In this document: positions 1-64,000 of the stretch, in pieces
Layout of the letters: each line of letters begins with the position of its first letter
How positions within the stretch are numbered: the first letter of the stretch is position 1
NCBI RefSeq assembly: GCF_009931435.1
Contig: NZ_CP043414.1
Source of the DNA: Escherichia coli
GTDB taxonomy: Bacteria > Pseudomonadota > Gammaproteobacteria > Enterobacterales > Enterobacteriaceae
DNA: 64,000 nucleotides
Strand: one strand, 5' to 3'
Program-made: the position numbers and the translations under genes
Notes under the pieces: generated by a model
Seen by the model: only the letters and a program-made list of their open reading frames with translations
What the model was told of the DNA's origin: nothing
The model's database searches: none

Positions 1-45314: not shown

Positions 45315-46676
45315 ATGAAACTAAAGACCACATTGTTCGGCAATGTATATCAGTTTAAGGATGTAAAAGAGGTGCTGGCTAAAGCCAACGAACTGCGTTC
45401 GGGGGATGTGCTGGCGGGCGTTGCAGCGGCAAGCTCACAGGAGCGCGTGGCTGCAAAGCAGGTGTTGTCGGAAATGACCGTAGCGGACATCCGCAATAAT
45501 CCGGTGATTGCCTATGAAGATGACTGCGTGACGCGACTGATTCAGGACGACGTTAACGAAACGGCCTACAACCAGATTAAAAACTGGAGCATCAGCGAAC
45601 TGCGTGAGTATGTGCTGAGTGATGAAACCAGCGTTGACGACATTGCTTTTACCCGCAAAGGGCTGACCTCGGAAGTGGTCGCGGCGGTAGCGAAGATTTG
45701 CTCTAACGCGGACCTGATCTACGGCGCGAAGAAAATGCCGGTAATCAAAAAGGCCAATACAACTATTGGTATTCCGGGCACCTTCAGCGCCCGTTTGCAG
45801 CCAAACGATACCCGCGACGACGTGCAAAGTATCGCCGCGCAAATCTACGAAGGGCTTTCTTTCGGGGTGGGCGATGCGGTGATCGGCGTTAACCCGGTGA
45901 CTGACGACGTGGAAAACTTAAGCCGCGTGCTGGATACCATCTATGGCGTGATCGACAAATTCAACATTCCAACCCAGGGCTGCGTGCTGGCGCACGTCAC
46001 CACCCAGATCGAAGCGATTCGTCGCGGTGCGCCGGGCGGGCTGATTTTCCAGAGTATCTGCGGCAGTGAAAAAGGGCTGAAAGAGTTTGGCGTAGAGCTG
46101 GCGATGCTCGATGAAGCACGCGCAGTGGGCGCAGAGTTTAACCGTATCGCCGGGGAAAACTGCCTCTACTTCGAAACCGGGCAGGGTTCTGCGCTATCGG
46201 CGGGCGCTAACTTCGGTGCAGATCAGGTAACGATGGAAGCGCGTAACTACGGGCTGGCACGTCATTACGATCCGTTTATCGTCAACACCGTAGTGGGCTT
46301 TATTGGGCCAGAGTATCTCTACAACGACCGGCAGATTATCCGTGCGGGCTTAGAAGATCACTTTATGGGCAAACTGAGCGGCATTTCTATGGGCTGTGAC
46401 TGCTGCTACACCAACCACGCTAACGCTGACCAGAACCTCAACGAAAACCTGATGATCCTGCTCGCCACCGCAGGCTGCAACTACATCATGGGGATGCCGC
46501 TGGGCGATGACATCATGCTCAACTATCAGACTACGGCCTTCCACGACACCGCCACTGTGCGTCAGTTACTCAACCTGCGCCCGTCACCGGAGTTTGAACG
46601 CTGGCTGGAAAGCATGGGCATTATGGCAAACGGTCGCCTGACCAAACGGGCGGGCGATCCGTCACTGTTCTTCTGA
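45315..46676 (+). CDS. eutB: ethanolamine ammonia-lyase large subunit EutB
   Basis: 453-aa ORF starting 11 nt after the eutA stop. Confidence 0.95.
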   Translation: MKLKTTLFGNVYQFKDVKEVLAKANELRSGDVLAGVAAASSQERVAAKQVLSEMTVADIRNNPVIAYEDDCVTRLIQDDVNETAYNQIKNWSISELREYVLSDETSVDDIAFTRKGLTSEVVAAVAKICSNADLIYGAKKMPVIKKANTTIGIPGTFSARLQPNDTRDDVQSIAAQIYEGLSFGVGDAVIGVNPVTDDVENLSRVLDTIYGVIDKFNIPTQGCVLAHVTTQIEAIRRGAPGGLIFQSICGSEKGLKEFGVELAMLDEARAVGAEFNRIAGENCLYFETGQGSALSAGANFGADQVTMEARNYGLARHYDPFIVNTVVGFIGPEYLYNDRQIIRAGLEDHFMGKLSGISMGCDCCYTNHANADQNLNENLMILLATAGCNYIMGMPLGDDIMLNYQTTAFHDTATVRQLLNLRPSPEFERWLESMGIMANGRLTKRAGDPSLFF

Positions 46677-46696
46677 TGACGCGGAGATAACACATC

Positions 46697-47584
46697 ATGG
46701 ATCAAAAACAGATTGAAGAAATTGTACGCAGCGTGATGGCGTCAATGGGACAAGCGGCCCCCGCGCCGTCAGAAGCAAAATGCGCCACTACCACCTGTGC
46801 GGCACCGGTGACCTCGGAAAGCTGCGCGCTGGATTTAGGTTCCGCGGAAGCAAAAGCGTGGATTGGCGTTGAAAACCCGCATCGCGCAGACGTATTAACA
46901 GAACTGCGCCGCAGCACCGTGGCTCGCGTCTGTACCGGTCGTGCTGGTCCGCGTCCGCGTACCCAGGCGCTGTTGCGTTTCCTGGCCGATCACTCTCGTT
47001 CGAAAGACACCGTACTGAAAGAAGTGCCGGAAGAGTGGGTGAAAGCGCAGGGCTTGCTGGAAGTCCGCTCTGAAATTAGCGACAAAAATCTCTATCTGAC
47101 TCGCCCGGATATGGGCCGCCGCTTGTGTGCAGAGGCTGTTGAAGCGCTGAAAGCGCAGTGTGTTGCCAATCCGGACGTACAGGTGGTTATTTCCGATGGT
47201 CTGTCTACTGATGCGATCACCGTGAACTATGAAGAGATTCTGCCACCGCTGATGGCGGGCCTGAAACAGGCCGGGTTGAAAGTCGGCACACCGTTCTTTG
47301 TGCGTTACGGTCGCGTGAAGATTGAAGATCAGATTGGCGAACTTCTTGGCGCGAAAGTGGTGATCCTGCTGGTGGGTGAACGTCCGGGGTTGGGGCAGTC
47401 AGAAAGTCTCTCCTGCTACGCCGTTTACTCGCCGCGTATGGCAACCACCGTTGAGGCCGACCGTACCTGTATCTCTAACATTCACCAGGGCGGCACGCCG
47501 CCGGTTGAAGCCGCAGCCGTCATTGTGGATTTGGCGAAACGTATGCTGGAGCAGAAAGCATCCGGCATCAACATGACCCGATAA
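46697..47584 (+). CDS. eutC: ethanolamine ammonia-lyase small subunit EutC
   Basis: 295-aa ORF with N-terminal amphipathic peptide [17 protein letters not shown]. Confidence 0.95.
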
Positions 47585-47593
47585 GGAGGCATC

Positions 47594-48253
47594 ATGCCAG
47601 CTTTAGATTTGATTCGACCGTCGGTAACCGCCATGCGGGTGATTGCCTCTGTTAACGCCGAATTTGCGCGTGAACTGAAATTGCCGCCGCATATTCGTAG
47701 CCTCGGGCTGATTTCTGCTGATTCCGATGACGTCACCTACATTGCGGCTGACGAAGCGACCAAGCAGGCGATGGTTGAAGTCGTGTATGGTCGCTCGCTG
47801 TATGCGGGAGCCGCACACGGCCCGTCACCGACTGCCGGTGAAGTGCTGATTATGCTCGGGGGGCCAAACCCGGCGGAAGTGCGTGCTGGTCTGGATGCGA
47901 TGGTTGCGCATATTGAAAATGGCGCGGCTTTCCAGTGGGCTAACGACGCGCAAGATACGGCATTCCTGGCACATGTAGTTTCGCGTACCGGTTCTTATCT
48001 CTCATCAACCGCCGGGATCACGCTTGGCGATCCGATGGCGTATTTGGTGGCACCGCCGCTGGAAGCGACCTACGGCATTGATGCAGCGTTGAAATCTGCC
48101 GACGTGCAGCTGGTGACCTATGTCCCGCCACCGTCTGAAACCAACTACTCGGCAGCATTTTTAACCGGTAGCCAGGCCGCGTGTAAAGCAGCCTGTAACG
48201 CCTTTACCGATGCAGTGCTGGAAATCGCGCGTAATCCAATCCAGCGTGCGTAA
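47594..48253 (+). CDS. eutL: ethanolamine microcompartment shell protein EutL (tandem BMC domain)
   Basis: 219-aa ORF. Confidence 0.95.
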
Positions 48254-48265
48254 CGGAGGTTGCCG

Positions 48266-48766
48266 ATGATCAATGCACTGGGATTGCTGGAAGTGGACGG
48301 CATGGTCGCCGCGATAGATGCAGCTGATGCCATGCTCAAAGCAGCTAACGTTCGTCTGCTCAGTCACGAAGTGCTTGACCCTGGTCGCCTAACGCTGGTG
48401 GTGGAAGGCGATCTGGCGGCGTGTCGTGCGGCGCTGGACGCAGGTTGTGCTGCCGCGATGCGTACCGGGCGTGTCATCAGCCGTAAGGAGATCGGTCGGC
48501 CAGACGATGACACCCAGTGGCTGGTTACTGGCTTTAACCGCCAGCCGAAGCAATCCGTAAAGGAACCCGACGCGCCAGTTATCGTCGCGGAATCTGCTGA
48601 CGAGTTGTTGGCGCTGTTAACATCAGTACGTCAGGGAATGACGGCAGGAGAAGTGGCTGCCCACTTTGGCTGGCCGCTGGAAAAAGCCAGAAATGCGCTC
48701 GAACAGCTCTTTTCTGCCGGGACGTTACGTAAACGCAGTAGTCGTTATCGTCTCAAGCCCCATTAA
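48266..48766 (+). CDS. eutK: ethanolamine microcompartment shell protein EutK (BMC domain plus C-terminal helix-turn-helix-like domain)
   Basis: ORF track 48260..48766; start at the third codon gives MINALGLLEVDGMVAAIDAADAMLKAA..., 166 aa. Confidence 0.9.
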   Translation: MINALGLLEVDGMVAAIDAADAMLKAANVRLLSHEVLDPGRLTLVVEGDLAACRAALDAGCAAAMRTGRVISRKEIGRPDDDTQWLVTGFNRQPKQSVKEPDAPVIVAESADELLALLTSVRQGMTAGEVAAHFGWPLEKARNALEQLFSAGTLRKRSSRYRLKPH

Positions 48767-48811
48767 CCTGTCGGAGGTGCCGGGTGTCCTACAACACCCG
48801 GCATTAACATC

Positions 48812-49864
48812 ATGAAAAAGACCCGTACAGCCAATTTGCACCATCTTTATCATGAACCCTTACCCGAAAACCTGAAGCTCACGCCGAAGGTCGAAGTGGA
48901 TAATGTTCATCAACGGCAAACAACGGATGTCTATGAACATGCTTTGACGATTACCGCCTGGCAGCAGATTTACGATCAGCTGCATCCGGGCAAGTTTCAT
49001 GGTGAATTTACGGAAATTCTACTCGATGATATTCAGGTTTTTCGTGAATACACCGGTCTGGCGCTGCGTCAGTCGTGCCTGGTCTGGCCGAACTCGTTCT
49101 GGTTTGGCATTCCGGCGACACGCGGTGAGCAGGGATTTATCGGTTCGCAATGTCTGGGAAGCGCAGAAATAGCGACGCGCCCTGGAGGAACCGAGTTTGA
49201 ATTAAGTACGCCGGACGATTACACGATCCTTGGCGTGGTGCTTTCTGAAGATGTCATCACCCGTCAGGCTAACTTTTTGCATAACCCGGAAAGGGTGCTG
49301 CATATGTTACGTAACCAGTCGGCGCTGGAAGTGAAAGAGCAGCATAAAGCCGCGCTGTGGGGCTTTGTCCAACAGGCTCTGGCGACATTTTGCGAGAACC
49401 CGGAAAATCTCCATCAGCCTGCAGTGCGAAAAGTGCTGGGGGATAATTTGCTAATGGCGATGGGGGCGATGCTGGAAGAAGCGCAGCCAATGGTGACGGC
49501 GGAAAGTATCAGCCACCAGAGTTACCGTCGCTTGTTGACCCGCGCGCGTGAATATGTGCTGGAGAATATGTCCGAACCGGTAACCGTGCTGGATTTGTGC
49601 AATCAACTGCATGTCAGCCGCCGCACGCTACAAAACGCGTTTCACGCTCTTTTAGGCATTGGCCCAAACGCGTGGCTGAAACGCATTCGCCTGAACGCCG
49701 TGCGCCGCGAACTGATAAGCCCGTGGTCGCAAAGTACAACGGTCAAAGATGCCGCCATGCAGTGGGGATTCTGGCATCTGGGGCAATTCGCCACGGATTA
49801 CCAGCAACTGTTTGCCGAGAAGCCGTCTCTGACGCTACATCAGCGGATGCAGGAACTGGAGTGA
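48812..49864 (+). CDS. eutR: AraC-family transcriptional activator of the eut operon EutR
   Basis: 350-aa ORF with C-terminal AraC-type helix-turn-helix. Confidence 0.9.
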
Positions 49865-49940
49865 GGGTGAGGGCCGGATGAGGATGGTGTTTGATCCGGT
49901 CCATAGTGAAGTTACAAATTACGTTGAATTGCTATGTATT

Positions 49941-50258
49941 TTATTGCCCAACGGGATAGGCGATAAACAAACCGACAATTGTCAGAATACACGCCAGCAG
50001 GAATACCAACATACAATTTACGCGCTTTCGCGAAATTTTAAATAAATAGCAAAATAGTGTTGTTACCACGATCACTACCGGGATAGTCATAAAATTAATA
50101 ACGATGAGTGCTATCAATCCAAAACTTGCTCCTCCACCGTGGGGAATAAAAATGTGTTCTTCAAAATAAACTTCTATAGCAAATGCCAGCACACATCCCA
50201 GAAAACTCATATCCAGATGAGGGTGCCATTTACTTTCTTTATTTGATGTGTCTGACAT
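49941..50258 (-). CDS. hypothetical small membrane protein (105 aa, three predicted transmembrane helices)
   Basis: ATG 50256-50258 with GGGAG Shine-Dalgarno about 9 nt upstream, TAA at 49941-49943; three hydrophobic stretches after a polar N-terminus; visibly AT-rich relative to its flanks; I do not recognise the protein. Confidence 0.6.
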   Translation of the reverse strand: MSDTSNKESKWHPHLDMSFLGCVLAFAIEVYFEEHIFIPHGGGASFGLIALIVINFMTIPVVIVVTTLFCYLFKISRKRVNCMLVFLLACILTIVGLFIAYPVGQ

Positions 50259-50298
50259 TCTTAAATGCTCCCGTGAGCAAACTGGCGCAAAATAATTT

Positions 50299-51561
50299 CT
50301 AAGATTGCTGATAAGACGTCGCTGTTGTCCGGCACTCCGGGCAGATAAACGCGTAAATTATCCCTTCGCCATATTGTTCAATATCGGCATAATCCAGTTG
50401 CGCAAGAAACATCATTGTGTGGGAACATTGCGGACAGAGAGGATATTCCGCGTCCTGAATCCAGGTTGGATGCCCGCCAAGTTGCGAGAAAGAGACAGGT
50501 AAAAATGGGTCTGCGGCAAATAACGGTGACCTAAGGTTTCCCTGTCTCATGCTGTTTACAGGGAGTCGACGCCATTCCGATACATCATCCGGCAGCTAGG
50601 CAGGCGGGATATTTTTTGCAGACAAATGAGCGTTACCCTTTGAGTCCATGTAGCCGAAAATGGTGCTGTAGGCGGTGCAACATTCGCAAGTCACGACGCG
50701 AAAACTGCCGTTATCGCTAAGACCCGTTGCCTTCAGGTCAACGTCGAAAAGATTTGTTAGGGGCAATGCGCACTTTGGACAGGTATCGCTGCGTTCATCA
50801 ACAACACGCAAAGCTTCGCAAGACCCGGTGCTTTTCATCTCCAGATGAAAACATTGAGGAAAATAGAGATTACGCCTTTGATCTTCAGCGGTTAACTCCC
50901 AACCGGCCTCATGCGCATATTCTTCTGGCGCGATGTAAAGTGAACTGCGCCACAGCGGCGGGTTATTGCGCCAGTAGGCAAAACGTTCAACAACAACGTC
51001 ATCCCCAATCCATGCCAGACATTGCAGAATACAATTTCTGTTTTCTGCATCATCCTCAACCCGTTCTAACAGCGTATCGCGAACATCCGCTGGGGCGCGG
51101 TGGAAAGGCAGAGGAGAATAAGCGTCTAAATCATCATAAGAGATCCACTCTCGTAAATATGCATCCAGATTTGCCTGGGTAAACGCCGCCAGACAAAGAC
51201 AAATCTCCTGAGCGTGTTCATATTCACCAGACGCAAAGCGTTCTGTGGCGTAATCAGCCATCAGCTGCGCTTGATCGGCGGTCAACTGTTGATACAGGGC
51301 ATCGGTGGGAGCGGGGCAGGGAGTCCAGTCGATTAACGCATCGAATTTCCGTGGCTGGTGAACTAATTTCAGCATGGCAATCGGATCGCTTAGCCCAGCA
51401 AACACATTCACGGTCTTTTTATTTTTCCTGATATATTCATCGTGCTCACGCTGCTGTTGTGCCTGAACGCAGGGCATACAGTATCCGTCAGTACGCGCAG
51501 CGGTTTCCGGAAGAATGGTTGATGTACAAGCGGGGCTTTTACAGGGAATACGGTGAGTCAT
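50299..51561 (-). pseudogene. Cys-rich multi-zinc-ribbon protein gene with tentatively DUF1963/YwqG-like C-terminus; 420-codon frame interrupted by one in-frame TAG at 50596-50598
   Basis: ORF track entries 50596..51561 (321 aa) and 50299..50550 (83 aa) are in the same frame; the 45 nt between them read through as LPDDVSEWRRLPVNS; AAGGAG Shine-Dalgarno 8 nt upstream of ATG 51561; Cys pairs CKSPAC..CMPC, CPKC..CECC and CPQC..CPEC. Confidence 0.6.
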
Positions 51562-51698
51562 AGAGGCGCTCCTTGCCTGAGGATATTAAGTCGAAAGAGA
51601 TTATTATTAGATATTAGGGTGTCACTATGGCACACAAATTAAACAGAATTAATTTCAAGCCACAAACATAGGGTTATTTTTCTTTTATTTTCATGATA

Positions 51699-52601
<903 letters not shown>

Positions 52602-53471
52602 TTACCGCTTTCTCGAGTGTGCTTTCTGGTTGTCAAACCAGTGGAAATAACTGATCACGCCTTCGGCAATGGCTGTGGCGATTTTCTGGCGAAATGCCGC
52701 CGTGCCTAACAGCCGCTCTTCTTCCGGGTTGGTGATAAAAGAAGTTTCCACCAGCACCGAAGGAACAGATGGCGATTTCAACACTACAAACGCGGCTTGT
52801 TCGGTGTTGCGACTGTGCAGCTTATGCACCGGCTTAATCTTCTTCAGAATATGTGAGCCGAGCGTCAGGCTGTTTTTAATAGTATCGGTTTGTACCAGAT
52901 CAAACAGCACTTGTTGCAATAGGTGATCCTTGTCAGTCGCTTTTTTACCGGCAACTTCATCAGCGCGGTTTTCGCGTTCAGACAAGTATTTCGCCATTGC
53001 GCTACTTGCGCCGCGGTTCGAGAGAGCAAATACCGAAGCACCGGCAGCTTTCGGGTTAGTAAAGCCGTCGGCGTGAATTGACATAAACAGGTCAGCGCCA
53101 TGTTTATGGGCGATTTCAACGCGATCGTACAGCGGGATAAACGTATCGCCAGAACGCGTTAAACGCGCATCAATGCCATGATTACGCAAAATGGAACGGA
53201 CGTTTTTGGCAATCGCCAGCACCACATGTTTTTCTTTCGATCCATTGCGACCAATCGCTCCGGTATCAATTCCGCCGTGGCCTGGATCGAGAACAACGAC
53301 ACGTTTGCCGCCGCTTTTTTTGGCTTTCGGCTTACTGTGTCCGTTACTGGTTTTTAAAGGTTCTTCTTTGGCGATGGCTTGCGACATTCCTGACAACGTC
53401 AGGGCAGCCAATCCGGCTTTCAGCACCTGGCGGCGCGAAGTGAGTGTTTTTAGTGGTTTAAAAGTGCTCAT
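52602..53471 (-). CDS. amiA: N-acetylmuramoyl-L-alanine amidase AmiA
   Basis: 289-aa ORF with twin-arginine signal TSRRQVLKAG. Confidence 0.95.
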   Translation of the reverse strand: MSTFKPLKTLTSRRQVLKAGLAALTLSGMSQAIAKEEPLKTSNGHSKPKAKKSGGKRVVVLDPGHGGIDTGAIGRNGSKEKHVVLAIAKNVRSILRNHGIDARLTRSGDTFIPLYDRVEIAHKHGADLFMSIHADGFTNPKAAGASVFALSNRGASSAMAKYLSERENRADEVAGKKATDKDHLLQQVLFDLVQTDTIKNSLTLGSHILKKIKPVHKLHSRNTEQAAFVVLKSPSVPSVLVETSFITNPEEERLLGTAAFRQKIATAIAEGVISYFHWFDNQKAHSRKR

Positions 53472-53684
53472 ACGGCCTGAGTTGTAATAATAAAGTTCCA
53501 GATGTTATATCGTATCGCGTAATCCGTTACGACCGTTTGCTGTTGAGAATTGTTTTACTTTTCATTTCAATAGTTGACAACTCCCCATTATGCCACTTTT
53601 TCAACCGATTTTCGTCAGATATTGGCTAATTCGACCGTTCACGCCATAATCAGCCTTTTAATCCGCAAAAAGGTAACCAATACC

Positions 53685-54110
53685 ATGGAGATACGCGTAT
53701 TTCGCCAGGAAGATTTCGAAGAGGTCATTACCCTTTGGGAGCGTTGCGACTTGCTGCGTCCGTGGAACGATCCGGAAATGGACATCGAGCGCAAAATGAA
53801 CCATGACGTCAGTCTGTTTCTGATCGCTGAGGTGAACGGTGAAGTGGTCGGAACGGTGATGGGCGGTTATGACGGGCATCGCGGATCCGCTTATTATCTT
53901 GGCGTGCATCCTGAGTTTCGTGGGCGTGGCATTGCCAATGCGTTGCTTAATCGGCTGGAGAAAAAACTGATTGCTCGCGGCTGTCCGAAAATTCAGATCA
54001 ATGTGCCGGAAGATAACGACATGGTGCTCGGAATGTATGAACGCCTTGGATATGAACACGCCGACGTGCTGAGTCTGGGCAAGCGTTTGATTGAAGATGA
54101 AGAGTACTGA
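53685..54110 (+). CDS. ypeA: GNAT-family acetyltransferase YpeA
   Basis: ORF track 53574..54110; internal ATG gives [21 protein letters not shown]..., 141 aa, with the GNAT acetyl-CoA motif region [10 protein letters not shown]. Confidence 0.85.
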
Positions 54111-54546
54111 GTTTCATCCTGCCCATTATGATGCGCACGGACGCCTGCGTTTACCTTTTCTCTTCTGGCTTGTGCTGTTGCTTCAGGCGCGAACCTGGGT
54201 GCTGTTTGTCATTGCCGGTGCGTCGCGCGAGCAGGGTACTGCGCTGCTAAATCTGTTTTATCCCGATCACGATAATTTCTGGCTGGGGTTGATTCCCGGT
54301 ATTCCGGCGGTGCTGGCGTTTTTGCTGAGTGGTCGGCGGGCTTCATTTCCCCGTATCTGGCATGTACTCTATTTTCTGTTGCTGTTGGCGCAGCTTGTTT
54401 TGCTTTGCTGGCAACCGTGGCTGTGGCTGAACGGTGAATCCGTTAGCGGTATCGGTCTGGCGCTGGTAGTGGCGGATATTGTGGCGTTAATCTGGCTGCT
54501 GACCAATCGACGTTTACGCGCTTGTTTTAATGAAGAAAAAGAATAA
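54097..54546 (+). CDS. yfeZ: inner membrane protein YfeZ
   Basis: ORF track 54091..54546; hydrophobic approximately 149-aa product; overlaps the ypeA 3' end. Confidence 0.8.
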
Positions 54547-54606
54547 CGGCACTTTTTGGTGAATTTGCACTCCAAGCAACGTTATTGAATAACCAAAGGA
54601 AGTGAC

Positions 54607-55182
54607 ATGAAATCGCTGCGTTTAATGTTATGCGCTATGCCGTTGATGCTGACCGGCTGTTCAACGATGTCGTCAGTTAACTGGTCTGCCGCTAATCCGT
54701 GGAACTGGTTTGGGTCGTCCACCAAAGTGAGCGAGCAGGGCGTGGGTGAATTAACGGCGTCCACACCACTGCAAGAACAAGCTATTGCCGATGCGCTTGA
54801 TGGTGATTATCGCCTGCGCAGCGGAATGAAAACCGCGAACGGCAACGTGGTGCGCTTTTTTGAAGTGATGAAAGGCGACAACGTGGCGATGATAATTAAC
54901 GGCGATCAGGGCACGATCAGCCGCATTGATGTGCTGGATAGCGATATTCCTGCTGACACCGGTGTTAAAATCGGTACACCGTTTAGCGACCTTTACAGCA
55001 AAGCATTTGGCAATTGCCAAAAAGCTGATGGTGATGATAATCGTGCCGTCGAATGTAAAGCTGAAGGCAGTCAACATATTAGCTACCAGTTCAGCGGGGA
55101 ATGGAGTGGTCCTGAAGGGTTAATGCCTTCGGACGATACCTTGAAAAACTGGAAAGTCAGTAAAATTATCTGGCGGCGTTAA
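54607..55182 (+). CDS. yfeY: lipoprotein YfeY
   Basis: 191-aa ORF with lipobox MLTGC. Confidence 0.9.
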   Translation: MKSLRLMLCAMPLMLTGCSTMSSVNWSAANPWNWFGSSTKVSEQGVGELTASTPLQEQAIADALDGDYRLRSGMKTANGNVVRFFEVMKGDNVAMIINGDQGTISRIDVLDSDIPADTGVKIGTPFSDLYSKAFGNCQKADGDDNRAVECKAEGSQHISYQFSGEWSGPEGLMPSDDTLKNWKVSKIIWRR

Positions 55183-55193
55183 TTTGCGTCTGA

Positions 55194-56177
<984 letters not shown>

Positions 56178-56197
56178 GCGCTTCTGATTCGATGATT

Positions 56198-56234
56198 AAA
56201 GGCCAGCCAGTAACACAACTGGCTGGCCTTTTTA
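56198..56234. terminator. bidirectional intrinsic terminator between yfeX and yfeW
   Basis: aaaggccagccagtaacacaactggctggccttttt: perfect stem flanked by A and T runs, ending at the yfeW stop. Confidence 0.7.

Positions 56235-64000: not shown

Follow-up and report, generated by a model that had tools for sequence, protein, structure and literature searches.

The window analysed here, a 64,000-nucleotide stretch of Escherichia coli DNA, contains a complete 17-gene operon, eutSPQTDMNEJGHABCLKR, at positions 34979-49864 on the + strand, and every feature described below lies on that strand. In the inflamed gut, E. coli and Salmonella gain a growth advantage from using ethanolamine. The operon encodes the large subunit EutB (45315-46676; PF06751 across residues 12-444, with no extension) and the small subunit EutC (46697-47584, 295 aa; PF05985, E=3.7e-82) of ethanolamine ammonia-lyase, the reactivase EutA (43900-45303), and the acylating acetaldehyde dehydrogenase EutE (39033-40436, 467 aa; PF00171, with PDB relatives). 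The shell proteins are EutS (34979-35314), the BMC-H protein EutM (38334-38627; BMC shell domain PF00936, E=2.2e-29), EutL with tandem BMC domains (47594-48253; two stretches of PF00936) and EutK (48266-48766), together with the BMC-P vertex protein EutN (38734-39021; EutN/CcmL domain PF03319, E=2e-30). The cupin-domain protein EutQ (35781-36482, 233 aa; PF06249 at residues 85-232) has a GTG start and overlaps the end of eutP.

Of 5426 complete E. coli genomes, 5374 contain a match to a 3.3-kb segment around eutC, the best being 98.6% identical. In the best-matching chromosome (L001, RefSeq annotation) the 17 eut genes have the same order and lengths as in the window; this annotation also supports the assignment of eutQ, the length of eutA, the length and position of eutS, and eutK (99% identical by tblastn), EutS and EutK being 99-100% identical to annotated genes. 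Each of the 17 reading frames has its RefSeq length and a single, terminal stop. A prophage insertion has been reported in the eut operon of K-12 BW25113 (PMC11334477); the eutA-eutB gap in the window is 11 nt, and therefore there is no within-operon prophage insertion of that kind. The window thus holds what characterizes an EUT1-type locus: the signature enzyme EutBC with its reactivase EutA, BMC-H/T and BMC-P shell genes (EutS, M, L, K and N), 17 intact and uninterrupted genes, and an EutQ with a full N-terminal domain and, by a residue mapping inferred from an offset (below), the residues that contact encapsulation peptides (EPs). This gene content confirms, at the level of sequence, a complete compartment-type (EUT1) ethanolamine operon with predicted EutC and EutE tags intact and the EutQ adaptor present. 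The preliminary description of this DNA had spoken of a fully functional microcompartment locus; the compartment type and the intactness of the genes hold, while functionality is consistent with the sequence but is not something that sequence can prove. Compartment formation and growth on ethanolamine with B12 have been shown in E. coli W3110 (PMC11334477).

The eutC gene starts with ATG 21 nt past the eutB stop, and the starts and lengths of both eutC and eutE are those of the RefSeq annotation of the 98.6%-identical chromosome. The preliminary description had placed an N-terminal targeting peptide of EutC at 46697-46756, and this interval is exactly codons 1-20 of the 295-residue reading frame. 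Its assignment as an EP draws on the translation, identity to Salmonella, AF2 and conservation. In the comparison with Salmonella that had been proposed as a check, EutC residues 1-19 are letter-for-letter those of the validated EutC1-19 of strain LT2 (PMC3299773). Residues 1-32 also agree fully with the PDB sequence from E. coli, and the two substitutions relative to PDB chain 5ysn_B (T33 and L216) both fall outside them. AF2, run on a 40-sequence alignment, predicts a helix at residues 3-18 (46703-46750), with mean pLDDT values of 84 for residues 1-10 and 73 for residues 11-20; pLDDT is below 50 at residues 19-41, after which a confident core begins. Codons 19-43 (46751-46825) accordingly read as a poorly conserved flexible linker on the basis of AF2, column entropy, PDB and Pfam: the small subunit in the 3any-type PDB chains of E. 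coli ethanolamine ammonia-lyase comprises residues 44-295 only, and the Pfam EutC domain begins at residue 65. The spacing between helix and Pfam domain is ∼46 residues, within the published linker range of 36-91 residues (PMC4594438).

The EutE peptide is likewise present at 39033, as first described, at the start of a 467-codon reading frame (MNQQDIEQVVKAVLLKM; longer extracts MNQQDIEQVVKAVLLKMQSS and MNQQDIEQVVKAVLLKMQSSDTPP). The putative EP occupies codons 1-21 (39033-39095), an assignment based on the translation, AF2, a conserved motif and a Salmonella deletion, and AF2 (23 sequences) predicts a helix at residues 3-21, with mean pLDDT values of 80 for residues 1-10 and 70 for residues 11-20. 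It is followed by a short coil at codons 22-31 (39096-39125; pLDDT below 50 at residues 21-24), with the dehydrogenase fold beginning at about residue 32 and the Pfam Aldedh domain at residue 34. This linker of ∼10 residues lies in an indel-rich region of the alignment and varies in length among homologues. The closest PDB relatives of EutE are microcompartment-type aldehyde dehydrogenases. Residues 1-17 are identical in Citrobacter and Pseudocitrobacter EutE, and residues 18-24 differ (QSSDTPP in the window, KDSSQPV in Citrobacter).

In EutC, residues I6, I9, V10, V13, M14 and M17 fall inside a 140-degree arc of the helix. Of the 250 window reading frames with 60 aa or more, EutC alone has I, L, V, M or F at positions 6, 9, 10, 13, 14 and 17 and at none of the ten interleaved positions, the rate expected for this strict pattern from window composition being 2e-5 per protein. 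The Eisenberg μH of residues 3-18 is 0.495, a value reached by 588 of 20000 composition-preserving shuffles (p ∼0.03), and EutC has the highest N-terminal 11-mer moment among the 17 operon proteins. EutE has its six hydrophobic positions in the same register and arc, with an additional L15 on the polar face; its μH for residues 3-18 is 0.374, reached by 2834 of 20000 shuffles (p ∼0.14). The EutE N-terminal moment is no better than those of EutL, EutD or EutB, whose N-terminal 11-mers have comparable moments. Its helix is clear in AF2. The helical-wheel analysis put forward in the preliminary description is therefore modestly favorable for EutC, weak when taken alone, and undecisive especially for EutE; the hydrophobic moment was rejected as a sole test because of its poor discrimination, with EutC ranking first in the operon and EutE unremarkable. 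The conservation of the register in the EutE proteins of 13 EUT1-type loci (Proteobacteria and one Bacteroidetes), whose N-terminal motif is exemplified by MDQKEIENVVKAVLASM and MDQQQIEEIVRRVVLQL, supports a predicted amphipathic helix in EutE. Firmicute-type EutE homologues have no N-terminal extension and instead carry a C-terminal one with the same spacing (e.g. EEVVRKILREMTK and EKLIAEIVAQVIKSMNK); this difference in placement between EutE locus types is likewise stated in a review (PMC4594438).

The two N-termini resemble each other, with six identities in residues 2-20, a level of at least six being reached by 7 of 2485 pairs of N-termini from long reading frames of the window. Over the full peptides, 7 of 20 residues are identical, and for Salmonella the two peptides have been reported to be 40% identical (PMC12487888). 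The possibility that the two coding segments arose by recent duplication or exchanged sequence by gene conversion was considered and found unsupported, as the DNA is identical at 30 of 60 positions and the shared V10 and V13 use different codons. There was also no sign of co-evolution between EutC and EutE peptides, their mean identity being 5.89 when both come from one genome and 6.25 when they come from two (permutation p = 0.81). An ACATC shared just upstream of both ATG codons was dismissed as a translation element and attributed to chance, being unconserved in Citrobacter, Klebsiella, Morganella, Photobacterium and Marinobacter.

Conservation of the EutC peptide was assessed in 80 loci retained from EutB-anchored sampling of species-representative genomes (EutB 58-99% identical; Salmonella is not among them). 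In 40 EutC proteins from shell-encoding loci, spanning Proteobacteria, Bacteroidota/Ignavibacteria, Firmicutes, Myxococcota and Fusobacteria, positions 6, 9, 10, 13, 14 and 17 are 95-100% I, L, V, M or F, hydrophobic residues make up 0-12% at the interleaved positions, and residues 18-43 show high entropy and many gaps. Among the 68 loci in which one or more shell genes were matched, 60 have a five-position motif upstream of the EutC core, as does one of the eight without a match, counts drawn from lineages that are not phylogenetically independent; the eight remaining shell-bearing loci fail the strict motif, and the lone motif-positive locus without a shell match lies on a 2.7-kb contig that has no flanking sequence. 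An exhaustive search of 1.84 billion cluster representatives (50% clusters) yielded 91 full-length EutC proteins. The motif occurs in none of the 31 with at most 40 residues before the core, and the strict motif is found in 32 of the 60 with 41-126 residues before it, the other 28 being mostly near-matches, one Ala away (judged by eye). Two of three short-form contexts have no BMC-domain (PF00936) gene within 10-19 kb, and the contig of the third is too short. These motif-by-length counts, likewise not phylogenetically independent, reproduce the published finding on EP presence and absence in 125 versus 22 sequences (PMC4594438).

In five Photorhabdus species, eutA-eutB-eutC adjoin cobalamin-synthesis genes, with no shell gene or eutQ found within ∼10 kb on either side of the five loci; eutABC and cob genes, with no pdu cluster, have been described in P. 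luminescens (PMC2266911). Photorhabdus EutB is 88% identical to that of the window and the EutC core ∼80%. The EutC N-termini are homologous but degraded and non-amphipathic (MNQKQIEENVSNVVSGQ, MNQEQIKKNANNMVSDQ and MNQKPIKTCADNAIFSQ, the last carrying a helix-breaking proline): I9 is replaced by N or C, Pro5 occurs in two of the five, and the linker is ∼7-11 residues shorter. Klebsiella and Morganella EutC, whose core identity is like that of Photorhabdus and whose loci contain shell genes, keep all of the hydrophobic positions. To judge from these sequences, the Photorhabdus pattern is what relaxed selection following compartment loss would produce. We lean slightly towards the view that the peptide is kept only by selection from its compartment partners, in which case Photorhabdus would represent a natural deletion experiment. 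No description of the Photorhabdus EutC relic was found in the literature searched. The relic is the only element here that is new, and mildly so: it would provide evolutionary evidence, independent of experiments, that encapsulation alone keeps the hydrophobic face in place. If this is true, comparison of relics with intact peptides could give a residue-by-residue map of the constraint imposed by EutQ or the shell.

Experiments on identical or near-identical peptides are the source of what can be said about targeting sufficiency, necessity and EutQ binding. Salmonella LT2 EutC1-19 brings EGFP and β-galactosidase into native and recombinant Eut shells (Choudhary 2012, PMC3299773), and in E. 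coli K-12 W3110, induction of eut brings EutC1-20-GFP into mobile puncta (PMC11334477). Salmonella lacking eutC codons 2-19 no longer grows on ethanolamine, and its EutB is spread through the cytosol (Yang et al. 2025, PMC12487888); removal of eutE codons 2-21 has the same consequences for EutE and for growth (PMC12487888). The EutC of LT2 and W3110 has the same gene, position and operon order as that of the window, and nothing differs within peptide 1-19; for EutE, the gene and position of the Salmonella EP (EutE1-20) are those of window EutE, whose register matches that of EutC. We infer that the peptides behave in the source strain as they do in Salmonella and W3110.

The definition of EPs used here is that of Kinney 2012 and Aussignargues 2015 (PMC4594438). 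EPs are short terminal extensions, typically of 15-20 residues, and the helices of EutC (3-18) and EutE (3-21) lie at the extreme N-termini. They form predicted amphipathic helices, as seen for EutC in AF2, the 140-degree arc and μH, and a linker of low conservation, found in both EutC and EutE, joins them to the catalytic domain. They also occur on compartment-associated homologues and not on others, a contrast that was examined, and found, for EutC; for EutE, what was seen is the N-terminal versus C-terminal switch between locus types. Together with the identity of EutC to the validated peptide, these features of EutC support the reading of the segments as targeting peptides, and with high confidence the first ∼20 residues of EutC and EutE can be regarded as EPs, linker-tethered amphipathic helices that would dock cargo to the shell via EutQ. 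Encapsulation peptides are already known in exactly these sequence forms, and this is textbook biology. EPs of this kind are what is ordinarily used to load foreign enzymes into engineered Eut compartments.

Both peptides probably dock on the helix H3/H4 region of EutQ, encoded by eutQ codons 66-103 (35976-36089) according to residue mapping. In Salmonella, EutC1-20 binds EutQ via the N-terminal helices H3/H4 with a Kd of 6.35 µM (ITC and NMR; PMC12487888). Peptide residues I6, V10, V13 and M14 contact EutQ E64, R67, Q75, L89 and V93, neither the L89A nor the V93A mutant binds EutC1-20, and EutE1-20 has a weaker affinity for this site (PMC12487888). The window EutQ has 233 residues compared with 229 in Salmonella, with the N-terminal 1-103 region present, and the five contact residues map to E68, R71, Q79, L93 and V97 at an offset of +4 (5/5), with at most one of five matched at any other offset from 0 to 8. 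This mapping is an offset argument supported by a Citrobacter alignment, made without alignment to the Salmonella sequence; alignment with Citrobacter and enteric EutQ places the length difference in a flexible region, and the contact residues are conserved.

The mechanism we consider most likely, because the experiments concern the same peptide and the EutQ contact residues are kept, is that the helix face bearing the aliphatic ridge I6, I/V9, V10, V13, M/L14 and M17 docks on EutQ H3/H4, while EutQ H1/H2 would bind the EutM/EutL shell, so that EutQ may bridge cargo to shell. EutB would then enter as a passenger on EutC, and such piggy-backing has been described (PMC4594438). The same hydrophobic ridge could let EP-bearing enzymes stick together to form a cargo core.

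Three other readings of the peptides were weighed. That the N-termini belong to the enzymes proper, or are amphipathic by chance, and have no part in targeting is extremely improbable. It could appeal to the non-significant moment of EutE 3-18 relative to shuffles and to the comparable 11-mers of EutL, EutD and EutB, but the Pfam domains begin after the peptides, the strict pattern is expected at a rate of only 2e-5 per protein, the hydrophobic register is conserved across phyla where the linker is not, and the motif is missing from all short-form EutC and decayed in Photorhabdus, which lacks nearby shell genes. Because of this conservation pattern and the experiments on the identical peptide (PMC11334477, PMC3299773, PMC12487888), a chance or non-functional origin is excluded. 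Less improbable, though still unlikely, is that the peptides themselves contact a shell protein, either EutS or a C-terminal helix or interface of EutM, EutL or EutK, EutQ not being the primary receptor. In recombinant E. coli containing only Salmonella EutSMNLK, and thus no EutQ, EutC1-19-EGFP was found at the shells, EutS was necessary and sufficient for its capture, and EutS-G39V failed (PMC3299773); models of direct contact between EP and shell, such as PduP with PduA/PduJ, have also been reviewed (PMC4594438). However, native Salmonella assembles compartments without eutS, deletion of eutQ or of H3/H4 (residues 62-99) separates cargo from shell in Salmonella, and the EutC1-20-EutQ interaction seen by ITC and NMR is lost in L89A and V93A, residues that the window EutQ keeps (PMC12487888). 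The two systems point to different receptors, EutS in recombinant E. coli and EutQ in native Salmonella.

A third reading, that the main role of the peptides is to aggregate cargo into an enzyme core, with shell recruitment secondary or carried out by other proteins, is a serious though less probable possibility. In cells without shells, EutE and EutBC collect in polar aggregates, which have been ascribed to their EPs (PMC12487888), and EP-bearing enzymes aggregate in heterologous hosts and become soluble once the EP is removed (PMC4594438). The N-terminally truncated E. coli ammonia-lyase is soluble according to the account of Akita 2010 given in that review (PMC4594438), and the 3any-type PDB chains lack residues 1-43. 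Set against this, EutC1-19-EGFP stays diffuse unless there are shells to capture it (PMC3299773), and EutQ binding is specific, with a micromolar Kd (PMC12487888). Aggregation and shell recruitment are compatible, and aggregation, itself well supported, is best seen as a second function of the EPs rather than as a replacement for EutQ-mediated docking.

The EPs of PduP (PduP1-18) and PduD (PduD1-18) resemble those in the window in being N-terminal helices of ∼18 aa followed by a linker, and their host proteins are an aldehyde dehydrogenase and the middle subunit of a B12 signature enzyme. They share the hydrophobic spacing of the Eut EPs (L..LI..IL in PduP), and the two systems cross-target. 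They differ in belonging to another operon, that of the 1,2-propanediol microcompartment, which is not seen in the window, and in having as proposed receptor the C-terminal helix of PduA/PduJ/PduK instead of EutQ (PMC4594438). CcmN of β-carboxysomes and the Firmicute EUT2-type dehydrogenases have the same amphipathic helix and spacing at the opposite terminus. In loci with C-terminal EPs the EutQ N-terminus is truncated (PMC12487888), and for this reason the receptor for such EPs is probably different from the EutQ N-terminus.

The N-terminal extension of EutG (codons 1-19, 41273-41329; MQNELQTALFQAFDTLNLQ) serves as a negative comparator. Like the EPs, it is a predicted N-terminal helix of ∼20 aa on a cargo enzyme of the EUT1 type, but it is non-canonical, having neither a linker nor clear amphipathicity (PMC4594438). 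Window EutG 1-19 matches letter for letter the EutG1-19 of E. coli K-12, which did not target EGFP (PMC3299773), and the extension was also insufficient to target sfGFP (PMC12487888); EutG was therefore rejected as a third EP. No Rfam family overlaps the peptide-coding region, and the sole matches in the window are two naRNA4/REP elements, one in the eutG-eutH spacer and the other upstream of the eut operon.

Among the EutB-anchored loci fetched from species-representative genomes, those of five Photorhabdus spp. (L005, L006, L007, L013 and L026, with EutC starting at ~11384 in each) retain only eutA-eutB-eutC of the eut genes, adjoining cobalamin genes, and no shell genes or eutQ were found within ~10 kb of them. 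The EutC core in these loci is ~80% identical to that of the window, while the N-terminal peptide is a non-amphipathic, decayed relic (e.g. MNQKPIKTCADNAIFSQ) and the linker between peptide and core is shorter than in the window. The decay of the peptide looks like the result of relaxed selection following loss of the compartment.

A very strong N-terminal amphipathic helix is present on EutC in four Myxococcota loci (L067, L070, L076 and L078) and in L055 (MDERELRELVRAVV..., 11-mer moment 0.92). Within 10 kb of these five loci, an EutL-like match is the sole shell-gene match, with no matches to EutM, EutN, EutS or EutK. The genomes may carry their shell genes scattered at other sites.

In ten EUT2-type loci, the Firmicute type of ethanolamine locus, from Firmicutes and other sources (L022, L025, L030, L032, L040, L043, L053, L063, L066 and L077), the aldehyde dehydrogenases lack the N-terminal peptide. 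The 3' ends of these eutE homologues encode instead a C-terminal extension, the end of which repeats the same hydrophobic spacing (e.g. EKLIAEIVAQVIKSMNK), and this placement is consistent with the published switch between N-terminal and C-terminal peptides in the different locus types.

The enterobacterial EutC linker contains three cysteines, C29, C34 and C43 (residues 29-43, window 46781-46825). All three are retained in Citrobacter and Pseudocitrobacter, and C43 even in Photorhabdus, while the rest of the linker around them is unconserved. No conservation of these cysteines was seen outside enterics in the aligned EutC homologues.

Elsewhere in the operon, eutQ of the window starts with GTG and shares its first 26 nt with the end of eutP (35781-35806). 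The same arrangement has been noted in Salmonella, with eutQ codons 1-9 overlapping eutP (PMC12487888). Rfam matches to naRNA4 (RF02564, REP/BIME-derived) lie at 42515-42596 (+ strand) and 17691-17767 (- strand). The former occupies most of the 216-nt eutG-eutH spacer within the operon, and accounts for the odd minus-strand ORFs there, starting MCNPPGRIRR. Downstream of eutR, a DUF1963-family gene (within 50299-51561, - strand) carries TAG at 50596-50598 (-) in place of the TGG (Trp) codon of the closest E. coli reference, splitting the 420-aa CDS into ORFs of 321 and 83 aa, and is probably a strain-specific pseudogene.

Follow-up and report, generated by a model that had tools for sequence, protein, structure and literature searches.

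A conserved RNA hairpin in the eutK–eutR spacer of Escherichia coli and a possible split ribosome-binding site for the regulator gene eutR

What does the GC-rich hairpin between eutK and eutR do, and at which step of gene expression would it act on the regulator gene? The window, meaning the whole 64,000-nucleotide stretch of E. coli DNA that was analysed (RefSeq assembly GCF_009931435.1, contig NZ_CP043414.1), carries the E. coli eut operon on its plus strand. EutK combines a BMC domain with a C-terminal EutK_C helix-turn-helix domain (Pfam; BMC 1.3e-22, EutK_C 8.8e-26), the function of which is unknown (PMC5821096), and the eutR product is the AraC-family activator of the eut operon. Transcription of eutR is low and constitutive from an internal promoter P2 and proceeds by read-through from the main promoter P1 when the operon is induced, and this read-through into eutR is the basis of autoinduction (PMC5821096; PMC8565329). 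The eutR mRNA is a substrate of RNase E, against which the sRNA MavR protects it by binding to the 3′ part of the coding sequence (PMC8565329). In a literature search on the eutK–eutR hairpin, the eutR transcription start and the control of eutR translation, only MavR turned up, with no description of the hairpin. A promoter scan of the region gave no match, and the weak promoter P2 was located neither by the scan nor by eye. The elements of the junction are as follows.

48764–48766, + strand: eutK stop codon TAA, from the open reading frame at 48260–48766 and the RefSeq annotation.
48767–48811, + strand: spacer of 45 nt from the eutK stop to the eutR ATG, with the identical gap and genes in RefSeq.
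48767–48772, + strand: spacer segment CCUGUC between the eutK stop and the Shine–Dalgarno (SD)-like sequence, nearly invariant in the 31 aligned spacers.
48773–48779, + strand: SD-like sequence GGAGG(UG), with GGAGG at 48773–48777; the sole strong anti-SD match 5′ of eutR.
48778–48803, + strand: hairpin P1, with the 5′ arm at 48778–48787, the loop CCUACA at 48788–48793 and the 3′ arm at 48794–48803, from folding and covariation.
48804–48811, + strand: linker UUAACAUC, the A/U-rich, unpaired stretch without an SD between the hairpin and the start codon.
48812–49864, + strand: eutR coding sequence of 350 aa with its start codon at 48812–48814, from the open reading frame and RefSeq; the N-terminus MKK... 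is kept in relatives.
48810–48855, + strand: putative start-codon hairpin (helix P2), tentatively placed from folding and synonymous-site conservation.
48771–48774, + strand: putative 5′ strand (UCGG) of a weakly predicted long-range helix P0, including the first two G of GGAGG.
48864–48867, + strand: putative 3′ strand (CCGA) of the same weakly predicted helix, in eutR codons 18–19.

On the other side of eutR, three ORFs of 105, 83 and 321 aa were found on the minus strand at 49941–51561, where K-12 has hemF directly after eutR. The 83-aa ORF matches the start of DUF1963, and the pair formed by it and the 321-aa ORF resembles a split version of a 425-aa gene that Salmonella (L065) has at the same place.

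Within the 45-nt spacer, gccgggtgtcctacaacacccggc occupies 48779–48802 of the plus strand, and the stem is a perfect 10-bp Watson–Crick helix in which U48778–U48787 pair with A48794–A48803 around the 6-nt loop CCUACA. In the RNAfold prediction, the helix is extended by two G·U pairs, G48776·U48805 and G48777·U48804. The earlier note had described a perfect 8-bp stem immediately upstream of the eutR start; the stem is indeed perfect and its length was understated, while the position holds roughly, with eight unpaired bases (48804–48811) between the stem and the ATG. The fold of the 48-nt spacer reached −23.6 kcal/mol against −11.9 ± 2.6 kcal/mol for shuffled sequences (z = −4.4), and none of 200 shuffles was as good; for a fold with 101 nt of context, z was −2.1. 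In the E. coli records, the 45-nt spacer was at least 99% identical in 5365 of 5390, and the one divergent record that was read differed in the loop and in one base just after the stop, with the stem intact.

When perfect stems of at least 9 bp with a loop of 3–8 nt were counted in the 64-kb window, 12 nested matches representing 7 distinct loci were found, against about 2 matches in first-order Markov simulations. The other perfect inverted repeats, with stems of 9–14 bp, lie at 19991–20022, 56198–56231, 34705–34732, 13860–13886, 5747–5768 and 55236–55258 and have the appearance of terminators or similar elements. Two of these, 19991–20022 and 56198–56231, have A-runs and T-runs on both sides and resemble bidirectional terminators.

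We then compared the junction over 63 loci, taken from one genome per species with EutR, and 8 more obtained by protein search and contig look-ups. A hairpin was present at the same place in all of the 34 spacers folded, with energies of −16.7 to −23.6 kcal/mol and of −48 kcal/mol in Intestinirhabdus. It was also found in most of the lineages added later, and every examined spacer of 44 nt or longer carried one. Its range takes in Escherichia, Salmonella (enterica and arizonae), the Citrobacter freundii and amalonaticus groups, the Klebsiella oxytoca group, a K. pneumoniae-like lineage, Phytobacter, Pseudocitrobacter, a MAG assigned to Pluralibacter, Intestinirhabdus and others. These lineages have different stem sequences, and their loops are 3–8 nt long.

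For covariation, 31 distinct spacers were aligned from the stem base outward with N padding to hold the MAFFT register, an anchoring that was adopted because a plain MAFFT alignment misaligns the upper stem. In this alignment, which is fitted to each sequence's own hairpin and so favours the structure (a bias that the slid controls and RNAalifold soften but do not remove), 96.7% of the cells were paired as opposed to 39–51% with the 3′ partner slid by 1–3 columns, 7 of the 12 pairs had changed on both sides, a number reached in 10 of 500 shuffles, and the covariation score was 0.372 compared with 0.02–0.08 in the slid versions. RNAalifold applied to the unfitted MAFFT alignment returned the same basal helix with 7 bp. 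G·U pairs are frequent in the stems, and in nearly all species the sense strand folds at least as stably as the antisense strand, in most of them much more so (−23.9 versus −15.7 kcal/mol in Citrobacter, −24.3 versus −16.8 in S. arizonae and −50.3 versus −30.9 in Intestinirhabdus). The G·U pairs and the more stable sense strand indicate that the selected structure is an RNA in the eut mRNA and not a DNA palindrome, and for the same two reasons both a DNA palindrome and an antisense RNA are disfavoured as identities of the element. The hairpin itself, its covariation and its strand specificity are direct observations, and as judged from sequence comparison, the eutK–eutR hairpin is very probably a conserved mRNA structure maintained by selection. 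The GC-rich hairpin that the earlier note had placed in this spacer is real, with a z of −4.4 and compensating changes across enteric bacteria.

The five basal pairs, GCCGG with CCGGC, are exceptional in this alignment: three are invariant and two differ in no more than a few of the 31 spacers, in contrast to the freely varying upper stem and loop. Among the exceptions are a C-G to U-A change in Phytobacter and a U·G pair in Intestinirhabdus. Such a near-invariant base below a free upper stem and loop is what a protein-binding site would show, whether the protein bound the RNA hairpin or a DNA palindrome with GCCGG/CCGGC half-sites, and EutK, which is encoded immediately upstream and carries the C-terminal helix-turn-helix domain (PMC5821096), would be the candidate binder. 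The covariation of the inner stem and the many G·U pairs nevertheless point to RNA pairing rather than DNA half-sites, the basal pairs are changed in the two genera just named, and nothing links EutK to RNA, so that we consider a protein-binding site very unlikely. Slightly less credible again is a specific form of it, in which the hairpin base and GGAGG would be an operator for the EutK C-terminal domain, by which free EutK would tune eutR translation; if this were true, the assembly state of the microcompartment would feed back onto operon expression.

In Intestinirhabdus alba (L028:2915–2991), the hairpin has grown to a 77-nt helix of −48 kcal/mol by some 50–75 extra nt at the apex, and the foot of the stem, the GGAGG and a 9-nt linker have all been kept despite this insert. 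No second copy of the insert was found among the comparison loci. The sole eutK–eutR junction examined that lacks a large hairpin is that of Buttiauxella (L031:2983–3003), which has an 18-nt spacer and a 4-bp mini-hairpin with an SD (AAGGA) in its loop. Weakened versions occur in Klebsiella sp. S69 (L072:1400–1503) and Enterobacteriaceae bacterium ESL0689 (L068:1454–1503), both of which have GGAGA in place of GGAGG. Only 5 basal pairs are left in S69, where no eutK gene was called upstream, and ESL0689 has a GUG start for eutR and a REP-like stem, GCCGGAUG...CAUCCGGC.

Several familiar identities were tried for the element and rejected. It is not an intrinsic terminator, since the stem is followed by AUUAACAUC without a U-tract and a scan of 48200–49200 gave 0 terminator-like sites. 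The GC-rich stem at a gene end would suit a transcription attenuator or terminator that limits read-through into eutR, as the earlier note had proposed. We give this hardly any credence: there is neither a U-tract nor a terminator-scan match, autoinduction needs read-through from promoter P1, by which eutR is expressed (PMC5821096; PMC8565329), and the adjacency of GGAGG would go unexplained. A REP or other dispersed repeat was rejected as well: in 5389 E. coli genomes, a median of one site in each was matched, even with the E-value limit set at 10. The spacer element occurs once in the 64-kb window and the comparison loci, and no annotated feature lies over it in the E. coli records; the MG1655 annotation likewise has nothing at the eutK–eutR spacer, including no REP. 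Searches against Rfam 15 with a permissive threshold gave matches at chance level (12–17 bits against gathering thresholds of 37–50, E-values of 0.06 to 10).

A leader peptide or upstream ORF does not fit either, as five species have no start codon in the spacer and the position, frame and length differ elsewhere. E. coli does have a 7-codon mini-ORF in the hairpin at 48784–48807 (GUG UCC UAC AAC ACC CGG CAU UAA), whose GUG lies 6 nt after GGAGG, an ideal SD spacing, and whose stop lies 4 nt before the eutR AUG. It is found in E. coli and Escherichia sp. E1V33, has been lost in E. whittamii and is absent or different in other genera.

The second mechanism put forward in the earlier note, occlusion of the ribosome site by the stem, is not supported by the geometry: the AUG and the 8–11 bases preceding it lie outside the stem, and GGAGG lies just 5′ of it. 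An RNA thermometer or SD-occluding hairpin, usually a weak stem in which the SD or the AUG is paired, was rejected on the same ground, the AUG and linker being outside a stem of 10 perfect bp in a spacer that folds at −23.6 kcal/mol. An extension of the stem over the SD was also considered; it is predicted in E. coli and Citrobacter, where it takes in the last two G of GGAGG by weak G·U pairing, and is not predicted in Salmonella. Of the effect on eutR expression that had been supposed, a post-transcriptional or translational role is the most plausible part, whereas neither of the mechanisms proposed for it is supported. The hairpin most likely sets the level of eutR translation rather than stopping transcription.

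The strongest predicted pairing with the ribosome lies at the foot of the hairpin. In E. coli, GGAGGUG is a 7-nt anti-SD match, and its duplex with the 3′ end of 16S rRNA is worth −10.8 kcal/mol, compared with a best value of −1.7 kcal/mol within 12 nt of the AUG. GGAGG was present in 30 of the 31 aligned spacers and GGAGA in the other, at 0–2 nt from the 5′ foot of the helix. We defined a crown clade as the species with an EutR at least 85% identical to the query. In its members, the 12 nt before the AUG offered at best a duplex of −0.9 to −3.4 kcal/mol with the anti-SD (−5.5 kcal/mol in lineage P0008), while the GGAGG, at −9.5 to −10.8 kcal/mol, lies about 32–38 nt upstream of the AUG (34 nt in E. 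coli and about 85–86 nt in Intestinirhabdus). Once the hairpin is folded, the unpaired distance from SD to AUG is 8–13 nt with a mode of 10 (8–10 nt in E. coli), and in Intestinirhabdus a linear spacing of 86 nt becomes 9 nt. The linker from hairpin to AUG was 8–11 nt in all of the species with the hairpin. This SD arrangement and its spacing are likewise read directly from the sequences.

In relatives that lack the hairpin, 4–12 nt separate the SD from the AUG. The eutR genes of Brenneria, Pectobacterium, Dickeya and Lonsdalea are of this kind, with GGAGG 9–10 nt before the AUG, so that the enterobacterial site looks like that ancestral site with a helix added at the 3′ edge of the SD.

By analogy with phage T4 genes 25 and 38, we tentatively read the eutR site as a split (non-contiguous) ribosome-binding site, a serious possibility that falls somewhat short of probable. 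The 30S subunit would pair with GGAGG(UG) where the helix begins, and folding would bring the AUG into reach. As this geometry lies at the long end of workable spacing, the regulator would be translated at a low, fixed rate. The site has all of the sequence features of a split site, namely a distant SD, no canonical SD, a hairpin that fills the gap and compensatory conservation. A linear spacing of 34 nt is too far for a working SD, and folding of the helix cuts it to 8–10 nt, which matches the 9–10 nt of the hairpin-less relatives. The strict conservation of GGAGG where a proximal SD is absent is as expected if GGAGG is used there, and the Intestinirhabdus insertion, which left the geometry intact, amounts to a natural test of the arrangement.

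The eutK stop lies 6 nt before GGAGG, so that a terminating ribosome would cover the SD and reach the foot of the helix, and initiation at eutR may in this way be coupled to eutK. Use of the SD, the need of folding for initiation and any coupling to eutK are what we infer from the arrangement.

Other observations weigh against a split site. Ten unpaired nt plus the width of the helix end reach or exceed the longest spacing at which an SD still works efficiently. Thermodynamic folds of the naked RNA have GGAGG partly paired, with an unpaired probability of 0.06–0.54. The A-rich leader might also permit SD-independent initiation, and if transcription from promoter P2 starts downstream of 48777, the basal eutR transcript would be without the SD. 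Furthermore, Yokenella (L030:2957–3003), a metagenomic enterobacterium (L069:1456–1503; EutR 74% identical) and Entomohabitans (L070:1441–1503), in which EutR is 69–74% identical to the query, have the hairpin together with a strong SD 3–7 nt from the AUG, and thus lack one of the features listed above, the absence of a proximal SD. Yokenella and L069 also have an SD-like sequence 5′ of the hairpin. The hairpin can thus be kept where there is no gap to bridge; bridging cannot be the sole reason for it, and it may have another or an older function.

Intercistronic hairpins that stabilise mRNA are well known, and an mRNA stability or processing element is the function that these three lineages bring to mind, the hairpin being kept where a canonical AUG-proximal SD is available. 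Such an element could take two forms. It could be a barrier to 3′-to-5′ exonucleases which, after cleavage in the linker, protects the eutS–eutK part of the transcript and uncouples eutR, or it could stabilise the 5′ end of the eutR transcripts derived from promoter P2. The form is right for this: the stem is GC-rich, has no U-tract, comes shortly after a stop codon and gives way to a single-stranded A/U-rich stretch. The eutR mRNA is also an RNase E substrate (PMC8565329). The invariant GGAGG, the missing other SD in the crown clade and the constant residual spacing of 8–13 nt would however all be left without explanation, and we regard a stability element as unlikely, though as a serious rival.

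The distance from the eutK stop to the stem, constant at 11–13 nt in all species, bears on a further alternative. According to Liang, Rudd and Deutscher (2015), a REP within about 15 nt of a stop codon reportedly holds up the ribosome that terminates there, so that less of the upstream protein is made, and the hairpin might act as such a stop-proximal roadblock and lower the yield of EutK. Conservation of the SD would explain the constant distance equally well, the missing other SD of eutR would not be accounted for, and the element is not a REP and is single-copy in each genome. We consider a roadblock very unlikely.

The position of the SD also touches gene annotation. In a K. pneumoniae-like metagenome contig (L066:1501–1524; protein cluster P0014), EutR was called to begin with a TTG of the hairpin loop, in frame with the conserved ATG and 21 nt 5′ of it, which gives a 357-aa product, and the cluster has 2937 member sequences. 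The distant SD, an arrangement that misleads gene finders, has probably given rise here to an annotation artefact.

The initiation region may belong to a larger fold that includes the start codon. When the RNA was folded from the eutK stop to +60 of eutR, a three-way junction was predicted in E. coli, Citrobacter, Salmonella and Klebsiella, the arms of which are hairpin P1, the start-codon helix P2 (48810–48855) and the long-range helix P0 (48771–74 with 48864–67). Helix P2 would pair UCAUGA.AAAGA (−2 to +9) with UCUUU.AUCAUGA (+32 to +43, codons 11–15) and has −8.9 kcal/mol on its own. Helix P0 has 4 bp, with a pair probability of about 0.95 in the stop-to-+60 fold of E. coli and of 0.8–0.98 across the four genera.

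Synonymous-site conservation agrees with these arms. The five-codon windows starting at codons 11, 1, 10 and 17 rank second to fifth of 323, with 0.94–0.97 against a mean of 0.70, and within eutR 48812–48874 (codons 1–21) the conserved blocks, codons 1–5, 10–15 and 17–21, coincide with the predicted arms while codons 6–9 and 16 vary freely. The most conserved window of eutR by this measure lies elsewhere, at codons 47–52 (around 48950–48970; rank 1 of 323, major-codon fraction 0.98). Covariation gave a null result for helices P0 and P2: in the aligned sequences, 0 pairs had changed on both sides, and the paired fraction equalled that of shuffles. We treat the three-way junction as a lead and not as a finding.

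If the junction does form, it could close the initiation region: P0, P1 and P2 together would sequester the AUG and some of the SD, and eutR would be translated mainly once a ribosome that terminates on eutK has melted P0. This possibility overlaps with the split ribosome-binding site and does not exclude it. In its favour are the prediction of the junction in four genera with high P0 pair probabilities, the stability of helix P2 alone, the match of the predicted arms with synonymous-conservation ranks 2–5, and the retention of helix P2 by way of G·U changes in Entomohabitans and in ESL0689, the lineage with a GUG start. The eutK stop, 4 nt before the 5′ strand of helix P0, would also place the ribosome well to open the junction. 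Against it, besides the missing covariation, helix P0 has just 4 bp, of which the U-A pair is disrupted in 5 of 30 sequences, helix P2 is lost in the K. pneumoniae-like lineage and in lineage P0008, and the synonymous constraint could have another cause. We judge a closed initiation region improbable, if by no means negligible. Any occlusion of the ribosome site would come from helices P0 and P2, as suggested by folding and synonymous conservation and not by covariation, rather than from the stem to which it had been ascribed.

Whichever way the structure acts, its bearing is on EutR dosage. This dosage sets the threshold of the positive-feedback switch that Salmonella and pathogenic E. coli use in the gut, and it has to leave EutR able to compete with ethanolamine ammonia-lyase for adenosylcobalamin. 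An initiation region with a conserved structure would be a mutable handle on that dosage.

Among known systems, phage T4 genes 38 and 25 come closest to the proposed split ribosome-binding site. There, a hairpin between SD and AUG shortens a 22-nt spacing to 5 nt in gene 38 and a 27-nt spacing to 11 nt in gene 25, and mutations that destabilise the hairpin lower translation (PMC3014915; PMC7297116). Gene 25 has its site at the junction of two cistrons, and conservation of that site is limited to close relatives (PMC3014915). The eutR site shares with both genes a stable hairpin between the SD and the start codon and a linear spacing that is too long and is shortened by folding, and with gene 25 also the intercistronic position. 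Unlike them, it is chromosomal, stands in a bacterial operon before a regulator gene and is known here from sequence alone; its helix is longer and GC-rich, some relatives have a second, proximal SD, and its start codon may itself be paired. If the reading is true, eutR would provide a rare chromosomal counterpart of the T4 split site.

In thrS of E. coli, as in eutR, a hairpin interrupts the elements used by the ribosome in a chromosomal gene (PMC7297116). The thrS SD, in contrast, is at a normal distance from the AUG, and the hairpin parts it from an upstream single-stranded enhancer (PMC7297116); moreover, the thrS hairpin is an operator bound by ThrRS, whereas the eutR hairpin has no known binding protein. 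Stabiliser hairpins and REP elements, such as that of malE–malF, resemble the eutR element in being GC-rich stem-loops without a U-tract just 3′ of a stop codon within an operon, but REPs are dispersed in hundreds of copies with a consensus, while the eutR element is single-copy and has an SD fixed to its foot. Intrinsic terminators and attenuators share the GC-rich hairpin and differ in that the eutR element has no U-tract and stands where the regulatory loop requires read-through. Finally, the ANTAR/EutV antiterminator hairpins of Firmicute eut operons are also RNA hairpins before eut genes that control expression, yet they are hexaloop hairpins in pairs, overlap with terminators and serve as binding sites for EutV (PMC5821096). 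The eutR site, by comparison, has a single hairpin with a variable loop of 3–8 nt and no terminator, and the regulator at its locus is EutR, not EutV.

Follow-up and report, generated by a model that had tools for sequence, protein, structure and literature searches.

The closest described relatives of the gene studied here belong to the TYPP (TSR4/YwqG/PDCD2) superfamily. The authors who defined it proposed a chaperone-like role in protein-protein interaction for its members, reported no evidence that the bacterial versions function in ribosome biogenesis, and described a "TYPP family two", in which an N-terminal helical domain is fused to TYPP and several members carry a DksA/TraR zinc finger (Burroughs and Aravind, 2014, Front Genet 5:424; PMC4275035). 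The eukaryotic members (Tsr4, PDCD2 and PDCD2L) are reported to be dedicated chaperones of the ribosomal protein uS5 (PMC7736825 for PDCD2). A second system that invites comparison is the heterogeneous polyimmunity locus (Zhang et al., 2012; PMC3482391), whose immunity proteins are small to medium cytoplasmic binders with a patchy, strain-variable distribution. Genes for immunity proteins of polymorphic toxin systems adjoin, and usually directly follow, a toxin gene. That survey of immunity domains lists HEAT repeats as an immunity scaffold, and DUF1963/YwqG was not found in the first 300,000 of its 357,715 characters.

Here we describe a segment between eutR and hemF that carries a 420-codon gene with TYPP family two architecture (the large gene) and ypfK, which encodes a small membrane protein. 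The segment lies in the window, by which we mean the whole 64,000-nucleotide stretch of Escherichia coli DNA that was analyzed. It is already catalogued as accessory DNA. We favor, with a probability of roughly 60%, an explanation in which the locus is ancestral, its two genes are separate, and the large protein is of a binding or immunity type.

Gene content of the eutR-hemF junction

The ∼1.8-kb segment extends from the eutR stop codon (TGA, last nucleotide 49864) to the hemF stop codon (TTA on the plus strand, first nucleotide 51699). A previous sequence-only reading had held that K-12 has essentially no spacer at this junction, and this agrees with a K-12 derivative (locus L004), in which eutR and hemF end at 1764 and 1770, with their stops 5 nt apart. 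The three minus-strand ORFs listed in that reading were also found, at 50596..51561 (321 aa), 50299..50550 (83 aa, counted from an internal ATG), and 49941..50258 (ypfK). The first two are halves of the same 420-codon frame, split by one TAG, and 40 nt separate this frame from ypfK, as had been noted. Both genes are preceded by good Shine-Dalgarno sequences, again as described, with the ypfK site being GGGAG, 9 nt ahead of its ATG. Coordinates of these and other features are given in Table 1.

Table 1. Features of the eutR-hemF segment, numbered by window position.
Feature	Position	Strand	Basis or remark
eutR-hemF intergenic segment	49865..51698	.	1834 bp; 5 nt remain in K-12
GC-rich stem-loop GGGCCGGAT...ATCCGGTCC directly 3' of the eutR stop	49871..49902	+	RNAfold
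ypfK, 105-aa three-helix inner-membrane protein, intact	49941..50258	-	Precomputed Pfam PF26378 (YpfK) on homologs
420-codon gene: C4 zinc ribbon, HEAT-like helical and TYPP (DUF1963/YwqG-superfamily) domains	50299..51561	-	Pseudogene in this window
Premature amber TAG, codon 322	50596..50598	-	TGG (Trp) in 10/10 compared relatives
AT-rich spacer, hemF stop to large gene, 137 nt	51562..51698	-	No consensus sigma-70 promoter on the coding strand
Large-gene Shine-Dalgarno AAGGAG, 7 nt upstream of ATG	51569..51574	-	Sequence read

Scanning the spacer between hemF and the large gene for promoters and terminators gave no site on the coding strand, and the counts were below the shuffled expectation. 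On the other side of the segment, RNAfold gave -20.9 kcal/mol for the plus strand of 49865-49940, which contains the stem-loop after eutR; this structure may form a hairpin where the convergent transcripts end, and it was not called in the terminator scan because it has no T-run. No Rfam match was obtained in 49500-52000. The membrane-protein gene is AT-rich relative to its flanks, as reported earlier, with GC and GC3 values of 0.38 and 0.36 for ypfK versus 0.54 and 0.57 for hemF. Low GC3 characterizes both genes in every host, a property that would fit foreign DNA acquired long ago and that counts against the explanation we favor.

Architecture of the large protein

The 420-codon frame encodes a cytoplasmic protein that starts with a C4 zinc ribbon, continues with HEAT-like alpha-helical repeats over about residues 30-220, and has a C-terminal TYPP beta domain that holds two further C4 sites, a GGHP motif, and a conserved Gln. 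The frame had been called Cys-rich, and we counted 20 Cys residues, 12 of which are invariant or nearly so and make up three C4 clusters; the N-terminal C7/C12/C28/C31 pattern is conserved. Residues G362, G363, P365, Q369, and Q388 are invariant among 26 diverse family members, and thus the protein has the GGxP motif and conserved Gln that are the hallmark of TYPP. Pfam PF09234 (DUF1963) matched residues 359-406 with i-E=5.8e-5, although just positions 1-51 of the 216 in the model were aligned, and aligning the large family with a canonical DUF1963 alignment by hhalign gave 93.4% probability (E=2.5e-7) over 55 columns. At the sequence level, the match to canonical DUF1963 proteins is confined to the C-terminal ∼55 residues, which align with the first DUF1963 unit. 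The AF2 model had a pLDDT of 92.7. A Foldseek search of PDB retrieved nothing above noise (largely Fab fragments with E>0.07), and phmmer against PDB sequences gave no match. The structure known for the superfamily, 1PV5 (B. subtilis YwqG), has a two-repeat, strand-swapped all-beta fold.

The fusion of an N-terminal alpha-helical domain to TYPP matches the published TYPP family two, as judged by the description in the defining paper rather than by its family lists. Several members of that family have a C4 zinc finger of the DksA/TraR type at the N terminus; the large protein has the conserved four-Cys pattern there, with no match to Pfam zf-dskA_traR, even at E<=10. Helical repeats and TYPP are protein- or peptide-binding modules and carry no catalytic signature, and we infer that the large protein most likely binds, and then sequesters or chaperones, another protein.

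If the bound protein were a housekeeping client, the large protein would be a cytoplasmic factor dedicated to its assembly or chaperoning, as Tsr4/PDCD2 is for uS5, and ypfK would be an unrelated neighbor. This is consistent with membership in the TYPP superfamily, with the chaperone-like role proposed by its defining authors (PMC4275035), with the uS5 precedent reported for PDCD2 (PMC7736825), with the housekeeping neighbors of the large gene in one Paenibacillus lineage, and with its upstream neighbor in P. chitinolyticus, which is threonyl-tRNA-synthetase-like. Tsr4, PDCD2, and PDCD2L also share with the large protein a non-catalytic mode of protein binding and accessory zinc-binding modules. 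However, the large gene lacks a MYND insert and is not linked to ribosome genes, the defining paper reports no evidence of a ribosome-biogenesis role for bacterial versions, and no neighbor is conserved across taxa. In addition, the gene is dispensable, patchy, and repeatedly lost or broken, unlike a factor serving a core client. We consider a housekeeping chaperone unlikely.

Inactivation of the large gene

The stop codon that splits the frame had been seen before and is indeed a single TAG, but its consequence, a pseudogene, had not been drawn. Termination at codon 322 removes the conserved C-terminal GGHP/CxxC unit of TYPP and inactivates the large gene in this window, so its activity, whatever its nature, is probably not carried out by this copy. 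Because the downstream frame is otherwise intact, the amber appears to be recent, barring a sequencing error. Disruptions of the gene are also present elsewhere: E. fergusonii has a separate amber at Gln129, one Salmonella lineage retains a deletion remnant beside ypfK, and viable isolates of S. Agona are reported to carry an IS15DI resistance island inside the DUF1963 gene adjoining eut (PMC12054066). Programmed read-through of the TAG was considered and rejected, since no feature supports it and, with the gene broken separately in other lineages, simple decay is preferable. When compared with those of relatives, both genes of the segment gave dN/dS values of 0.12-0.42, indicating that they are real coding sequences under selection.

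The YpfK protein

Assignment of the small protein to the YpfK family was based on precomputed Pfam labels of its homologs, with PF26378 present on 18 of 19 homolog clusters, and on neighbors in loci L008, L009, L097, and L101. The protein shares with the PF26378 homologs its length, three hydrophobic helices, and the FIPxGGG and LFIAYP motifs. Its description as a three-helix membrane protein was supported by hydropathy and by an AF2 model of low confidence (helices 13-32, 43-73, and 77-100); at pLDDT 59, this model was too poor for a fold search. Among E. coli and other Escherichia, 102 contigs encode the identical protein, and a profile search of 1.84 billion representatives confined YpfK to 8 enterobacterial clusters. 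That search revealed no remote homolog, and therefore no hint of function. YpfK is thus an orphan inner-membrane protein found only in Enterobacteriaceae. A literature search for ypfK and STM2452/STM2453 returned nothing relevant.

Inheritance and loss of the segment

The segment is absent from K-12 and was found in 28 of 5426 complete E. coli genomes, always at the eutR-hemF junction; about 99.5% of these genomes lack it. Rarity of this kind might suggest recent arrival, and the segment had previously been taken for a horizontally acquired insert, but this was not upheld when other genera were examined. The order hemF-420-ypfK (420 being the large gene) is found in E. albertii, E. fergusonii, Kluyvera, and a Klebsiella-like strain; Yokenella and Superficieibacter have hemF-420 and lack ypfK; the Citrobacter order is hemF-Ank-420, also lacking ypfK; and in Salmonella the order is hemF-ypfK-420. 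The position after hemF remains constant whether eutR or maeB lies beyond. Since this synteny spans Enterobacteriaceae, the segment is ancestral, and most E. coli deleted it cleanly. We conclude that it has been inherited vertically and is what remains, in a state of decay, of a variable locus just downstream of hemF across Enterobacteriaceae, and that what resembles an insertion against the K-12 reference is a presence/absence polymorphism created by lineage-specific deletion.

An acquired two-gene cassette, in which a soluble zinc-ribbon protein and its membrane partner form an effector/immunity, toxin/antitoxin, or anti-phage pair, would account for the scarcity of carriers in E. coli, for the AT-richness of ypfK, and for the adjacency of the two genes even where Salmonella swaps their order. 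It would also fit the defense- or conflict-like cargo collected at the same junction in other strains, comprising a SNF2 helicase with a ZorD/DpdE-like core, a TacAT pair, and a Tli3 immunity gene. (Orphans of 221 and 223 aa at this junction in other E. coli had no Pfam, NCBIfam, or PADLOC match.) However, conserved placement after hemF in the eight taxa named above points to inheritance rather than insertion, and marks of mobility were absent, with no integrase, IS, or transposase ORFs and no tRNA targets between eutR and hemF, and with only short, chance-level repeats, none of them at the segment borders. Neither protein matched any family in PADLOC-DB v2 at E<=1, nor any in the PHROGs and NCBIfam scans, and neither has a toxin or enzyme domain. 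The partners also fail to behave as a pair: each gene is found without the other, no YpfK-like gene adjoins the large gene outside Enterobacteriaceae, and the large gene can be lost while ypfK stays intact, with no sign of addiction. An acquired cassette is, in our judgment, very improbable. Regarding the effector/immunity or defense pair proposed in the sequence-only reading, the idea that the soluble protein acts in an immunity-like way remains a reasonable lead, but the pair itself finds no match in these databases, no toxin-like domain, and no adjacent toxin.

The occurrence of each gene without the other also speaks against the proposed two-gene module. Yokenella, Citrobacter, and three E. 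coli genomes have the large gene but no ypfK, as do all of the non-enterobacterial loci, and ypfK occurs in the Salmonella lineage noted above with the large gene only as a decayed remnant. The two are therefore separate genes that are loosely linked, not an obligate module. Their adjacency in two gene orders is a hint of a functional link, and counts against treating them as separate.

A joint function at the inner membrane, where YpfK would anchor, or be regulated by, the TYPP protein, and where both would have an envelope- or heme-related accessory role and be co-expressed with amiA-hemF, draws on the same adjacency in enterics. Both genes are co-directional with and near hemF, neither a clear promoter for them nor a terminator behind hemF is evident, and they keep this position whatever lies beyond. 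Nevertheless, the large gene is distributed widely through Firmicutes, Verrucomicrobia, and Planctomycetes, where hemF and YpfK are not nearby, and each gene survives alone in some enterics. We give a joint membrane function little credence.

Since the flanks are only 93-94% identical to most E. coli, an E. fergusonii origin of the window was considered. It was rejected, as the eut region is 95-99% identical to 5424 E. coli records (best 98.2%) and the exact YpfK protein recurs on the 102 Escherichia contigs mentioned above. Alleles within E. coli are unusually divergent, with dS up to 0.25, which counts against simple retention in every carrier: recombination with other Escherichia may have restored the segment to some of them.

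Gene neighborhoods of the large gene family

In Paenibacillus aquistagni and Lysinibacillus odysseyi, the large gene lies in co-directional arrays with genes for SUFU, SMI1_KNR4/SUKH, Ank-DUF4274, DUF6138, canonical DUF1963, and Imm10 proteins, and explicit Pfam labels for SUFU, SMI1_KNR4/SUKH, Ank, Imm10, and DUF1963 are present in loci L099 and L100. Because they match the published definition (PMC3482391), these arrays fit heterogeneous polyimmunity loci. Polyimmunity-like neighbors (SUKH/SuFu/Ank/Imm10) were present at 16 of the 80 loci, all in Bacillales, and the remaining 64 were not of this kind. Loci outside the arrays had heterogeneous, often housekeeping, neighbors. A Pfam census of 103 co-directional neighbors at non-enterobacterial loci found no conserved partner; MFS proteins, epimerases, hydrolases, and regulators occurred 2-3 times each.

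These neighborhoods raise the possibility, which we hold tentatively, that the large protein is an orphan immunity-type protein that neutralizes an incoming interbacterial toxin. The family resembles the immunity proteins of polyimmunity loci in its patchy, strain-variable distribution, and is co-resident with SUKH, SuFu, Ank, and Imm10 in some Bacillales and with Tli3 in two E. coli strains. The large-gene loci are mostly not polyimmunity arrays, and no toxin-like gene was found next to a family member in the window or in the annotated loci examined. The evidence for an immunity role comes from gene neighborhood, at 20% of the examined loci and in Bacillales only. Also weighing against it are the generic chaperone-like role preferred in the paper that defined TYPP, the uS5 chaperone role reported for the eukaryotic relatives, and the failure to find DUF1963/YwqG in the searched part of the immunity-domain survey.

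A broader proposal, which we regard as unlikely, is that TYPP/DUF1963 proteins, including the zinc-ribbon-HEAT-TYPP family, are an unlisted class of immunity proteins against polymorphic toxins. The post-hemF site of Enterobacteriaceae would then be a small locus of polyimmunity type, with contents (TYPP, YpfK, Ank, SEL1/TPR, and Tli3) that turn over with the toxins encountered, and YpfK would be a membrane immunity protein against a membrane-targeting toxin. The link between TYPP family two and polyimmunity-type arrays provides a testable idea for bacterial DUF1963/YwqG proteins. Should an immunity role prove true, the known toxin-immunity proteins would gain a fold new to them, and the finding would place the eukaryotic Tsr4/PDCD2 chaperones in a bacterial context.

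In E. coli WL297 and 2017-02-2CC, the large gene lies beside SEL1/TPR genes and a T6SS immunity gene of the Tli3 family, and in Citrobacter it adjoins a gene for an ankyrin protein.

Gene content of the eutR-hemF junction

In a K-12 derivative, 5 nt separate the stops of eutR and hemF. At the same junction the window carries a 420-codon frame (the large gene), split into 321-aa and 83-aa ORFs by one TAG at 50596-50598, and a small gene, ypfK. Shine-Dalgarno sequences precede both genes (AAGGAG, 7 nt 5' of the ATG of the large gene; GGGAG, 9 nt 5' of that of ypfK), and ypfK is AT-rich, with GC 0.38 and GC3 0.36, compared with 0.54 and 0.57 for hemF and 0.50 and 0.48 for the large gene. Since the ORFs and the 40-nt gap between the genes, the translation signals, the composition and the K-12 spacer all read as claimed, the sequence-only reading described the segment accurately, and it was also right to flag its absence from K-12. 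The 1834-bp segment was present in 28 of 5426 complete E. coli genomes (91.5-98.8% identity), in every case on the chromosome and at the hemF-eutR junction, and the remaining complete genomes matched in the flanks only. In the carriers, RefSeq labels the large gene as a "DUF1963 domain-containing protein" (420 aa, intact) and the small one as a "hypothetical protein" (105 aa). In comparisons with relatives, the large gene had a dN/dS of 0.13-0.34 and ypfK one of 0.12-0.42, and both are, judged by sequence comparison, real genes. The finding is real, yet it is catalogued accessory DNA, consisting of two annotated, uncharacterised genes from known Pfam families.

Features of the hemF-eutR junction in the window and in other genomes (L numbers are comparison loci; 420, the large gene)
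Genome	Feature or gene order	Coordinates	Strand	Remark
Window	eutR	48812..49864	+	stop TGA at 49864
Window	105-aa ORF (ypfK)	49941..50258	-	start 40 nt past large-gene stop
Window	83-aa ORF, internal ATG	50299..50550	-	second part of 420-codon frame
Window	321-aa ORF	50596..51561	-	between eutR and hemF; first part of 420-codon frame
Window	hemF	51699..52598	-	gene end at 51699
E2348/69, GF130	1149-aa SNF2-family helicase + 223-aa orphan	L002 4795-7680, L007 7796-11913		extra, between hemF and 420
E7-1N7	TacA antitoxin / GNAT acetyltransferase toxin pair	L003 4793-5585		inserted between hemF and 420
WL297, 2017-02-2CC	221-aa orphan, two SEL1/TPR genes, Tli3-family T6SS immunity gene (by annotation)	L005 146-2440, L006 147-2440		420 kept; ypfK replaced
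E. albertii	hemF-420-ypfK			then eut operon
E. fergusonii	hemF-420-ypfK-maeB			without eut operon
Kluyvera georgiana	hemF-420-ypfK-maeB			
Klebsiella-like strain	hemF-420-ypfK-maeB			
Yokenella	hemF-420-maeB			
Superficieibacter, uncultured enterobacterium	hemF-420			
Citrobacter sp. S2-9	hemF-ankyrin-420-eutR			
Salmonella	hemF-ypfK-420-eutR			swapped order

Origin of the segment

In many Enterobacteriaceae the large gene follows hemF directly and in the same orientation, and its position is tied to hemF regardless of the genes further on. The segment has no integrase, IS or tRNA and no repeat at its borders, and there was no Rfam match. Because of this hemF-linked position across genera and the lack of mobility marks, border repeats or an Rfam element, the economical reading is that the locus is ancestral and variable and was deleted in most E. 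coli, rather than acquired by the window strain. The same synteny and absence of mobility marks argue against the horizontally acquired accessory insert proposed earlier; the segment was inherited and not inserted, and one of its two genes is broken in the window.

The window itself is E. coli-like, with a eut region that shares 95-99% identity with 5424 E. coli records (best 98.2%), and its exact YpfK protein was found on 102 contigs from E. coli and other Escherichia. Compared with K-12, parts of eutK/eutR (48300-49200) are 97-100% identical, and eutR and hemF at their 3' ends, together with amiA, only ∼90-95% (49200-49864 and 51699-53400). This low flank identity, together with dS of up to 0.25 between large-gene alleles within E. 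coli, suggests that the junction carries old haplotypes or recombination imports from other Escherichia. The CPZ-55 prophage remnant (intZ, yffL-yffP), located between eutB and eutA in K-12 (L094, 13455-17714), is absent from the window (∼45300), so the eut operon is uninterrupted there.

Cargo at the junction varies among E. coli strains (E2348/69, GF130, E7-1N7, WL297 and 2017-02-2CC). The TacA/GNAT pair indicates that the spacer 3' of hemF accepts new cargo. The core of the 1149-aa helicase resembles ZorD/DpdE (PADLOC, 410 bits), its top NCBIfam match being the SCO1167/SCO6262 helicase at 671 bits, under the model cut-off, and the 223-aa orphan beside it had no family match; the two could be an uncharacterised defence-type pair. 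Since no effector gene lies near the Tli3-family gene in WL297 and 2017-02-2CC, the cargo of these strains looks like an orphan-immunity islet.

Decay of the large gene and its association with ypfK

The window has TAG at codon 322 of the large gene, where 10/10 compared sequences have TGG (Trp), and the truncation takes away the protein's most conserved part. The exact 321-aa product is absent from a collection of ∼15 billion proteins, so, barring a sequencing error, the TAG is private to the window strain. An independent amber, at Gln129, is present in an E. fergusonii genome (L103, 2698-3960), and in one Salmonella lineage (L095, 4909-5356) an intact ypfK is followed by only ∼150 nt of the large-gene 3' end (FSQLGGHPAWVQDAEYPTCPTC...), with GC-rich, possibly REP-like sequence behind this C-terminal remnant. 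In five S. Agona isolates, an IS15DI resistance island lies inside the DUF1963 gene, with a listed coordinate immediately beside a deletion site labelled "etuA" (PMC12054066), presumably eutA. Since decay recurs in these three forms, the large gene is dispensable.

ypfK and the large gene are neighbours in Escherichia, Kluyvera, the Klebsiella-like strain and, with the order swapped, Salmonella, and the large gene occurs without ypfK in Yokenella, Citrobacter, three E. coli genomes and all 77 non-enterobacterial loci. Because the large gene occurs alone, and ypfK outlives it, staying intact in genomes with a dead large gene, we conclude that the association is loose and lineage-specific, and the two-gene module envisaged from the sequence is not an obligate two-component system.

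YpfK has three hydrophobic helices and conserved FIPxGGG and LFIAYP motifs, and each of its homologues has PF26378 (YpfK) as its precomputed Pfam label. A profile search of 1.84 billion representative proteins returned 8 clusters only, from which no function could be inferred by homology; homologues with a named source came from Escherichia, Salmonella or Kluyvera. That YpfK anchors the large protein in a membrane complex is improbable.

Family and possible role of the large protein

Pfam gave a weak DUF1963 match at residues 359-406 of the large protein. A search of 5.8 billion proteins yielded a coherent full-length family of ∼420 aa in Enterobacteriaceae, Chitinimonas and Paenibacillus, which a genome scan extended to Verrucomicrobia, Planctomycetes, Clostridium, Lysinibacillus, Sporosarcina and many more Paenibacillus. 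A 26-member alignment contained three conserved C4 clusters (C7/C12/C28/C31, C261/C264/C292/C295 and C376/C379/C407/C410), the motif SQxGGxPxWxQD, an invariant Gln388 and a YQQ[ST] C-terminus. DUF1963, Tsr4 and PDCD2 were unified as the TYPP domain by Burroughs and Aravind (2014; PMC4275035), whose "family two", for which a Salmonella seed sequence was used, has an uncharacterised alpha-helical domain at the N-terminus and, in many cases, a C4 zinc finger. The large protein appears to fit this description, having an N-terminal helical domain and, in C7/C12/C28/C31, an N-terminal C4 cluster. The same authors proposed chaperone-like protein binding for TYPP and noted that a ribosomal role in bacteria lacks evidence; a housekeeping chaperone is an unlikely role for the large protein.

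Neither protein matched PADLOC, PHROGs or NCBIfam models, which argues against the effector/immunity or defence pair suggested by the sequence-only reading, and we consider such a pair doubtful. Non-enteric neighbours of the large gene are heterogeneous. One context recurs, namely long co-directional arrays in Paenibacillus aquistagni (L099, 5647-14071) and Lysinibacillus odysseyi (L100, 1-17290), with SUFU, SMI1_KNR4/SUKH, Ank-DUF4274, DUF6138, Cys_rich_CPCC, DUF7638/7639, Imm10 and two kinds of DUF1963, including the canonical one; array-type neighbours are common to 16/80 loci. The arrays match what Zhang et al. (2012; PMC3482391) call "heterogeneous polyimmunity loci"; their survey also counts HEAT and ankyrin repeats among immunity scaffolds, and DUF1963 was not found in the first 300,000 of its 357,715 characters. 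Because of the Bacillales arrays, and of the Tli3/SEL1 and ankyrin genes beside the large gene in enterics, our best specific guess, by association (probability ∼0.3), is that the large protein may be an orphan, immunity-type binding protein, and we rank this ahead of the chaperone, the YpfK complex and the effector/defence pair. What is new is this contextual hint on the possible role of bacterial TYPP proteins, and nothing else.

One family member, P0103 from Paenibacillus sp. (667 aa), carries an N-terminal DUF2625 domain (PF10946), and this joining of two uncharacterised domains recalls polyimmunity proteins. Unannotated families of about 123, 224, 265 and 754 aa also recur with the arrays, and may be unrecognised immunity-type families.

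Follow-up and report, generated by a model that had tools for sequence, protein, structure and literature searches.

ypfK, a small AT-rich gene between eutR and hemF in the 64,000-nucleotide stretch of Escherichia coli DNA analysed here (the window), is a real and intact gene that is already catalogued and uncharacterised, and its product is a predicted three-pass inner-membrane protein. The best explanation of its role, to which we assign a probability of about 0.4, is that YpfK serves as membrane-embedded partner to the protein specified by the adjacent upstream gene, a member of the TYPP (YwqG/DUF1963) superfamily. In this strain the TYPP gene is broken by an amber codon, so that ypfK is left as an orphan. 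The features of the locus are as follows:

48812..49864, plus strand: left-flank gene eutR, unusually divergent from K-12 over its last ~700 nt (87-96% identity)
49865..49940, between the convergent genes eutR and ypfK: a 76-nt spacer with a hairpin at ~49871-49902 and no T-run
49941..50258, minus strand: ypfK CDS, ATG start, 105 aa; predicted three-pass inner-membrane protein, N-in/C-out
50259..50298, minus strand: spacer from the TYPP stop to the ypfK start, 40 nt, GC 0.40
50268..50272, minus strand: GGGAG Shine-Dalgarno, read from the sequence, 9 nt 5' of the ypfK ATG
50299..51561, minus strand: TYPP gene (Zn-ribbon/helical-repeat/YwqG, DUF1963), 420 aa; a pseudogene in this strain
50299..50550, minus strand: 83-aa 'Cys-rich frame', the in-frame C-terminal remnant of the TYPP gene, with GGHP and two CxxC motifs
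50596..50598, minus strand: premature TAG at codon 322 of the TYPP gene; TGG (Trp) in relatives (alignment column 1104)
51562..51698, minus strand: spacer from the hemF stop to the TYPP start, GC 0.33; possible promoter region
51699..52598, minus strand: hemF, the right flank, 90-97% identical to K-12; ypfK or TYPP is always 3' of it

ypfK is an intact gene under purifying selection

An earlier note on this DNA had described an AT-rich frame of 105 codons preceded by a GGGAG Shine-Dalgarno, and these observations hold: the ORF lies on the minus strand with an ATG start (the N-terminal sequence, translated from 49941..50258, is MSDTSNKESKWHPHLD), and GGGAG occupies 50272-50268. The GC content of ypfK is 0.384 (GC3 0.358), against 0.531 (GC3 0.593) for eutR and 0.544 (GC3 0.573) for hemF, and in a windowed GC comparison along the 64 kb only 1.07% of 318-nt windows match its AT-richness, which bears out the compositional contrast with the two flanking genes that the note had drawn. 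When the 434-nt spacer was shuffled 5,000 times with its dinucleotides preserved, an ORF of at least 105 aa appeared in 74 cases; hence, the length of the frame is by itself only modestly significant.

It is the conservation of the frame across genera, together with its dN/dS, that marks ypfK as a real gene: between genera dN/dS is 0.11-0.34, and the alternative of a spurious ORF, which the earlier note would have favoured had conservation and expression been lacking, is made very improbable by this result. The corresponding values for the neighbours are 0.04-0.08 (hemF) and 0.02-0.07 (amiA), and the dN of ypfK is 4-5 times that of hemF; ypfK is therefore constrained, yet changes more quickly than hemF and amiA. 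Within E. coli, piN/piS is 0.32 for ypfK and 0.30 for the TYPP gene, the second codon position of ypfK varies least, and the frame is intact in all 10 alleles examined. Judged by these substitution patterns, ypfK is under purifying selection.

The DNA of ypfK is identical to an annotated CDS of E. coli MFDS1022581 (WP_001285748.1, 'hypothetical protein'); the gene itself is the same in both, whereas the window differs in context, its ypfK adjoining a TYPP gene with a premature stop. RefSeq holds the same kind of protein under WP_001285748.1 and WP_001285745.1, both named 'hypothetical protein'. The Pfam family PF26378 (YpfK) is a precomputed match on proteins 88-97% identical to that of the window and is recorded also on every syntenic homologue. 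Our direct Pfam-A scan of YpfK at E up to 10 returned only noise (CPP1-like and DUF819), because the Pfam-A version used predates the PF26378 model. The window protein shares with the members of PF26378 its length, three hydrophobic segments, the conserved motifs and the site 3' of hemF, the last being an empirical feature of the contexts recovered here that stands outside the definition given by the authors of the family. We thus place the ORF in PF26378 on sequence grounds that are indirect but strong. The literature search found no paper on ypfK; Rfam gave no match, the YpfK profile matched no PDB sequence at E up to 10, and NCBIfam, PADLOC and PHROGs gave no useful match for YpfK.

The scan for promoters and terminators found no consensus promoter or terminator in the spacer between hemF and the TYPP gene, and nothing convincing for ypfK. 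As no terminator is called between hemF and ypfK, the latter is probably co-transcribed from upstream. The hairpin in the spacer shared with eutR is insignificant (fold z-scores of -1.5 and -1.6), and the scan called no terminator there.

Predicted topology and conserved residues of YpfK

The three hydrophobic segments that the earlier note had read from the translation are recovered by Kyte-Doolittle hydropathy at residues ~17-32, 44-73 and 80-103, and likewise by an AlphaFold2 model of low confidence (pLDDT 57.8), which has helices at 14-31, 44-73 and 82-100. The sole strongly basic loop, KISRKR (residues 74-79), lies between TM2 and TM3 and, by the positive-inside rule, points to an N-in/C-out topology: the N-terminal tail and the loop 74-79 would be cytoplasmic and the C-terminus periplasmic. 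The chain ends 2-5 residues past TM3 and has no charged C-terminal tail.

Across 11 aligned YpfK sequences, drawn from several genera, 23 columns are invariant, among them E29 in TM1, N55 and P60 in TM2, the glycine-rich loop IFIPxGGGxSFG (36-47) and the FIAYP motif at the C-terminus. With its length in the family range of ~95-110 aa, its three helices and all of these residues and motifs, the window protein has every family feature. Given the predicted topology, the best-conserved parts of the protein, namely the IFIPxGGGxSFG loop and the GLFIAYPVG C-terminus, would face the periplasm.

The upstream TYPP gene and its inactivation

The earlier note had placed ypfK 40 nt downstream of a Cys-rich frame on the same strand. 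The spacing is correct; the frame, however, is not a gene and should not be treated as one. A 321-aa ORF (50596-51561) and the 83-aa ORF (50299-50550) form a single 420-codon frame split by the TAG, and the 'Cys-rich frame' is the tail of the broken TYPP gene. The internal stop is present in one of 10 E. coli alleles, that of the window itself; the other nine are intact.

The TYPP protein is named 'DUF1963 domain-containing protein' by PGAP, and Pfam DUF1963 matches it with E=5.8e-5 over residues 359-406 only (~50 residues). It carries the motifs QLGGHPTWIQ, with GGxP and the conserved Gln, and CPQC...CPEC, a paired CxxC; GGxP, the conserved Gln and the paired CxxC are the defining motifs of the TYPP/YwqG superfamily (PMC4275035). 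Compared with other YwqG/DUF1963/TYPP proteins (B. subtilis YwqG, PDB 1PV5; eukaryotic PDCD2 and Tsr4), the 420-aa protein has in addition a zinc ribbon at its N-terminus and a region of helical repeats. We counted its fold as like that of B. subtilis YwqG (1PV5), though Foldseek against the PDB, run with a model of a TYPP-linker-YpfK fusion, gave nothing significant; a PDB sequence search with the TYPP protein was also negative. A homologue from Citrobacter is 74% identical, full-length homologues with 38-59% identity occur in Kluyvera, Phytobacter, Yokenella, Klebsiella, Salmonella, Chitinimonas and Paenibacillus, and a genome scan recovered homologues with 41-52% identity in Clostridium, Planctomycetota and Verrucomicrobiota.

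Distribution and gene order of ypfK and the TYPP gene

YpfK homologues are found solely in Enterobacteriaceae, both in a phmmer search with the single protein against 1.84 billion representatives and in a word-seeded profile search of 5.8 billion proteins; neither search recovered distant relatives in other contexts. One match with 38% identity was rejected as a distant relative, being the same locus in an indel-ridden assembly. Searches by tblastn of 72,556 plasmids and 50,697 phage records recovered no homologue. A contig scan of representative genomes with YpfK peptide patterns confirmed no locus; E. coli and Salmonella representatives were also missing from the results with TYPP patterns, so those representative genomes apparently have no such segment.

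All the ypfK contexts recovered lie directly 3' of amiA-hemF, and every ypfK in them adjoins a TYPP gene or a recognisable TYPP remnant. The order is hemF-TYPP-ypfK in Escherichia (including E. albertii), Kluyvera, a Klebsiella-like species and an enteric metagenome contig; it is reversed, hemF-ypfK-TYPP, on three Salmonella contigs, of which that of Paratyphi A has the TYPP gene intact. On the other two of these three (L007 among them) hemF-ypfK is followed by a TYPP remnant with a ~940-nt deletion. In a further Salmonella type (L013) the ypfK allele is Escherichia-like and follows a TYPP remnant of 70 aa.

Either gene may be damaged or missing while the other is kept. ypfK is frameshifted in E. 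albertii with the TYPP gene intact; in E. coli WL297 an intact TYPP gene is accompanied by a 221-aa AT-rich gene in place of ypfK; and the ypfK of one Salmonella locus (L006) has a 12-aa deletion in TM2. The TYPP gene is intact and ypfK is absent in Yokenella, Superficieibacter, UBA3516 and all non-enteric species with homologues: an HMM scan of every ORF at these TYPP loci found no YpfK, and there is no small polytopic ORF 3' of their TYPP genes. Both genes are intact in the enteropathogenic strain EPEC E2348/69, where their locus tags are E2348C_RS14085 and RS14080.

The eutR-hemF segment as a probable old accessory haplotype

Of 5,426 complete E. coli genomes 28 carry the segment, EPEC E2348/69 among them; in K-12 only 5 nt separate the stop codons of eutR and hemF, and no remnant lies there. 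It counts as an insert only relative to genomes of the K-12 type. The description of ypfK as the distal gene of an insert is accordingly right in that it occupies the eutR-proximal end of a segment absent from most E. coli, and wrong if a recent insertion is meant. The repeat search of the window found no target-site duplication and no terminal inverted or flanking repeats, and the lack of target-site duplications and terminal inverted repeats leads us to reject a mobile-element origin. Further, the flanks are themselves divergent: hemF and amiA are 90-97% identical to K-12, and identity rises to 97-100% deeper into eut. The eutB of the window is 95-99% identical to 5,315 E. coli records, which marks the window as E. 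coli. Two Salmonella ypfK alleles are separated by a dS of 2.36, compared with 0.04 for amiA and 0.28 for hemF, and in every host with a hemF for comparison, hemF has a higher GC3 than ypfK and, where there is one, than the TYPP gene. A recent mobile-element insertion does not fit this pattern of divergent flanks, a deep allele split and no repeats. It fits an old, divergent accessory haplotype that would have been lost many times and spread by homologous recombination.

The same spot 3' of hemF elsewhere holds TacAT, TPR proteins with Tli3, and a ZorD/DpdE-like SNF2 helicase.

YpfK as a proposed membrane partner of the TYPP protein

We interpret ypfK and the TYPP gene as a two-gene unit at a single chromosomal site, 3' of amiA-hemF, with YpfK as the membrane-embedded partner. 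The TYPP domains are predicted to be peptide-binding and chaperone-like (Burroughs and Aravind, PMC4275035), and on this basis YpfK could be either an anchor for a cytosolic TYPP protein or its client, held via the cytoplasmic tail of YpfK. This reading draws on the adjacency of the two genes in at least four genera despite the reversed order in Salmonella, on their similar piN/piS and composition, on the reported fusion of YwqG-family proteins to transmembrane regions (Burroughs and Aravind, PMC4275035), and on chaperone precedents within the superfamily, such as the eukaryotic TYPP protein PDCD2, reported to be a dedicated chaperone for ribosomal protein uS5 (PMC7736825). A physical or functional coupling of YpfK and the TYPP protein is what we infer from these observations.

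Several findings weigh against the partnership. The coupling is not obligate: an intact ypfK occurs beside a broken TYPP gene, and an intact TYPP gene where ypfK is frameshifted, replaced or absent. TYPP genes are widespread without YpfK, and the predicted topology puts the most conserved parts of YpfK on the periplasmic side, while the TYPP protein is cytosolic. The suggestion in the earlier note that the small membrane protein is the partner of a soluble protein gains some support from the adjacency in at least four genera, including the order-reversed Salmonella. AlphaFold2 modelling of a TYPP-linker-YpfK fusion, based on 8 paired rows and without PAE, gave pLDDT 27-75 for the YpfK blocks and >90 for TYPP; the confidence of YpfK was not raised, which is a weak and uninformative negative.

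A more specific form of the partnership, in which the two proteins are one unit that couples a cytosolic peptide-binding sensor or chaperone to a three-helix membrane protein, is speculative, and we hold it to be improbable as it stands. Such a unit might take the form of a chaperone-client pair tethered to the membrane, or else of a new conflict module of two genes in which YpfK is the membrane effector. An obligate toxin-immunity or toxin-antitoxin pair with the TYPP protein was considered and rejected: intact TYPP genes occur with a frameshifted, replaced or missing ypfK, and the converse is seen too.

Alternative readings

The alternative that survives best, though we think it rather unlikely, is that YpfK works alone in the inner membrane and adjoins the TYPP gene for historical reasons only, both being passengers of a variable spot. 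It might, for instance, be a small oligomeric ion- or substrate-binding membrane protein that uses the buried E29 and N55, and the invariance of this intramembrane Glu and Asn is consistent with such a role. The survival of each gene intact without the other is in keeping with it, as are the occurrence of TYPP genes in Paenibacillus, Clostridium, Chitinimonas, Planctomycetota and Verrucomicrobiota with no YpfK-like neighbour and the unrelated cargo (TacAT, TPR proteins with Tli3, the ZorD/DpdE-like SNF2 helicase) that occupies the same spot in other genomes. What it leaves unexplained is the persistence of the adjacency though the gene order differs between Salmonella and Escherichia, and the fact that all recovered ypfK genes lie beside a TYPP gene or its recognisable remnant. 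The invariant TM1 Glu recalls the SMR transporters of the EmrE type, which have an essential TM1 Glu within four TM helices; YpfK has three segments and no Pfam match, and the likeness is a resemblance only.

The earlier note had conjectured an immunity role. E1-type colicin and microcin immunity proteins are small, three-helix membrane proteins like YpfK. By analogy with their size and layout, YpfK could be an orphan immunity protein against a pore-forming or membrane-acting toxin of competitors, be it a bacteriocin, a T6SS effector or a CDI effector. Several properties of the gene would suit this: it is an AT-rich accessory gene of sporadic occurrence (28/5,426 E. coli genomes), it evolves fast (dN 4-5 times that of hemF), its two Salmonella alleles are deeply split (dS 2.36, against 0.04 for amiA), and an immunity gene of the T6SS Tli3 family is present at the same spot in another strain. 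On the other side, none of ~12 contexts examined contains a toxin gene; the 72,556 plasmids and the 50,697 phage records hold no homologue; and no immunity family is matched in Pfam (E up to 10) or NCBIfam (E up to 1). Unlike mobile toxin-immunity cassettes, ypfK keeps to a strictly fixed chromosomal site, and its dN/dS is overall well below 1. The likeness to colicin and microcin immunity proteins is offset by the lack of a family match, of an adjacent bacteriocin gene and of any plasmid copy, by the fixed site, and by a conserved loop and C-terminus that are predicted to be periplasmic. We regard an immunity function as quite unlikely.

Less probable again is a conflict or defence module of two genes, in which the TYPP protein would act as the sensor and YpfK as the membrane effector that, once triggered, would oligomerise and depolarise the membrane. 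The neighbourhood rich in defence and toxin-antitoxin genes (the ZorD/DpdE-like SNF2 helicase, TacAT), the sporadic and compositionally atypical occurrence of the pair and the conserved polar residues within the YpfK helices would all accord with this, but neither protein has a PADLOC match, the TYPP gene mostly occurs without YpfK, and the two genes decay independently.

We give marginally less credence still to the view that the ORF has lost its function and is a relic, or else is a spurious frame in an AT-rich spacer. It can appeal to an ORF length that is only modestly unlikely by chance (74/5,000 shuffles reach 105 aa), to the absence of any consensus promoter or terminator call, to a partner gene that is already dead in this strain, and to the damaged copies, namely the E. 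albertii frameshift and the 12-aa TM2 deletion of the Salmonella L006 copy. Set against these are a frame kept across at least four genera with dN/dS of 0.11-0.34, a second codon position that is the least variable, the 10/10 intact E. coli alleles and a Shine-Dalgarno at a functional distance from the ATG.

Class I holins have three TMDs and are N-out/C-in, and AmiA is a Tat-exported housekeeping amidase. A holin-like role, which the earlier note had also conjectured, as a gate for the export or release of a wall hydrolase such as the nearby AmiA, is highly improbable and was rejected on the topology, tail, phage-record and family tests: YpfK shares with class I holins of the lambda S105 type a length of ~105 aa and three hydrophobic segments, and amiA is on the same strand as ypfK, two genes upstream of it, but the predicted N-in/C-out topology is the opposite of theirs, there is no charged cytoplasmic C-terminal tail, no phage context or endolysin partner, no homologue in the phage records and no PHROG or Pfam holin match, and amiA is present also in the great majority of E. 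coli that have no ypfK. The immunity and holin readings are both without support, having failed every test that could be run.

Significance of the locus

By itself ypfK matters little, being a catalogued gene of narrow distribution in an accessory segment, with a partner inactivated in this strain. The eutR-hemF junction varies between genomes, and old divergent haplotypes are found there as well as toxin-antitoxin, immunity and helicase cargo. The adjacency of ypfK and the TYPP gene through the swap of their order offers a cheap genetic entry to the YwqG/DUF1963 proteins, for example in EPEC E2348/69. If the coupling of YpfK to the TYPP protein is true, the unit would be the first experimental handle on the function of the bacterial YwqG/DUF1963 proteins.

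The TYPP gene of the window is disrupted

The accessory segment, which occupies the interval between eutR and hemF, carries two genes, the upstream of which is interrupted in the window:

49941-50258, minus strand: ypfK, encoding a 105-aa predicted three-helix membrane protein (PF26378)
50299-51561, minus strand: the TYPP gene, a 420-aa YwqG/DUF1963 gene
50596-50598, minus strand: a TAG (amber) codon within the TYPP gene

At the position of the amber codon the relatives have TGG, encoding Trp322, and the gene is thereby cut into a 321-aa and an 83-aa ORF. An internal stop was found in just one of the 10 E. coli alleles compared, namely that of the window.

The same gene differs from that of E. 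coli strain MFDS1022581, whose ypfK is identical in DNA to the window copy, by 22 mismatches besides the amber codon, all of which fall within ~240 nt of its 5' part (window ~51261-51500). Outside this patch and the amber codon, the 1.8-kb segment is identical in the two strains. Because the ~240-nt patch matches the allele of E. coli WL297 at the protein level, the TYPP gene of the window appears to be a mosaic produced by recombination.

Alleles of ypfK in other genomes

Two Salmonella loci, L007 and L013, possess deeply diverged ypfK alleles (dS 2.36, dN 0.37), and the amiA genes adjoining them are nearly identical to each other (dS 0.04). The L013 allele is nearer to that of Escherichia (dS 0.79). 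The E. albertii ypfK (L014, 6001-6317) has a 1-nt frameshift, and a further Salmonella copy (L006, 6001-6294) has lost 12 aa in-frame within helix 2.

A variable junction in divergent flanks

A divergent haplotype block surrounds the accessory segment: the 3' part of eutR (49170-49864) and the hemF-amiA region (51699-53250) display 87-97% identity to K-12, and deeper into the eut genes this is 97-100%. K-12 and the window also disagree over the final four codons of eutR, which ends in …RMREWG in K-12 (L015, 1440-1500) and in …RMQELE in the window (49810-49870); therefore, the divergence extends fully to the junction. Elsewhere in the window, GC is ≤0.40 in three further stretches: 19271-20039 (mostly intergenic, upstream of a 1,037-aa efflux-pump gene), 24991-25359 and 34571-35079 (mostly intergenic, between a malic-enzyme gene and the first eut gene).

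The content of the eutR-hemF junction varies, with cargo seen in E. coli WL297 (L009), E7-1N7 (L010), E2348/69, A37 and A25 (L008, L073 and L074) and Salmonella L013. Its types include a TacA/GNAT toxin-antitoxin pair; two TPR proteins with a T6SS Tli3-family immunity gene; and a 1,147-aa SNF2 helicase matching ZorD/DpdE defence models. Homologous AT-rich genes of 221-223 aa (GC3 0.32-0.36), lacking matches in Pfam, NCBIfam or PADLOC, follow ypfK in L013 (8320-8991) and the TYPP gene in WL297 (1775-2440), there in place of ypfK. This gene may be a third member of the ancestral cluster.

Follow-up and report, generated by a model that had tools for sequence, protein, structure and literature searches.

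The window analysed here, a stretch of 64,000 nucleotides of Escherichia coli DNA (contig NZ_CP043414.1), carries eutL, eutK and eutR on the plus strand, followed on the minus strand by a 105-aa ORF, a split reading frame, hemF and amiA, and then by ypeA on the plus strand (Table 1). The 14 kb around the split frame are 97-98% identical to ordinary E. coli chromosomes. Translation of the minus strand from 51561 to 50299 gives a frame of 420 codons that begins with ATG (AAGGAG lies just upstream) and contains one internal stop only, so that the original prediction of a single in-frame amber codon splitting a 420-codon frame is borne out. The mechanical ORF list cuts this frame into a 321-aa ORF (50596..51561) and an 83-aa ORF (50299..50550), and the 15 codons past the internal stop do read through cleanly, as had been claimed (their translation is LPDDVSEWRRLPVNS). 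The terminal stop had also been singled out as TAG, the rarest stop in E. coli; it is indeed TAG, and there is nothing unusual in this (eight of the ten orthologues described below also end in TAG and the other two in TAA).

Table 1. Features of the disrupted gene and its surroundings (positions are those of the window; domain assignments are predicted)
Feature	Coordinates	Strand	Remarks
eutL, eutK, eutR	47594-49864	+	
105-aa membrane ORF (Pfam PF26378, YpfK-like)	49941..50258	-	40 nt past the gene's stop; intact in the window
Disrupted gene, whole	50299..51561	-	420 codons; Zn-ribbon / alpha-solenoid / YwqG-TYPP (DUF1963-like); now most probably a nonsense pseudogene
Terminal stop of the 420-codon frame	50299-50301	-	TAG
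Cut-off codons 323-420	50302..50595	-	inter-repeat linker and second TYPP repeat
CxxC...CxxC, C376/C379/C407/C410	50436..50332	-	second TYPP repeat
Q388	50400..50398	-	second TYPP repeat
GGHP motif, residues 362-365	50478..50467	-	second TYPP repeat
Premature amber TAG, codon 322	50596..50598	-	ancestral TGG (Trp); mutated base 50597 (plus strand T, ancestral C)
Former Dcm site	50596..50600	.	plus strand CTAGG now, ancestrally CCAGG; inner methylated C is the mutated base
Still translatable, codons 1-321	50599..51561	-	Cys4 Zn-ribbon C7/C12/C28/C31; alpha-solenoid ~86-220; beta repeat 1 with C261/C264/C292/C295
hemF	52598..51699	-	
amiA	53471..52602	-	

In nine RefSeq loci the orthologue runs as one CDS (417-420 codons), which is annotated as 'DUF1963 domain-containing protein' and placed between hemF and eutR, and in most of them the same 105-aa ORF stands downstream. 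The split frame is the same gene as this annotated E. coli protein (WP_000149701.1; WP_000003978.1 of strain E2348/69), with which it shares the chromosomal position, the 420-codon length and the downstream YpfK-like ORF; nucleotide identity to the complete-genome orthologues is 91-98% over the 1,371-nt stretch searched. It differs from all compared orthologues in having TAG at codon 322, where the others have TGG and are intact. Alignment to intact orthologues had been proposed as the way to learn which sense codon occupies the amber position, and it gave a uniform answer, with TGG (Trp) in 10 of 10 E. coli orthologues (the nine RefSeq loci and one further assembly, L010). Among the E. coli loci compared, none had an orthologue that ends at the amber position and is followed by a separate conserved gene.

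Outside E. coli, homologues of approximately 420-435 aa align end to end (Escherichia albertii, Citrobacter, Kluyvera, Salmonella, Klebsiella, Yokenella, Chitinimonas and Paenibacillus), and AlphaFold DB holds full-length homologues in further bacterial phyla. Comparison of the intact E. coli orthologues gives dN/dS values of 0.2-0.34 upstream of the stop position and 0.14-0.29 downstream of it. These low values on either side, together with the full-length orthologues, argue that the two parts both encode protein, belong to one gene and are under purifying selection, and the open frame past the stop reads as the orthologous continuation of the intact gene, not as a chance product.

Among 5,426 complete E. 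coli genomes, 28 have the gene; in each of these it is chromosomal and adjoins eutR, and no partial remnants of it were found elsewhere among the 5,426. The 105-aa ORF accompanies it in 25 of these 28 genomes, and the exact 105-aa protein occurs on 102 contigs. A consensus scan found no terminator-like site between the gene and the 105-aa ORF (the sole match lies inside the 105-aa ORF itself); a consensus scan for promoter-like sites on the minus strand, which is uninformative, also returned none. The YpfK-like ORF is a probable operon partner of the gene, judging from this arrangement. In Klebsiella the gene lies directly after hemF, again with a YpfK-like ORF, and the locus is therefore old in the Enterobacteriaceae, several of which keep the gene at this place behind hemF; it has been lost from most E. 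coli. The distant homologues (in Paenibacillus and three other assemblies) have no conserved neighbourhood, and neither NCBIfam nor PADLOC has a family for the gene or for the downstream ORF. The 105-aa ORF resembles a small multi-pass membrane protein, and in Escherichia and Klebsiella it hardly ever occurs without the DUF1963-like gene.

To describe the intact protein we used an AlphaFold2 model built on a 38-sequence family alignment (mean pLDDT 93.7, pTM 0.88). A short N-terminal unit carries C7, C12, C28 and C31, all invariant in the 38 sequences; residues ~86-220 are modelled as all-helical; residues 221-313 are beta-rich and carry the invariant C261, C264, C292 and C295; and residues 338-418 form a second beta-rich unit with GGHP (362-365), Q388 and C376/C379/C407/C410. 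Within this second unit G362, G363, P365 and Q388 are invariant in the 38 sequences, as are C376, C379 and C407, and C410 is kept in at least 90% of them. The three Cys clusters noticed in the conceptual product are thus present and kept across the family. Comparison of repeat 1 with repeat 2 by hhalign aligned the CxxC...CxxC units with each other (E 6.4e-4, probability 27.7%, 46 columns), which is no more than suggestive of an internal duplication; the two all-beta repeats of the model correspond to the YwqG-like (1PV5) fold. On the model, the intact protein is predicted to begin with a Cys4 zinc ribbon, to continue with an alpha-solenoid of the HEAT/ARM type and to end in a zinc-binding beta domain with two repeats (YwqG/TYPP, DUF1963 superfamily).

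The TYPP superfamily of Burroughs and Aravind unites DUF1963/YwqG with eukaryotic TSR4/PDCD2, and its defining features are GGxP, a conserved Gln at the base of a pocket, CxxC pairs that occur sporadically, and a strand-swapped pair of duplicated beta repeats (PMC4275035). These defining features are present in the gene family of the window, the duplication tentatively so at the level of sequence. The match to the Pfam model of DUF1963 (PF09234) has an E value of 5.8e-5 (24.0 bits) and joins residues 359-406 to positions 1-51 only of the 216 in the model; across the 38 family members the same HMM gives E <= 0.001 in 18 and E <= 0.1 in 37, and the precomputed DUF1963 matches are flagged 'faint' or 'weak'. 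The likeness to DUF1963/YwqG that had been suggested therefore holds at the level of the superfamily (GGxP, Gln, CxxC) and fails as a claim of orthology to YwqG, because the architecture is longer: the kin are Bacillus subtilis YwqG (PDB 1pv5) and eukaryotic TSR4, PDCD2 and PDCD2L, and in the window's protein TYPP makes up only the C-terminal half (~221-420), whereas YwqG (261 aa) lacks the Zn-ribbon and the ~135-residue alpha-solenoid. No sequence match to any PDB chain was detectable, and Foldseek gave no significant match in the PDB. For TYPP domains a role in peptide or protein binding, chaperone-like or as an adaptor, has been proposed, with no evidence for a specific function of the bacterial members (PMC4275035), and by analogy such a peptide- or protein-binding adaptor role is the best functional hypothesis available for this gene.

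The age of the amber codon can be judged from closely related loci. Compared with assembly L010, the gene of the window shows 22 differences, of which 21 fall in the first 300 nt; the remaining 960 nt differ only at the G to A change that makes the stop. This clustering looks like a recombination mosaic. Four sister loci (L011-L014) have the same gene sequence as the window save for one base, nt 965, which is G in the sisters and A in the window. Assemblies of such sisters include GCA_031233855.1, ERZ28587580 and ERR6140658. The surroundings are nearly as close, with 3 differences in 21,263 bp between L011 and the window and 2 in 11,301 bp between L014 and the window, and set against three near-identical sisters the window has only two private substitutions: 50597, which makes the amber codon, and 46422 (G to A). 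Downstream of the stop no further change has accumulated, whether the comparison is made with L010 or with the sister loci. The exact protein with Trp at position 322 restored is on record in public assemblies (P0136, 21 contigs; UniRef UPI000CF75D47); for the truncated 321-aa product an exact look-up among approximately 15 billion predicted proteins returned no record, and no further carriers of the amber allele were found via exact look-ups of the 321-aa and 83-aa products. Near-identical intact sisters and an unrecorded truncated product together argue that the mutation arose very recently and is confined to this strain or clone. The second private substitution (plus strand A) changes codon 370 of the eutB-like ORF at 45315-46676 from GAC (Asp) to AAC (Asn) in EutB; it too is a G:C to A:T transition, outside Dcm sites.

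The sequence context of the change points to how it may have arisen. The ancestral coding-strand context is CCTGG, which corresponds to CCAGG on the plus strand at 50596-50600, a Dcm site; the window has CTAGG where the sisters have CCAGG, and the change of C to T at 50597 affects the inner C. Of the 171 single substitutions that could create a nonsense codon in the gene, three are of this Dcm inner-C type (3 of 42 if only G:C to A:T nonsense transitions are counted), and Dcm 5mC positions make up 0.5% of the bases in the 21-kb region, so that chance coincidence is unlikely. The allele resembles the Dcm-site amber hotspots that are countered by Vsr very-short-patch repair, in that a C to T change at the inner C of CCAGG makes a TAG; the classic case is reportedly that of the lacI amber hotspots at CCAGG in the work of Coulondre et al. 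from 1978. When C(5me)CWGG deaminates, the resulting CTWGG contains a T:G mismatch; Vsr normally corrects it, and C to T hotspots arise where this correction fails (PMC2715241). Dcm is common in E. coli (PMC6591954). Unlike at the known hotspots, deamination in the window is read from sequence context alone, and the most likely origin of the amber codon is a 5-methylcytosine that deaminated spontaneously to thymine and was missed by very-short-patch repair.

We conclude, with a probability of approximately 0.85, that the split frame is a nonsense pseudogene, a loss-of-function allele that is specific to this strain and arose very recently in a rare accessory gene of the Enterobacteriaceae at the hemF-eutR position. 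Of the three explanations offered at the outset, the recent nonsense mutation is the one that fits: all orthologues have TGG, the W322 protein is on record, and the sisters differ from the window's gene only there. The only serious alternative is a sequencing or assembly artefact, in which the strain would really carry TGG and the consensus would have acquired the A by mistake, perhaps through a methylation-induced miscall at the Dcm motif of a long-read assembly. The substitution sits exactly in a CCWGG motif, the amber allele was found nowhere else on exact protein look-up, and in nanopore-only consensus sequences called with default models approximately 70% of the errors fall in Dcm motifs, of which polishing fixed approximately 70-80% (PMC6591954); because CCWGG is thus also a site of nanopore error, the Dcm context alone cannot tell mutation from artefact. 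What speaks for a mutation is the rest of the comparison. Over up to 21 kb there are only two window-specific positions relative to three near-identical sisters, with no homopolymer indels; only one of the 53 CCWGG sites covered by the comparison has changed, and an unpolished long-read assembly would not look like this; the substitution at 46422 lies off Dcm sites and indicates genuine private SNPs at about the same density; and the window is tiled by long ORFs without frameshifts. A sequencing error is therefore possible but unlikely, and less likely than a real mutation.

The readings in which the TAG does not abolish the gene appear weaker than either of these. A functional gene that relies on an amber suppressor tRNA or on leaky termination at UAG-C, maybe alongside a truncated isoform, would agree with the perfectly intact frame downstream of the stop and with the C that follows it (UAG followed by C is a comparatively weak termination context in E. 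coli). The intact frame is, however, fully explained by the recency of the mutation, wild-type E. coli shows little basal read-through, the 64-kb window contains no tRNA genes, and no Rfam element lies at the amber site (the only two matches in the window are naRNA4/REP elements elsewhere). Moreover, TAG at codon 322 is absent from every orthologue and sister locus compared, all of which encode Trp, and this lack of conservation leads us to set aside the suggestion of a gene that needs a suppressor, to which we attach only a very small probability. Recoding of the pyrrolysine type was considered and dismissed, because E. coli is not known to have a pyl system; nothing in the window points the other way, an Rfam element at the site and a tRNA in the window both being absent. 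That the allele is functionally consequential in another way, through a truncated product or low read-through with altered or regulated activity or because loss of the gene is adaptive, is very unlikely; the adaptive version would fit the fact that 99.5% of complete E. coli genomes lack the gene, as well as the shorter Salmonella and E. albertii entries described below. It is hardly credible, finally, that the split frame represents two real cistrons, namely the 321-aa ORF and an 83-aa ORF starting at the ATG at 50550, derived from a split ancestral gene and translated by re-initiation. An in-frame ATG (Met338) does occur 15 codons past the stop, and the 83-aa ORF would hold the entire conserved second repeat; against this, no split orthologue was found, the 83-aa product has no record on exact look-up, no Shine-Dalgarno sequence is recognisable upstream of the ATG at 50550, and in the published description the TYPP repeats exchange strands within a single chain (PMC4275035).

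Under the preferred reading, that of a recent nonsense mutation, a G:C to A:T transition (C to T on the plus strand at 50597) would have turned codon 322 from TGG into TAG. Codon 322 falls in the coil or linker between the two beta repeats of the AlphaFold2 model, and in the 38-sequence alignment Trp322 varies outside Escherichia (Y, L and others); the damage would therefore come from truncation and not from loss of the residue. The 98 codons cut off are the family's most conserved block, with 12 of its 31 invariant columns, including GGxP, the pocket Gln and the Cys4 site. The truncated product would keep the Zn-ribbon, the solenoid and repeat 1 and would lose repeat 2, and the TYPP domain could then probably not form, a half-domain being unlikely to fold because the repeats are described as strand-swapped (PMC4275035). 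The truncated product is most probably non-functional, which would make this a null or severely crippled allele, and the approximately 300 nt left untranslated may in addition lower expression of the downstream YpfK-like gene by polarity.

In kind the allele is not novel: it is an ordinary nonsense pseudogene of an already annotated accessory gene, and beyond annotation it matters little. In annotation the two ORFs belong together as a single pseudogene (internal stop) of the 'DUF1963 domain-containing protein' gene, and should be listed neither as two genes nor as a candidate for recoding. The strain of the window and its intact sisters form a natural near-isogenic pair for probing the function of the family, and the allele is a clean natural example of an amber codon at a Dcm CCWGG site, a handful of SNPs from its intact ancestor.

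Several minor observations concern the locus and its relatives. The hemF-eutR interval (49865-51698) is variable in E. coli, and the two-gene module is absent from most genomes. At this interval three of the loci (L002, L007 and L008) have a large SNF2-related gene, and another (L006) has an extra cassette with a TacA antitoxin and GNAT toxin-like pair; in two more (L005 and L009) the position of the YpfK-like ORF is taken by a hypothetical ORF of 221 aa, together with a T6SS immunity gene of the Tli3 family and TPR/SEL1 genes. We considered a role in anti-phage defence or polymorphic-toxin immunity and rejected it: there is no PADLOC or NCBIfam match, and the Tli3, TPR and toxin-antitoxin genes are alternative insertions at a variable locus. 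Shortened family entries of ~250-360 aa occur in AFDB50 for Salmonella (A0A379VMU0, A0A447TYH1 and A0A447JEN0) and E. albertii TW07627 (A0ABC9NQY3); these may be independent truncations or mis-called starts, and the gene may therefore decay repeatedly. On a 7.5-Mb contig of one distant genome, the homologue (L017:6330-7604) is directly followed by a HEAT-repeat protein of similar length (424 aa), which may be a paralogue or a partner.

Elsewhere in the window, the eut operon is uninterrupted, unlike that of one sister locus (L013:16436-21263, ERR6140658), which carries a phage-type integrase island directly behind eutB, at the place that eutA occupies in the window. The eutG-eutH spacer contains tandem 90-nt copies at 42459-42548 and 42559-42648 (94% identity, spaced 100 nt), and an Rfam match to naRNA4 (RF02564, a nucleoid-associated ncRNA) at 42515-42596 runs across the junction of these copies; a second naRNA4 match lies at 17691-17767.
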